This document shows positions 1 through 64,000 of a stretch of DNA of 64,000 bases, piece after piece. The notes under the pieces were generated by a model. The model was not told where the DNA came from, searched no databases, and saw only the letters and a list, made by a program, of their open reading frames with translations. Position 1 is the first letter of the stretch. Each line of letters starts with the position of its first letter. Source of the stretch: Rubripirellula sp. (GTDB lineage: Bacteria; Planctomycetota; Planctomycetia; Pirellulales; Pirellulaceae); NCBI GenBank assembly GCA_965216875.1, contig OZ244207.1, positions 4,704,001-4,768,000 of the forward strand, in the 5' to 3' direction. A program made the translations under genes and the position numbers.

Positions 1-1404
1 TCCGGCAAGCCCGGCAAGCCGCGCGGTCCAATCGCGATGAATGGTCGACGCAAGATAAGAGAGCACGTATTCACGAACCGGAATCGTCTGGACGTCGACG
101 TCGCTGGTGCACAAGCGGTGTGCGATCGCCCATGCCGCGTCTTCACGTCCAATCCCGAGCAAACAGCGCATCAATCCCAACAGCCGCCGCATCGGTTCAG
201 CAAGATTGCTGACTCGCTCGTCATCGAGTTCCGAACGTTGTGCGGCAATGGCTTCATCAATCCAATCGTCAATCTTCAAATCGATCTGATCGATCGGGTA
301 ACCAAGCGACGTAAAGGCGCGTGGTCCTCGACCGACCGAAACCGCGATGACTGCTGCATCATCGACATCCGATTTTTCGAAAAGTGTCAGTGCCGCATCG
401 ACCTGACCATGACCAGCAAGGCTCTTCCAAGCCAAGTCAACTGCATACCGACTTGACGGGTCCGTGCTCGACAGATTGGAGACGGCTTCTTGAAAGATCG
501 CTTGATTCTGGCATCGGTCCGCTGCCAAGAGAGCGTGACTCCATAACCGCGTCTGTTCGTAAACTCCAATGTCATCGCGGCGCGCCGCCTCGGCGCTCTC
601 TTTCGCCATCTGATCCCATTGGCCCGCCAACATCTGTGCGATGGCGCGCATGTTTTCGCTGCCGCCTGCACGAGCCACTTCGACCGCACGCTCGGGGTCT
701 CCCATGACGGCATGAATCGCAACGAGTGCTTCGGTCCGTAAACGTTCGGGCCAAGTCTCGGACGATGTAGGCAGCAATGTGTCATCGCCAAACTCGATGC
801 CCAACAGCTGCATCAATTGAATGCGAGTGACCGCCAACTCTTTGTTGTCGGCGATCAAATCGATGAGTTTCAGAAGATCGCCAAGCGTGTCTTGCTCGAG
901 AGCCAACTTCACGTACACCGGATATCGGCGCGTCATCGCGGCGCTTAGGCGCCGCTGCAAGAGTTCTCGATTGATCGTCCCCGCGGATTCTTCGACCGCG
1001 ACCACCGCCGCAGCGAATTGCCCGACCTCCAACAATTCTTGGAGCGCCGCCGGATCATCCGAACGTTGCAACATCCGCGCAATATGCGGCGGCGTGTTTG
1101 GCATCGCGCCGCGACGCCACTGACGCAAAATCCAATTCGCCCGGGCAGCCACTTCGGGATCACCATCACGTGCGGCCTCTTGGACCTGCTGGCGCGTCTG
1201 CTGACGATTGCCCCAAATCTCAAGGGTTGCTTTCTGGCGGCTCGAGTAGCTGCGCCGCGACAACTCTTCAAGCGGCGACTCTTCTGTCTCGCGCCCAGAA
1301 GTTTGTGCATCGACCGCTAGCGGAGCGATCAAGTTTGCGAGGATAATGCAGGTCGCAGCCCAACCAAAACGCAGACCCCATCTCGACAACAACGAGCTTG
1401 GCAA
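1..1404 (-). CDS. Secreted alpha-helical (HEAT/TPR-like) repeat protein, 3' end outside the window
   Basis: Not in the ORF track; translated by hand. Open frame from TTG at 1404 (GAAGGA ~9 nt upstream) to the window edge: MPSSLLSRWGLRFGWAATCIILANLIAPLAVDAQT... (signal-peptide-like), then SYSSRQKATLEIW...VQEAARDGDPEVAARANWIL (HEAT-like). Confidence 0.8.
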   Translation of the reverse strand, partial: MPSSLLSRWGLRFGWAATCIILANLIAPLAVDAQTSGRETEESPLEELSRRSYSSRQKATLEIWGNRQQTRQQVQEAARDGDPEVAARANWILRQWRRGAMPNTPPHIARMLQRSDDPAALQELLEVGQFAAAVVAVEESAGTINRELLQRRLSAAMTRRYPVYVKLALEQDTLGDLLKLIDLIADNKELAVTRIQLMQLLGIEFGDDTLLPTSSETWPERLRTEALVAIHAVMGDPERAVEVARAGGSENMRAIAQMLAGQWDQMAKESAEAARRDDIGVYEQTRLWSHALLAADRCQNQAIFQEAVSNLSSTDPSSRYAVDLAWKSLAGHGQVDAALTLFEKSDVDDAAVIAVSVGRGPRAFTSLGYPIDQIDLKIDDWIDEAIAAQRSELDDERVSNLAEPMRRLLGLMRCLLGIGREDAAWAIAHRLCTSDVDVQTIPVREYVLSYLASTIHRDWTARLAGLAG

Positions 1405-1612
1405 GTTGACAATTCCTTCGTTTCACGAGGGCGGGTTGGGCAAAAAAGCGACAATGGCACCCGATCCAATCGTGTGTGCCGACCCGTTAAGATTTTAGCA
1501 GAGGTCAATCGGATCCGAGCCTTTGAATCAGGATTGCCGTCCGTTTGACACCCCCCGCAGCCTCACCACCCGAATCTTCCCGCCTCATTTCATGTCAGGA
1601 GCCCTTCCAATC

Positions 1613-2917
1613 ATGCGGTTTTCGACTTCCCAGTGTTTTTCCATCGCAATCGTGGCTCTGTTATCCGTTTCGGCTCAGGCAGCTGACTCTTGGCCCCAAT
1701 GGCGCGGTCCGGCACAAAATGGTGTCGCCGACGGTGCCGCGTTCCCGACCGAGTGGGATGACGAAGGCAAATCGGGCATTGTTTGGCAACGCGAACTGCC
1801 AGGTCGCGGAGGCAGCACACCGGTCGTCTCGGGCTCAACCGCCTACCTGACCGCAGGCGTCGAAGGCAAAAACCAGTTATTGGCCCTCGATACAAACACC
1901 GGAAAGACCAAATGGAGTGTGGCGATCGGTGACGATACCGGTGGCAAACACAAGAAGGGCAGTGGAAGCAACCCGTCGGCCGTCGTGGATGGCGATTTGG
2001 TCTACGCCTATTTTCGAAGTGGCGACCTCGGTTGTGTCGACGCAAGTGGTGACCTGAAATGGCACATCAATCTGCAAGAGAAATTTGGCGAAGACACACT
2101 GTGGTGGGACTTGGGATCCTCGCCAACGGTAACAAAATCGGCTGTGGTCGTTGCCGTCATGCAAACCGGTCCAAGCTATTTGGTCGCCTATGACAAAGAA
2201 ACGGGCGACCAACTTTGGAAAGCCGATCGAACGTTCCCCGTGCCTGGCGATCGCTACGAAGCCTCTCAAAGCTACGCAACACCACTCGTCGTCGATGTCG
2301 ATGGACGCGAGGTCATTGCGGTCATGGGTGGCGACTACCTAACGTTACATGCAGCCGATTCAGGCAAGCAACTCGGAAAGCTCGGTGGCTTTAACCCACA
2401 ACAAGAACAGTACTGGCGTTCCATCTCTTCGCCTGTCGCTGATGGGAACATCATCGTCTGCCCTTACGCACGGGGCGAAACGTTGACGGCCGTTCGCATG
2501 GACCAATTGATCGCCGGCAAGGGTAAAGATGCCATCGCATGGTTCCGAGATGACTTGGGTTCCGACGTTCCCACTCCTGCAGCTGCCGCCGGTCGACTGT
2601 ATGTGATCGGCGACAAGAAATCGCGTGGCCTGTTCACCTGCGTCGACATCAAGACGGGCGAAACGATTTGGGAAACCCGTCTCGAAAAATCACGTGTCGA
2701 TTTCAGCAGCTCGCCTTTGGTGGCAGGCAATCACATTTATGCGACCGGCGAAAACGCAACGACCTTTGTCGTTGGTCCGATTGATGCCGATCAACCGGCA
2801 ATGGTTTCCAAGAATGAGCTTGGCGATACCGCCAACTTTACGGTCGCCAGCCCCGTGCCGGTCGGAAGCGACTTGCTGATTCGTAGCCGCAGCCATCTCT
2901 ATCGAGTCGGCAAGTGA
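1613..2917 (+). CDS. PQQ-binding-like beta-propeller (BamB-like) secreted protein
   Basis: Signal peptide then WPQWRGP, GGSTPVV, LGSSP, SYATP, SSSP and W-docking repeats. Start moved to ATG 1613 (AGGAG upstream). Confidence 0.9.
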   Translation: MRFSTSQCFSIAIVALLSVSAQAADSWPQWRGPAQNGVADGAAFPTEWDDEGKSGIVWQRELPGRGGSTPVVSGSTAYLTAGVEGKNQLLALDTNTGKTKWSVAIGDDTGGKHKKGSGSNPSAVVDGDLVYAYFRSGDLGCVDASGDLKWHINLQEKFGEDTLWWDLGSSPTVTKSAVVVAVMQTGPSYLVAYDKETGDQLWKADRTFPVPGDRYEASQSYATPLVVDVDGREVIAVMGGDYLTLHAADSGKQLGKLGGFNPQQEQYWRSISSPVADGNIIVCPYARGETLTAVRMDQLIAGKGKDAIAWFRDDLGSDVPTPAAAAGRLYVIGDKKSRGLFTCVDIKTGETIWETRLEKSRVDFSSSPLVAGNHIYATGENATTFVVGPIDADQPAMVSKNELGDTANFTVASPVPVGSDLLIRSRSHLYRVGK

Positions 2918-2928
2918 GCTCATTTGCA

Positions 2929-3086
2929 GTGAGCCGTTCGCGTTAGCGTCGGGCCTTACCCACCTCGTTCCCACGCTCTGCGTGGGAACGCACGCTTCGG
3001 ACGCTCCGCGTCCCGTCCTTGCCCGTGAGCCGAACGCGTTAGCGTCGGGCCTTACGAAATAAAAAGAGCGTAGGGCCCGACGCTAG
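2929..3086. repeat. REP cluster: family A (GTGAGCCGAACGCG[C/T]TAGCGTCGGGCC) at 2929 and 3025, hairpin element GTTCCCACGC-TCT-GCGTGGGAAC at 2964-3013, left half of an IS-split family A copy at 3074
   Basis: Direct comparison with other copies in the window; internal palindromes. Confidence 0.85.
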
Positions 3087-4763
3087 CCCGAATTATTCAT
3101 GGGTTTTGAGATTTTGAGTTGCTGGGGTGATCGAGGTTGTTTTTCGGGGGCTGTGCCGAAGTCGGCGCGGAGGGCCCCTTACCCCAATGACCTGATTGGC
3201 CACGAGCGACTAGCGAGCGCTTCGATGGGGGCGATTAGTCGCTGGCATGGTAGGCCGCCAGTGCGACACTGACTCGGTGTAGGTGTCGCCAGTGAGGCCA
3301 AGAAGTTGGAACGAGAAGACGCACCTTGCGGCTAAGCAGTTCCACTCGCGCTGCCACTTTCACGACCAGTTTTCGCCAAGTCATCGCTTGCCCGCGACCC
3401 AATGGATCGTGTCGGCGATTGCGACTTCGGTGACGCTGCTTTTGAGGTGTTGGCAACGCCTCGAATGGAAGGTGGGTTGACGGATCGACCGGTTCATCCA
3501 GTGGGCTCGCAACGATCCTCCGTAGTCTCGCCAGCAAGTTGTAAGAGACACAGTGCAACATCATCCGGAACAGATTCGCCATGTAGCGGTGGTCGCTCAG
3601 GCGGTCAGCGCAGAGGTCCACACTCAATTCTTTGTTTCGGTTTTCACTTTCGCCCCGATCCCCATACTCTTGATAGACTCCGTCGGGGTATTGCTCGGCG
3701 CCTGGACGATTGGTCACCACGACACGTCGGTTGGTTCCTTCGCTGGTCACTTCACATTTAAAGACCAAGTCACGTTCCCGTTTCCAGGTTCCAGCTTGAT
3801 GTTTGCGGTGCATGAACCGACACTGCTCCTGTCCGGACGACTCGAATGCCAACTCGGCAACACACTTCAATTCGTCCGTAAATCTCCGCATTAACCGGTC
3901 CATTTGGTAACCGATGCTATACGTCACTCCGGAGCGAGATTCCAGTGCCTCGTAGATGTAGGGTGTGGCGAAGCCGTTGTCGGCTCGCACATGCACCCGA
4001 ACATCCGGGAACTTCTGACGCAACGCGTCGATGATTCGAAGCAGGTCATCGTCTGCGGCCAATGCAACATTGGCCGTCCCATACAGCAAAACAGGGAGAA
4101 CCACCTGTTGGTTTTCAGCACAAGTGATCACACGCTCCTGGTACATGTGCTGACGGTAAAACCCGTTGAAGAAGGTTAGTTGCTGGGCGCCGTGCGTGGC
4201 GTCGGCAAAGGTGTCGATATCAAGGGTGACCTCGGAGGGTGGCTCGTCAAACGACTCGACGAATGCCTTGATGAACCAGTCCTCCAGAGCCAGCAGATCT
4301 CTCGGGGTGATCCCATTTTCAATTCTGGAGATGGTGGGCTGACTCGCCAAATCCCCCTCTTGAACCGTACGCCCAGCGATCAACTTGAAGATAGGATCCG
4401 AGCGCAACGTGTCGTGATCGTCTTGGTCTTCGTAGCCAGCGATGATTCCAAAAACGCGCTGTCGAATAACGCTCAAGAGAGAATGAGTCGGCTTGCGTCT
4501 GACTTCGCCGATGCAATTAGAAAACGATTCAGTCAGCCCGAGCTTATCGTCGAGTTCGCGGAACACCACGAGGCCACCATCGCAACTGACATGTTCGTCA
4601 ACTTGCCGAACTTCAATCGTTCGCCCCGGGAAAAAGTCGAACAACGCTGGCTGTAAATCGTGTACCATTGGGGCGAGCCTTTTTGTGGGTCGTAAGTTGA
4701 TGTCAGATACCAACTTGGACGCACGAAAGGCTCTTTTCGTTCAACTCTGATGAATAATTCGGG
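3087..4763 (-). mobile_element. IS1380-family insertion sequence (1677 bp)
   Basis: Perfect 14-bp TIRs CCCGAATTATTCAT (3087-3100) / ATGAATAATTCGGG (4750-4763), flanked by CTAG at 3083-3086 and 4764-4767. Alternative parse: 13-bp TIR plus GCTAGC duplication. Confidence 0.93.
3235..4713 (-). CDS. IS1380-family DDE transposase
   Basis: Motifs SCDGGL, QRVFGIIAGYEDQDDHDTLRSDP, LASQPTISR, LDID, RADNGF, YGDRGESENRNKE, AN..R. Alternative start ATG 4668. Confidence 0.92.
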   Translation of the reverse strand: MVSDINLRPTKRLAPMVHDLQPALFDFFPGRTIEVRQVDEHVSCDGGLVVFRELDDKLGLTESFSNCIGEVRRKPTHSLLSVIRQRVFGIIAGYEDQDDHDTLRSDPIFKLIAGRTVQEGDLASQPTISRIENGITPRDLLALEDWFIKAFVESFDEPPSEVTLDIDTFADATHGAQQLTFFNGFYRQHMYQERVITCAENQQVVLPVLLYGTANVALAADDDLLRIIDALRQKFPDVRVHVRADNGFATPYIYEALESRSGVTYSIGYQMDRLMRRFTDELKCVAELAFESSGQEQCRFMHRKHQAGTWKRERDLVFKCEVTSEGTNRRVVVTNRPGAEQYPDGVYQEYGDRGESENRNKELSVDLCADRLSDHRYMANLFRMMLHCVSYNLLARLRRIVASPLDEPVDPSTHLPFEALPTPQKQRHRSRNRRHDPLGRGQAMTWRKLVVKVAARVELLSRKVRLLVPTSWPHWRHLHRVSVALAAYHASD

Positions 4764-4833
4764 CTAGCGCGTTCGGCTCACAAGAGAACCCCAGCTAGAA
4801 TGGTGCGTACAAGCACACACCCTACGTTGGCGA

Positions 4834-7167
4834 CTAGAAATCGCGGGTCGAAAAGTAGACGCATCCGATCGTCAACATCACCACGATGAATCCGGCGCAG
4901 CTCAGGACCGGTTTGACGACCTCATAGCGGTAGGTGTCTTCTTCTTCGGGTCCCTGGCCAATGGAGATCGATGACTTGCCGCTGACCATAGCGGCTACGA
5001 TTTCACCCAGGCGTCCCGTCTGGGGAACGACCATTCGGATTGGCGAGACCACGTAGGCATCGACTGCACGCCAACCACTGATCTCGGGTCGAATCGATTG
5101 CACAACCTCCCACGACTGAACGTCAAGAACGTCGATCTGATCGATGTCGTGAACCAGCACAAGTTCGCCAGCCTCGAAACTGATTGATTCCACGTCGCCA
5201 AACGACAGTTGCTTGACCATCTTGGCTTGAGCCGCGTCGACAACGCTGCAATACCCGTCATCAGTGACGACGGCAAATTTAGAGTCACCCAAACTCGCGG
5301 CCTGGCGAACAACCAACTTGGAATCAATTTCGATTTCGGCCAATGGTTCAAATGTGTTGGCATCGACGATGCGAATCGGTTCTTCCGCCCGTGCCACAAG
5401 GACCTTGCCATCACCGACCGCCATTGCAACTGCGACAGATCCGTCACCCTCGAGGAAGGTCTCTGCTGCGAGTTCCCACGGCCCCGATTTGCTCGCGGAC
5501 TTGGGACGCACCAACCGAGAAAGTTGACCGCGGCTAAAGACGATGATCGCATCACCCGTCGGATCGACTGCGATCGATCGCGGTGGTGCAATTGAAACCT
5601 CTTTGGGCGAGATCGTTTCGAAGCCTTCGGTAGAGGATCCAATCATGCTGGACAATTTGCCGATCCAGCTCGCTGTCGTCTCTTCCGACTTTGCTTGTTG
5701 ATCCTCTTCGGTGTCGTCCTCGCCTTTCTTGACTTCAACGCTTGCCGCTTCCAAAACGCGTTGGGTGTCGGTCATTGCCAGCAGCCCGGAATTCATGGCC
5801 AGCACACCATCGTCACCCACTTTGTACAAGCGAGTGGTCGAGGTTGGCAGTCGCAGACTCGGCTCGGCCTCCCAGCTACCGACCTCATAGACCTGGAGGT
5901 CGAGTGAGCCGGAACCGTAAGGATTGATGCGCCCGCCACGAACACGCGCGGTGGCAAAGTGCTTCGGATCGAGCTTCACAGGTGGAATCACAAGATCAAA
6001 GGTCAGTACATTTCCTTCTTCGACCTCGGCCCATGTATTGGTTTTGGCATCGTAGCCAACGACGCCGCCTCCGCGTGTCGAACCGACGAATGTTCCGTCG
6101 TACCGAGTCACTTGTTTGATCGCAACCGGCCGCGTCACAAAGGCGTCTGACAAGCCGCCCAAGAAGCCGACGACAAAACAGATCAATCCAAAGATCATCG
6201 TCACGCCGGTCGCCATGATTGCCGATTTCCATCGCAAACCGACAACCGCCGAGACGCTGTAGAAAACGGCAAACAGGAACACCGCGACCGGAATACACCA
6301 CAACAATCGTGGATTCCATACTCCCAAACGAAAGCCAATGATCAGGTAAAGACCAATGATCAACTGCGTCACGCAAAGGGTCATGAAAGCGCAACCCCCA
6401 ACGAACTTACTCAGGAAGAGCAGACTCCTGGAAACCGGCTTGGACAGCAGCAGGTGCAACGAACCGGGCTGCAGCATGTCCGGTATCAAATGGGAGGTCA
6501 CAAGAATGCCGGCAAGCACCAAAATGAAACCGAGCAACCAGTCGACGATAAAGGGCACGACCATCTGGTTGATCATGTCCACAAAGCGGGCCTCGTCGAC
6601 CGAGGCACGATGCGGAAAATCCATCCCGAAATAGTTCATGATGATCGTTCGTGGCGAACGAGCACCAAACACCCCAGGCAAGGCCACCTCGATCCTCAGA
6701 CGAGCACGCCGCCGCTTAAGCGAGTCGGTGAGTTGATCGTCGGGCGTGTCATCGAGCTCACGAAGTTCTTTTAGCCGGATCGTTCCCCGCCACGCTTCTG
6801 CGTCGTACCAACTTTCATCGCCAAGGCATTCGTTCAATCCGTCGGCGAGAATACTCAGGCGAATCCGAACTTCTTCGCTTCCGACGCGGCGCAATTGGAC
6901 CTGCAAGTCCTCTGGCATTGCCGCGGCAATCCGGCCAATCGGCTTCGGCTGCTCGGTCGGGTCCACAAGGCCGCGTGCCAACAACGCCTTGAGCTGGGTG
7001 CCGTTGTGAAAGTCACCAACGCGGAATTCGGTCGTGTAGTCCTCGCGGTAACCAATGGGCGCCAGCGCAGCCAGCAACAACCAGATCGCGACGAGCGCTA
7101 GCCACAATACTCGAGAGGCGAGTGCCGCACGAAAGGAATCGGCCAGTATTGCAAGGTAGGGACGCAT
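4834..7167 (-). CDS. ABC-2-type exporter permease with large extracytoplasmic insertions
   Basis: N-terminal TM, GSLHLLLSKPVSR..LFLSKF motif, TM cluster, C-terminal TM ending F.TRDF. Coupled to the ABC ATPase. Confidence 0.85.
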   Translation of the reverse strand: MRPYLAILADSFRAALASRVLWLALVAIWLLLAALAPIGYREDYTTEFRVGDFHNGTQLKALLARGLVDPTEQPKPIGRIAAAMPEDLQVQLRRVGSEEVRIRLSILADGLNECLGDESWYDAEAWRGTIRLKELRELDDTPDDQLTDSLKRRRARLRIEVALPGVFGARSPRTIIMNYFGMDFPHRASVDEARFVDMINQMVVPFIVDWLLGFILVLAGILVTSHLIPDMLQPGSLHLLLSKPVSRSLLFLSKFVGGCAFMTLCVTQLIIGLYLIIGFRLGVWNPRLLWCIPVAVFLFAVFYSVSAVVGLRWKSAIMATGVTMIFGLICFVVGFLGGLSDAFVTRPVAIKQVTRYDGTFVGSTRGGGVVGYDAKTNTWAEVEEGNVLTFDLVIPPVKLDPKHFATARVRGGRINPYGSGSLDLQVYEVGSWEAEPSLRLPTSTTRLYKVGDDGVLAMNSGLLAMTDTQRVLEAASVEVKKGEDDTEEDQQAKSEETTASWIGKLSSMIGSSTEGFETISPKEVSIAPPRSIAVDPTGDAIIVFSRGQLSRLVRPKSASKSGPWELAAETFLEGDGSVAVAMAVGDGKVLVARAEEPIRIVDANTFEPLAEIEIDSKLVVRQAASLGDSKFAVVTDDGYCSVVDAAQAKMVKQLSFGDVESISFEAGELVLVHDIDQIDVLDVQSWEVVQSIRPEISGWRAVDAYVVSPIRMVVPQTGRLGEIVAAMVSGKSSISIGQGPEEEDTYRYEVVKPVLSCAGFIVVMLTIGCVYFSTRDF

Positions 7168-8216
7168 CAGACCTCTGTCTCCGAAAAGAGGTCATCTTCA
7201 TCATTCCCGACAAGGTGCATGAACGTGTCTTCCAAGCTTGGGCGTTGGATTTCAATTTTCCGGATCGAAATCTTCGCTTCGCGTAAGAGGTCAACCACGC
7301 GATCGATGTCGCTTTGATTGGTCGCCTGCAAAGTGATTTGTTGGTCAAGTTGCTCCGTCGCGGCCACCTCGACGGTCAGGTCGCCGGCGTTTTCCTGGAG
7401 CAACGTTTGCACCGTTTTCTGATGATCTTCGTTGACATCCCCGTCAAGAAAAGTCGTATCGATCACGGTCTTGCGACTCACGCGATCAACCGCAAGCTCA
7501 TCCGGTTTGCCAGAACCACGCAAGCGTCCCTTGGCCAGAATCGCGACGCGCGTGCAGACCAGTTCGACTTCTTGAAGAATGTGACTGTTCAGGAAGATCG
7601 TTTTCCCCTCGTCACGAAGTCGCTCGATCACTGCGCGGACTTGTGAGCGTCCCACTGGATCCAATCCGTCAGTCGGTTCATCCAGGACAAGAAGATCCGG
7701 GTTGTGCATCAACGCTTGCGCCAATCCAAGTCGTTGTCGCATCCCCTTACTGAAACGCCTCACCGATTCCTTATCGCGATCAGCCAGTCCAACAAGCTCT
7801 AGCAATTCATCGCTTCGCTTGGCGATTTGCTGGCCCGTCATGTTGCTCAGTCGTCCGTAGAAGTTGAGCGCTGATCGAGCGGTATGGTGAGGGTCGATGC
7901 TAAGCGACTCAGGCAAATAGCCAACACGCGAGCGAGCTTCGGCGCTGCCGATCGGTGAATCGAACAGATAGGCTTCGCCGCCTGTCGGTTTAACGACACC
8001 GAGCAGGACTTTGATCAGTGTCGTTTTGCCGGCACCGTTGGGGCCGAGCAGTCCGAAGACTTCGCCGGCGGAGGCTTCAAGTGAAACACCGCGAAGCGCT
8101 TCGATGGTTTTGCGTTTGCGTATCGACCAACTGCGATACGTTTTGCGCACATCCCGCACGTCAACGATCGTTTTGGAAGATCCCCCAGCGGGCCCTGAAC
8201 GGTCCCCGGCATCCAT
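7167..8216 (-). CDS. ABC transporter ATP-binding protein
   Basis: Walker A GPNGAGKT, signature FSKGMRQ, Walker B LVLDEPT, H-loop NSH. Start uncertain (8216 or 8231). Confidence 0.92.
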   Translation of the reverse strand: MDAGDRSGPAGGSSKTIVDVRDVRKTYRSWSIRKRKTIEALRGVSLEASAGEVFGLLGPNGAGKTTLIKVLLGVVKPTGGEAYLFDSPIGSAEARSRVGYLPESLSIDPHHTARSALNFYGRLSNMTGQQIAKRSDELLELVGLADRDKESVRRFSKGMRQRLGLAQALMHNPDLLVLDEPTDGLDPVGRSQVRAVIERLRDEGKTIFLNSHILQEVELVCTRVAILAKGRLRGSGKPDELAVDRVSRKTVIDTTFLDGDVNEDHQKTVQTLLQENAGDLTVEVAATEQLDQQITLQATNQSDIDRVVDLLREAKISIRKIEIQRPSLEDTFMHLVGNDEDDLFSETEV

Positions 8217-8238
8217 CAAGGTGGTAGTCAAAGTTGAT

Positions 8239-8685
8239 TCACGCGGCAAAGGAACGCACAAGCAAGTACGTTAACCATACGATGGTGACCATCACCAAAC
8301 CGGCCGCGAGCCAACGGTGACCGGGGTGCCGCCAAGTCGGACGCAGCAATTCTCTCTCGTAGCGGTGACGGTAGCGTTCTCGTTCGTGTTCCGACTCGAA
8401 CACGCGGTCTTCGACCAATTCAAGCAATCCGAATTGGACAGAATACTCGACCACTCCGAAAACGCTTTGGCGACGACCTTGTGTATCGGCACCAATGCCT
8501 TCAAAGTACCACAACTGGCTGCCAAACGCCTGATCGGTTTCCGCCTGGTCATCAATGCATCGAAGCTGGACCACGTCACTGCGGTCTTCGCAAAAGCGTG
8601 CACGCAACATCGCGCGGTTGCAATCCAACCGAACTTGGCGGATCGTCCGTTCTGAATATCGTCGTGCGCGAGTCTCGGCACTCAT
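8239..8685 (-). CDS. Hypothetical protein with C-terminal TM helix
   Basis: 148-aa ORF with ATG start and hydrophobic C-terminus (WLAAGLVMVTIVWLTYLLV), directly upstream of the ABC genes on the same strand. Confidence 0.7.
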   Translation of the reverse strand: MSAETRARRYSERTIRQVRLDCNRAMLRARFCEDRSDVVQLRCIDDQAETDQAFGSQLWYFEGIGADTQGRRQSVFGVVEYSVQFGLLELVEDRVFESEHERERYRHRYERELLRPTWRHPGHRWLAAGLVMVTIVWLTYLLVRSFAA

Positions 8686-8912
8686 CGTGCGTGCTCCAAC
8701 TGATCCGCCTAGGGAATCGAAACTACCATTGTTTTATTATTGCGGGTCGGCAACGACGCGTCATCGCCGGAACCGACGATTTTTGCATTCGGTTTGCCGA
8801 ATAAAATCCCGACGATCGCGGGGGGCGAGACAATTTTTAACCTCTACAATCGCTCTACCAGCCTTTCCAATCTCGCCTGTCCTGCCCCTCTCGAGCCGAC
8901 TCTCCTAACCTC

Positions 8913-9821
8913 GTGTCCGACCTCCCGCTTCATCTCTTGTTCCCACTTCTGGCAAGTTTGCTGTTTGTCAGCGGGCTGATCTTCATCAAGCGAACCAGCG
9001 AAGCAGGCGTCAATCCTTGGACCGTGACCTTCATCGCCAACCAATGGGCAGCGATTCTCTTCACCTTCGTTTGGTTTTCCGGCGGCCAAGTCCCCTCGCT
9101 CACACTGCTGTGGCAGCCAGCTCTGATTGCGATCCTCTACATTCTTGGTCAAATCTTTACCTTCTCGGCCATTCGCTATGGTGATGTTTCGGTGGCGACA
9201 CCGGTCTTCGGCATCAAAGTTGTCCTGGTCGCTTTTCTTCTAGCGGTCGGTTTCAGCGTCAAATTGCCGCCCGGAATCTGGGCCGGCGCTTCGATGGCAA
9301 CGGTCGGAATTGCGTTGGTGCAGTGGAATCCATCGGCATCGTCGACCGTGCGAGAGAAAAAGTCGATGGTGCTGGCGCTTGTCTTCGCCGTACTTGCCGC
9401 TTCGTCCTTTGCGACGTTTGATGTCGTTGTCCAGCAGTTTTCGCCCCGCTGGGGCGCGGGGCGTCTCTTGCCGATTTCGTATTGGATGGTCGCCTTCCTG
9501 TCGCTCGGGTTCCTGCCGTGGTTCCAGCCTCAGTATCTGAAATCGAGCTCAACGCGGCTGCCGCTGCTCATCGGAACACTTCTGATTGGCATGCAAGCGA
9601 TCTGCATCGTCTACACCGTGGCGACCTACGGCGACGCCGCTCGGGTCAACGTCGTCTATGCGATGCGGGGCATGTGGGGAGTCCTGCTTGCCTATTTGGC
9701 CGCAAAGCGATGGGGCGGGGTCGAAGCTCATTTGCCGCGCCGAGTTCTTGTTGCTCGCTTCATGGGCGCCGGTCTGCTCACCGCCGCGGTCGTCCTGATC
9801 ATCGTCTCTGGCACGGAATAG
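8913..9821 (+). CDS. DMT/EamA-family transporter
   Basis: About 10 hydrophobic segments in a two-fold repeat; AIRYGDVSVATP motif. Confidence 0.85.
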   Translation: MSDLPLHLLFPLLASLLFVSGLIFIKRTSEAGVNPWTVTFIANQWAAILFTFVWFSGGQVPSLTLLWQPALIAILYILGQIFTFSAIRYGDVSVATPVFGIKVVLVAFLLAVGFSVKLPPGIWAGASMATVGIALVQWNPSASSTVREKKSMVLALVFAVLAASSFATFDVVVQQFSPRWGAGRLLPISYWMVAFLSLGFLPWFQPQYLKSSSTRLPLLIGTLLIGMQAICIVYTVATYGDAARVNVVYAMRGMWGVLLAYLAAKRWGGVEAHLPRRVLVARFMGAGLLTAAVVLIIVSGTE

Positions 9822-9969
9822 CGTTTGGACGCGCGATTGGACGAGGAGGCAACTTTCCTTTCCCGCTCGCTCCGACGACAATTGAATTCGGCTTCCTCGC
9901 CCAAGAGTCCAACATCCACGGCAAGATACCCGGCATCCACGAAAAGACGCCCAGCGAAAAAGGTAGTTC

Positions 9970-10905
9970 ATGTTAGAACGTCGATCATTGCGCGCCCCGA
10001 TCACACTAGGCGTGGTGATGATCGTGCTGGTCGTGATCCTCGCTGCAGTCTGGATCTACGGCAATCTCAAGGGAGCGATCTCCGACCCCGATTCCTCAGC
10101 CGTGTTCTGGGTCATCCTGGCCACAGGAACGATTTTGTTGGCCGGCGTGCTTGCCGGCGTGATCGCCTACCTGACGTTGACGGTCAAGGCGTTCAATCTC
10201 AATCGCCGACAATCCAATTTCATCGATTCGGTAACACATGAACTGAAGAGCCCCATCGCGTCGCTCAAGCTTTACCTGCAGACAATGTCGCGTCATTCGG
10301 TCGATCAACAACAACAGCAGGACTTTCACCGTTTCATGCTCGAAGATGTCGAGCGACTCGATTCCTTGATCAACCATTTGCTTGACGCCGCGAGAATCGA
10401 GCGGGGCGTCGAGTCGGCCGAAGTCGAACACATCCGGCTTGATGAATTGTTGGCCCAATGTGGCGTTGCCACCTGCATGCGATACCAGCTGAGCAAAGAA
10501 ACGGTTCGCGTCGATTCGCCTGAGGTCACGATCAATAGCCAACTGGTCCAGATCGAGATCCTGTTCCGCAATTTGATCGACAACGCGGTCAAGTACGGTG
10601 GCGAGCCACCCGATGTCGAGATTCGCGTTGTGCCTGACGAATCCGGAAATGTCCAGGTCTCGATCATCGACAACGGGCCTGGCATTCCGGTCAACCAACG
10701 TCGCAAAGTGTTCGGCCGCTTCGTTCGTTTGGGCAATGAGCTTGAACGAAGCACGCCGGGAACGGGACTGGGACTCTACCTCGTTCGCAACGTCACCAAA
10801 GCGATCGGCGGTACCATCCGAGTCATCGACCGCGACAATAAGTCTGGGACTGAATTCCAAGTCACGCTGCCGGGCGTCGTTCCCCAGTTGGTCCCTGAGG
10901 GATAA
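9970..10905 (+). CDS. Membrane sensor histidine kinase
   Basis: Two TMs, H-box THELKSP, N-box NLIDNAVKY, DNGPGI, GTGLGL. Confidence 0.93.
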   Translation: MLERRSLRAPITLGVVMIVLVVILAAVWIYGNLKGAISDPDSSAVFWVILATGTILLAGVLAGVIAYLTLTVKAFNLNRRQSNFIDSVTHELKSPIASLKLYLQTMSRHSVDQQQQQDFHRFMLEDVERLDSLINHLLDAARIERGVESAEVEHIRLDELLAQCGVATCMRYQLSKETVRVDSPEVTINSQLVQIEILFRNLIDNAVKYGGEPPDVEIRVVPDESGNVQVSIIDNGPGIPVNQRRKVFGRFVRLGNELERSTPGTGLGLYLVRNVTKAIGGTIRVIDRDNKSGTEFQVTLPGVVPQLVPEG

Positions 10906-10959
10906 ATTGCAGGTAGCAACATGTTCTGTTCACACTAACGGCTCAAGACCAAACCTCCC

Positions 10960-11694
10960 ATGCGTCCACACATCCTTGTTGTCGAAGATGAGAAGCATCT
11001 CGGGGTCGGTATCAAGTACAACCTGGAAGCGGAAAATTATCGCGTCACCTTGGTCGAGGATGGACCGACCGCACTGCGATTGGTCGACAATGCAAGTAGC
11101 GGCATCGACCTGATCATTCTCGATCTAATGCTTCCCGGAATGAGTGGTTACTCGGTTTGCGAAACCATTCGCGATGCCGGCATGATCGTCCCCATCTTGA
11201 TGCTTTCGGCACGAACGTTGGCCGAGGACCGAACGCGCGGATTTGATGTTGGCGCCAACCAATACATGGCCAAACCCTTCGAATTGGACGAACTGTTAAG
11301 CCGTGTCAAGAATCTGCTGCACGCCAACGGCACCAAGGCGGTTTCCTCCGCCCCCAAGCGGGTTCGTGAAAGTCTTGCCGAAGTCGAATTTGGCAATGTG
11401 AAAGCAAACTTCGAATCACACCAGGTTTGGGTCAACGGCGAATCGGTACGCATGACGCCCAAAGAATTGAAGCTGCTGAAGTACTTTGTCGAAAACCCCG
11501 ATCGCGTGATCAATCGGAACGAATTGCTGACCGAAGTCTGGGAGATCTCTGGAAACCTGCAAACCCGTGCCGTTGATCAATTCATCGCCCGGCTGCGAAA
11601 GATTATCGAACCCGACAGCGCAGCGCCGATTCATTTGTTGACGATTCGCGACGCAGGCTATCGGTTTGTTTTGTCGCCAGAAGAAGAAGCGTAG
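10960..11694 (+). CDS. OmpR/PhoB-family response regulator
   Basis: VVEDE, LDLMLPG, KPF receiver motifs; winged-helix C-terminus (RLRK.IE...TIRDAGYRF). Confidence 0.93.
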   Translation: MRPHILVVEDEKHLGVGIKYNLEAENYRVTLVEDGPTALRLVDNASSGIDLIILDLMLPGMSGYSVCETIRDAGMIVPILMLSARTLAEDRTRGFDVGANQYMAKPFELDELLSRVKNLLHANGTKAVSSAPKRVRESLAEVEFGNVKANFESHQVWVNGESVRMTPKELKLLKYFVENPDRVINRNELLTEVWEISGNLQTRAVDQFIARLRKIIEPDSAAPIHLLTIRDAGYRFVLSPEEEA

Positions 11695-11745
11695 ACGCGG
11701 ATTGTTTTGGCGTGTGCAAACACACGCGACATTCGGTCGGCGCAT

Positions 11746-11813
11746 AAAAAAAGCTCCCGGAAAGTACGTTGTCCTAGGGGGGCGGAGGACGACGCGCTTT
11801 GAATTCCGGGAGC
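11746..11813 (-). terminator. Long intrinsic terminator-like hairpin
   Basis: GCTCCCGGAA (11753-11762) pairs with TTCCGGGAGC (11804-11813), with an inner stem; A7 at 11746-11752. Confidence 0.7.
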
Positions 11814-11885
11814 CGGTGGTTTGGGGCTCGACCTGGTGAAAGCTTCCTTGCTCTCTCAAGTCGAACACACAATTTTGATGTGTCT
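11746..11885 (-). ncRNA. Candidate small regulatory RNA (three hairpins, intrinsic terminator)
   Basis: Minus strand: TTGACA (11920-11915), 18 nt, GATAAG (11896-11891); then hairpins at ~11884-11865, 11864-11828 and 11813-11753, followed by U7. Confidence 0.45.
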
Positions 11886-12140
11886 CTCTGCTTATCCGCA
11901 TTAACACGTCCGTGTGTCAACAGCGACTAAGGTTGTCCGCAGCAAATGGAAAAAATGCCAGTGCAGGACCGAGACAATCTCAACTGCCTTGTTCGCCGAA
12001 CGCTTTCACGTCCAACGATGGGCGGAGAATAGGGGGTTGGTTTTGACCCGGTCAAGGCGGATTCAATCGAAGATTAAGAATTCGAATAAAAACCGGGTTT
12101 CACGCAAATTCACCAACCCAATGGGAGCGTAGAAGGCGTG

Positions 12141-13634
12141 CTATGCGGAAACGGTTTGACCGTGCAATCGAATCGGTTCCGTTCCTTCCTCGGCAGCTTG
12201 CGCGGCGAGTTCGGTAACGCGTGAAACAACGTCTTCGAATTCTTCTTCTGCACTTGTTGGGGCCAGTCCAATGGTGACCGCGGTGTCGCTTTCCGCACCG
12301 CCAAGCTGAATCGCCGATGCCGATCGACAGATTTGTTGGGCGCGTTGCTGCGCCGTTTCTTGGTCAATGCTTGGCATGCAGATAAGCAGTGTTGCATCGT
12401 CTTCGCAGCCAATGCGATCGATCGAACGCATCGTTGCTCGAACGACTTGCAACAACGACCGCATCGCACCCTTGTCGTGTGATCCACTACGAACGGCCAT
12501 CACAAACATACTCATGTCCGGCGTCTTAGCCTGCATGTCGGTGAAAGCATCTCCGAGCGATCCACGATCGGGAAGGTAAGCAAAGGCGCCGGGATCTGCC
12601 TTTTTTGGCTCGACGTTTTCCGCCGGTTGAACCGGTGGTGGCTCGTCGACCGGAGCGGGTTCGGGCGGAGCCGCGGCCACTGGCTCGGCAGCCGGGCCAG
12701 CCAACGCTTCTTCTTCGGTCAACTCAATTTTGACGGGGTGCTCGCCGTCCATCCAGTGACCGCAATTCCTGCCAACTTCCTTGGACCGATAAAGTGCATC
12801 GTCGGCTCGTTGCAGCCATTTTTCGATCGATTCGCCTTCCTCCAACTCGGCCACACCGGCACAGCAGGCGACACGCAATCGCTTGTCTTCGAACTGAATG
12901 TCTCGTTGTCCGATGGCGATACGTGCAGCTTCGACAAGGTCTTTGGCCTGGTCGACCGTATAACCGTCGAGGATCACGGCGAATTCTTCACCGCCAAATC
13001 GCGCAACCAAACCATACGATTGCAGGCGAGCCTGCATGACCTTGGCAACAACACGTAAGACTTCGTCACCAGCCCGGTGACCATACACGTCGTTGAATTG
13101 TTTGAAGTGGTCGACGTCGAGCAATGCCAGCGTGCCAGCCTTGCCAGCGCCCATCGAGTGCCGTTTTTGCAGATGTCCATCAAAAGCACCGCGGTTCGGA
13201 ACGCGTGTCAGCGCGTCGGTTTGTGCACGCCGCTCGGCCGATTCAATTTGAACCGCCTGCTCGTGAATCTGATCTTGCGCCGACTGCAGTTGTTGCTGCA
13301 TCGTTTCGTTCGCTTCAATCAACTGATTGACCGCAGTCAAAACGGCTTCGGGCGAAGCGGAGTTGTCGTCACACAATGTGTTATTGACGGCTTGGACGCG
13401 TGTTTGGTGAGCATCAACGTCGGCGGCCATGGCAACCGCATAGCTACGCAAACGCTCCGCCACTTCCGAGATTCGTTTCGGATTGACGTCTTCTTCGGTC
13501 TCTCGTCCTGCGATCGATGCCGCAGCGTTCTTGACCAATCGATGGTTCCCATGACCACCAATCGCATGCATGATCCAGCCGCAAACGAGTCCACCGCCGC
13601 CACAGCTCATCGCGATTGCCAAATCAAGCCACAT
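12141..13634 (-). CDS. Diguanylate cyclase (active GGEEF domain plus C-terminal degenerate GGDEF)
   Basis: N-terminal TM, coiled coil, TDALTRVPNR, DVDHFKQFNDVYGHRAGD, RFGGEEF, ADDALYRSK; second GGDEF-like region after a Pro-rich linker. Confidence 0.92.
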   Translation of the reverse strand: MWLDLAIAMSCGGGGLVCGWIMHAIGGHGNHRLVKNAAASIAGRETEEDVNPKRISEVAERLRSYAVAMAADVDAHQTRVQAVNNTLCDDNSASPEAVLTAVNQLIEANETMQQQLQSAQDQIHEQAVQIESAERRAQTDALTRVPNRGAFDGHLQKRHSMGAGKAGTLALLDVDHFKQFNDVYGHRAGDEVLRVVAKVMQARLQSYGLVARFGGEEFAVILDGYTVDQAKDLVEAARIAIGQRDIQFEDKRLRVACCAGVAELEEGESIEKWLQRADDALYRSKEVGRNCGHWMDGEHPVKIELTEEEALAGPAAEPVAAAPPEPAPVDEPPPVQPAENVEPKKADPGAFAYLPDRGSLGDAFTDMQAKTPDMSMFVMAVRSGSHDKGAMRSLLQVVRATMRSIDRIGCEDDATLLICMPSIDQETAQQRAQQICRSASAIQLGGAESDTAVTIGLAPTSAEEEFEDVVSRVTELAAQAAEEGTEPIRLHGQTVSA

Positions 13635-14099
13635 TTCTTGCTCACAACTCTTCAGTTAATCATCGGCAGACCCCACACAACGGGGACCCACTAGCGTCAT
13701 ATAGGTCACGTCAGAGTGTGCCGCCGCAAAAAACGTCGCTCGCATACCTCTGGTGTCGGTTTTTGACCACGCCAAAGCCGCTGAAACCGCGACAATCGAT
13801 ACAACCAAGCTCAACAAGCAGGGCGGAACACGCTTCCCATGCAATTAATGACAGCAATGCATTGACAGGCGGGCATGTTTGATAGTCCAGATCGCCGTGA
13901 CATGTGTTTTGCCTTTCCTTGACACTCACCCTGCGGCCATTCGCTTTGGTGTGCGTTTGACCTCACCGAAGTGGCTTGAGAGGAAGGCAAGAATCCACAT
14001 AGGCAAAAATCAACCAATGTGTGATATTGGATGCAGCGATGCGCTGTACAATCACGCGACGCCCCATCCTTCTTGAACAACAAGAACGGAGTACTACGG

Positions 14100-14333
14100 A
14101 TGATGAGCACAACGATGGAATCGACCTACCACCAGGATATCGCTCAAGCTGCCACGGAAGTCCTCGCCAACAGCCCGATCAATGAGCTGCGTCAATTGCG
14201 AGTCGACGGCACCGATGATGGAATCACTTTGAGCGGTCACGTTCGCAGCTTCTACCACAAACAAGTCGCTCAGGAATCGATTCGTTCGGTTGCCAACGGC
14301 GCACAAGTGGTGAACCTGGTCGCGGTCGGCTAG
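14100..14333 (+). CDS. Small BON-domain protein
   Basis: LRVDGTDDGITLSGHVRSFYHKQVAQE...VVNLVAV; GGAG RBS before ATG 14100. Confidence 0.82.
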   Translation: MMSTTMESTYHQDIAQAATEVLANSPINELRQLRVDGTDDGITLSGHVRSFYHKQVAQESIRSVANGAQVVNLVAVG

Positions 14334-14374
14334 CGTGCCCAACGACGTAACGTACTCTTCACCTCCTCTTGGCC

Positions 14375-14644
14375 TGAGCCGAACGTGCTAGCGTCGGGTC
14401 CCTCTGAGATGCGCAAGACGAGGTAAGGCCAAGCCGCGCCGTTTGTAGTCCAGCCTTTAGGCGGTTGGTGAGAAGATTCCGGCTAAAGCTCGGTACTACG
14501 AACGAGCCACTCAACGAATCGCAGCCTTGCCGCATGGTACGCACTCTTGGCCTGAGCCGTACGCGCTAGCGTCGGGCCCCACAGAGATGCGCTAGACGGT
14601 TAAGGCCCGACGCTAGCGCGTTCGGCTCACGAGAGCGTAGCTAC
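14375..14644. repeat. REP cluster: family A at 14375(+), 14553(+), 14604(-); family C doublet 14438-14503; partial family B
   Basis: Near-identical to copies at 42940-43004 and to the other family A copies. Confidence 0.88.
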
Positions 14645-14692
14645 GATGAGTAAATGGCCTGGCCGCTTACGCGAACGCGGCTCAAAGTGTTC

Positions 14693-15946
14693 CTACCGGC
14701 GCCGACGCGAAACCTTGCGGAACATTGGATTGAGCTTTTTCTTTGTCGTCTTTTCGCCATCGTCGCTCGGAGCGGGCTGGACTGGCGCGGGAACGGACTC
14801 AAACCCGTCGATTGAGTCGCGGACGAGTTCGCGATTGATTCGCTGTTCAATACTCGTCAAGACTTCACCTTCGCCCGGGACGACGAACGTGAATGCAATT
14901 CCTTCGCGCCCCATTCGTCCGGTCCGCCCGACGCGGTGCACATAGTCGTCGCAGTCCTGCGGAACGTCGTAGTTGATGATGTGCGAAATCGTGCTGATGT
15001 CGATCCCACGTCCCACCACATCGGTTGCGACCAAGATCTTGAGTTTTCGATCGCGAAGTTTCTGTAGCACGCGATCACGTTCGCGCTGCTGCATGTCGCC
15101 ATGCATGCTGCCACAGTTGTCGTAGGTGTGCGACAACTGACGATACAGTCGGTCGGTCCCACGCTTGGTTCGGCAAAAGATGATCGCTTGCTCGGGTTGC
15201 TCACGTTCAAGCAGGTGATCGAGCAACTCGCCCTTACGATCCTGGGCAACGGTAAAGTAGCGTTGCTCGATCGTTTCGACTGCCATTTCGTTCTTGCAGC
15301 AATCGATCACTTCTGGATTCATCATGTACGATTCAGCCAACCGGCGGACTTGCGGCGGCAGCGTTGCCGAAAGCAGCAACGTTTGTCGCTGACGCGGGCA
15401 ACGGCGCAGGATGCGTTCGATCTGAGGCCGGAAACCGATATCGAGCATTCGGTCCGCCTCATCGAGTACAACGCACCAAACGTCGTCGGTCCGCAATGAG
15501 CCTCGTTGCAGATGGTCTTGCAGACGTCCTGGCGTCCCGACAACCATCTGGACGCCGTTATTAAGTTGTCGAAGCTGGCGCGTGATGTTCTTGCCACCGG
15601 CAAGCACAGCGATCTCCGTCGAAACTCCCACCGCAAGTCGTTCAGCTTCTCGCCCAACTTGGTCGGCAAGTTCGCGCGTCGGAACCACAACGATTGCCTG
15701 GGGATCCCGACAGTCCTCGAGCGAATCGAGCTGCTCTAGAATCGGAATCGAAAAGGCTGCTGTCTTTCCTGTTCCTGTCCTGGCTTGGCCAATCACATCA
15801 AGGCCATCGAGGGCCAGCGGAATCAGGCTGGCTTGAATCGGCGAAGGCTTGGAGAATCCAGCCTTCTTGAGGGCGCGTCGCATGACGGGAGAGAGATCCA
15901 GTTCGTCAAACGACTCCATACTCAGGTCTTGGTCATCTTTATTCAT
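14693..15946 (-). CDS. DEAD-box RNA helicase
   Basis: Q motif PSPIQ, ARTGTGKT, PTRELA, GTPGR, DEAD, SAT, HRVGRTGR. Start 15946 or 15919. Confidence 0.95.
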   Translation of the reverse strand: MNKDDQDLSMESFDELDLSPVMRRALKKAGFSKPSPIQASLIPLALDGLDVIGQARTGTGKTAAFSIPILEQLDSLEDCRDPQAIVVVPTRELADQVGREAERLAVGVSTEIAVLAGGKNITRQLRQLNNGVQMVVGTPGRLQDHLQRGSLRTDDVWCVVLDEADRMLDIGFRPQIERILRRCPRQRQTLLLSATLPPQVRRLAESYMMNPEVIDCCKNEMAVETIEQRYFTVAQDRKGELLDHLLEREQPEQAIIFCRTKRGTDRLYRQLSHTYDNCGSMHGDMQQRERDRVLQKLRDRKLKILVATDVVGRGIDISTISHIINYDVPQDCDDYVHRVGRTGRMGREGIAFTFVVPGEGEVLTSIEQRINRELVRDSIDGFESVPAPVQPAPSDDGEKTTKKKLNPMFRKVSRRRR

Positions 15947-16163
15947 GCCGGGAAGTGTAACGCCTGGCCCCATTTCGGGCCATCACCGCCGAAATGTTCT
16001 CGCCATCGAGGTGTCGCCGCCAGTCGCACCGCCGGTGTCGTAGCCACTTTCGCCTGAAGGTGGTTCGCCGATCGCCACCCGTCCCACAATCGCCCGTCCC
16101 ACAATCGACGTGCGTCGCTACGGTGACCAGCCCCCTATCACAGCTCCGGTTCCGTCAGATGCG

Positions 16164-17462
16164 TCAACTCTCGGCGGTTTTCCGCGAACGTTCTTTCACG
16201 ACGCTGATCAGCTCGTCGACCAAAACGCTCAAAAGCAACGCGCCACCGATGATCACAAGCTCCCATTCCTGGGAAATTCCCAGCATGTTGATTGCCTTGT
16301 AGAGACTACGCATAACCGCAGTTCCTGCCAGGACGCCGATCACCGCACCGCGGCCACCGCGAAGCGAGCATCCCCCCAGAACGGCCGCTGCAATCGCGTA
16401 GAGTTCGTAAAACGTCCCCGTCGAAGAAGGTTGGACGACGTTCAAATCGAGCGTGAAGAGGATCCCGACCAAACCAGCCAGGACCGCGCTGACAACATAG
16501 GCAAGCGTGGTCAACCCGGCAGTATTCACTCCGCTATAGCGTGCCGCCTGCTCGTTTTCTCCTGTGGCGAGTAGATGACGTCCCCAGACGGTCCGATTGA
16601 GAAAGAACCAGCCGCAGACTGTGACAAGCCCCAACAGAACTCCGATGACCGGAAAATCGATCCACACCAGATCGAATGGCCCCTCGGTCTCCCCCGACGC
16701 GTAGCCGATCAACGGGAGTGGGAATTCGAAGGCCGCGCCGGTCCAGAATGCCTTGAATTCAGCCAGGTGGTTTTCGAAACCATATTGTTTTTCACCCGTC
16801 CAGACGCGTGCCACGCCTCGGTAGATCAATAGACCACAGAGAGTCACGACAAACGGCTGAAGCCGCGCGTAGGTGATCAGGATTCCGTGCAGCCAACCGA
16901 TCAACGCCGAAAACACCAACACGGCCAAACAGGCCAACCATGGGTTGGTGTAGAGCGTCTTGACATGGCTGACCGCCATCCCAGGTTTGAGTTGCCGCAC
17001 CGATTCGGCCGACTCAATCCAAACTTGGCCGTCCGATTCCACCGTACCGATCACGTTCAGCGATGCCGCCTTGTGCATTCCTTCGTAAGCCAGCTGGTCT
17101 CCAGGCGCAATGTCGGGCGGTATCTCTTTAAGACGAACGACATCCTCTTCAAAGGGGTCCTCCTTCGACTCGGATGCGCGGACAACCTGGACAATTTCAC
17201 TTTGAAACCCAGTCGGCTCATGCCGGATGTTGACCACGGCGACCAACATGACGCCCGAGAGCGCGATCAACGATCCGATGGAAAGATCGATTCCACCGGT
17301 GATGATCACGACGGCAACGCCAATCGAGATCAGCCCATAAAAACTGGTATCGCGAATCAGTGTCTTGATGTTCGCCGCCGACACGAAGCTGCCGTTAAAC
17401 GCAGTGACTCCGATCACGATCGCGATCAACAATAAGAAGATGCCGATGTTCTTCAGTTGCAC
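16164..17462 (-). CDS. Monosaccharide ABC transporter permease (RbsC-like) with soluble insertion
   Basis: GGIDLSIGS, LQPFVVTL, GENEQAARYSGV, YELYAIAAAVLGGCSL.GG motifs. Confidence 0.92.
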   Translation of the reverse strand: MQLKNIGIFLLLIAIVIGVTAFNGSFVSAANIKTLIRDTSFYGLISIGVAVVIITGGIDLSIGSLIALSGVMLVAVVNIRHEPTGFQSEIVQVVRASESKEDPFEEDVVRLKEIPPDIAPGDQLAYEGMHKAASLNVIGTVESDGQVWIESAESVRQLKPGMAVSHVKTLYTNPWLACLAVLVFSALIGWLHGILITYARLQPFVVTLCGLLIYRGVARVWTGEKQYGFENHLAEFKAFWTGAAFEFPLPLIGYASGETEGPFDLVWIDFPVIGVLLGLVTVCGWFFLNRTVWGRHLLATGENEQAARYSGVNTAGLTTLAYVVSAVLAGLVGILFTLDLNVVQPSSTGTFYELYAIAAAVLGGCSLRGGRGAVIGVLAGTAVMRSLYKAINMLGISQEWELVIIGGALLLSVLVDELISVVKERSRKTAES

Positions 17463-17531
17463 GTTTCAATTCCCATGGGCTGGATCGACGCATGATTGTG
17501 GTGCCGTCGATCGCATTTCTGATTGAGCGAC

Positions 17532-19073
17532 TCAAGCGTCGGTTGACGACTCCATGCCAACGGCAAGACGCATGATTGCTTCTTCATTCAACTCATCCGC
17601 ACTTAATTCACCGGAAATCCGATTGTCGTGCATCACCAGCACTCGATCCGCCAAGGCGAGCACTTCCTCCATCTCGCTACTGACAAACAGAATCGCCAAT
17701 CCTTCGCTTGAAAGTCGATCCAGCAGGTTATAGATCTCTTGCTTGGCGCCAACGTCCACGCCGCGCGTTGGTTCATCCAACATCAACACGGTTGGCTTGC
17801 GTACCAGCCACTTGCCCAACGCAATCTTCTGTTGGTTTCCGCCCGAGAGATTGGCAATGGTGGTTTGCTGCGAAGCCGTTTTGACTGACAGACTCTCGAT
17901 CATCTCGGCGGTCGTTTCTCGTTGCCATTTCGGATCGAGCCACGGAGCCGAATTGGCGTCTGACATCGCTGCAACGGTCGCGTTTTCGCGCACGGTCGAT
18001 TCGATCAACAATCCTGTTTGTTTGCGATCCTCGGGCACGAGCCCAAGTCCCGCCGAGATTGCGGCGCGGCAACGTCCAATCGGTAACGCTTGGCCGTTCA
18101 CCTTGATCGTTCCAGTGGCTGGATGCCGAATGCCAAAAATCGACTCCAGCAATTCGCTGCGACCCGATCCAACCAATCCGGCGATCCCAACAACCTCGCC
18201 CGCTCTCAGTTCCAGATCGATGGGCGCCGAGTCGTGTTCGATTCGCAAGTCCGAAACGCTCAACCGTAAATCGCCAACTTGCTGCGGCTCACGCTGATAC
18301 AACCGATCGACGTCTCTTCCCACCATCGCCGAGACCATGGCGTCGTGGTTGATTTGGTCGCCCAAGAGTTGTCCGGCGTTGCAACCGTCACGCAGGACCT
18401 CGACGCGCTGACACAGCCGGACGATCTCGCCAAGACGGTGCGAGATATAAACCACGCTGACATTGTCTTGCTTCAAAGAGTCGACAACCTCAAAAAGCTG
18501 TTCCGCCTCTCGAGTACTCAAACTGCTTGTCGGTTCATCCATGATGATGACCGACGCGTTGGTCGAGAGTGCTTTGGCAACTTCGACCAACTGACGAGCC
18601 GCGGTGGGCAACGTCCCCAATTCGGTTTGCGGTGCAATGTTGAGCCCAACTCGCGTCAGGTGTTTCGAGGCTTGCTCGGCCATTTGACGGCGGTCGACGA
18701 AACCGAAACGACTTGGCTCGCGACCGAGAAAAACGTTTTCCGCAACGCTTAGATGCTCGTGCAGATTGAGCTCTTGATGAATCAACGCGATCCCTGCCGA
18801 CATGGCTGCGTTCGGATTCGAAAAACGAACTTCTTGACCGTCGACGACAAGGGTGCCGGAGTCTGGACCTTGGATGCCGGCCAAGATCTTCATTAACGTG
18901 CTTTTGCCGGCACCATTTTCGCCAATCAACCCGAGGGTTTCGCCCGGCATCACCTGCAGGGAAACATTGTCGAGTGCCAACACGCCAGGAAAACGCTTGG
19001 TGATGCTCTGCACTTGCAAACGCGCGCCGCGGTCAGTCGAGTCAGACGGCGATGCGGTCGAGGCTGCGGACAT
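17532..19073 (-). CDS. Monosaccharide ABC transporter ATP-binding protein (RbsA-like, double NBD)
   Basis: GENGAGKSTL, IHQEL, MDEPT, VPEDRK, LSGGNQQK, DEPTRGVDVGAK. Confidence 0.94.
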   Translation of the reverse strand: MSAASTASPSDSTDRGARLQVQSITKRFPGVLALDNVSLQVMPGETLGLIGENGAGKSTLMKILAGIQGPDSGTLVVDGQEVRFSNPNAAMSAGIALIHQELNLHEHLSVAENVFLGREPSRFGFVDRRQMAEQASKHLTRVGLNIAPQTELGTLPTAARQLVEVAKALSTNASVIIMDEPTSSLSTREAEQLFEVVDSLKQDNVSVVYISHRLGEIVRLCQRVEVLRDGCNAGQLLGDQINHDAMVSAMVGRDVDRLYQREPQQVGDLRLSVSDLRIEHDSAPIDLELRAGEVVGIAGLVGSGRSELLESIFGIRHPATGTIKVNGQALPIGRCRAAISAGLGLVPEDRKQTGLLIESTVRENATVAAMSDANSAPWLDPKWQRETTAEMIESLSVKTASQQTTIANLSGGNQQKIALGKWLVRKPTVLMLDEPTRGVDVGAKQEIYNLLDRLSSEGLAILFVSSEMEEVLALADRVLVMHDNRISGELSADELNEEAIMRLAVGMESSTDA

Positions 19074-19421
19074 GCGTGGAAAGGATTCCGGGTCGGGCAA
19101 AGTGTGACGAGCGTGAGGATTCGCACGGCTGGGCGACGGTCGTGGCCAGGAAACTCAAAAGGGGTGTCAGCTGCCAAACGAACCGTCAGCGAGCGGGCCA
19201 GACAGTCTAACTCGATCGATTGGCAATGGATATGTCGCGGCACCCGACGGGCTGCACCCCACGATGGCCCCGTCATGACCGTCACAGGAGGCATGTTGCG
19301 TCACCATCAGCATGATTTGCAACGGCTGGATCGACATTTCATAGGAGCTTGCCTGTGCCTTAGACGATCTGGATCACGAGGTATTGCGCCGCAATCCAAC
19401 CATCCACCGGTGGAGAAACCC

Positions 19422-20855
19422 GTGACTCAATCGACCACCCACAGCAAGCATCCCGCCACGACCCCATCACGGCGTCAATCGAGCGTGGCCACGTCGACCG
19501 ATGCCGCTGCGCGAATCATCAGTGAAACCGCGCACGACCTTCGCAGCCCGATCACTGCCGTTCGAGAATCGATTCGCTTGGTCTATGACGGTGAGCTTGG
19601 TGAGATCAACCGCGACCAACAGACGCTGCTCGCTGATGCGATTGGGCAATGTGATTGCATGGACCAGATGGTTGGCGACATGGTTCAACTCGATCGTTTG
19701 CGGAACGGTTTACCCCGGGTGCGGCGCCGCTGGGTCAAGATCGACGAGATCCGCCAGTCCATCGATGAAACACTTCGTCCCTGGGCATTGCCGCGACGCA
19801 TCCGCGTCGTTTGGGACGCCAAGTTCGACGACACGCCACAAGTCTTTTGCGATCCGATGGCATTGCGTCGATTGGTTGTGAACCTCGTGACCAACGCAAT
19901 CCGAGTCACTCCAGATGGCGGGCGCGTCCTGGTCGAGCTTCGTCGATCGCGATCGGGCGAGGCGATTCAATGGCGAGTGATTGATCGGGGCATCGGTATT
20001 ACCGAAGCCGAAATGCGACATCTGGCTGACAACCAAGCCAGCAACAGCGGCGGAGAAGGCCTCGGCCTGATGATCTGCCGCCAACTCGCTGCACTGCACG
20101 CTTCCAAACTCAAAATCCGGTCTCGTGTCAGCGTCGGAACGGAAGTCAGTTTTGAAACCGCCTCCGGCGGTCCCGGCGCCGTTGCCTCGTGTTGGTCGCG
20201 TTGGCGAAGCACGTTCCGTCGTACGCCCCAACAGGTTCGATCGAGAACAGCCAATCCTGATCAACGACTTGAAGGCCCCCGCATCGACCCCGCTCAAATC
20301 GCGCGCATTCAACACCCGGTCACGGCCGAGCTAACCGATTGTCGGCACACGCCACGATCCGAGACCATGATGACCGTCGGCATGGTCACACTCGGTGCAG
20401 CGATGTCGCGTGAAGCAACCGACCAGTTTGATGCAGCCCTTCAACATCAGCTGCAGATGTTTGATCTCGCCTACCGCATCGACCTGCGTCATTGGGTTTG
20501 GGTTTTGGACGCCGATTCGACCAGCGTGCAAATGCGAATCGAAGGCATCGACGCAGCGATCGCCCAGCAAATGCCGAACGTACGTGCCAGTTGGGGTCAC
20601 CCCAAAACGCTCGCGATCGGAACCAGCCGTTCCGTTGCCCAATTGACCGACCTGTTGGTTCGCCAATCGCTTTCGGCATCGGCACTAAGCAATGTCGTTG
20701 ACGCGGACTCGGTTCGGCTTGGGACTTCACCGATCGAAGCATCGAAGGTCCCCGCCAATCGTCTGGAAGCCGAAGCAAAGCGACTCGCCTCGGTTTGGCG
20801 TGGCCAAGCGTCGGTGATGCGTCAACACGCACAACGGCTACGCCCCGTGAGCTAA
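19422..20855 (+). CDS. Cytoplasmic histidine kinase with C-terminal extra domain
   Basis: AHDLRSP, NLVTNAIR, DRGIGI, GEGLGL. GTG 19422 has a GGAG RBS; no TM. Confidence 0.82.
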   Translation: MTQSTTHSKHPATTPSRRQSSVATSTDAAARIISETAHDLRSPITAVRESIRLVYDGELGEINRDQQTLLADAIGQCDCMDQMVGDMVQLDRLRNGLPRVRRRWVKIDEIRQSIDETLRPWALPRRIRVVWDAKFDDTPQVFCDPMALRRLVVNLVTNAIRVTPDGGRVLVELRRSRSGEAIQWRVIDRGIGITEAEMRHLADNQASNSGGEGLGLMICRQLAALHASKLKIRSRVSVGTEVSFETASGGPGAVASCWSRWRSTFRRTPQQVRSRTANPDQRLEGPRIDPAQIARIQHPVTAELTDCRHTPRSETMMTVGMVTLGAAMSREATDQFDAALQHQLQMFDLAYRIDLRHWVWVLDADSTSVQMRIEGIDAAIAQQMPNVRASWGHPKTLAIGTSRSVAQLTDLLVRQSLSASALSNVVDADSVRLGTSPIEASKVPANRLEAEAKRLASVWRGQASVMRQHAQRLRPVS

Positions 20856-20860
20856 AGCTT

Positions 20861-20957
20861 CGTAGCTGCGCTGGCCAGTTCGTAGTACCGAGCTTCAAGA
20901 GCGTGTTGGGCCCGACGCTAGCGCGTGCGGCTCACGGGCGTAGCGCGCTCGGCTCAC
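20861..20957. repeat. REP cluster: fragments of families B and C, family A (-) at 20909-20935, partial A at 20941-20957
   Basis: Sequence match to other copies. Confidence 0.8.
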
Positions 20958-20995
20958 AAAAAAAGCCGCGGAACTCATTTGAGTCTCGCGGCTTT
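20958..20995. terminator. Probable bidirectional intrinsic terminator
   Basis: A7-GCCGCG...ACTCA/TGAGT...CGCGGC-TTT between convergent genes. Confidence 0.75.
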
Positions 20996-21018
20996 GTGTT
21001 GGATTCAGTGAAGTCGGA

Positions 21019-22518
21019 TCATGGAGGAAGGATCTTATTATCCTTTTGAATTCCCTCGTCAGACTCGGTGTGGTGTCTCGGCAACTGCGTCGGCATCCGT
21101 GACTGTTTGTTGGGCAAACGGTCGGGCTGGAAGTCCTCGGCACGCGCCGCTGAACCAAGTGGCGTGGTCAACGAGTTATCCATGATCTTCAAGTAGTTTT
21201 GCAGCTTCCACGCGGGGATGATGGTCAAGCCCTTCTCGGTTGCCTCGGCCTTGACAACACCGATCGCCTTGATGGATTGAGCCAATCGATCGGCTGCTGC
21301 GAGGTCGACGTCGTCTGCAAGCTCAGGTGGCTCGCCAACAACGAGGAAGCGAATGGTCGGGTCGAGTTTTCCAGTGATTTGACCGGTCGCGGAGACCTCT
21401 GCGGCAACCTCGGCACCAGCGGCAAGGATCATGCCTTTGATTGCTGAATTGTCTGGACGGCCATCTCCATCGATGTCGATGTCGCCGGCCAACGCAATCT
21501 TCACACGACGTCCTGGAGCCCAGAACGGCGAATAGATGAAGTCACCTGGAATGATCGGGTGCTCGATTTCGGGGCGAGCCACCACGCGAGCTTCGGCCAA
21601 GTGATCACCACGGATTTGAGTGACTTGAATGGTGGCTTTGACCTTGGCATCTTGCAGCCGAGTTTCGTCGCCATCGATGACGCCAAAGGTGACACCGGTG
21701 CGAAGATCATCGGCACTGCCCAAGTTGATCGTGACCACGTGGCCTTCGTGATAGACGTAGCGAATCTCGCCTTGGGTGGTTTCGAAGCGATCGTTTTGAA
21801 GTTCGTTCAGGCGAATCTTCTGAGTATCGATCGTGCCTTGCAACTTCTCGGCGTGACGGGAAAGTGTGTCTTTTTCTTTCGATGCTTGAGCTCGGAACGC
21901 GTCGTATTCCTTCACCTTCTTGGTCAAGGCGTCACGGGTCTGTTCCTTCTCGAGATTGATCTGGTCGCGGTATTGAGCAAACTGCTTCGTTTCCTCGTCA
22001 AGCTTCTTTTCCGCTTCCGTTTGTTTCGTTTCGGCAGCATCCTTTGCTTGGATCGCGGCGTCGACATCGGCGTTGGCATCGTCACGCACTTTCACCACTT
22101 CGTCGCGTGCCGCGTTGACCGATTCGTTCTTCAAGCGAATCGTACGGACGAAGAACTCAGGAAATGCCTTGTAGTTTCGATTCTGGTCGCCAACATCACC
22201 CAAATAAGCCATGTCCTTGACGTACTGGGATTCAATCTCGGCCATTTGCGGATCAGCACTCACCGACTCCTTCATTCGCTCGAATTCAGCTTCGGTCAAA
22301 CCACCAAAACCAATCATCGCTTTGAGGAGGGTCACCTGGCCCTCGAGGGTTTGCAACTCGTTGTTTGCATTCTGCAGATCGGTTTTTGCCTTCGCTTCGG
22401 TTTCCGCAGCGCGGTCGCCCCACATCCAGAGCATTGCGTTGAGAGCGATCGAAAGGACCAAAAAGATCATGCAGGCAATCAAACTGCCGCGGATCACTGA
22501 GTCGTCACGGACTGCCAT
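21019..22518 (-). CDS. Membrane-anchored coiled-coil protein with C-terminal beta-rich and BRCT-like regions
   Basis: N-terminal TM, ~200-aa heptad-rich region, TINLGSADDLRTGVTFGV, and IALAG...ILAAGAEV...TIRFLVVGE. Confidence 0.8.
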   Translation of the reverse strand: MAVRDDSVIRGSLIACMIFLVLSIALNAMLWMWGDRAAETEAKAKTDLQNANNELQTLEGQVTLLKAMIGFGGLTEAEFERMKESVSADPQMAEIESQYVKDMAYLGDVGDQNRNYKAFPEFFVRTIRLKNESVNAARDEVVKVRDDANADVDAAIQAKDAAETKQTEAEKKLDEETKQFAQYRDQINLEKEQTRDALTKKVKEYDAFRAQASKEKDTLSRHAEKLQGTIDTQKIRLNELQNDRFETTQGEIRYVYHEGHVVTINLGSADDLRTGVTFGVIDGDETRLQDAKVKATIQVTQIRGDHLAEARVVARPEIEHPIIPGDFIYSPFWAPGRRVKIALAGDIDIDGDGRPDNSAIKGMILAAGAEVAAEVSATGQITGKLDPTIRFLVVGEPPELADDVDLAAADRLAQSIKAIGVVKAEATEKGLTIIPAWKLQNYLKIMDNSLTTPLGSAARAEDFQPDRLPNKQSRMPTQLPRHHTESDEGIQKDNKILPP

Positions 22519-23118
22519 GTTCGAGCCGTTAAGGGGAATTGGGTCACGAGAAAGTGGGAAAAGCGGGGCTTTAGGCCGCCGGTACAGCCTATACAGAGAC
22601 TGACGTTATTCTACTATCAAGCGAACAAAATGATCGGCAGGCCAGGGAATTTCTATCTCTTTTGCCGGTTATCCCCATCTTGACAGCAACGAATACCTGA
22701 GCTGCCCCCATTTTCCAGAGGGATTCGCCCACAGCCGAGGGCTGCAGACTTCAATGTGGTTCCACGGATCGCCCCAGTGAGCCCCGATTGCGTAACTGGC
22801 GGCTCACCTGCTCGTCCCGCTATTGTCGCCTCGCTCGCCCAATTGGACCGAAAGTGTGAAGATTCCGGCTGAGAAGGGGCAACGGACGGACGGACACTCA
22901 TTTTCCGCGCTCTGATTGTGCCACAAATTGGCCCGAAACCTTCCCTAGACAGAGTGGTTATTATGAGTGGACCTACCAATGAACGCAGATCCACTGCGAA
23001 AACACCAACGAGGGGAATCGGCCCTGCCCGAACACCACCCCCTCGGTCTGGGTAATACGAGACAGAAAACAAACATGGCGGCCGACCGCCCAACCTTCAC
23101 AAACCGATAGCTGGAAAC

Positions 23119-23577
23119 ATGCATCAGCGCCGAAATTCACATCGCTCCAACCTCAACACCTGTGCGGACCGTCCTTCGCACTGCCGTGCTCGGTCTGGTT
23201 TCACTCTGCTCGAACTCCTGCTCGTCTTGTCGATCCTTGTTGTGATTGGCGGAATCGCGATGGTGAACTTGGGCACCGCCTCTAACGATGCCAAGAATGA
23301 CGCGACTCGGGCTCAGATCAAGCAGATTGAGGACTCGATCAGCTACTACAAGATTCGCATGGGCTCACTTCCGGACAGCCTCGAAGCGCTTCGCGACGGA
23401 CCAAGCGATTCGGCCAAGAAAGCGAAATGGACGGGCCCCATCATGGACGACGTGCCAAAGGATGCTTGGGAACAAGACTTCCAGTACTCCCTCAACGGCA
23501 ACTCCTACGAGATTCGAAGTGGTGGTGTTGATGGCCAAATCAACACGGACGACGACATCACGGCCGAAGGATCCTGA
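23119..23577 (+). CDS. gspG: Type II secretion major pseudopilin
   Basis: Prepilin site G|FTLLE; C-terminal PKDAW..FQY and IRSGG.DG....DDDI. Confidence 0.88.
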   Translation: MHQRRNSHRSNLNTCADRPSHCRARSGFTLLELLLVLSILVVIGGIAMVNLGTASNDAKNDATRAQIKQIEDSISYYKIRMGSLPDSLEALRDGPSDSAKKAKWTGPIMDDVPKDAWEQDFQYSLNGNSYEIRSGGVDGQINTDDDITAEGS

Positions 23578-23664
23578 TTCCTTCTCGCAGCCTCGCCAAG
23601 CGGGGCGAATGCAGCAGAGATCGCTCCGCCTAAGTTAAGGGAAAGGAGCAAGGCGCGCGGGGAT

Positions 23665-24384
23665 TTGGCCGCCGGCTCGTTCGGCGAAGGACATGCCACT
23701 TTGCACAATCGACCAGCTTGCCAATGGCAAGCTGGTTCGTTTGATTCATCCACCCCAACCGAGACCCATCGCGTGCTCGCTTCTGGTCGCAACGGATTTA
23801 CGCTACTCGAATTGCTGCTGGTACTGGCCGTACTGGCTGCGGTTGCGTCAATCGTGCTGCCTCAGACAGGCATTTTGTTGGGCGACCGCCAGTTGGTCCG
23901 AAGTGGCGAAATCGTGCGTATCGAATTGACGCGGTTGCGCGTCGACGCGATGCGACAAGGTCGCGTGATGATCTTCCAAGGCGAACTCGAAGGCAACTCG
24001 TTCGAAATCAAACCGTTCCAGTCTTTTTCAGATGCGACGGAATCGATGGAACAGGTTGGTTCGCAATCGGCGTTGTTGACCGGCGCGTCTCAAGCACTCG
24101 CGGTCGCCCCGCAAGGTTCCAGCACCACTCGGAACGTCCCGCTTACCGAAGGCGTGACGATTGAATCGGTCGCTACCGTCTCGGCCGCCCGCGCCTTTGA
24201 GATTCAGCAGTCGACCGAGGCAGCGACCCAAACCGGCAACCTCAGTCAGCCGATTCTGTTCTACCCCGACGGTTCGACAAGCACAGCCGCGGTCACGCTC
24301 AAACATGAGACGATGGGACGCATCGTCGTCAAGCTACGCGGCATCACGGGCGACGCGACCGTAAGCGAGGTGCTGCCGCTATGA
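23665..24384 (+). CDS. gspH: Minor pseudopilin, GspH/FimT-like (true start probably downstream, e.g. 23701 or 23773)
   Basis: G|FTLLE; ILFYPDGSTS and RGITG motifs; position after gspG. Confidence 0.78.
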   Translation: MAAGSFGEGHATLHNRPACQWQAGSFDSSTPTETHRVLASGRNGFTLLELLLVLAVLAAVASIVLPQTGILLGDRQLVRSGEIVRIELTRLRVDAMRQGRVMIFQGELEGNSFEIKPFQSFSDATESMEQVGSQSALLTGASQALAVAPQGSSTTRNVPLTEGVTIESVATVSAARAFEIQQSTEAATQTGNLSQPILFYPDGSTSTAAVTLKHETMGRIVVKLRGITGDATVSEVLPL

Positions 24385-24878
24385 GGCTCTCGACAGATCA
24401 TCGAGTTCGCAGACAGCGGCGTGGTTTTTCGCTCTTGGAAATCCTGCTCGCCTTGGCGATTCTGGGCAGCTCCCTCGCGATCCTCAGCACGATCGTTTCG
24501 CGCGGCGCCAATGCGGGCTTGGTCGCGCGCGACTTGGCGATCGCAAGAATCCTCTGCCAAACAAAAATGGCCGAGGTGATGCTTGATGCAACCGGCGGCG
24601 TCTCACCCACCTCGTCACCTGCCGCTCCGATTCAATCGTTCGATTCCGATTCGTTCACAGCTTTCACGCAAACGGTTGAAGTGAGCCCAGCCCCCATGGA
24701 TGGCCTCTTGATGGTGAAGGTCACGATTGAAGGACTCGATTCGGAATCGGGTGCCGTTCGCGCACGACATGCACTGTCTCGCTGGATGATTGACCCGCTA
24801 CTCGGTTTGGAAGCGGCCGAGGTCGAGGAGCAGCTGGCACGGGAACAAGCATCCTCAGCGGCGGAGGGTGAAGGCTAA
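24381..24878 (+). CDS. gspI: Minor pseudopilin, GspI-like
   Basis: RRG|FSLLEILLALAI; ATGA overlap; operon position. Confidence 0.78.
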   Translation: MRLSTDHRVRRQRRGFSLLEILLALAILGSSLAILSTIVSRGANAGLVARDLAIARILCQTKMAEVMLDATGGVSPTSSPAAPIQSFDSDSFTAFTQTVEVSPAPMDGLLMVKVTIEGLDSESGAVRARHALSRWMIDPLLGLEAAEVEEQLAREQASSAAEGEG

Positions 24879-25864
24879 TGCAACGCCCCAATGCACATCA
24901 CCGCGGATTCACACTTCTGGAATTGCTTTTGACCCTTGCGCTTTCGGTGGTCTTGATCGGATTGGTCGGCGGAACACTTAAGTTCTACGCGGTCGACATG
25001 AACATTCGCGACCTCGAAGTCCGCCAAACCCATTTGGCAGCGGTCGTCATGCAAATGATCGAAGACGACCTTCGAGCAACGCTGCACAGCGAACCGGTCG
25101 ACACTGACGGGCTTGAAGCATTGTTCGCAGCAACCGCTGCCAATCTTGGAACTTCTCCAGCCGACGGAGCAGGTGCGACCGACCCGGACCAAGACCTTTC
25201 AGCGGCCGGGATCGATTCTGACATTGAAGACGAAACCCTTGCGGCCGATTCATCCGCCGACCTGCAGACCAGCGCTGCAATCTTGGAAACTCCCGGACTC
25301 ATCGGCAACCAATTCCAAATCCAAATCGATATCAGTCGATTGCCTCGCCTGGAAGAGTACCTCCCTGTCTTCGATACCAACACGGCCAATATCGACGACG
25401 TTCCCAGCGACATCAAAACGGTTTCTTACTTTGTTCAACCCGCCGGCGCTGTGACCGGAATCAACGATGCCTTGTTGGAAGTTGAGGATGCGTCTGGAAC
25501 GGAACCAACCGGCGGCCTGGTGCGACGTTCGCTCGACCGCGCGGCAACCATTTACGCCACCGAACAAAGTGGAGCTGCATTGCTCAATCAAACCGGCGAG
25601 CTGCTTGCCCCTGAGATCACGGGCATTGAGTTTGCCTACTGGGACGGGATGACGTGGCAGATGCAGTGGAGCAGCGATACTTATGGCGAGCTTCCGCTTG
25701 CCGTTCGCGTCCAACTTTACATGGCCGATCCGGCAGATGCCCTTTCCGGGAACGTCACGTCAACCGAGCAGCGAACATTCATGCACGTGATTCGCTTGCC
25801 GATGGCTCGCGTGCTTGAAGAAGAAGAGTCCGAAGAAGAAGAGTCGGAGGTCACAGGCATATGA
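24878..25864 (+). CDS. gspJ: Minor pseudopilin, GspJ-like
   Basis: RG|FTLLE; FAYWDG.TW...W....LPLAV motif; operon position. Confidence 0.8.
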   Translation: MQRPNAHHRGFTLLELLLTLALSVVLIGLVGGTLKFYAVDMNIRDLEVRQTHLAAVVMQMIEDDLRATLHSEPVDTDGLEALFAATAANLGTSPADGAGATDPDQDLSAAGIDSDIEDETLAADSSADLQTSAAILETPGLIGNQFQIQIDISRLPRLEEYLPVFDTNTANIDDVPSDIKTVSYFVQPAGAVTGINDALLEVEDASGTEPTGGLVRRSLDRAATIYATEQSGAALLNQTGELLAPEITGIEFAYWDGMTWQMQWSSDTYGELPLAVRVQLYMADPADALSGNVTSTEQRTFMHVIRLPMARVLEEEESEEEESEVTGI

Positions 25865-27540
25865 TCCCTCGTCTACGCCGCGGATTCTTTTTGATCATCG
25901 TGATGGTCGTCATTGCAGTGGCCACCTTCGCCGCCTACTCGTTCACCGAGTTGATGTTGGCTTACTACGATTCGTCCGACTTGTCGGCAGACATCGTGCA
26001 AGCGCGAATGAACGTCGAATCGGGATCCGAGATGTGCCGTCTGGTGCTCACCAATCCGCCCGAGTCTCGCGTCGACATGGGAGGTGTCTACAACAATCCA
26101 CAATTGTTCCAGGGCATTGTGGCTTCGATGGGAATCGATGGGGTCACGCCGTCGAACTTCACGGTCATTGCGCCTGGACTGGACGAACTTGGTCGCTACG
26201 GCGGAATCCGATTCGGCCTCCAGAACGAATCGGCTCGGTTGAACGTCAACGCCTTGCCGATCCTCGAAAAGTACTCCGATGCGTTGATGCCAATGGTCGC
26301 TTTGACCAGCGGCGAACTCGACGAAGACTCGGAACTCGACAGCGAGAACATTGCCGTCTCGTTGCTGATGTCTCTGCCGAACATGACCGAGGACATCGCC
26401 GAAGCGATCTTGGACTGGCTTGACGAAGATGAGATCGCGCGCGACTACGGCGCCGAGGTCGACTATTACGGCACGCTGCCAACGCCCTACGAACCGGCCA
26501 ACGGCCCACTAAAAAGTGTCGACGACTTGCTGCTGGTCAAAGGAGTGACGCCAACACTTCTGTTTGGGGCCGACGCGAATCGCAACGGTGTGATCGATGG
26601 TGACGAACAGCAACGGTTTGGCGTCAGCATCGATACGGCAGGGGCGCTCGGTTGGTCGGCTTACTTGACCGTCCATGGATCCGAAGCGAACAAGACGCGG
26701 GCGGGCGAATTCCGGGTCAATGTCAATCAAAGCGACATGGAATTGCTGTACGAGGAATTATCAACCGCCCTCGGCAATGACCTCTACGCCAGCTTCATCG
26801 TCGCCTATCGCATCGCAGGCCAATCCTCGTCGACCGCAGCGACGATCAACGTGGCGACCGGCAACAACCGCAACCCTCAGTCTCAAGCCGAGCCAGGCGG
26901 GCCCTGGACCACGGACTTGCTCGATGAAATGGATTTGACCGGCGGTGGGGGCACGTCGCTCAACCAAGTCTTGGACTTGATCGATTCGACCGTGACCATC
27001 GGATCGGGTGAAAACGCCAAGAGCTACACGTCGCCCTTCCCAGGTGATCCGATTTCGATGGCGATCTATTTGCCAATCATCATGGATCTCCTTTCGACAC
27101 AAGATGTCGACCAGATGCCGGGACGAATTAACATCAATGAATGCCCTGCCGAATTGCTGTATGGCATTCCGCTACTGAGCGAGGAATCGGTCGAAGCGAT
27201 CCTCGAGGCTCGAAGCACAGACTCGGACGACCCCAATCGAAGCTTTGAGACCTGGCCCATGGCGGAGGGCATTTTGACCGTTGACGAAATGCGTGCGTTG
27301 TTGCCGTTGGTCACCTGTGGTGGCGATGTCTATCGAGCGCAGATCGTTGGCTATTTCGAAACCGTTGCCGCCTCACATCGTGCGGAAGTGATCATTGATG
27401 CCACCACCGTGAATCCCAAAGTCGTGTCATGGCGCGACTTCAGTCACTTGGGTCGAGGATTCGACATTGCCGTGCTGGGTCTGCGAGGCGGGGTCGTTGC
27501 CACCGCGGGATCGGAAACGGACACCACCGCCAGCCAATAA
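25861..27540 (+). CDS. gspK: Minor pseudopilin GspK
   Basis: RRG|FFLIIV lacking E5; ESARLNVN, AILDWLDED, GAE..YY, DLLLVKGVT, GRININ. Confidence 0.88.
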   Translation: MIPRLRRGFFLIIVMVVIAVATFAAYSFTELMLAYYDSSDLSADIVQARMNVESGSEMCRLVLTNPPESRVDMGGVYNNPQLFQGIVASMGIDGVTPSNFTVIAPGLDELGRYGGIRFGLQNESARLNVNALPILEKYSDALMPMVALTSGELDEDSELDSENIAVSLLMSLPNMTEDIAEAILDWLDEDEIARDYGAEVDYYGTLPTPYEPANGPLKSVDDLLLVKGVTPTLLFGADANRNGVIDGDEQQRFGVSIDTAGALGWSAYLTVHGSEANKTRAGEFRVNVNQSDMELLYEELSTALGNDLYASFIVAYRIAGQSSSTAATINVATGNNRNPQSQAEPGGPWTTDLLDEMDLTGGGGTSLNQVLDLIDSTVTIGSGENAKSYTSPFPGDPISMAIYLPIIMDLLSTQDVDQMPGRININECPAELLYGIPLLSEESVEAILEARSTDSDDPNRSFETWPMAEGILTVDEMRALLPLVTCGGDVYRAQIVGYFETVAASHRAEVIIDATTVNPKVVSWRDFSHLGRGFDIAVLGLRGGVVATAGSETDTTASQ

Positions 27541-27602
27541 CAAAGATCTACCTGTACGTTTAAGTAAGGCAGTAGCGTCAAACGACGAAGCCGAGAATTG
27601 AT

Positions 27603-29399
27603 ATGCCAAAGAAACTAGCCATCGACTGGGATGACCAGGAACTGCGATTGGTTGCCGCTTCGTGCAGCGGTGCCAACGTCAAGGTTACCGATGCGGCGGT
27701 GATTCCGATCGAAAACTCAAGCGTGATTGAAACGCTTCGCGAAGCCATCTCGCGACGTGGCCTTGAGTCGACCGAAACACTTGTTGCCATCGGCCGCGGT
27801 CGAGCAGAACTGCGCGAACTGCAATTGCCCCCCGTTCCGGACGACGAGCTTCCGGACATGGTTCGCTTCCAGGCGATCCGCAGTTTTGCCTCCTCGGGCG
27901 ATCAATCAACCGTCGACTTCCTGGTGACTCGCCGCAAGGATGACGGCGTCGAAATGATTGCTGCCGCCGTCGGCCCCGACAGTCTTTCGGAAATCCAAAA
28001 GACATGCGAAGCGACCGACCTTTCGATCAAACGCATCGGACTTCGCCCGTTGGCCGCCGCCGCGTTGTACTTGACCAAGAACGCGTCTTCGGGCGACGGC
28101 GACGTGGTTCTGATTGACCTGCTTGCCGATGATGCCGAAATCGTTGTGGCTCGAGACGGCAAAGTGATCTTTGTCCGCACGGTGCGCATGCCTACCGCGG
28201 CCGCGGCCAGACCCAAGGCGCTCGCCGGCGAACTCAAACGAAGTTTGGTCGCATGTGGTTCAAGCGGATCACTTGGCCGTGTGGTCTTGTGGGGTCTCGA
28301 GTCGGTTCATCGTGACGATATCGAGATGCTCAGCGACGCTTCAGGCACATCGGTCGAAGTACTCGACCCGTTCCAGCTGGTCGATGTCGACCGCAAACTT
28401 CGCAGCGAGCTTCCAGAGCATGTCGGGCGACTCGCGCCGCTCGTTGGTTTGATCGCGAGCGACGAACAACACAGCGATCGGCTGATCGACTTCTTGAACC
28501 CGCGCGAGAAGGTCGAGGAAGTCCCCAATCCGATCAAGAAATACGCGATGATCGGCGTCCCGGTCGCAGCGGCGCTCGCTTTGGCGTTGATGACCTACCA
28601 ACAACTCAAGGGTATGGACGAGCGGATCACATCGATGCGCAATGAAAACGCCCAGATGAAGCCCAAGGTTGACGACGCGCTGAAAAAGATCGCCAAGACA
28701 GACAGTGTCGACGAGTTCCTTGACCTGAACGTCAACTGGCTCAACGAATTGCGTCGAGTCGCCGTGAACATGCCGCCCTCGGACAAAATGATTGTTCGTG
28801 GCATTAATGCCGGTGGCGATGTTCGCAACAGTGGCGGCAAACTGACGATCACCGGCGGTGTCACCGACCCAGACGTGTTGCACGTGCTCGAAAAGGCGCT
28901 GCTTGACGATGACCACAGCGTGCTCAGTGACGGTTCGTCGCTTCAAGAAAACGCCAAAGACGCGTACAAGTGGACCGCAAACGAAACGATCACCATTTCC
29001 GGCGCGGCTGTCCGCAATGCTCGATACGCTGCCTATGAAGCGATGCTTGTTGCCGAGATGGAATCCGATTCGGAAGCCGACATGGCAAGTGATTCCGAAA
29101 CGGCCAGCGACCCGCAAGACGATTCCGAAGCGACCGAACAACAAGACGTCGAGGAAGCCGAAACCAACGCGACTGCTGAGTCCGATGAAGCGGACGAAGC
29201 AGACGCCGCGACGAAACCGGACGTCGAACCAACAGCGGACGTCGAACCAACAGCGGACGTCGAACCAACGGCGGACGACAACAAGGATGGCGAAGGCGAT
29301 CCTGATCCGCCCGACACACCGTCGGATGGGCTCGACGTCAACAACACACCAATCACCGAAGAATTTGCCTCCGAAAGCGACCAGGAGGTGGCATCATGA
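27603..29399 (+). CDS. PilM-PilN (GspL-like) fusion with acidic C-terminal tail
   Basis: Actin-like N-terminus (LAIDWD, LPPVPDDELPDMVRFQA, VLIDL, FVRT), IDFLNPR, TM, coiled coil, PilN-like domain. Confidence 0.82.
   Translation: MPKKLAIDWDDQELRLVAASCSGANVKVTDAAVIPIENSSVIETLREAISRRGLESTETLVAIGRGRAELRELQLPPVPDDELPDMVRFQAIRSFASSGDQSTVDFLVTRRKDDGVEMIAAAVGPDSLSEIQKTCEATDLSIKRIGLRPLAAAALYLTKNASSGDGDVVLIDLLADDAEIVVARDGKVIFVRTVRMPTAAAARPKALAGELKRSLVACGSSGSLGRVVLWGLESVHRDDIEMLSDASGTSVEVLDPFQLVDVDRKLRSELPEHVGRLAPLVGLIASDEQHSDRLIDFLNPREKVEEVPNPIKKYAMIGVPVAAALALALMTYQQLKGMDERITSMRNENAQMKPKVDDALKKIAKTDSVDEFLDLNVNWLNELRRVAVNMPPSDKMIVRGINAGGDVRNSGGKLTITGGVTDPDVLHVLEKALLDDDHSVLSDGSSLQENAKDAYKWTANETITISGAAVRNARYAAYEAMLVAEMESDSEADMASDSETASDPQDDSEATEQQDVEEAETNATAESDEADEADAATKPDVEPTADVEPTADVEPTADDNKDGEGDPDPPDTPSDGLDVNNTPITEEFASESDQEVAS
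29219..29276 (+). repeat. 18-bp tandem repeat x3 (GGACGTCGAACCAACAGC; DVEPTA)
   Basis: Three consecutive units, one mismatch in the third. Confidence 0.92.
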
Positions 29400-30577
29400 C
29401 TCAACGAGAACGCTTACTCTCAATCCTTGTCGGTGGTTTGTTACTGGCAACCGTAGTTTGGTGGGGACTCAGCAAGTATCGCGGCGCGGTCAAAACGCGT
29501 CAGACCGCGATTACCAATCTCGAGTCGGATCGAGCCCGGATCGACGAACAAATCATGCAAGGCTTCCTTGCCGAGCGCACGATGGGCGAATACCTCGTTC
29601 GATCGCTACCGAGCGACACCAACCGTGCGCGAGGTGTCTACCAACAATGGCTCTTGGACATCGGCCAAAGCAATCAGTTTGATGATCTCGCCGTTGATCC
29701 CATCACGACCACACCCGTGGGCGACCTTTATCGGCGTCTCGGCTTTCGCATGTCGGGGAAAACAACCAAGCCTGACTTGGTTCGCATGCTGCACGCATTC
29801 TATGCAAAGGACTACTTGCACCGAATCCGTGAACTGTCCGTCCGCCCCAACAAGACCGACTCGTTCACCGTCGAAATGACCATTGACGTCGTCGCACTCA
29901 ACGCTGCTCCTGCGGACGCCCAGGCGCCAGCGGGTCGTTCTTGGCATGTTGATGGAGATGTTGCCAGCTATCTCGATCCGATCATGAATCGCAACTACTT
30001 CGAGCCGCCCAATGGGGCGCCTCGCTACAGCGGCAATGCGCGACAGGAAGCCTTTGTCGGTCGAAACACGCCGATCCCTCTAACCTTTAGTGACCCCGAA
30101 AAGGACCGCGTCAACGTCGAAGTCGTTGGTGAACTGCCTGAGTATGTCACGTTCGATCAAGGCAGCGGCACCCTTCGTGTCAATTCGGAAGAGAAACGTG
30201 AATTCACGGTTCTCGTTCGCGGAACCGACGAAGGCTACCCCAACCGATCGATCGAACAGGAAGTCAAGATCGCCGTCGTCGACCCACCCAAACCGCCACC
30301 ACCACCGGCGCCAAAACTCAAGTTTGATGATGCAACCCAGACCGTGCTAACCGGGCTGACGCACGGTCGCGACGACTGGACGGCATGGATGCACGTTCGC
30401 ACCCGCGGCAAGACCTTGAAATTGCGGGTTGGCGACCAGTTCGAAATCGGCAGTCTGAAAGGGGAAGTGATCGAGGTCACACCAAAGTTTGTCGAACTGG
30501 AAATCGCGGGCAAACGGTTCACTCTTAAGCCAAACGGCAATCTGAAAGAGGCCGCTGATAACTCGCAAGTCAACTAG
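29396..30577 (+). CDS. PilO/GspM-like protein fused to cadherin-like and PilP/GspC-like domains
   Basis: MTQRER plus TM plus coiled coil; NGAP...DPE.D...TD.GYP cadherin-type motifs; poly-Pro linker; beta-rich C-terminus. Confidence 0.72.
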   Translation: MTQRERLLSILVGGLLLATVVWWGLSKYRGAVKTRQTAITNLESDRARIDEQIMQGFLAERTMGEYLVRSLPSDTNRARGVYQQWLLDIGQSNQFDDLAVDPITTTPVGDLYRRLGFRMSGKTTKPDLVRMLHAFYAKDYLHRIRELSVRPNKTDSFTVEMTIDVVALNAAPADAQAPAGRSWHVDGDVASYLDPIMNRNYFEPPNGAPRYSGNARQEAFVGRNTPIPLTFSDPEKDRVNVEVVGELPEYVTFDQGSGTLRVNSEEKREFTVLVRGTDEGYPNRSIEQEVKIAVVDPPKPPPPPAPKLKFDDATQTVLTGLTHGRDDWTAWMHVRTRGKTLKLRVGDQFEIGSLKGEVIEVTPKFVELEIAGKRFTLKPNGNLKEAADNSQVN

Positions 30578-30664
30578 CGATCTTGGCATCGCCGCTTTGC
30601 AGTACTTGCCTTGTCAACGATACTGCAACAGCGTCCGATCCATCACTCGTCGACTTGCGAAAGT

Positions 30665-31426
30665 ATGACACAGGCCTCTGCAATCACCTGTGACGCCGTT
30701 TCGGTCCGATTCGGCGGCGCATCGAAAACGTCTACGCTGGCTGTCGACGCAGTCGATTTGGCTGTGCCGGCAGGCAAAATCACGGCGTTGATCGGACCCA
30801 GTGGCTGTGGCAAAACCACTCTGCTGCGGCTGATGGCAAATCTGCAATCGGCCACCAGCGGAACGGTTCGGCTTGAACCACCCGCCGACGGTCGCAAAGG
30901 CGAAATCGCGTTTGTGTTTCAGCAACCCGCGCTCCTTCCCTGGGCAAGCGCACTTGCCAATGTGATGCTGCCTCTGAAACTGGCTCGCACACGGAACCGT
31001 GGCCGCGACGCCGCGATGGAACTGCTTGAAACCGTTGGCCTTGCCGATGCCGCCCATCGCTATCCCGACCAACTTTCCGGCGGCATGAAAATGAGAGTGT
31101 CGATCGCTCGGGCGCTGGTCACCGAACCCAAGGTGTTGCTGCTCGACGAACCGTTTGCCGCGCTCGATGACATGCTGAGGAACACGCTGGGTGACCTTCT
31201 GCTCGAACTTTGGCAAACACGCCGATTCACAACCGTCATAGTGACGCACAACATCGCTGAAGCGATTCAATTGTCACATCAAATTGGTGTCATGGGCCAT
31301 GGCCACCTCACGCAAGTGATCGACAATCCGATGCCTTTCCCTCGATCACAATCGCTGCGCCGAACCCCCGAGTTTGGCCAGTTCTATGGTCGCGTCAGCG
31401 ATGCATTGCGAGGCGATCATGAGTGA
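30665..31426 (+). CDS. NitT/TauT-family ABC ATP-binding protein
   Basis: GPSGCGKT, VFQQPALLPW, LSGGMKMR, LLLDEPFAALD, VTH. Confidence 0.92.
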   Translation: MTQASAITCDAVSVRFGGASKTSTLAVDAVDLAVPAGKITALIGPSGCGKTTLLRLMANLQSATSGTVRLEPPADGRKGEIAFVFQQPALLPWASALANVMLPLKLARTRNRGRDAAMELLETVGLADAAHRYPDQLSGGMKMRVSIARALVTEPKVLLLDEPFAALDDMLRNTLGDLLLELWQTRRFTTVIVTHNIAEAIQLSHQIGVMGHGHLTQVIDNPMPFPRSQSLRRTPEFGQFYGRVSDALRGDHE

Positions 31427-32237
31427 TACGCCATCTCGCAAATCGGCGACGACTCAATCGCTCGGTGACTGCTCGAAACTGCTGGCCCTTCATCTCGGCG
31501 TTTTTGTCGGCGTTGGTTTGGCGGGACTTGCGGCCTGGCAGTTCGTGGTTGCGATCTTCGATATTCCTCCTGCAGTCTTACCAACTCCGCTGCAAGTCGC
31601 GGGCGCGGGCTGGGATGAACGCGAGGCACTTTGGGAAGGCATGATCACGACGGCAGCCGCTGCGGTAATCGGCCTCGCAGTCGCCATTGTCATTGGTTGC
31701 ACGATTGCGATTGCCTTCAGTCAGTCACGTAGCATCCGAATGGCGTTCTTTCCTTATGTGATCTTTTTGCAAACCGTGCCCATCGTCGCCATTGCACCGC
31801 TGTTGATCATTTGGAGCGGCTATCAGTTTCGCACAGTCGTGATCGTGACCGTGATCATCTGTTTGTTCCCGATTGTCAACAACGTCACGCACGGTTTGAT
31901 GACGGTCAATCGTGAGCTGGCTGATCTCTTTCGACTCTATGGAGCCTCGCGTTCACAGCAACTTCTTCGGCTTCAAATTCCGACCGCCGTACGCTCACTG
32001 ATTGTGGGTGCAAAAACGAGCAGTGGTCTGGCCGTGATCGGCGCGATCCTGGCCGACTTCTTTGTCGGCAGTGGCAGTGGCTACAGTGGACTCGGCACGC
32101 GCATGACGCTGTGGCAGGGCAACTTGCGAACCGACGCTTTGATCGCCGCCATTGCCGCCTCGACTTTGTTGGGAATGTTACTTTTCGGCGGCGTCCAGCT
32201 CGTCGGCACAACAATCCTTCGCCGCTGGACACGATAG
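31419..32237 (+). CDS. NitT/TauT-family ABC permease
   Basis: LPTP, QTVPIVAIAPL, LFRLYGASR EAA-like loop. Confidence 0.9.
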   Translation: MSDTPSRKSATTQSLGDCSKLLALHLGVFVGVGLAGLAAWQFVVAIFDIPPAVLPTPLQVAGAGWDEREALWEGMITTAAAAVIGLAVAIVIGCTIAIAFSQSRSIRMAFFPYVIFLQTVPIVAIAPLLIIWSGYQFRTVVIVTVIICLFPIVNNVTHGLMTVNRELADLFRLYGASRSQQLLRLQIPTAVRSLIVGAKTSSGLAVIGAILADFFVGSGSGYSGLGTRMTLWQGNLRTDALIAAIAASTLLGMLLFGGVQLVGTTILRRWTR

Positions 32238-32251
32238 CTCTCGGTATCCCT

Positions 32252-32278
32252 ATTCGTGTGATTCGTGCCATTCGTGGT
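32252..32278. repeat. 9-bp period repeat (ATTCGTG-NN)x3
   Basis: ATTCGTGTG ATTCGTGCC ATTCGTGGT. Confidence 0.7.
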
Positions 32279-32421
32279 TCCTTCTTTCTCTGCCCACGCA
32301 GGTTGTGAACGCGCCAAATTCACAGGTCCCCAGCGTGTCTTGGCCGGTTGTGATGGTGAAGGTACTTGGTCCACAATGCAGTCCCGTTCCTGAATTGATA
32401 CTTCTACCGGTGAACTGTCAC

Positions 32422-33423
32422 GTGCATCACTTATCACGGTTTGTTTTGATTGCTTCTTTGTTGGTTGCCGCTGGCTGTTCAAAAGACTCAGCCGAGCAGT
32501 CCCCCGCGCAGTCTGCTGTCGGCCAATCGCAACCACAACAGACGATCGCCGTTCAACTCAATTGGTTCCCCGAAGCCGAACATGGCGGCATCTACCAAGC
32601 TGCCAACGACGGCACGTTCGACGATGCGGGAATCGATGTCGACATTCGCCCTGGCGCACATGCGACGCGTGTCGATGCCGAAGTCCATTTGGGACGATGC
32701 CAGTTTGCGGTGGCCAACGCCGACGATGTTGTGTTGTTTCGTGACAAAGGAATGGATATCGTCGCAGTGCTTGCCGTCGCCCAGAATCACCCTCGTTGCA
32801 TTTTGGTGCAAGAGGCAAGTGGTGTGACCGACTTTGAAGGGTTGGCTGGCATGACGCTGCAGAGTCAGGCCGGTCGTCCCTTTCTCGAATTCTTGCGTTC
32901 AAAAGGGTTGCTCGACCAAGTGGCCCAACGACCGTATCACGGCAGCGTATCGTCGCTCGTCGGCGACCCTAAGATTGCAGTGCAAGCCTATTCGTATTCC
33001 GAACCGTTGTTGGCCGAGCAACAAGGTGTGAAAGTACGCACGTTGATGGTCAGCGAGCTTGGCTGGAACCCGTATTCCAGCGTCCTGGTCACCTCCGGTG
33101 AATTGATTCGCCAGCAACCTGAGATGGTTCGTCAATTCGTCGAGGCAACTCAACAGGGATGGCAAAACTATTTGACCGAACCCGAGAAAGGTAACGGCGC
33201 CATTCTTGCTGCCAATAAAGACGGCATGACACCCGAAGCTCTCGAGTTCGGAAGCCGTCAACTTCGCGAGCTCGCCGTGCCCGACTCGATGGAGATGTCC
33301 CAGCTTGGCATGATGACCCGCGAGCGTTGGCAAACGCTCATCGATCAGATGGGCGAACTTGAGCTAGTCGAAGCCGACAAGATCAAAGCCGACGACTGCT
33401 TCACGACCGAGTTTCTGCCGTAG
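32422..33423 (+). CDS. ABC substrate-binding lipoprotein, NMT1/THI5-like
   Basis: Lipobox VAAGC; QLNWFPEAEHGGIYQA. Confidence 0.88.
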   Translation: MHHLSRFVLIASLLVAAGCSKDSAEQSPAQSAVGQSQPQQTIAVQLNWFPEAEHGGIYQAANDGTFDDAGIDVDIRPGAHATRVDAEVHLGRCQFAVANADDVVLFRDKGMDIVAVLAVAQNHPRCILVQEASGVTDFEGLAGMTLQSQAGRPFLEFLRSKGLLDQVAQRPYHGSVSSLVGDPKIAVQAYSYSEPLLAEQQGVKVRTLMVSELGWNPYSSVLVTSGELIRQQPEMVRQFVEATQQGWQNYLTEPEKGNGAILAANKDGMTPEALEFGSRQLRELAVPDSMEMSQLGMMTRERWQTLIDQMGELELVEADKIKADDCFTTEFLP

Positions 33424-33564
33424 GTCATGCTCCGCATGACTCAAAGCAGTAGGTCATGCTCCGCATGACACTTTCCCACGATACGTAAACCGAACGCAGT
33501 TCCTCGGGCGATCGGGGATTTGCGTTTGATTCCTCAGGGCCCGTCGCTAGCGCGTTCGGCTCAC
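33420..33564. repeat. REP cluster: family D GTAGGTCATGCTCCGCATGAC x2 (33420, 33449) and family A (-) at 33538
   Basis: GTAG followed by the GTCATGC/GCATGAC palindrome. Confidence 0.88.
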
Positions 33565-33598
33565 AGGACATTTGGGGCGTGTAAGCACACCCCTCAAA

Positions 33599-34483
33599 TC
33601 ATGCGGCACGGCGGCGTGGGGTTCCCGGACCAATGTGTTGGCCGAGCGTCTCGATTTCGAGCCGCAACAATTGGCGTGCCACATCGTCGGCCGAAGGACG
33701 ACCTTGCGGGTCAGCGCTGACCATGTCGGCGGCCAGTGCGGCGACCGGTGCCATTTGGCTGCGCGTGAGTGACGTTTCACTTGCGACACAGTTGTCGAGA
33801 ATGCGTCCAAGAGCGTAGACATCGATGGGTGGCATCGCCGCCATGTGGTCGACCAACGACTCAGGAGCCGCGTAGTCCGGAGTTCCGCGAAAACGCCCCG
33901 GCGACACCGTATTGGCACGCGTCGCAAAGCTGAGATCGACCAGTGTGACGTGTCCGCGCGGACCAACGATCACGTTTGCCGGTTTCACATCGGAGTGCAC
34001 CCACCCGGCGACGTGCAGCGCATCGAGCGCTTGAGCGATTTGGCGCACAATCCAAAGCAGCACCGGCATTGGCCGCTCGGGGTTGTCCGCTGTGAACTGG
34101 TCAAGCGTACGTCCCTCGAGTCGCGGCATCACAACGTAGGGTGCCGCTCCGGTTGCCGATGCATCGAGCACCGCAACCAGATTCGGATGACTAGCCGAAG
34201 CTGCTGCGGCGGCGTAGCGAGCGATCTGCCCGCACGCTTCGGCATCGTCGCGCCGTAGTGCGCGTTTGATCACATAGTCCCAGCGCGGACTTGTACCTGC
34301 ATCGGCAGGTTGAGCAACGGTCAACTCTGCAGTCTCGCTGCGATGAAACGGACGTCCCAGCCGCCAAATCCCAAGGATCGACGGTCGTGCATCCATGTCC
34401 GGGCTTGAAGCACCCTCCGAGTTCGAGACACGAACCTTTGAACGCGAGAAACCCGAACTCTTCACAGCAGCCATCCTTTGCAA
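33599..34483 (-). CDS. Hanks-type Ser/Thr protein kinase (atypical motifs)
   Basis: YVIK, HPNLV, HSDVKPAN, DLSFA, GTPDYAAPE, DVYALG. Start could be 34474 or 34396. Confidence 0.85.
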   Translation of the reverse strand: MQRMAAVKSSGFSRSKVRVSNSEGASSPDMDARPSILGIWRLGRPFHRSETAELTVAQPADAGTSPRWDYVIKRALRRDDAEACGQIARYAAAAASASHPNLVAVLDASATGAAPYVVMPRLEGRTLDQFTADNPERPMPVLLWIVRQIAQALDALHVAGWVHSDVKPANVIVGPRGHVTLVDLSFATRANTVSPGRFRGTPDYAAPESLVDHMAAMPPIDVYALGRILDNCVASETSLTRSQMAPVAALAADMVSADPQGRPSADDVARQLLRLEIETLGQHIGPGTPRRRAA

Positions 34484-34767
34484 GCAGAACTAGAGACACG
34501 CCAACCAACGACCCCTCTCATTGGCAGAGATTCCTCTGCATCGAGAGTGTTTGTCGGGGAGGCCACAGGGAGCTTGTCCCGATGGCTTGGTTGCCGCCTC
34601 ACCCATCACAGATCGACGCCCCGAGCGTGTGGGTAGAGCAAAGGGTGATTAATCAAAAAAGCCAGCCTGTTCCCCCTATTTTCACACCGACACCGAGGGG
34701 CTTGCGCCCAATACCGTGGCCACACTCGCTAGGATGTTGCGATTGAGTTCTCGCACACGAGGAAAGC

Positions 34768-35238
34768 ATGTCGGACAACCTCGATCCGTCGCCGGATTTC
34801 AATCCTTACCAAGCCAGCGCAAGCGAAACACCTCAGCTTCATCAAGCCCCGCACACCGAGCAATCGGCCCGATCGCTGGCACGTTGGCAGATCTTCTTCG
34901 CCGTGCTCCTCGCGATCTGTTTCCTCGGGTCATTTGGTCTGATGGCGTTCAGCGTCCTAGCCTTCAACGATGGCGACGTGATCGCCATGATCGGAGGCCT
35001 CGGTTGCGTGATGCTCATCCTGACGATGCTTTTTTTGTTGCCAGCCATTCTCCTTTGGTTGGCCGCCCGTACGGCCCGTGAATTTGCCAACTCACCCGAC
35101 AGTGAGCGTTTAGCTAAACTCATTTCGAGCCAACTCACCCTTTGGCGCGCGATTGGGATCGTCGCGGCGATCCTGATCGGATTCTATGCATTCGTTGGGG
35201 TGGCGGGACTCGCCTTTGGCGCTTCGCCGGTAAACTAA
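34768..35238 (+). CDS. Membrane protein (DUF5362-like)
   Basis: NPYQAS N-terminal motif, three TMs, P.ILLW...Q..LWR..G pattern; GAGGA RBS. Confidence 0.75.
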   Translation: MSDNLDPSPDFNPYQASASETPQLHQAPHTEQSARSLARWQIFFAVLLAICFLGSFGLMAFSVLAFNDGDVIAMIGGLGCVMLILTMLFLLPAILLWLAARTAREFANSPDSERLAKLISSQLTLWRAIGIVAAILIGFYAFVGVAGLAFGASPVN

Positions 35239-35299
35239 CAGACTGCTTCCAACACGAAACGTTTTGTTGACCATCATTCAATCACGCAGGTGCACTCTC

Positions 35300-36385
35300 A
35301 TGCGTTGGACCCTCGTCGTTCTGCTGGCCGCTTTGACACTCGGCTGCAATCGCTCCTCTGACTCCACCACCCCGATCGCTTCCGAAGCCGACTCCAAATC
35401 CAATCGCTTGTCGACCGAAAGCAGCAACTTCCCCATGGACTGTGGCAAGTACACCGTCCTGGGAATCATGACGGACGACCAGGACAACAGCCGCGCAAAG
35501 GAAAACGTTGAAACGACCCTTTTGACACACCCGGACATCAACTGCATGGTCGGACTGTGGAGCAACAACACGCCGATGATTCTGGCCGGCCTGAGAAGTA
35601 GCGACGCGGTCGGAAAAGTAAAAGTCGTCGCCTTCGACGAGCATGTCGAAACGCTCGCCGGAATCCAGGAAGGCAACGTGCACGGCACGATCGTGCAAAA
35701 CCCGTATGGGTTTGGCTACCGCAGCGTCGAGTGGCTCACCATGCTCGCCAAAGGTGAAAAGGTCGACGTTCCAGACTCGAGCCTACTGTTCATCCCACAC
35801 AAGACGATCACACCAGATAACGTCGAAGAGTTTTCCAACGGAATGGACGCCATCAAAGCCGGCAACGGACCGATGATGTCGCCCGATTCGAAGCTGGACG
35901 GCAAGGGCGTTCGCGTCGCCTTCATCACCAACAGCGTTGATCCGTTCTGGACCATCGCCGAATTTGGCTGCAACAAAGCAGCAGAGCAGTTCGGTTGTGA
36001 AGTCAACGTGCAAATGCCGACCAACGGGACGATCGAAGAACAAAAGCGTTTCTTGGAAACAAACGTCACCAACAAACTCGATGGCCTCGCGATCAGCCCG
36101 ATCGCACCCGACAACCAGGTTGAGATGATCAACGATGCCTGTAAGGCGATGACCGTCCTGTGCCAGGACAGCGACGCTCCCGCCTCAAAACGTGAGTTCT
36201 ACCTCGGCACCAGCAACTACATGGCGGGCCGCGCCGCTGGGAAGTTGATCAAAGATGCAATTCCTGACGGCGGCAAAGTGATGCTTTACGTCGGCAAGAT
36301 GGAAGTCCTCAATGCGCAGGAGCGCAGCCAGGGCATCATTGACGAATTGGCCGACGAACCGGTGCCAGCGATGTTCCAGGAATAA
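35300..36385 (+). CDS. Sugar-binding lipoprotein (RbsB/class I PBP), circularly permuted
   Basis: Lipobox LTLGC; VVAFD and TIVQNPY..GY come before VAFITNSVDPFW, DSD, GTSNY.AG and ER..G. Confidence 0.88.
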   Translation: MRWTLVVLLAALTLGCNRSSDSTTPIASEADSKSNRLSTESSNFPMDCGKYTVLGIMTDDQDNSRAKENVETTLLTHPDINCMVGLWSNNTPMILAGLRSSDAVGKVKVVAFDEHVETLAGIQEGNVHGTIVQNPYGFGYRSVEWLTMLAKGEKVDVPDSSLLFIPHKTITPDNVEEFSNGMDAIKAGNGPMMSPDSKLDGKGVRVAFITNSVDPFWTIAEFGCNKAAEQFGCEVNVQMPTNGTIEEQKRFLETNVTNKLDGLAISPIAPDNQVEMINDACKAMTVLCQDSDAPASKREFYLGTSNYMAGRAAGKLIKDAIPDGGKVMLYVGKMEVLNAQERSQGIIDELADEPVPAMFQE

Positions 36386-36578
36386 GAGGCTGCTCGGTTC
36401 GAAACACCGCAAGCTTTGCTTGACCGGCACAATCGGAACACTTTGCCGCCAGCCAACCATTCGGGCCGCGATTTGTTTGGCGGCCGCCGGGACGGGCAAC
36501 CGAATAGCCACCTAGAGTGTGTTGTCGCACAAAAGCAACGTAACTCAACGAAACGTTGCCAATTCAGGGGGCCGTACC

Positions 36579-36776
36579 ATGTCAAGCATTTCACCCGCCG
36601 TCGGGCAGCTGCTACGAGCACAGAACGACGCGGTGCGCCAGCAGATCGATACGACGCTGTTGAAAAAGAACCTTGACGCTCAAAAACAGGCCGGCGACGC
36701 CGCCAACGCTTTGCTCGAACAAGCCGTCAAAGTCCAAGAGCAAATCTCAGCCGGTTACCTCGACGTCCGCGTCTAG
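36579..36776 (+). CDS. Small protein, YjfB (putative motility protein)-like
   Basis: LLKKNLDAQKQAGDAANALLE...GYLDVRV pattern. Confidence 0.7.
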   Translation: MSSISPAVGQLLRAQNDAVRQQIDTTLLKKNLDAQKQAGDAANALLEQAVKVQEQISAGYLDVRV

Positions 36777-36779
36777 CGT

Positions 36780-36905
36780 GTAGGCCGGATCAAGGAGCGA
36801 CAGCGACGCAGATCCGGCACTCCTGTGAGCCGAACGCGCTAGCGTCGGGCACTCCTGAGCCGAACGCGCTAGCGTCGGGCCTTCCTAAGCCGAACGCGCC
36901 AGCGT
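36780..36905. repeat. REP cluster: GTAGGCCGGATC...GATCCGGC hairpin, then three tandem family A copies (36825, 36856, 36886)
   Basis: 30-bp periodicity; third copy degenerate. Confidence 0.88.
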
Positions 36906-36933
36906 TTCAGATTGCTAGACTGCGCGCTCGAAA

Positions 36934-37042
36934 ACTCTCCCTTGGGAGAGTCGGGCTCCAAGGCCCGGAGAGGGTCTGCTTTTACAAAAATCATTCCCTC
37001 CCCGGACTTTGCGTTCGACCCTCCCGCAAGCGGGAGGGTGAT
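36934..37042. repeat. Family E composite palindromic repeat (CTCTCCCTTGGGAGAG...CCCTCCCGCAAGCGGGAGGG), copy 1
   Basis: Arms near-identical to 46952-47055; spacer differs. Confidence 0.88.
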
Positions 37043-37060
37043 TGCTGTCGCGCCCCCCCG

Positions 37061-38032
37061 CTACGCAAATGCCCTGCGCAACAAATCGAGGCTCTTGGGA
37101 ATCGCGGTCGCGTGCTTTTCTTTTCCCTCGAACTCGAGCGAGATGTAGCCGCGATAATCGACTTCGCGCAGGATCGCCGCGACTCGGTCGTAGTCAATAT
37201 CGAGGGTGTACCAGGTCCCGCCACCGAAATAGGTCTTGGCCTGAACGAAAACCGCTTCCGGCGCGAGCTCTTTGTACTGCGCGTACTGGTCTTCCAAAAA
37301 GTTGCCGGTGTCCAAGGTCGCACGCAACCACGGCGAATCGATCGCGTCGATCACACGCAAGACGCCGGCGGCTGTTCGGCCAAGGCCCCAGTGATTCTCT
37401 AATCCGAGAACGACGCCACATCGCTCGGCGGCCGGCAAACACTTTTCAAGCCCGTCGATCACCCACTCGAAACCATCATCATCGCTGTAGCCATCGAGCC
37501 GCGCTTCGATTCCCTTGTTCGCCATCAACTCGTCAAAGTTCTTGGACGTCCCCCAACGTCCGGTGTTCACACGAATGGTCGGAATCCCAAGGGCATAGGC
37601 CATTTCGATGCAGTCGATGGTGTGTTTGATGTTTTCTTGGCGTTTGGCTTTGTCGGGATAGACGAAGCTTTGGTGCGTCGAAAACCCGCAAAGATCGAGT
37701 CCGTGATGAAACGCCCGTTGTTTGATTCGCTGGAGCGCCGCATTGGAAGTGTCTTGCATCTGAACATGCAAGATCTCAACGCCATCGAAACCAGCCTCTG
37801 CGGCCAGATCGATGCACTCTTCAATGCCAAGTTTGCTGTCATCGCGATACCGCCAATAGGAATAGGTCGAGACAGCAATCCGGTTGGGACGGCGAACCTG
37901 GCCGCCGCCGGTGTTCTCTTTTTGGGTGGAGCCCTCTTTACCGAAGGCGGCGGTAGGCAGGCCACCAACAACCGCTGCGGCTGCACTTGCGGCGAGCAGA
38001 CGACGGCGAGAAACGTTCTGCGGCGAATTCAT
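37061..38032 (-). CDS. Tat-exported sugar phosphate isomerase/epimerase (AP-endonuclease-2-type TIM barrel)
   Basis: SRRRLL twin-Arg signal; GFDGVE, LENHW, DTGN, GYISLEFEG. Confidence 0.9.
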   Translation of the reverse strand: MNSPQNVSRRRLLAASAAAAVVGGLPTAAFGKEGSTQKENTGGGQVRRPNRIAVSTYSYWRYRDDSKLGIEECIDLAAEAGFDGVEILHVQMQDTSNAALQRIKQRAFHHGLDLCGFSTHQSFVYPDKAKRQENIKHTIDCIEMAYALGIPTIRVNTGRWGTSKNFDELMANKGIEARLDGYSDDDGFEWVIDGLEKCLPAAERCGVVLGLENHWGLGRTAAGVLRVIDAIDSPWLRATLDTGNFLEDQYAQYKELAPEAVFVQAKTYFGGGTWYTLDIDYDRVAAILREVDYRGYISLEFEGKEKHATAIPKSLDLLRRAFA

Positions 38033-38220
38033 AACAAGATCCCAATACCCGAAGCGAATCACATAGAAGTCAAGGAGCAACATCTTATCCCAAAACGGAC
38101 AGCCATTCGGTGGTTCCCTGTGCGTGAACCGCCGAAAGATGCCATCCTGAATACCAGCGGTTTCTTATCTCCGTTCAGCGACACAAAAGCTGAATCACCT
38201 TCACCCCGCGGGAGGGCAAA

Positions 38221-40005
38221 ATGCGTGCACTCACACGCCACCTTTCAACTGGCCACCTTTCAACGGGCCTGTCGGTCAGTGACCGAATCCCGGGCCAACA
38301 CTACGAGCTACCCGACCATGTTCGGCTGCTCGACGTGGACGTGCCCGATTCCGTCCTTGATCTCGTCCCCGAGACACTTGCACGGGAAAACGCCGTTGCG
38401 CCTTTAGCTGTCGAAGACGACACGATCATCTGCGCGACGCCGCACGACACGGACGTCATGATCCAAGACAAGCTGCGATTCATTCTGAATTGCAATGTCC
38501 GTTTCATTTATCGCAGCAACGAAGAAGTACACAACTTCATCAACTTCCACTATGGCCAAGTCGAGGGTGAGTCGGCCGATTCGATGTTGCAAGAATTCAC
38601 CGACACCGCGATCGACTTTGACGACCGCGACAACAGCGGCGTCTGCTTGTCGATGGCAGGAATACCAAGCCGATCTCGCAATGTCGCTGCACGACGCGCA
38701 TCGCCAGCACCAACCGCTTCGATCAGTTCACGCCGAAACCAAAAAGCCTACGCATCACCCGAGCCAGGAGACGGATTCATGTTCTACACCATCGACGAAG
38801 GCCAACAGGTGTTGGCCTATCGCCCCAACGGGACCATTGATCTGATCGAGGGTCCCAAGCGCGTTTGGAAAGGCCGTTCGCGATTTGAACGCATGCCCCA
38901 TTTCATCGCACACCCGTCACAGTACTTGACGATCCGTTTTCGTGACGGCCGCGAGGAGACTCGCCTTGGCCCCGTCCAAGCATGGCTCGATCGCCGCGTG
39001 CATGATGACATCCAAGTTCATGATTGCCTCGACCTGGCAGCCAAAGAAGCGGTCGTCGTCTATTCGACCAATTCGCCGGATGACGAATCGGGCGCATCTC
39101 GTCGGATCGTTTATGGTCCTGGCTTGTTTGCACCGCGCCCCGGCGAATGGCTGCATAAGTTTTCGTGGCATGCATCGCACGGTGGTTCACGCGGCGTCGA
39201 AAAACGCCCCAACGCACTCAAGTTCCAACAACTTTGCTTGATGCCTGACCAGATGTATCACGACGTTCGCGATGTACGCACCGCCGACGACGCCGTGTTG
39301 ACCATCCGATTGATGATTTTCTTTGAATTGGTCGACATTGAAAGAATGCTCGACACGACTCATGACCCAATCGGCGACTTCATCAACGCGGCCACAAGTG
39401 ACGTGGTCGAGTTCACCGGAAAACGTTCGTTTGAACAATTCAAACAACAAACCGAACAGCTGAATGAATTGTCGACCTACAACCAATTGCTTCACCGCGC
39501 TAGCCAGTGCGGCTACAAGATCAACAACGTCGTCTACCGTGGCTACGGCGCGCCCGATTCACTGCAAGCGATGCATGATGAAGCAATTCAAACACGAACT
39601 CGGTTGCAACTTGAAAAGGCGACCGAAAAACAGGCACAAGAAGTCGAAGACTACAAGCTCAGTTGCCAGATGGAACGCTCTGCGCGGCGCCGCCAGGAGC
39701 AAATGACCGAAGTGCAACACGACCTCGAGACCAAACGTCAACAATCGGACGCTGAACTTGCCCGCAAGGAACGTGTCGCCGAGTTCTCACGCAACGAGCG
39801 CCGTGCTCAAGCGGAACTCGAATTGGAACTGAAACAGCGCGGCGACGAACAAAAACAGGCTCATCTGGAAGCCTTGCGGGGCATGCAGGTCAATCTGACC
39901 GAGTACCTGACCCAGTCTCGCGCCGACCAAGTGATCGAGGTCCGAGGCGACGCGAAGATGCAACCGGAACTGCATTTGGCCAACGGCAAGAGTCGGCCAA
40001 AGTAA
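38221..40005 (+). CDS. GspE/PilB N-terminal domain fused to major-vault-protein-like repeats, SPFH shoulder domain and coiled coil
   Basis: Residues 31-133 are T2SSE_N-like (VPETLARENAVAPL...KLRFILN...YGQVEGESADSMLQEFTDTAIDF). From residue 187: GP-containing repeats, VRTADDA.LTI, DPIGDF, SFEQF, GY.I..V..., long helix. Confidence 0.75.
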   Translation: MRALTRHLSTGHLSTGLSVSDRIPGQHYELPDHVRLLDVDVPDSVLDLVPETLARENAVAPLAVEDDTIICATPHDTDVMIQDKLRFILNCNVRFIYRSNEEVHNFINFHYGQVEGESADSMLQEFTDTAIDFDDRDNSGVCLSMAGIPSRSRNVAARRASPAPTASISSRRNQKAYASPEPGDGFMFYTIDEGQQVLAYRPNGTIDLIEGPKRVWKGRSRFERMPHFIAHPSQYLTIRFRDGREETRLGPVQAWLDRRVHDDIQVHDCLDLAAKEAVVVYSTNSPDDESGASRRIVYGPGLFAPRPGEWLHKFSWHASHGGSRGVEKRPNALKFQQLCLMPDQMYHDVRDVRTADDAVLTIRLMIFFELVDIERMLDTTHDPIGDFINAATSDVVEFTGKRSFEQFKQQTEQLNELSTYNQLLHRASQCGYKINNVVYRGYGAPDSLQAMHDEAIQTRTRLQLEKATEKQAQEVEDYKLSCQMERSARRRQEQMTEVQHDLETKRQQSDAELARKERVAEFSRNERRAQAELELELKQRGDEQKQAHLEALRGMQVNLTEYLTQSRADQVIEVRGDAKMQPELHLANGKSRPK

Positions 40006-40016
40006 TACCGCGTGGG

Positions 40017-41729
40017 TTACGGCTTGGGCGCAGCTTCGACAAGTGTCGCAAGCTCGTCCTTGCCGACTCGCGTGCAGAATTCACCGAGCGATTCGTCGCC
40101 TTGGCGATTCGCTTTGAAGGCAGCGAAGATTCCGACCATCTCGTCAACGACTTGGTCGTCTTGAACCATGTCTTTGTAGATGTAGGCAAGTCGATTGCCG
40201 AGCCAACCGCCACCCGCGTAAAGGGTGTAGCGATCTTTCGCCTTACCAACCAACGCCAGGTCAGCGTTGTAGGGACGCGCACATCCGTTGGGGCAACCGG
40301 TCATCCGGATCGTGAACCGTTCCTTGTCGAGTCCAAGTTTCGCCAGCGGGCCTTCCAACCCATCAATGATGCTCGGTAGGCGACGCTCACTTTCGGTAAT
40401 CGCCAAACCACAGGTCGGCAGGGCGACGCACGACATCGACCAACGACGAACGGTCGAGGTTTCTTCGGTCAACGGAACATTGTTCTCTTTGATCAACGAG
40501 ATCAGCTTTTCTTTGCCACCTTCTTCGATGTCGGTGAAGATCACACTCTGGTGACCGGTCATTCGGATCTCGGTTTTGAACTCGTTGCATACCGCACGTA
40601 GCGCCGCTTTGACTTTGATGTTCTCGCTGTCATACAGGCGACCGTTTTCGATGTTCAAACCGTACGACCACTTGCCGTCACCTTGCTCTTGCCAACCCAT
40701 GTGGTCGTCAAAGCCGTGCACGTCGTCTTCGGTGCAATCTTCCAGCGGGCTACCAAAGTACTTCTCGACTTCGGCGCGGAATTTTTCGATTCCCCAATCA
40801 TTGATCAGGTATTTCATACGTGCCGTTTTGCGATCAGCACGGTTGCCGTTGTCTCGCTGGACTTTCAATACCGCTTGGCAAACACCGACAAGTTGTTCCG
40901 GGGTGGCAAAAGCCATTCGTTTCGCGAGCGCCGGGAAGGTGTTCTTCTTGGCGGGTGTCGTTCCCATGCCGCCGCCGACAAGGACGTTGTAGCCGATGAT
41001 CTTTCCGTCTCGAACAACCGCCAGCAGACCGAGGTCCTGGGTGTAGATGTCGATGCAGTTGTCTTCGGGCAGGCAGATGCCCATTTTGAACTTACGCGGA
41101 AGATAGGTCGGACCATAAAGCGGCTCGTCGATCGGACCGCCACCGGCGAGCGTCTTTTCGCCACTTTCCGGGTCGGTCAACCACAACTCGTGATAGGCAG
41201 GCGTCTGAGGCGCCATCGCTTCGGTCAATTCATCGGTCACCCGGTTCAATTCGTCGTAGACACCGCCAACGCGTTTCGCTGGGCAGCACATGATGTTTCG
41301 ATTGACATCGCCACAGGCCGCAAGCGTCGACAACTGAATGTCGTTGATCCGTTTGATCGTCGGACGCAAGTCATCTTTAAGGATGCCGTGCAATTGCAAT
41401 GTTTGGCGCGACGTGATCTTGAGCGTCGAGTTGCCAAGCTCTTCACACAAGTTCAACTGGTCGAGCATTTGATCCGATGTGATGCGACCACCCGGAATCC
41501 GCAGGCGCACCATCATCGAGTAAGCCTTGCCGCCACCCTCTTTTTTCTTGACAAGACGTTGGTCACGGTCGTCTTGCTGGTAGGTGCCGTGGAACTTCAG
41601 CAGCTGAATATTGTTCTTGTCGAAGTGGTCGATCGGATCGGCGATTTCCTCGGCGATGGTGCCGTGCAGGAAATTGCTATCGGTTTTGATCTTCTCAACG
41701 GGGCTGAGCTTCGGCGCGTCGGTGGACAT
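40017..41729 (-). CDS. cysI: Assimilatory sulfite reductase hemoprotein subunit
   Basis: KFHGTYQQDDRD, TSRQ.LQLHG, ACGDVNRN, YLPRKFK, CVALPTC, MTGCPNGC siroheme/[4Fe-4S] ligands. Confidence 0.92.
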   Translation of the reverse strand: MSTDAPKLSPVEKIKTDSNFLHGTIAEEIADPIDHFDKNNIQLLKFHGTYQQDDRDQRLVKKKEGGGKAYSMMVRLRIPGGRITSDQMLDQLNLCEELGNSTLKITSRQTLQLHGILKDDLRPTIKRINDIQLSTLAACGDVNRNIMCCPAKRVGGVYDELNRVTDELTEAMAPQTPAYHELWLTDPESGEKTLAGGGPIDEPLYGPTYLPRKFKMGICLPEDNCIDIYTQDLGLLAVVRDGKIIGYNVLVGGGMGTTPAKKNTFPALAKRMAFATPEQLVGVCQAVLKVQRDNGNRADRKTARMKYLINDWGIEKFRAEVEKYFGSPLEDCTEDDVHGFDDHMGWQEQGDGKWSYGLNIENGRLYDSENIKVKAALRAVCNEFKTEIRMTGHQSVIFTDIEEGGKEKLISLIKENNVPLTEETSTVRRWSMSCVALPTCGLAITESERRLPSIIDGLEGPLAKLGLDKERFTIRMTGCPNGCARPYNADLALVGKAKDRYTLYAGGGWLGNRLAYIYKDMVQDDQVVDEMVGIFAAFKANRQGDESLGEFCTRVGKDELATLVEAAPKP

Positions 41730-42004
41730 CGAGACGAGTGATTCCTGTGCAAAATGGAAGACTTTGCGGCGTCGGGAACGGGTTTTCCGCAATCCCGGAA
41801 GTCTGGGTAACTATAGCCAGGGGCCCGGTTTGCCACTATGGCGCTTTCATCACCTTCAAATGGCTGCCCACTTTCCACAACCGCCCGCCCCTGGCATTCT
41901 GGGCCCTGGCATTCTGAGGCGAGATGGCGGGTCGAGGTTCATGCCTCCGCTTTGCCGCCGCCGGAATCGAACGCGAACTTGGCCCCCAACACCGCAAAAA
42001 CACC

Positions 42005-42889
42005 ATGACCGCAGATCTATTGGACGGAAAAAAGATTGCTGGCGAAATCCGGACGGATGTCGCCAAGGATGTTGCCGAGTTCACGGCCGGTGGTGGCGCC
42101 AAACCCTGTTTGGCCGCTGTTTTGGTGGGTGAAGATCCGGCCAGCCAAGTCTATGTCCGCAACAAAGAACGCGCTTGCGAAAAGGCGGGAATCGAGGGAC
42201 GCACCCTCCGTTTGCCCGCCGATTCGACTCAGCAACAATTGCTCGAACTGGTCGGCCAACTCAACGAAGACGCTTCGGTCAACGGAATCCTGGTGCAACT
42301 GCCACTTCCCAAAGGCAGCGACTTTGACGAACGCGAAGTGCTCGACGCGATCGATCCACTCAAAGACGTCGATGCCTTTTCCCCCGTCAACGTGGGGCTG
42401 TTGATGCAGGGTCGGCCGCGATTCCTACCCTGTACGCCGCACGGGGTCGTCCAGCTCTTGCATCGAACCGGACACAGTGTCGCAGGCAAACATGTCGTCG
42501 TGGTCGGCCGCAGTGACATCGTCGGCAAACCGATGGCGATGATGCTGGCACAACGCGACGGATCGTGTGGACGCGAGGTCGCCAACGCAACGGTCACGCT
42601 CGCGCACAGCCGTACGGCGAACTTGGCCGAGGTCTGCAAAACGGCCGACTGCCTGGTTGCTGCCGTAGGCGTGCCGGAGATGATTCGCGGCGACATGATC
42701 AAGCCAGGTGCGATCGTGATTGATGTCGGGATCAACCGTGTCGACGACAAGTTGGTTGGCGACGTTGCTTTCGACGAAGCCGCCGAAGTTGCTGGCGCGA
42801 TCACGCCCGTGCCCGGCGGCGTCGGCCCGCTCACCATCGCGATGCTGCTGCACAACACGCTGTTGGCCGCCAAGCTGCAACAAGCGTAA
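42005..42889 (+). CDS. folD: Bifunctional methylenetetrahydrofolate dehydrogenase/cyclohydrolase
   Basis: YVRNK, GILVQLPLP, KDVD, PCTP, VGRSDIVGKP, TPVPGGVGP. Confidence 0.96.
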   Translation: MTADLLDGKKIAGEIRTDVAKDVAEFTAGGGAKPCLAAVLVGEDPASQVYVRNKERACEKAGIEGRTLRLPADSTQQQLLELVGQLNEDASVNGILVQLPLPKGSDFDEREVLDAIDPLKDVDAFSPVNVGLLMQGRPRFLPCTPHGVVQLLHRTGHSVAGKHVVVVGRSDIVGKPMAMMLAQRDGSCGREVANATVTLAHSRTANLAEVCKTADCLVAAVGVPEMIRGDMIKPGAIVIDVGINRVDDKLVGDVAFDEAAEVAGAITPVPGGVGPLTIAMLLHNTLLAAKLQQA

Positions 42890-42896
42890 GGTCTTC

Positions 42897-43197
42897 GTAG
42901 GTCATGCTCCGAATGACGGGTGTTCGCATCAACCGTAGGGCCGTTTGTAGTCCAGCCTTTAGGCGGTCCGTGAGAAGATTCCGGCTAAAGCTCGGTACTA
43001 CGAACTGCCGGCTCACGAAAACCACAGCGTCCGCATCAACCGTAGCTACCTTCGCCAGAAGGTGGATTCGCTGCGTAACCGCTTCCCATCACCCCACGCT
43101 CTGGCGAGCGTAGCTACGGACGCGTAGGGCCCGACGCTAGCGCGTTCGGCTCACAAAGAATGATCGCGTGCCGATTGTCATGCGGAGCATGACCTAC
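42897..43197. repeat. Nested REP mosaic: D(+) 42897, C doublet 42940-43004, B doublet 43042-43117, A(-) 43128-43154, D(-) 43177-43197
   Basis: Each unit matches copies elsewhere in the window. Confidence 0.9.
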
Positions 43198-46019
43198 TAG
43201 AGGAACACTTCTTTGTTGTGGACGATCGTTGTTGGCAGGTGTCCACTTGTGACCGCTTGGTCAATCACACGCTGCGCCGTTTCGTTCTTGGCGTAAACGG
43301 CTTCACCGGGACTCACGAGGTGATTCCACCACCGCTGGTAGACATCCACCAAGTCGCGTTTACTGGCCAAGACACTCGGGACGGCGTGCAACATCACTTG
43401 GCTTTGCTCGCGTGTTTCGAGCATGCGACGAATCGGCCCAGGTAGCAAAATCGCTGCCCACGATTCGGTCACCTCGTCGGCCATCCGCGGAATGATGTAT
43501 CGAGGCTGATTCAACGGTCCGATCGCCTCGGCCATCGCCGAAGCAAACCGTTCACACTCTTCCCGTGGTCGATCCTCCAAAAAGATTCGCACGTAGCCAC
43601 CGTCCCGCTGAGAGATTCTGAGTGGCGACTCCGCTTCGAGCAACTTTCGCCGCTTGGCAAGCGGCGCCGCGTCCTTGAGTGCTTTGCGGCCCACGCGCCC
43701 CGCATCGATGCCGGCCAGCGCCGCCAAGATGGATCGTCCAATCGCAACAGCGAGCGTTGCGTCCGTCCATGGCACGCGGCAACCGCGAAAGGGTGGACAA
43801 CCGCCACCCACTACCGTGCCGCGGATCTCGATCGCACGAATGGGGTCGGTTGAATAAGGATTGCCGATATCCCACATGCGATACACGTCGCTGCGTTTCG
43901 ATGCGCGAGCAATCATATCGCCGTTGATCGATTCGACATTGCCTTCGATCAATTCAGGTTGCATGTCGGTGAACGACGCGTGCACGTGCCCCACACCTTG
44001 TTCAATCGCACCATCATCACAGATGCCGAAGATCGTTTCATGCTTTCGCCGAAACCGATGATAGTCATCGAGCCCGCCGGTGAACTCGGGCGCCAGGCAC
44101 ACGACATCCCAGTTGTTGGCAAGTTTGTCGGGGGCATTTGGATCGAGGCGAATCGACCGACCACGCAATTGATTGACGGTCATCGAAGACGCGACGGTCG
44201 AAAGATCAACCAGAACGTTGATCTTGTTCGCATCCCATCCTTCGCCAAGTAGGCCGCGCGTTCCAACCAAACACTTAGTAACGCCCCGTTGAAACAGCTC
44301 GGTGATCATCTCGACGTAGACGCGAGGGCACCAATCACTCCCGCGGCCGGTGATCACACTGAACAGCCCTTCGTCCTGGCGATCGAGGGTCACCGAGAGC
44401 TGTTTTTTTTGAAACCAGAGTTTCGCCTCACCCATGAATCGCACCACAAGATCGACATCGACCAGCACGGTTGATCCCGTCAGCAGAATGGGGTCGAGCC
44501 GATTGGTCGTTTCGTCATCAAGAATCGCGCGAAACGCAGCAATCGCACCACCGGCTTCTTCATCCAATAGATGCGTGATCTCGGGTGACACGGCCGACGT
44601 CTTTTCGTAATCGGCGATCACGACCGCGCGCGTGTTGCTGCCGAGCAAGCTCCATTCGTTTTTCAGAATCGGAACCAGCGACCGAACCTTGTTGCGCGTG
44701 TACGCCAAGACTCGCGAGATCGGCGACGCGCACGGACGGCTGCCCGTTTCGGTGATCTGAACACCAAGCATTCGCAATCGGTCCGTCGCCCGCTCGGCAA
44801 GCCGGTGATCCTGCTGGCTTGGTGAACGCCGAAGCGCATGACGGGTGAAGCGATCGATTAAAACCACCAAGCGTTCCTGTGGCTCGATCGACGGTGGCGG
44901 TACGGCTGGTACGTCATCGGGCAACTTGGCGCCGCGGCGATCGAGGAACCAAATCGCCGAGGCGACAAAATCGGGGTCGCGGCCGAGAAAGTGCTGCCAA
45001 CTCGTCTCTTTGCCGGACGGCAGCAAACGGCCCGCCAACACACGCGCAAGCCAATCAACAAGCGATTCCCGCTCGTCGTCGCTGTGACAAAGCTCTTCGA
45101 CGAGTGCCTGAAACTGTTTGTCGGCCGACGCGATGAACTCGAGCTCTTCCGATGTCGGCGAAACGAAATAGGCAAGGTCTTGGTAAGGCGCGAGGTACCC
45201 GTCTTTCACAACGGCGGGCACCGGCACTTCAAAATCGACATCGCCGAAAAAGGTATCGTACCGCTTCACGTCATCGGGCTTGTGCCCGTCGCGATCGGGC
45301 GGGGTCGCGGTTAAGCCGACGACGACCGGCTGGCCCAAGTACTGGTCCACTTCCGAGAGGACACGGCCCCAATGACCCATCAGGTGATGGCACTCATCAA
45401 GGATCAACAAACCGATCGATTGATCACGAAGCCGCTGCAAGGTGTCGACACAACGATCGTGAAGCATCGAGAGTGCGCGACCGCCCGCCGCATCGTCGTC
45501 TCGAATGCGCTTGCGGTAGTACGAAAGTCGCTGCTGGTAGTAGTCTGGGTTGTGCGTGCGAAGGTCGTTGACCCAAATCTCGGCGGCCGTTGTGTTTTCG
45601 GCTTGTTCCTTTTCCAACAGCGTTTGCAACCAAAGATCGATCGCGCGTGAATCGAGCTTGTCGTCGGCTCGCGCGGGCAGCGTGATCGATTGGTAGGTCA
45701 ATGAGGTCAGCAGTGCCGGCCGGTCCGCAGAGGTGCTGACGATCTCGTCTTGCGAAATCGTCGAACCGGCAACCGAAAAGAGGTTGGCTTGCGATGCCCA
45801 TTGGGCTTGGATGGCTGAGTTTGGCGAAAGCACCAAAGCAGGCTTCTTGATCATGCAGGCCCAAAGGTAGAGCCCAAGGATCGTCTTGCCCGAACCAGGT
45901 GGAGCGACCACGTGGATCCGCCGCTTGCCGCCCGCGAGTTGCTCGGCGGCAATCGATTCAACAGCGCGTTGTGACGGCCTGAGCGATCCCTGAAAACGAA
46001 ACTCGGGGAATCCCGTCAC
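43197..46019 (-). CDS. SF2 DEAD/DEAH helicase (type III restriction res-subunit-like domain)
   Basis: LRPSQ, APPGSGKT, DECHH, GLTATP, LGEGWD, QLRGRSIR. GTG start at 46019. Confidence 0.88.
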   Translation of the reverse strand: MTGFPEFRFQGSLRPSQRAVESIAAEQLAGGKRRIHVVAPPGSGKTILGLYLWACMIKKPALVLSPNSAIQAQWASQANLFSVAGSTISQDEIVSTSADRPALLTSLTYQSITLPARADDKLDSRAIDLWLQTLLEKEQAENTTAAEIWVNDLRTHNPDYYQQRLSYYRKRIRDDDAAGGRALSMLHDRCVDTLQRLRDQSIGLLILDECHHLMGHWGRVLSEVDQYLGQPVVVGLTATPPDRDGHKPDDVKRYDTFFGDVDFEVPVPAVVKDGYLAPYQDLAYFVSPTSEELEFIASADKQFQALVEELCHSDDERESLVDWLARVLAGRLLPSGKETSWQHFLGRDPDFVASAIWFLDRRGAKLPDDVPAVPPPSIEPQERLVVLIDRFTRHALRRSPSQQDHRLAERATDRLRMLGVQITETGSRPCASPISRVLAYTRNKVRSLVPILKNEWSLLGSNTRAVVIADYEKTSAVSPEITHLLDEEAGGAIAAFRAILDDETTNRLDPILLTGSTVLVDVDLVVRFMGEAKLWFQKKQLSVTLDRQDEGLFSVITGRGSDWCPRVYVEMITELFQRGVTKCLVGTRGLLGEGWDANKINVLVDLSTVASSMTVNQLRGRSIRLDPNAPDKLANNWDVVCLAPEFTGGLDDYHRFRRKHETIFGICDDGAIEQGVGHVHASFTDMQPELIEGNVESINGDMIARASKRSDVYRMWDIGNPYSTDPIRAIEIRGTVVGGGCPPFRGCRVPWTDATLAVAIGRSILAALAGIDAGRVGRKALKDAAPLAKRRKLLEAESPLRISQRDGGYVRIFLEDRPREECERFASAMAEAIGPLNQPRYIIPRMADEVTESWAAILLPGPIRRMLETREQSQVMLHAVPSVLASKRDLVDVYQRWWNHLVSPGEAVYAKNETAQRVIDQAVTSGHLPTTIVHNKEVFL

Positions 46020-46030
46020 GTTGCGATCAC

Positions 46031-46813
46031 CTACTGAGTCTTGCCAAGTTTGCCGGCCGCCCAAAGCGTTCCGTTGGCCAATGCGTCAAGGAAGACTTCG
46101 TCTTGAAAGGTTTCGTTACTGTGCCCATAGGTCGTCCCGAAAACGCGAGCTTTACCAAACTGATTGACCCAAAAGACTGCGTGCTCTTTGCCTGTCTTCT
46201 CGCTCTTTGAAGTTGCCAAAACCGTTGTCTTGGGCCACACCTTTTCGATGATGTAAAGCTCATCGATTGCCGAAGTGTGATTGGCTGGAAAACCGTCCAT
46301 CACAGGATGATCGCCGGCTACGACTTTAATCGGATACTCGCTTTTGTGTTCGTGGCGGCGACTGGTGACCCCAAGGAACTCACGCCAGTCATCAACCTTG
46401 GCGTCACGGTAGGTGTGCATCGCACAGTGAATCACAACCGCGTTGACGCCTTCACGATGCGGCTTGGTGATCTTGCGAATGTAGTCGGCTTCGTCGGTCT
46501 TTGCGAAGCACTCATTGTGAATCACCACGTCAAAACCATCCGCCCAATCTTCTTTTTCATAGAGATCGATTTGGGCCGATGTCCCTTTGCCACCTTCGTT
46601 AACCACCGTCCAAGTCGCGACCACGCCGCGTTCCTTTAGCGCCAATTGCATCGTCTTGGATTGGTAGTCGTAGTCATGGCAACAACCGCCGGTGATCAGC
46701 AAGATGTTGATCGAATCAGACTTTTCATCAGCGTGAGCCGTACAAGCGGAATCCAACGAACAGGCTGCAAGGCAAGCCAGCAAGCAAAGTGAACGGTGAA
46801 GGAGTTTGAACAT
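46031..46813 (-). CDS. Secreted ThuA-domain protein
   Basis: Signal peptide; ITGGCCHDY, HCAMH, DELY, GKARVFGTTYGH. Confidence 0.88.
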   Translation of the reverse strand: MFKLLHRSLCLLACLAACSLDSACTAHADEKSDSINILLITGGCCHDYDYQSKTMQLALKERGVVATWTVVNEGGKGTSAQIDLYEKEDWADGFDVVIHNECFAKTDEADYIRKITKPHREGVNAVVIHCAMHTYRDAKVDDWREFLGVTSRRHEHKSEYPIKVVAGDHPVMDGFPANHTSAIDELYIIEKVWPKTTVLATSKSEKTGKEHAVFWVNQFGKARVFGTTYGHSNETFQDEVFLDALANGTLWAAGKLGKTQ

Positions 46814-46951
46814 TGGATCTCCGAACAAACTGTGGTGGGGTGGGGCAGGGCAGGGGATGCAGGTCGCATGATACACCGAATCGAAGCGGAAAGCGCCGTG
46901 AGCGGCGTGGGTGTTCGTTGCCGGTCTGATGCCGATTTCGTATGCATTGAC

Positions 46952-47055
46952 ACTCTCCCTTGGGAGAGTCGGGCTCTCAGGCCCGGAGAGGGATTGCCTT
47001 GCTGAAGGCCCTCCCCGGACTTTGCGTCCGACCCTCCCGCAAGCGGGAGGGTGAT
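46952..47055. repeat. Family E composite palindromic repeat, copy 2
   Basis: Matches 36934-37042. Confidence 0.88.
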
Positions 47056-47094
47056 CGAAGCTTCCGCCCAATGGCGGGACCACAGACCGCACAT

Positions 47095-47128
47095 AAAAAA
47101 ACGCGTTCGGGCCGTGACCCGAACGCGT
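47095..47128 (-). terminator. Intrinsic terminator of the DUF4912 gene
   Basis: 11-bp perfect stem ACGCGTTCGGG/CCCGAACGCGT followed by a U-tract on the minus strand. Confidence 0.85.
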
Positions 47129-47156
47129 GATGATGACTCTTGCCTGGTGTCTGATC

Positions 47157-48434
47157 TTAGAGTCGCTCTTGCAACTCAACCGGCTCCATCACTTTTGTGT
47201 TTCGCTCAACAGCGACCACGGTCGTGCGTTGACGCAGACCATCGCGACTCTCTGCCGTCACTGGCAGGACTTGTCGCTTGTCGGGAAGTTCCATGCGAAC
47301 CGTAAACGATCCATCCGGCTGGAGCTTCACGGGGCGACCCGCGACCATGACCGACGCGCTAGCGGCGGTCTTGCCGTAGATGATTAGTTCGGCGTCGACA
47401 TCAAACGGAAGCTTTGCCTGACGCAGTAGGGTTGGATCGGCAACCGTCTGGCCTTGCTCGCCACGGGTTGGCATCGGCCGACGCAGGCGCTCTTCGAAGA
47501 CATCCTTCAAATCGCCACCGTCAGTGTCGTAGCCACCGCTAAGCGAGTAAATACGTTCGTAATCTTCGGCGATGTCTCGCCAATGTTCGTCGAGACGTTC
47601 GCATTCACCTGGACGCGGTGTTTCAACCACGTTACTTCGACAAACCGTGTAGAACTCGTTGTTGTCCGACAGGTAACCGATCGCCACGCGGAAGCGAGCA
47701 GGAGGTTCATCAACATCGATGTACCAGTTGTCGACACCACCGTGGATCGGGATATCACGTTCGACACTTTCAGCACGATTGCTGCTGACGTCGCCAACGG
47801 TCAAAACGCGAAGCACTGGGATCGCGGTGTGCCAGCGTTCGGCCATGGCCGATTGAGCACGCTCGACGCTGGCGCGGGTGATTTCCCAAGTCGCTTGCAA
47901 CCAGAAGGCGTCGCGAACGAGCAACACGATGCGGTCTTGGTGAGGTTCGTCAGCACGTGTGCGTTTGGTTCCGCCGCGAACTGCGGCGCCACCGACCAGA
48001 GTGCCAGTGGAAAGGTCTTTGTTCTTTTGCTGGGCGTCACGCCGTTTTCGCATCTGCTGGCGAATCTTAAGTGACTTGGCCGAAACAGGCGGAGCCTTGG
48101 GAGCTTCAGGCTTCTTTTTCTTTTCGGCTGGCTTCTTGGCCGCGGGGGTTCGCTTTTCTGCGGTCACCGAACGAGAGGCGGTGGGAGAAGATTTGGCAGA
48201 GCTTTTTGCCTTTGGCGAAGCCGCTTTCGCGGACGCTTTGGCTGAAGAGCCTTTTGGCTTGCCGTTCTTCTCGGCGGTGGCTTTGCGTCGCAAGCGTCGC
48301 TGAACCTTCTTGATCTCCTCGATCAACTCATCCTTTTTCATGCCGTGCCAACCTGCAATGCCATAGTTTCTGGCCAGGTCGGCGAGCTCACGGCGTGTTT
48401 GAGCCTTCAAATCAGCGGTTGTGATCACCTGCAT
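47157..48434 (-). CDS. DUF4912-domain protein with Rho-termination-factor N-terminal-like domain
   Basis: ELADLARNYGIAGWHGMKKDELI (Rho_N-like); Lys/Ala-rich linker; DRIVLLVRDAFWLQATWE, NWYI, RSN.V.TP; C-terminal ELIIYG. Confidence 0.85.
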   Translation of the reverse strand: MQVITTADLKAQTRRELADLARNYGIAGWHGMKKDELIEEIKKVQRRLRRKATAEKNGKPKGSSAKASAKAASPKAKSSAKSSPTASRSVTAEKRTPAAKKPAEKKKKPEAPKAPPVSAKSLKIRQQMRKRRDAQQKNKDLSTGTLVGGAAVRGGTKRTRADEPHQDRIVLLVRDAFWLQATWEITRASVERAQSAMAERWHTAIPVLRVLTVGDVSSNRAESVERDIPIHGGVDNWYIDVDEPPARFRVAIGYLSDNNEFYTVCRSNVVETPRPGECERLDEHWRDIAEDYERIYSLSGGYDTDGGDLKDVFEERLRRPMPTRGEQGQTVADPTLLRQAKLPFDVDAELIIYGKTAASASVMVAGRPVKLQPDGSFTVRMELPDKRQVLPVTAESRDGLRQRTTVVAVERNTKVMEPVELQERL

Positions 48435-49168
48435 CTCCCAAATCCCGATTCAACGGACGGTTGAATCAATGTTGTTAATCTTTTTCGGCTCACCGCATGC
48501 GGTGATCGCCGATGTCCCCGTACAGTCCGTTGCGCGCGACGATTTCCGGAATTTCAGCGTCATCATGGGCTGTGACCGGCAGGGGTGCGTCTGCGGTGAT
48601 TTTCTTGGTCTTCCCCATAAGCCCCGACAGTCCTTGATCGATGACCCAAACGGCCAAACAAGGCACAGCCAAAGGGCGGGGTTCACGACCCGCTCAAACA
48701 GCAGTAACGGCACAATCGTCACCTGAAACATTATGCCAAGGGACGGCCGTTAGTTCTAGATGCTGGGGGCCATGATTCACCACATTGGGGCAAAAACTGC
48801 GGAATTCTGCTGCGGAAATCGCTATGAAAGGACAATCTTTTCTCGCTTCACCAAACCACCGAGTCGTCATTCTCCATTCGCCCTAGTCCAGCCTGTCTGC
48901 CAGACCCTCCTGGCTTGTGCTTTGGAGTCCGATCCGCCCTAAAAGGCCAGCTGCGGAACCGCTGGCCATTTCGCACAAAACAGGGTGCGACACTCGGTCG
49001 CTGGCACTAGCCGCCGGCTAATCGCAAGTCAAACTACGCACACAGGTCGCCGCCGATCTCACCTCGAAAGGGTGTCGGTTCCGCACGATGTGCTGTCTCA
49101 GCACACACGTTCGGGCCAACTCAGCCCCTCGAGCAACGACTCGGCAGTCATTGCTTTGGCAACGCCTC

Positions 49169-49411
49169 ATGAACGACGAGTCGCCCTTTGGCGGAAAATC
49201 GAAGCCGTGGATGCGGCTGGTCGGACTGGGGACGGAACTGGCAACCTTCACTCTCGTCATCGCCGGTCTTGGCTACGTCCTCGATTGGTATCGCCAACAC
49301 GAAACACCTTATGGCTTGGCGGGAGGAACGTTGATCGGTTTCATCCTTGGCATGACACGATTCATCATGCAGGCAATGCAATCGATGAATCAGCCACCCG
49401 AGGACCAGTGA
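49169..49411 (+). CDS. AtpZ/AtpI-family small membrane protein
   Basis: Two TMs with LGYVLD...TP...G..IGF..G motif; first gene of the atp operon. Confidence 0.8.
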   Translation: MNDESPFGGKSKPWMRLVGLGTELATFTLVIAGLGYVLDWYRQHETPYGLAGGTLIGFILGMTRFIMQAMQSMNQPPEDQ

Positions 49412-49545
49412 AGCAGGCGTCAGTGCACGCTGACCCCTCAAACCTGGCCCACGCATTGGCTACCGAGTGACATTCGTTGCTGGTAGCCGACGCTCTGCGG
49501 CGACCTTGAACCGCACTACCTTTATCAACTCACATCCGCCCAGCC

Positions 49546-50088
49546 GTGTCCGCCCCATCGCAACCTGCCGAAAGCAGCCAAGACCAAGTGGTCATGCGCC
49601 GCCAGACGGCTGCGGTTTGGACGGTCGCCCTCCGCCGCCAAACGGCAATCTGGCTTTGCGGAACGATCGTCTCGCTCGCAGCGGGGCCGATGCTTGAGCC
49701 GGCCGTGTCCCAAGCAGCCATCCTCATTGCGATTGCAAGCGGATTGATTGCAATTTTGCCGACGGTTTGCGGTTTCTTGGCGACGATTTTGTTGCCCTCA
49801 AACGCCGAGAAAGACGGCCCGCAAAGCAGGTTCGTCCGAACAGCGATCGCCGGAATGGTCGTTCGCGTCGTTGGGACCGTTGCACTTTTTGCAACATGCC
49901 GTTATCACTTGGCCGCGTCAGCCGAAACGATCGCTGCGTTGACCATCGGATGGTACGTCACCTTGGCTGCGGTTGAGTTCGTGGCGTTGATACAGCACTC
50001 CGGTCGCACCATCGAAACGCTTGGCGGATCGTCCGAATCGGCCGGTCACCAAGTCATGACGCACGTTCAAAGCGAATCACTTAGTTAG
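49546..50088 (+). CDS. ATP synthase I-like membrane protein
   Basis: Four hydrophobic segments, GMVVRVV; lies immediately before atpB. Start uncertain (49546 or 49594). Confidence 0.68.
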   Translation: MSAPSQPAESSQDQVVMRRQTAAVWTVALRRQTAIWLCGTIVSLAAGPMLEPAVSQAAILIAIASGLIAILPTVCGFLATILLPSNAEKDGPQSRFVRTAIAGMVVRVVGTVALFATCRYHLAASAETIAALTIGWYVTLAAVEFVALIQHSGRTIETLGGSSESAGHQVMTHVQSESLS

Positions 50089-50103
50089 GCAACCATAAGT
50101 TCG

Positions 50104-51102
50104 ATGATCCTCGCCTCAGCCGATCACAGCCCGATGGACCATGTTGTGCCTCACGCACTGCATGAAGAGCCGCTATTCAGCATGCATGTTGGAAGTGGTG
50201 ATGTCCCTGCGCTAAACATCTACGATGGTGTCTATAACTTCTTCATCACCAACCACTTGATGATGTCGGCATTTTCAGCCGTCGTGGTGATGCTGGTGTT
50301 CTTCCACGTTGCCAGCCGAGTCAAACCCAAGGGTGAAGGACTCGAGGCCTACAAGACGCGTGGCACGCTGGCCAACCTGTTTGAAACCATGTGCACCTTT
50401 GTTCGTGACGAAATGGTTCGTCCAAACCTTGGTGCCCTGACTGATAAATACATTTACTACATCTGGACCGTCTTTTTCTTTGTCCTGTTCTGCAACGTGC
50501 TGGGATTGATCCCGTTTGGGTACTTCCTCCAGCCAGCGACGGGCAATTCACATTGGGGCGGAACCGCAACGGGCAACTTGTCGCTCAACTCGATGCTGGC
50601 CTGTTGCAGCTTTGTCGCCATCCTGTTTGTCGGTATTCGCGAAACAGGACTCAAAGCGTTCTTGTCCCACTTCAACCCGCTGGGTTGGGACGATCCCAAG
50701 ATGTTGGTCATCGGCATCCCACTCTACTTCCTTGAGTGGTTGGGCTTGCTGATCAAGTGCATGGTGCTTTGCATGCGACTTTTCGGAACGATGATGTCGG
50801 GTCACTTGGTGATCGCTGCCTTCATCGGAATGGTCTTCTTGGCCACCGAGGTTTCGCACGGGCTTGGCTACTTTGTCGAGTTCGCCGTGATCATCGGCGG
50901 CATCTTGCTGACCCTGCTTGAACTGTTCATCTGCTGCCTGCAGGCCTTTATCTTCACGTTCTTGACGGTGCTGTTCATCTCGATGGTGGCCACGCATCAC
51001 GACCACGAACATGACGATGATCACGATCCGTTTACGGACGAAGGCCAAATGGACGTGGACAAGGTGATCGATCCATCACGTCTCGGACCGATGACCTCTT
51101 AA
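50104..51102 (+). CDS. atpB: ATP synthase Fo subunit a
   Basis: N.LGLIP, TATGN, RLFG, LQAFIFTFL. Confidence 0.95.
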   Translation: MILASADHSPMDHVVPHALHEEPLFSMHVGSGDVPALNIYDGVYNFFITNHLMMSAFSAVVVMLVFFHVASRVKPKGEGLEAYKTRGTLANLFETMCTFVRDEMVRPNLGALTDKYIYYIWTVFFFVLFCNVLGLIPFGYFLQPATGNSHWGGTATGNLSLNSMLACCSFVAILFVGIRETGLKAFLSHFNPLGWDDPKMLVIGIPLYFLEWLGLLIKCMVLCMRLFGTMMSGHLVIAAFIGMVFLATEVSHGLGYFVEFAVIIGGILLTLLELFICCLQAFIFTFLTVLFISMVATHHDHEHDDDHDPFTDEGQMDVDKVIDPSRLGPMTS

Positions 51103-51142
51103 TCAATCAATTGACCCCCTTTAACCCATCAGTGACTTCTAA

Positions 51143-51469
<327 letters not shown>

Positions 51470-51599
51470 CTTGCAGAGTTCTTGTCCCTGGACAAAGACT
51501 CTGTGGCACGCCGGTTTGATTTTGGAAAGTGCGCTCGCGGTTGCGCGAGTGCATGACGCGAATGCCTCTGTTCGAAAAGACGATCCGCAAGGCGAATCC

Positions 51600-52355
51600 A
51601 TGTTGTTGCTTAAGTTTAGCCGAATTCCTTTGTTAGCAGCCTTGGCGCTGTTTGCGTTCACCGCTGTTCCGACCGTCGTCTCCGCCCAGGATGACGCCGC
51701 GACCGAGCAAGCGGACACGGACGCCGAGCAGGCCACGGACCACGACGAAGGTGACCATGATGATGGCGATCACAAAGAGGGTCACGACGAAAGTGACCAC
51801 GACAGTGATGCCAAGCACGCAGGCGATGATGGCCATGGCGGCCACGGCGAACACAAAACGCCACCCCTGCTTTCATGGGACTTCGGTTCGGCCGTCTGTA
51901 ACCTCGCCATCTTCCTTGGCGTTTTCGCAATCCTGTCGAAATTCGTTTGGCCTGTGATCCTCGGTGGTCTCAAGGCTCGCGAAGACAAGATCGCAGACGA
52001 CCTGGAAAGTGCCGAAAAAGCAAACGCCGACGCCAAGCAACTGTTGGCTGATTACCAAGCCAAAGTGGATGACGCCGCCAAGCAGGTGCAAACCATGCTT
52101 GCCGACGCTCGCAAGGATTCCGAGGCCGCAGGCCAACGAATCGTTGAAGAAGCCAAGGCAGAAGCGGAACGTCAACGCGAGCGAGCTGTCGCCGATATCG
52201 AAACGGCAAAGAAGGTTGCGCTGTCCGATCTGGCCGGCCAAACTTCCGACATGGCAATCAACGTCGCAAAACAAGTGGTCGGCCGCGAACTAAAAGCGGA
52301 AGATCACGCGGAGCTGATTCGCAAGTCGCTTGATCAACTTCCCAGTAACAACTAA
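51600..52355 (+). CDS. atpF: ATP synthase Fo subunit b with N-terminal signal-like and His/Asp-rich extension
   Basis: KFVWPVIL..LKARE..I, coiled coil; operon position. Confidence 0.92.
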   Translation: MLLLKFSRIPLLAALALFAFTAVPTVVSAQDDAATEQADTDAEQATDHDEGDHDDGDHKEGHDESDHDSDAKHAGDDGHGGHGEHKTPPLLSWDFGSAVCNLAIFLGVFAILSKFVWPVILGGLKAREDKIADDLESAEKANADAKQLLADYQAKVDDAAKQVQTMLADARKDSEAAGQRIVEEAKAEAERQRERAVADIETAKKVALSDLAGQTSDMAINVAKQVVGRELKAEDHAELIRKSLDQLPSNN

Positions 52356-52394
52356 GCACCTTTTTGACCGTCCGTCCACGACGCGGAAGCACAA

Positions 52395-53018
52395 ATGAGC
52401 GAAGCCGTCAAACACGATACCGTGCTCGACACCGGCGCCGAAAAATTGGGCAAGACCTATGCCCAGGCGTTGATCGGTGCCGCCAAAGAGGCATCGGTTG
52501 CCGATCAGGTGATCGAGCAACTCGGGCGACTCGTCGACGAGTATCTTGATGGCAGCCCCGAGCTTGCTGCCGTGTTCGGTTCGCCGCGGATCGACGTTGA
52601 GGAAAAGGTGCGTGTCATCGACAAGATCTTTGCCGATGAATTCCACGCCGTGCTGGTCAAGTTTTTGAAAGTCATGGCTCGTCGCGGACGTCTTGGTTAC
52701 GTCCGTGCCGTTCGCCAGGCTGCCGAAAACATTCATGACGAAATGCTCGGTCGCATCTTGGCCACCGTTCAAACGGCCGTCCCACTGGACGACGCCTCGC
52801 GTGGTCAAATCATCGATCGCCTCAGCGGCGTGCTCAACAAAGAAGTTCGCCTGCGAGAATCCGTTGATTCCAACTTGATCGGCGGCATCGTGATTCGCGT
52901 TGGTGACCAAGTCTTTGACAGCAGCGTCGCCAATCGATTGGACAAAATGGCGCGACACGCTCGTGCTGGTTTCTCCACCCAGTTGTTGCAAAAGTTCGAG
53001 CAGTTTACTGCCGAGTAA
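52395..53018 (+). CDS. atpH: ATP synthase F1 subunit delta
   Basis: YAQAL, VD..LIGG.VIRVGD.VFDSS. Confidence 0.95.
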   Translation: MSEAVKHDTVLDTGAEKLGKTYAQALIGAAKEASVADQVIEQLGRLVDEYLDGSPELAAVFGSPRIDVEEKVRVIDKIFADEFHAVLVKFLKVMARRGRLGYVRAVRQAAENIHDEMLGRILATVQTAVPLDDASRGQIIDRLSGVLNKEVRLRESVDSNLIGGIVIRVGDQVFDSSVANRLDKMARHARAGFSTQLLQKFEQFTAE

Positions 53019-53109
53019 TCGGCCGCAAAGTCGAAACCACTACAAAACAAAATCGAAATCAAAATCGCGAGCGACAGCTCGCTTACCCCTAAGCCTTCAT
53101 CATTGACCC

Positions 53110-54624
53110 ATGAAATTTAGCAGCGACGAAATCGCCTCGGTCTTGCAACAAGAGATCGAAGGATTGGACAGTAAGATTGATGTCCGCGAAGTCGGTACCG
53201 TGCTGGAAGTCGGTGACGGTATCGCCCGCGTCTATGGTCTCTCGGGCGTGATGGCCGGCGAGATGGTTGAATTCCCCAACGGTGCCATCGGCCTCGCGTT
53301 TAACCTCGAAGAAACTTCGGTCGGGGTGATCATCCTTGGTGACTACCTTTCGATCCAAGAAGGCGACGAAGTCAAAGCACTCGGCACGCTGCTTTCGGTT
53401 CCCGCTGGTGACGCTGTCATCGGACGCGTTCTCGACCCACTCGGAAACCCACTCGACGGCAAAGGCCCCGTCCAAACCGACGTCACTCGCCCCGTGGAAA
53501 TCATCGCCACCGGTGTTGCCGAGCGACAACCAGTGACCGAGCCCATGCAAACCGGGATCAAAGCGATCGACGCGATGACCCCGATCGGACGTGGACAACG
53601 CGAACTGATCATTGGTGACCGTAAGACCGGTAAGACGGCAGTCGCGATCGACGCGATCCTGAACCAAAAAGGCAAGAACGTTAAGTGCTTCTACGTTGCG
53701 ATCGGCCAAAAGGACTCGGCGGTTGCCGGTGTGGTCGACGTGCTCGAAAAGTACGGTGCCATGGAATACACCACGGTCATCGTCGCGGGTGCCTCCGCTC
53801 CTGCACCGCTGCAGTACGTTGCACCTTACGCGGGTACAGCAATGGCCGAACACTTCATGTTCAACAGCGGCCACTCGCTTGTTGTCTACGATGACTTGTC
53901 CAAGCAAGCGACGGCCTACCGCCAAATGAGCTTGTTGATGCGTCGCCCACCAGGACGCGAAGCTTACCCTGGTGACGTGTTCTACTGTCACAGTCGTCTG
54001 CTCGAACGTTCGGCAAAACTTTCGGATGCCCTCGGTGGCGGTTCGATCACCAGCTTGCCGATCATCGAAACACTCGAAGGCGAAGTTTCGGCTTACATTC
54101 CAACCAACGTGATTTCGATCACCGATGGCCAAATCTACCTCCAACCCGACTTGTTCTTCGCTGGTATCCGTCCCGCGATGAACGCTGGTATCTCCGTCTC
54201 GCGCGTGGGTGGTGCTGCACAAGTCAAAGCGATGAAAAAGGTCGCCGGTGGTTTGCGTCTCGACTTGGCTGCCTTCCGTGCACTCGAAGCATTCGCACAA
54301 CTCGGTACCGACCTCGATGCGGCAACCCAAGCTCAGCTTGATCGCGGTTACCGCATGGTCGAATTGCTCAAGCAACCTCAGTACCAACCAAAGAGTGTTG
54401 CCGAGCAAGTCCTTAGCCTTTACGCCGGTACTCGCGGATTCATTGACGATGTGCCTGTGAAAGCCGTTTCGCAATGGGAAACGGACTTCCTGCAGTTCGC
54501 TGCCGACAAGCACGCGGATGCGATCAGCTTGCTGGCCGAAAAGGCTGACTTGACCGACGACGTCGTCGAGAAGATTGAAGCCTGCATTAACGATTTCAAG
54601 AGCAGCTACACGATCCCTGAGTAA
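53110..54624 (+). CDS. atpA: ATP synthase F1 subunit alpha
   Basis: [27 protein letters not shown]. Confidence 0.98.
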
Positions 54625-54648
54625 ACCTCAGCGAACCTGTAGCCCAAA

Positions 54649-54699
54649 AGCACAAGTGCTGAACCTAGAACCCGTCAGCACAAGTGCTGAACCTAGAAC
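54649..54699. repeat. 23-bp direct repeat x2 (AGCACAAGTGCTGAACCTAGAAC) between atpA and atpG
   Basis: Copies at 54649-54671 and 54677-54699. Confidence 0.9.
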
Positions 54700-54726
54700 A
54701 CTGACCGCCACTGGAACGACCGATTC

Positions 54727-55617
54727 ATGGCCAACGCCCGCGCACTCGATAAACGTCGCAAATCAATTCGCAACATCCGCAAGATCACGCGGACGATGGA
54801 GTTGATCGCTACGGCGCGCTATAAGAAAGCGATGGATCGCGCCGCCGCTGTGACGGCTTACACCGATCGACTCGCTTCGATCGTCAATTCGCTTGCAGCC
54901 GCAGGCACCGAAGTTCAGCACCCGCTTTTGGAAAAGCGTGACAACCCGCAATCCGCTCGCGTGCTGGTCCTTTCCAGCAATCGTGGGCTCTGTGGTGGTT
55001 ACAACGCCGGCATCCTGCGAGCCACATTGCCACTGCTGGAAGAGCTCAAAGGATCGATCGATCAAGTGGCTTGCGATGTCAGCGGTAAGCGAGGCATCAA
55101 CGGCTTGAAGTTTCGCGGCGTCGAAGCCGACGAAACCTACACCCACTTTGAAGATCAACCCAAGTACGACGAAGTGGACGAAATCGCTTCGAAGTACCTT
55201 GAACAATACATCACCGGCCAAATCGATCGCCTCGATGTGGTCTACACCAAGTTCATCAGCACCAGCAAACAGATCGCCACGATCGAAACGCTGTTGCCAC
55301 TTGGATCCCTTGATGATGGCGACGGTGGATCGACGGAAGACGCGTCTGGCAGCAATGTCGAATACGAATTCCTTCCTTCGGCCGAAAGCATCCTCGAAGA
55401 AGTCGTGCCAACGAGCTTTAAAGCGAAGTTGTTCAAATGCTTCTTGGACGCTGCCGTGAGCGAGCAAGTTGCTCGAATGATCGCCATGAAAGGTGCAACC
55501 GAGAGTGCCGGCGACATGATCCAGCAACTGTCGATGACCTACAACCGTGCTCGTCAGAGCCAAATTACCGGCGAGATCATGGAGATCATCGGCGGTGTGG
55601 AAGCACTCGAGTCATAA
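54727..55617 (+). CDS. atpG: ATP synthase F1 subunit gamma
   Basis: KITRTMELIA, RGLCGGYN, YNRARQ.QIT.E. Confidence 0.97.
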   Translation: MANARALDKRRKSIRNIRKITRTMELIATARYKKAMDRAAAVTAYTDRLASIVNSLAAAGTEVQHPLLEKRDNPQSARVLVLSSNRGLCGGYNAGILRATLPLLEELKGSIDQVACDVSGKRGINGLKFRGVEADETYTHFEDQPKYDEVDEIASKYLEQYITGQIDRLDVVYTKFISTSKQIATIETLLPLGSLDDGDGGSTEDASGSNVEYEFLPSAESILEEVVPTSFKAKLFKCFLDAAVSEQVARMIAMKGATESAGDMIQQLSMTYNRARQSQITGEIMEIIGGVEALES

Positions 55618-57135
<1,518 letters not shown>

Positions 57136-57138
57136 GCT

Positions 57139-57525
57139 ATGTCGCTTCGTTGCATTGTTGTCACTCCCGAACGCACCGAACTGGATCGCGAAGCCGAATC
57201 AATTTCGCTTCCGATGTTCGATGGCGAATTGGGCGTGCTCAAGGGGCGTGCCCCGCTGATCGGCCGACTCGGTTTTGGGACATTGCGGTTGCAAACCGCA
57301 GCTGGACCAGAGAAGTACTACGTCGACGGTGGCTTCGCGCAGGTCGAAGGCGACGTCGTCAGCATTTTGACCGGCCGTGCGATTGCTGTCGATTTGCTCG
57401 ACCACGAGGAAGCTCGTCAATCACTCGACGACGCCAAGGCGTTGCCTGGTTCGACGCCTGAAGAGATGCAGTTGAAAGAAACCGCATTGCGTCGCGCTCG
57501 TGGCCAAGTCCGAGCCTCACGCTAA
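57139..57525 (+). CDS. atpC: ATP synthase F1 subunit epsilon
   Basis: VVTPE, GELGVL.G.APL, VDGGF. Confidence 0.95.
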   Translation: MSLRCIVVTPERTELDREAESISLPMFDGELGVLKGRAPLIGRLGFGTLRLQTAAGPEKYYVDGGFAQVEGDVVSILTGRAIAVDLLDHEEARQSLDDAKALPGSTPEEMQLKETALRRARGQVRASR

Positions 57526-57545
57526 ACGATCGTGAGCCGTCCTTC

Positions 57546-57767
57546 GTAGCTGCCTTCGCCCGAAGGTGGTTTGTGCGGCGGACCGCTCCCCACTTCCTCT
57601 TCGGGTGAGTCGCTGGCCGTGAGGCCTCGGGCCTTAATAATCTGTGCAAGGCCCGACGCTAGCGCGTTCGGCTCACGTCCATGATGTAGCTACCTTCGCC
57701 AGAAGGTGGTTTGTGTTGGCAAGCGGTCAACCGTCACCCCACGCTCTGGCGAGCGTAGCGTAGCTAC
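57546..57767. repeat. REP cluster: degenerate B (57546), A-like variant (57605), A(-) 57650-57676, B doublet 57686-57767
   Basis: Sequence match to other copies; lies between convergent operons. Confidence 0.86.
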
Positions 57768-57804
57768 GGTTTGTGATCAAGCCAGGACGCTTACGCGTCC
57801 CGCC

Positions 57805-59004
57805 TTACTTGATGCCCATGCCATTGGGGCGTTTGGTGATCGCGCCTCGCACGCCAAGCTGCCTTGGATCCCTGGCGATCTTGTCCGAAAAGATTCGCAC
57901 GTCATCCAAGATCGGACGCACCTTCGCGGTCGCTTCTTCGATGTTCGTGATCGTCCGGCGGATTTGGTAGTAAAGCTCTTCGTCTTCCAGGAACCGCTTC
58001 AGCGTTCCATCGCCGTTGTTGAGTGACTTGCCAAACTCTTCGACCTGGAACAAAGCGCTGTCGACCCGAGCGAGCGTTCCACGCACCTGAGCCACCATCT
58101 CGTCGCTCTGTTCGGCGAGCGGTGTGGTGAATTGTTCAATGTTGTTGAACGTACGCTGAACACTCTCGACCGTGTCTTCGGCGGCGATGCCCACCTGCTC
58201 GAATTGGTCACCAACACGCTGAAAACTCTTGAACGCATCTTGTGTCGAATCGAGCGTCTCTTGGACGTTCTGCAACAAGTCCGGCAGTTGCTGGATTGAC
58301 GACTGGAGGTTTCGCTGCATTTCGGGATCACCGACGATCGTGCGGACGTCACGCATCGCACCCTGAAACTCTTGGAGAGCGGCGACCGCTTCGTCAGCGA
58401 CTTCCGAGATCTTGCCGTCTTCGGCATTGACCATTTCGCGAAAGTCACCGGCGAGTTGATCGACGCTGTTGCTCGCATCCGCGATCGATTGGCCGGCAGT
58501 GCGAATGACGTCGAAGGTTTCTGCCAAGTCGTCCTGCATTTCCAGCAACCCAGGCGTCACCGAGCCGTAGGGAATGAACTCTTCGATTTCGCTGTAGGGC
58601 AAATCCAAGATCTCCTGGTCGTCGCCCCAGTTGCGAACCAACTCCTGCTCGCTCCCTTTGACGAATTCGAGCTTGGCATCGCCTGACACCAGACTGCCGG
58701 CGCCGATTTTCGGAATATAGCGATGCGTCAGGTAGGTTCGGTGCTTGAGTTGCATTTCAAGCGTCACTTGCACGCCCCCTTCGGGGCGCAAACGAACATC
58801 GGCGACGCGGCCGATCGCAACGCCATCGCGCACGACCTTGCTGTTCACGCCAATCCCTTCGGCCGAATCGAAGTTGACAATCAACTTGTAGTCGCGCGTC
58901 AGCACACTTGGAAACGCACCAAACAAAAACGTCAAGATGATGGCGATCCCAATGGCCGAGATTACCAGCACGCCGACGCCGAATCGTAGTTTATTGTCAT
59001 CCAT
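57805..59004 (-). CDS. mlaD: MCE/MlaD-family protein with long helical region
   Basis: N-terminal TM, F..AEGI....V...GV.IGRV MCE motif, helical tail with GTL..FL.DEELY. Confidence 0.87.
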   Translation of the reverse strand: MDDNKLRFGVGVLVISAIGIAIILTFLFGAFPSVLTRDYKLIVNFDSAEGIGVNSKVVRDGVAIGRVADVRLRPEGGVQVTLEMQLKHRTYLTHRYIPKIGAGSLVSGDAKLEFVKGSEQELVRNWGDDQEILDLPYSEIEEFIPYGSVTPGLLEMQDDLAETFDVIRTAGQSIADASNSVDQLAGDFREMVNAEDGKISEVADEAVAALQEFQGAMRDVRTIVGDPEMQRNLQSSIQQLPDLLQNVQETLDSTQDAFKSFQRVGDQFEQVGIAAEDTVESVQRTFNNIEQFTTPLAEQSDEMVAQVRGTLARVDSALFQVEEFGKSLNNGDGTLKRFLEDEELYYQIRRTITNIEEATAKVRPILDDVRIFSDKIARDPRQLGVRGAITKRPNGMGIK

Positions 59005-59064
59005 GACTGTTACTCAAAACCAACCGATGCGTCTTTTGAATCCGTGACGCAGAGGAAGGAAAAC

Positions 59065-60405
59065 TTAGGCACTTCTCATTTCGTTGATTCGTTCGCCCGC
59101 TTCGCCACGCACAAATTGTCGAACTCGCCGATCTTCGGCATGTTCGAGGTCACTTGGCGGACCATCAAACAGGACTTGTGACTCGTGGTCGTCCAGTCGC
59201 ATGCGTGGATAAAACATCAACACGCGATCGGCAACCTTGCGAGCCGTGTTCATATCGTGCGTGACCACCACGCTTGTAACCGGGTAGCGACGCCGGGTAT
59301 CGAGGATCAACTCATTGATCACATCGCTCATGATCGGATCGAGTCCCGTAGTCGGCTCGTCGTACACGACAAGCTCCGGGCGCAAAATCAAAGCTCGTGC
59401 CAACCCGACACGTTTGCGCATCCCACCGGACAGTTCTGCGGGGCGTTTTCGACTCACTTCGGCGGGCAAGCCGACTTCGGCAAGGTGAGTCATCACGCGG
59501 TCGCGCACTTCCGACTCGGCGACCGACTCGTTTTGCCTTAACGGAAAGGCGACGTTGTCAAAGATTGACATGCTGTCGAACAGTGCCGCATTCTGAAAAA
59601 CGAAACCAAACCGCCGGCGTGTATCGGTCAACTCTTCGTGGCTCATGTCCGCGAGCCAACGTCCGTCGAAACCGAGCCGACCTTTTGTTGGACTGATCAA
59701 ACCGACGATCGTTTTCATGAAGACCGTCTTGCCGCAACCACTTTCGCCAATGATCGCTACGGTTTGGCCACGTCGAATCTGAAGATTGATATCTTTCAGG
59801 ACGGTTTGACCGCCGAATCGCACCATCACATCGTCCGACTCGACCAGCACTCCATCACCAGCTGGTTGTCGCGATTGGCTCGCCGCGGACGGTCGTTGAC
59901 TGTCTTGCTCGGAAGCGTCCTTTGCAGAAGCAATGTTGGGTTTCGCAGCAACCGTTGGACGCGGCTTGTCGCGAATGATCTCGATCTTGGTCTTGGTCGG
60001 CTCTGGTTCCGGCTCCGAAACAGGTTGGGGCTCCGCAGCAGGTTGGGGCGCCGCAGCAAGTTCAGACTCCGCCACGTCATCCGACGTGCTAGACGCAGGC
60101 TCCTCCCAGCGATCGGACGCTTGGTCCCACGCTTCCTCATCGGCCTCTTCATGAAAGACTTCGTCTTGCGCCTCTTCATCATCAACCGCAAACGATTCAC
60201 TCACAACTTCGACCTGTCGCGGTGTCGCTTCATCGTCGATGAACGGCCCATCGTCTTCGGTCGGCCCATCGTCCACCGACGGATCGGCCTCGTCATCGTC
60301 ACCGTATTGATCCTCGTGATCGTGATACGCGACTTCTTCGTCGGGCGTGAGTTCGTCTTCGGGCTCGAACTCGTCTTCGGGCGTCAGCTCGTCATCCTTA
60401 CTCAT
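59065..60405 (-). CDS. mlaF: MlaF/Mkl-family ABC ATPase with acidic N-terminal extension
   Basis: GESGCGKT, FQNAALFDSM, LSGGMRKRVGLARA, YDEPTTGLDP; ATGA overlap with mlaE. Confidence 0.9.
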   Translation of the reverse strand: MSKDDELTPEDEFEPEDELTPDEEVAYHDHEDQYGDDDEADPSVDDGPTEDDGPFIDDEATPRQVEVVSESFAVDDEEAQDEVFHEEADEEAWDQASDRWEEPASSTSDDVAESELAAAPQPAAEPQPVSEPEPEPTKTKIEIIRDKPRPTVAAKPNIASAKDASEQDSQRPSAASQSRQPAGDGVLVESDDVMVRFGGQTVLKDINLQIRRGQTVAIIGESGCGKTVFMKTIVGLISPTKGRLGFDGRWLADMSHEELTDTRRRFGFVFQNAALFDSMSIFDNVAFPLRQNESVAESEVRDRVMTHLAEVGLPAEVSRKRPAELSGGMRKRVGLARALILRPELVVYDEPTTGLDPIMSDVINELILDTRRRYPVTSVVVTHDMNTARKVADRVLMFYPRMRLDDHESQVLFDGPPSDLEHAEDRRVRQFVRGEAGERINEMRSA

Positions 60406-61304
60406 ATCAGCGACGGTGCTCCCGCATAAAGCCTGAAGTAGATCGCATCCAGGATAATGGTCAGGCAAAGGTCCATGACCAAGATCATGACGAATGAGTA
60501 GACGAATGCGGTGGTTGCCGCTTTGCCAACACCCTCGGCACCCGCTTCACAGTGGAAGCCGCGATAGCAACTAACGACCGCGATAATGCCGCCGAAAAAG
60601 ACACTCTTGAACAACCCACTGAAAAGGTCGTATCCCATCACGCCTTCGCGCGAGTAGTTCAAATAGGCCGCGTGATCGATCCCCAAAATGATCACGCTAT
60701 AAAAATAGCCGCCAACGATCCCCATGAAGTCAGCCATGATCGTTAGCGCGGGAATCAGGAAGATGCACGCGAGGAATCGCGGCACAACCAGATAGTGAAT
60801 CGGATCGGCGCCCATCGTGGTGAGTGCATCGATTTGTTCGGTCACTCGCATCGTGCCGAGGACCGCCGCCATCGCACTCCCGACGCGGCCGGCCAACATC
60901 GTGGCGGCGAGCACGGGACCGAGCTCGCGCACGAGCGTTCCGTTGATCACGACACCGAGTCGAGTTTCCAGACCGATTTGATGGAATTGGTGATAGCTTT
61001 GAACCGCCAACACCATACCGATGAATGTTCCCGTGAGTGCCACCACAGGAAGGCTCAACACGCCGACCTGATAGAAGTTGACCATGATCGTTCCGCGACG
61101 TGGCAGTCGCGTGAACATCCAGACGAACATGCGCCAAACAAAGATTGCCATGTCGCCCATCGTGGTGACACCATCGACAACCGCCGACCCCCACTGGATG
61201 ACCCAGCGAGCGACCGGTCCTGGTGGCTTGTCGTTCGGGAGTGTCGAGCTGGACAAATTGGCGACCCGCAAAAAGGCGTGTTTCACGCTTGCTGCTGCGC
61301 TCAA
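60402..61304 (-). CDS. mlaE: MlaE-family ABC permease
   Basis: RELGPVL, AGRVGS, MRVTEQIDAL, GAEGVG.A.T. Start may be TTG 61256. Confidence 0.93.
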   Translation of the reverse strand: MSAAASVKHAFLRVANLSSSTLPNDKPPGPVARWVIQWGSAVVDGVTTMGDMAIFVWRMFVWMFTRLPRRGTIMVNFYQVGVLSLPVVALTGTFIGMVLAVQSYHQFHQIGLETRLGVVINGTLVRELGPVLAATMLAGRVGSAMAAVLGTMRVTEQIDALTTMGADPIHYLVVPRFLACIFLIPALTIMADFMGIVGGYFYSVIILGIDHAAYLNYSREGVMGYDLFSGLFKSVFFGGIIAVVSCYRGFHCEAGAEGVGKAATTAFVYSFVMILVMDLCLTIILDAIYFRLYAGAPSLI

Positions 61305-61399
61305 TACGCAATGAGCGCGCAGCGACCCACGTCCGTGTGTCCTAAGGAGTATCGGTTAGACCGACCTTGCGGGTTGAGAAGAGTTTGCCCGTTCTTTGC

Positions 61400-61771
61400 G
61401 AGCCGAACGCGCTGGCGTCGGGCCTTACACAACTCACAGTAGCTACGCTCGCCAGAGCGTGGTTGTTGCGAGAACCACCTTCTGGCGAAGGTAGCTACCG
61501 CCGGAATCTTCAGACCCTTCCGCCTAAAGGCGGGAATACGAACGGATCGTGAGCCGAACGCGCTTGCGTCGGGCCGTACACAACTCACCGTAGCTACGCT
61601 CGCCAGAGCGTTGTTGTTGCGAGAACCACCTTCTGGCGAAGGTAGCTACCGCCGGAATCTTCAGCCCCTTCCGCCTAAAGGCGGGACGACGAACGGAGCT
61701 CCGCAAACGTTGCGATTGCGGGCGCTGCTTTCGCGGAGCGAAAGGCGACTTTCTTCTGGCGAAGGTAACTA
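61400..61771. repeat. Tandem duplication of a 151-bp REP mosaic (A + B doublet + C-like), then CTTTCGC-GGA-GCGAAAG hairpin and partial B
   Basis: Units start at 61400 and 61551 with few mismatches. Confidence 0.9.
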
Positions 61772-61775
61772 CGAA

Positions 61776-63200
61776 CTAGGCGCCAGCAAATTGAAGCCGG
61801 GGATCATCGAGCCCCAAACGCTTCATTTTCTTGTAGAGGGTGGTTCGATTGATATCGAGCGCATCGGCCGTCGCCGCGCGATTCCAATTGTGGACACGCA
61901 ATGCTTGCAAAATGATTTGGCGTTCGGGTCCTTCCAGTGCCTCACGCAGTGTTAACCCATTGGCCTCGGCGAGGTTGAAGGCTGGCTGTGAAACTTCGCC
62001 TCCAAGCGGGCTCGCGGCAGCGCGGCCGGTCAGTTCGGGCGGCAGGTCGTCCATCGTCAGGACGTCACCTCGAGACAACAGCACCGCTCGTTCGACCACG
62101 TTCTCGAGTTGTCGAACGTTGCCGGGCCAGTCGTAGGACTGGAGGGCTTTCATTGCGGCAGCATCGAATCCTTCGATGTCGCGACCGCACGTTTCCGCCA
62201 CTTCACGAAGGAAGTGATCGACCAACAAGGGGACATCACCAGCCCGTTCGCGGAGAGCAGGCAAGACGATGTTGACGACGTTGATTCGGTAGTAAAGGTC
62301 TTGTCGAAAATCGCCGTCAACGACCGACTTGGCTAAGTCTTCGTTGGTCGCCAAGATCACGCGCGTGTCGACGGCGTGTGTTTCAGTGCCACCGAGTGGT
62401 TCGAACTGAAACTCTTGCAGCACGCGAAGCAGTTTGACTTGCATCGCTTGGGTCGCTGTTCCGATCTCGTCGAGGAACAACGTGCCGCCATCGGCAAGGT
62501 CGAACTTACCTGCTTTGTCACTGTTTGCACCGGTGAAGGCGCCTGCAACGTGACCAAACAGTTCGCTTTCGAGCAATGTATCGGGAAGCGCACCACATGC
62601 CACTTCGACGAACGGACCGCCGCGACGAGCGCTACGAGCGTGAATGGCTCGCGCGATCATGCTTTTCCCCGTCCCGTTTTCGCCCGTGATCAGAATGGAT
62701 GCTTTCGCGTCCGCAACGCTGTCGATCACATCAAAGATCTTCAGCATCCGATAGTCGTGACTGAGAATATTCTCGAGACCGGAGCGACGATCGAGTTGAG
62801 CGCGGAGGGTTTCGTTTTCTTTTGTGATTTCGCGTTGCGAGATGGCGCGGTTGATTGCCAACTGCAACTCGTCATCGATCAGCGGCTTGGTCAGCAGATC
62901 GAATGCGCCAGCACGCACAGCCTGGACCGCGGTGTCGGGAGTGGCAAATCCGGTGATCACCAACACCGCAGTATCGGGGTGCCGCTTGCGAGAATGGGTG
63001 ATCAAATCGAACCCGTCTTCTTCGCCTAAGCGAAGGTCGGTGAGCAAAAGGTCGTATTCACCATTTCTTAACGCAGTTTTTCCTGCGTCGATCGTGTGGG
63101 CCACATCGACCGTATACGACAGTTCGCGCAACCATGCTGCCATCGAGTCAGCGAGGTGGCGATCGTCGTCGACCAGCAGAATCGATGGACAAACAGTCAT
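61776..63200 (-). CDS. Sigma-54-dependent response regulator (NtrC/AtoC family)
   Basis: Receiver (VDDD, TDLRL, KP), [28 protein letters not shown], Fis-type HTH. Confidence 0.95.
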
Positions 63201-63480
63201 GTACCGTACACGCAATTATCTGTGGACCTTCAGTACCAACCCGGCTGAAAACGTTCGCAAAGCCACCTGAATGCTGGTACTGTGAAAGAACCGCGTTCCC
63301 AAAGTCGCGTCCGCAAAACGCAATGCGACCGAAAAACAGAGGTTCTCTGGGGAGATTTAGGTCATGGTTAACGTCTGGTCAAAGAAGTTGAGCCATATGG
63401 GCTCAATCGGTACCCAACCTGGGGAGCCCAGACCCCCACACTCCACCCTCCTGGGCCAGTGGCGATTAGCCACAATGACT

Positions 63481-63507
63481 GCAAGTCGTTTGTTCACAAT
63501 GACTTGC
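63481..63507. promoter_or_regulatory. Dyad site GCAAGTCGTT-N7-AATGACTTGC
   Basis: 10-bp arms with one mismatch, in the divergent promoter region. Confidence 0.4.
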
Positions 63508-63601
63508 GTTAAACTCTCACCCTAGTAACGACGAATGATTCGGTGAACAATCGTCGCGACGACGTCAGGCAGCTGAATACGGGGTGTTGGTTTTTTCGGA
63601 T

Positions 63602-64000
63602 ATGTCGATGGTATTGAGGGTATTAGTTGTTGATGACCACGAGGTCGCACGCCAGGGCTTGAAGGAGCTTCTCGACGGACAACAGATTGCGATCGCCGCT
63701 TCTGTTTCTACCGCTGACGAAGCACATGCCGCACTTGAATCAACTTCAATTGATGTGGTGCTGCTTGATGTTCGCATGCAAGACACCGATGGCTTGTCGA
63801 TGCTCGAAGCGATTCGCAAGAAATGGGATGACTTACCGGTGCTGATGCTCAGCACCTATGACAATCCCACTTACGTTGCTCGCGCCGCTGCGTTGGGCGC
63901 GAATGATTATCTGCTGAAGAGTGCAGATCGTGATTACCTTGCCGAAGCGATTGACCGTGCGGTCAACGCTAGGCCCCTACCGGCGCAAAGTCGGTTGGCG
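63602..64000 (+). CDS. NarL/FixJ-type response regulator, 3' end outside the window
   Basis: Not in the ORF track; translated by hand: MSMVLRVLVVDDHEVARQGL...VLLDVRM...DGL...VLMLSTYDNPTYVARAAALGANDYLLK. Confidence 0.9.
   Translation, partial: MSMVLRVLVVDDHEVARQGLKELLDGQQIAIAASVSTADEAHAALESTSIDVVLLDVRMQDTDGLSMLEAIRKKWDDLPVLMLSTYDNPTYVARAAALGANDYLLKSADRDYLAEAIDRAVNARPLPAQSRLA

Follow-up and report, generated by a model that had tools for sequence, protein, structure and literature searches.

The window, that is, the whole 64,000-nucleotide stretch of Rubripirellula sp. DNA analysed, carries on its forward strand a gene for a 594-residue protein in which an N-terminal arm of PilB type is joined to a short core resembling major vault protein (MVP). 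This gene stands alone, with a divergent sugar-isomerase-like gene (xylose-isomerase-like TIM barrel) on one side and a convergent sulfite reductase gene on the other. The relevant features, each with the evidence used to assign it, are as follows.

38210..38215, forward strand: Shine-Dalgarno-like GGGAGG, 5 bases ahead of the ATG (direct reading)
38221..40005, forward strand: fusion gene, PilB-type arm plus short MVP-like core, 594 aa, ATG start (open reading frame read from the sequence)
38305..38553, forward strand: ND1 / MshEN_C alpha/beta domain, residues 29-111, pLDDT 95-97 (Pfam, AlphaFold2, VIA-align, comparison with PilB1)
38551..38619, forward strand: PilB1 linker mimic, residues 111-133 (comparison with the host PilB1, cross-genome tracking)
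38620..38775, forward strand: spacer, disordered and poorly conserved, residues 134-185 (pLDDT <50 at 131-178; column conservation 0.24)
38776..39234, forward strand: three vault-type beta repeats, residues 186-338 (AlphaFold2; VIA-align to MVP from its residue 323)
39235..39555, forward strand: SPFH / MVP shoulder domain, residues 339-445 (VIA-align; the top column conservation, 0.86)
39556..39882, forward strand: cap helix, residues 446-554, 109 aa (AlphaFold2)
39883..40002, forward strand: C-terminal segment, conserved (column value 0.70) but modelled with low confidence in the monomer (alignment, AlphaFold2); likely the closure of the cap

No sigma-70-like promoter of the fusion gene was found when one was sought, and the number of terminator-like sites (5 against 3.5 ± 2.1 expected) was at chance level. 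Four sequencing runs compared with the locus gave only DNA-like cover, plus a few short pieces in one run that was itself guessed to be RNA. Nearby, at 36776-37050 of the window, lies an intergenic repeat of 30-nt direct units, REP- or MITE-like in character; sequence resembling it recurs at 478 genomic sites.

Domain layout and genomic setting

The sole Pfam match of the 594-residue protein was to PF05157 (MshEN), which covers residues 33-115 with E 2.9e-10 and clears the curated cut-off, and profile searches detected neither an N2 domain nor an ATPase domain after it. An earlier note, which had likened residues 31-133 to the N-terminal domain of GspE/PilB without the ATPase, was therefore correct on this point, and every motif quoted in it was found in the translation. 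The AlphaFold2 model (116-sequence alignment, mean pLDDT 80.6, pTM 0.52) reproduced the order of repeats, SPFH domain and helix proposed there, but with a helix of 109 residues rather than about 130. The region of the three repeats ends in a loop which the alignment to MVP equates with the NAD-binding keyhole loop of the latter. Column conservation fell from 0.79 in the linker motif to 0.56 in the ND1 fold and 0.24 in the spacer, the value for the motif being inflated by an alignment of 116 rows picked for similarity to the fusion itself. Since the maximum hydropathy over a 19-residue window was only 1.38, and was located inside a beta strand, there is no transmembrane anchor.

Docking onto a type II secretion or type IV pilus platform had also been envisaged in the earlier note, with a PilM-like protein encoded about 10 kb away (27603-29399) as the partner. 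The link to the type IV pilus is strengthened by linker tracking and by codon usage (vide infra), but the nominated partner finds no support: its match to PilM was weak (Pfam E 1e-4, below cut-off), and neither it nor its operon neighbours had a homologue at any of 80 related loci, 42 of which were at least 15 kb long. Equivalent searches for PilB, PilT, PilC, PilM or the GspJ/K/PilM-like proteins of the window found none near these loci save partial ATPase matches (two Myxococcota locus edges), and with no pilus-gene linkage the closeness of 27603-29399 looks coincidental. The best PilM match of the source genome, above cut-off, lies elsewhere, at G000:C1:3478510-3480762. No neighbours were conserved beyond family-level synteny across the 80 loci and the window; one example of such synteny is a tryptophan-synthase-like gene at 11 loci. 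As a separate observation, positions 23119-30577 hold a run of pseudopilin-like and GspJ/GspK-like genes together with the weak PilM/GspL-like gene, and no assembly ATPase was found in the window.

Fold, relatives and distribution of the core

When the model was submitted to Foldseek, ranks 1-12 were all occupied by MVP (best E 2.6e-15), followed by flotillin, stomatin and HflK/C. VIA-align placed residues 188-561 onto residues 323-763 of human MVP (Z 13.8, 356 aligned residues, 17% identity) with an rmsd of 14.3 Å, a deviation that probably comes from a hinge of the helix; we take the segment of MVP from residue 323 onward to begin with repeats R7-R9 in its own numbering. The SPFH domains of prohibitin and stomatin tied with MVP (Z 13.7), that of stomatin with an rmsd of 2.1 Å, and residues 29-111 were superimposed on residues 65-145 of MshE (Z 12.1, rmsd 1.9 Å). 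AlphaFold2, Foldseek and VIA-align thereby back the vault anatomy proposed in the earlier note, that is, repeats, SPFH shoulder and cap helix combined with a GspE/PilB N-domain.

By way of contrast, the link to the vault is barely visible in sequence alone, because the Pfam models Vault, MVP_shoulder and Band_7 had no match in the 594-residue protein, and a family profile built from 96 sequences and run against the PDB returned MVP, as its sole match, only at E 0.79. Among the 96 members (E ≤ 0.01), Vault_3 was recognised in 2, MVP_shoulder in 1 and Band_7 in 35. Searches of PDB sequences by phmmer with the fusion and with a longer relative did not reach MVP. As regards the minor components of the vault (TEP1, PARP4, vault RNA), the search covered the TROVE domain, for which the source genome had no match. 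In the Atlas, the core sits beside Band_7 and MVP_shoulder clusters at 0.94-0.98, its nearest clusters being mostly eukaryotic or from Myxococcota. The earlier expectation of a relationship to MVP is thus borne out by the fold and not by the Vault, MVP_shoulder or Band_7 profiles. As modelled, the fusion is a short relative of the MVP/SPFH subunits, distinct from MVP proper in repeat number and in having no Pfam match to it, and it is neither a PilB nor an MshEN receptor.

A published regression for SPFH complexes (subunits = 0.1782 × helix length + 10.22; PMC12624060, as available in part) gives 29.6, or about 30 subunits per ring, for the 109-residue helix, on the assumption that the whole helix counts.

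The core (residues 186-594) matched 999 representatives at E ≤ 0.001 in a 50%-identity library; many are stand-alone proteins some 400 residues long, and a number have more repeats. PF05157 was present in 118 of the 120 best full-length homologues listed, and the fusion is therefore not an artefact of assembly. Among species-representative genomes, 154 loci could be confirmed, records of Gemmata, Limnoglobus, Zavarzinella and Singulisphaera being among the sources of related loci, and the 80 kept for comparison came mainly from Pirellulaceae, Gemmataceae, Isosphaeraceae, Planctomycetaceae and their relatives, together with unfused forms from Myxococcota whose long, low-complexity N-termini contain, by inspection, neither ND1 nor the linker motif. 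Matches occurred in 2 of 40 relatives, in 9 of 401 genomes of a phylum sample and in 44 of 401 of a class sample (Planctomycetia); the long form (E < 1e-140) was present in 33 of the latter, and none of 47 other genomes of the same family matched. The fusion consequently recurs, patchily, across Planctomycetia and is not unique to this assembly, a possibility which the earlier note had wished to see surveyed. In a quick tree of the core the branching mostly mirrored the families of the hosts, the N-domain having been lost in places and the deep forks being poorly separated, and the distribution suggests vertical descent with frequent loss. Neither viral contigs, searched with the fused alignment, nor PHROGs yielded a relative.

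Several further features of the family were recorded. A short N-terminal motif ending in GAL is common to fused planctomycete and unfused Myxococcota members (P0125, P0127, P0141, L077, L084, L093 and most fused members), a loose pattern for it being present in 63 of 116 rows. Two members, P0248 and P0270, carry a biotin/lipoyl-attachment domain N-terminal to the short core, from which it follows that the N-terminus of the family accepts different arms. Two Gemmataceae genomes (L235, L236) contain broken duplicates of the fusion gene and remnants of its C-terminal part, these pieces lying within a few kb of one another or of an intact copy.

Stand-alone short-MVP genes were also located inside clusters for NAD salvage and ADP-ribose metabolism (L148:298-14561, L149:6567-15999, L003, L108), whose content includes NAPRTase, NAD synthase, NrtR, an isochorismatase-family protein, Tpt1/KptA, Nudix, DUF4291 and ADP-ribosylglycohydrolase. 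Genes of this kind are neighbours of 4 of the 7 stand-alone loci from planctomycetes and of 0 of the 80 loci of the long clade, comprising fused and Myxococcota members. The shoulder of MVP has an NAD-binding pocket (PMC12280208, in the text available), of which K506, R507, P508 and D521 have equivalents in the fusion while R504 and R511 have none, as judged by a weak alignment (E 0.79); among 116 rows, the equivalent of K506 is retained in 116, that of P508 in 101 and that of D521 in 115.

Origin of the arm and its match to the host PilB1

The arm is 50% identical over 115 residues to PilB1 of the same genome, as against 31% or less to four other paralogous ATPases. Residues 111-133, which form an acidic motif, are identical to the host PilB1 at 23 of 23 positions, with the same codon at only 9 of 22 comparable codons, and the pattern of this linker motif is carried by only two open reading frames in the source genome. 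PilB1 (G000:C1:4330865-4332625) is encoded 410 kb from the fusion gene, by the gene that opens a pilB-pilT-pilB-pilC-pilin cluster. In terms of the subdomains defined for the PilB/MshEN N-region (PMC5013675, PMC8389850, both in part), the arm comprises ND1/MshEN_C and the linker, the four-helix c-di-GMP-binding subdomain being missing. When a tree was built from the folded core with the motif left out, on 73 columns only, one branch (92/98) set all 33 PilB1 rows apart from the 30 fusions. Taken at the level of sequence comparison, the arm derives from one old capture of the PilB1 domain.

Alignment by HMMER matched the motif of the fusion with the start of the linker in Myxococcus and Geobacter PilB. 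The AlphaFold2 model of full-length PilB1 (42 sequences) had pLDDT values below 50 across the linker (140-175), and is therefore silent on linker docking. Mutual information over 69 PilB1 sequences, a measure confounded by phylogeny and given no weight as evidence here, ranked N2 positions 240, 248 and 206 among the strongest partners of the two linker columns that vary most.

Two side observations concern PilB1 elsewhere. Of two adjacent PilB paralogues at L183, only PilB1 (L183:181-1923) is mimicked; it falls just under the cut-off for the c-di-GMP motif (37.6 against 38), which the adjacent paralogue (L183:3804-5513) passes at 47.3. A second PilB1-derived protein, consisting of TIGR02996, ND1 and a partial linker, aligning into N2 and with no ATPase, occurs in Gemmataceae (L140:2112-3119, L141, L142:2086-3090); the genes downstream of it are, we presume from their appearance, archease and RtcB.

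Comparison of each fusion with PilB1 of its own and of other hosts was undertaken on a main set of 38 planctomycete genomes, from which 8 were removed for a missing or fragmentary pair member and G068 for a broken fusion frame, leaving 29 plus the source genome (G000). Across the resultant 30 genome pairs, motif identity was 0.726 to the own PilB1, 0.649 to other PilB1 proteins and 0.547 between fusions. After collapsing to 10 clades, a step which still leaves kin genomes not fully independent, the motif gave 0.727 for own against 0.642 for other (p 5e-6, 10 of 10 positive), and the folded core 0.399 against 0.391 (p 0.14). Within nine Gemmataceae the excess had p 0.01 for the motif and p 0.79 for the folded core. 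Minority, lineage-specific host states were matched in 25 of 49 cases in the motif (5.8 expected), and in 68 of 329 in the folded core (68.9 expected). One duplication followed by independent descent should leave no excess of identity to the own PilB1, and the motif excess therefore points to host tracking.

Out-of-sample data from 17 new pairs, obtained after G586 was dropped for want of an N-domain (1 of 18), again indicated tracking by the motif (0.474 against 0.435, p 2e-4), although here the folded core tracked the host too (0.375 against 0.355, p 9e-4) and within-family tests of the motif gave p 0.14 and 0.03. The linker motif was lost in 7 of these 17 pairs, representing two lineages, and shortened in several more; ND1 persisted where the motif was lost.

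Codon usage bears on whether the match arose by copying of DNA. The share of identical codons between fusion and own PilB1 was 0.46, 0.61, 0.60 and 0.43 in four families, with 0.50, 0.59, 0.52 and 0.44 against other genomes of the same family, so that own pairs resembled non-own pairs and mostly fell below the values between PilB1 genes. In G062 one residue of the fusion has changed to the host state while synonymous codons on both flanks remain of fusion type. Both results argue against gene conversion. Old, short conversions between PilB1 and the fusion may nevertheless have occurred, given identical runs of up to 29 nt and the one family with 0.60 against 0.52.

On these comparisons the strongest host-matched selection is on the PilB linker, not on the folded ND1 that binds PilM/GspL in solved structures. 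The simplest reading of the tracking would be mimicry at the level of the protein, in which whatever accommodates the PilB1 linker has to accommodate the copy as well. The fusion is thus a real, conserved, accessory gene of the vault/SPFH kind, with a measurable sign of mimicry of the host pilus ATPase.

Possible roles and comparison with known systems

From the observed fold, origin of the arm, tracking and patchy distribution, we infer a vault-like cage that would bind PilB1 by means of decoy arms and so restrain or store it, a reading to which we give a little short of an even chance, its inferred components being the cage, the binding, the partner and the inhibitory sign. The short MVP-like subunit would, on the basis of its fold and helix length, assemble into a dome of about 30 copies, each presenting at the open N-terminal rim an ND1 domain and a copy of the PilB1 N1-N2 linker on a tether of about 50 residues. 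The copy would bind the site used by the linker of PilB1 itself, most likely a hydrophobic patch on PilB1 N2, and would be kept matched to the host for that reason. Many arms per cage would confer high avidity for the PilB1 hexamer and displace the linker of the latter, so that PilB1 might be held off the pilus base or inactive: in effect, type IV pilus assembly would have a brake or store that the host itself encodes and can do without.

The accessible portion of PMC13436744 (2026) describes the hydrophobic-acidic PilB linker as making a functional contact with the N2 patch, promoting contact between subunits and varying by species, and reports that the phage protein Aqs1, by binding at this patch, breaks the PilB hexamer. 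That published contact, together with the alignment of the motif with the linker start in Myxococcus and Geobacter PilB, makes PilB1 the most economical shared partner. The linker-N2 contact in question is based on Pseudomonas genetics and a low-confidence model (PMC13436744), and the planctomycete linker, being far more conserved than those described in the available text, could have a different partner. With PilB1 as the likely partner, some 30 avid arms, and a precedent in HflK/C-FtsH, where an SPFH cage engages a hexameric ATPase (PMC12624060, in part), a cage that restrains or stores PilB1 is proposed. The fuller version, a multivalent decoy in the form of a mini-vault of about 30 subunits that uses its host-matched linker to capture or cage PilB1, possibly under control by NAD/ADP-ribose, is advanced more tentatively, as a reasonable possibility that we would not favour over its negation; binding of NAD/ADP-ribose in the shoulder pocket as the control of the cage would be a further and weaker step.

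Alternatively, the arm may mimic PilB1 towards a platform partner (the true PilM of the genome, PilC or an adaptor yet to be named), so that the cage would dock on the cytoplasmic side of the pilus base and act there as a cap, as a competitor or as a means of localisation. Such a reading, which retains the idea of the earlier note but changes the partner, is the main rival; we consider it unlikely but serious, and it accords with much of the evidence: solved complexes show ND1 bound to GspL/EpsL, and binding of ND1 to PilM has been proposed (PMC8389850, in part), the fusions retain the ND1 fold with its PESVAREN-like and KLxFIL-like surfaces, ND1 outlasts the linker motif in some lineages, the source genome encodes an above-cut-off PilM, and a shared partner would suffice for host tracking with no requirement for N2. 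Set against this, tracking in the main set was in excess for the linker and not for the folded ND1, and such functional data as were found for the linker, in the available text of PMC13436744, point to the N2 domain of PilB itself. Both contacts could be made on one assembled motor.

Considerably less probable is a cage that serves as an NAD/ADP-ribose compartment, as in the unfused relatives, with the arm as a passenger that decays except when, occasionally, gene conversion from PilB1 refreshes it. The NAD-salvage setting of stand-alone loci, the retention of the K506, P508 and D521 equivalents, and motif decay and N-domain loss in some lineages are in its favour; the absence of such genes from the long clade, codons without a conversion signal, the point change in G062 and the missing R504 and R511 equivalents weigh against it. 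We rate as improbable, too, and slightly more so, an SPFH-type oligomer other than a dome (a small ring, filament or membrane-bound half cage) on which the arm would act as in the decoy proposal. Six of the nine MVP repeats are absent, and with them the N-terminal region through which half vaults are joined (PMC12280208, in part), and the stomatin and prohibitin domains score as high as MVP, but a domed architecture is common to the SPFH complexes compared in the available text of PMC12624060, and the fusion has no transmembrane anchor. That the arm is a c-di-GMP sensor, as the Pfam name MshEN and the structural match to MshE would literally imply, is scarcely credible, since that match is limited to MshEN_C whereas the ligand binds the four-helix MshEN_N (PMC5013675, in part), and both the NCBIfam c-di-GMP motif model and the four-helix subdomain with its two 24-residue motifs are without counterpart in the fusion.

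A literature search found nothing on a PilB-arm/MVP fusion or a three-repeat MVP family, within a scope where supplementary lists could include members and subscription papers fell mostly outside. The function of the vault is still described as open in recent papers (PMC13100048, PMC12280208, both in part). The present protein is a small bacterial vault-like subunit whose fused tag names a likely client, and the question of whether vault-type cages capture a specific protein consequently becomes testable with one gene. The tracking, for its part, provides independent evolutionary evidence that the PilB N1-N2 linker serves as an element for specific binding, and suggests that planctomycetes have a layer of pilus control not yet described. 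If the decoy cage is real, it would be a vault-family protein with its client written into its own sequence, and a self-assembling cage of three-repeat subunits would be a simple nanocompartment scaffold.

The fusion resembles MVP (PDB 9R86, 9BW5, 4V60, 9Z4W) across some 360 aligned residues, in which repeats, shoulder and cap helix have the same order and predicted fold, and likewise has no membrane anchor. Unlike MVP, for which nine N-terminal repeats are described (PMC13100048, in part), it has three repeats, a 109-residue helix, 17-20% identity, a PilB-derived N-terminal arm and no Pfam Vault or MVP_shoulder match. With the SPFH cages (HflK/C-FtsH, prohibitin, erlin, stomatin, flotillin, QmcA) it shares the SPFH core and long helix (Z 11-13.7), whereas canonical members are anchored in the membrane upstream of the SPFH domain and the fusion, without such an anchor, has vault repeats and a soluble mimic arm in that position. 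The bacterial and phage MVP homologues described in the available parts of 10.1101/872010, PMC3762200 and 10.1101/2023.11.10.566534 are likewise prokaryotic MVP-like proteins of unknown function, but they were picked up when eukaryotic MVP itself was used as a BLAST query, and come from Cyanobacteria, Myxococcales, Cytophagales, Chloroflexi or phages, none of those given there being from Planctomycetota or having a PilB domain; the Atlas clusters with MVP_shoulder are also separate from that of the fusion. With the N-domains of PilB, GspE and MshE (PF05157; PDB 5HTL, 7LKM, 2D28) the arm has the ND1 fold in common (rmsd 1.9-3.0 Å), but the fusion has no four-helix ND0 subdomain, N2 domain or ATPase domain. 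Finally, the PilB inhibitors Aqs1 and Tip from phages and CpiA from the host (PMC13436744, PMC11656802, in part) disable pilus extension by competition at PilB, as is proposed here for the fusion. Those inhibitors are small unrelated proteins, whereas the fusion carries the linker of PilB itself, copied and displayed many times on the proposed cage, and would, if the decoy cage is real, constitute a host-encoded counterpart of the phage inhibitors built by self-mimicry.
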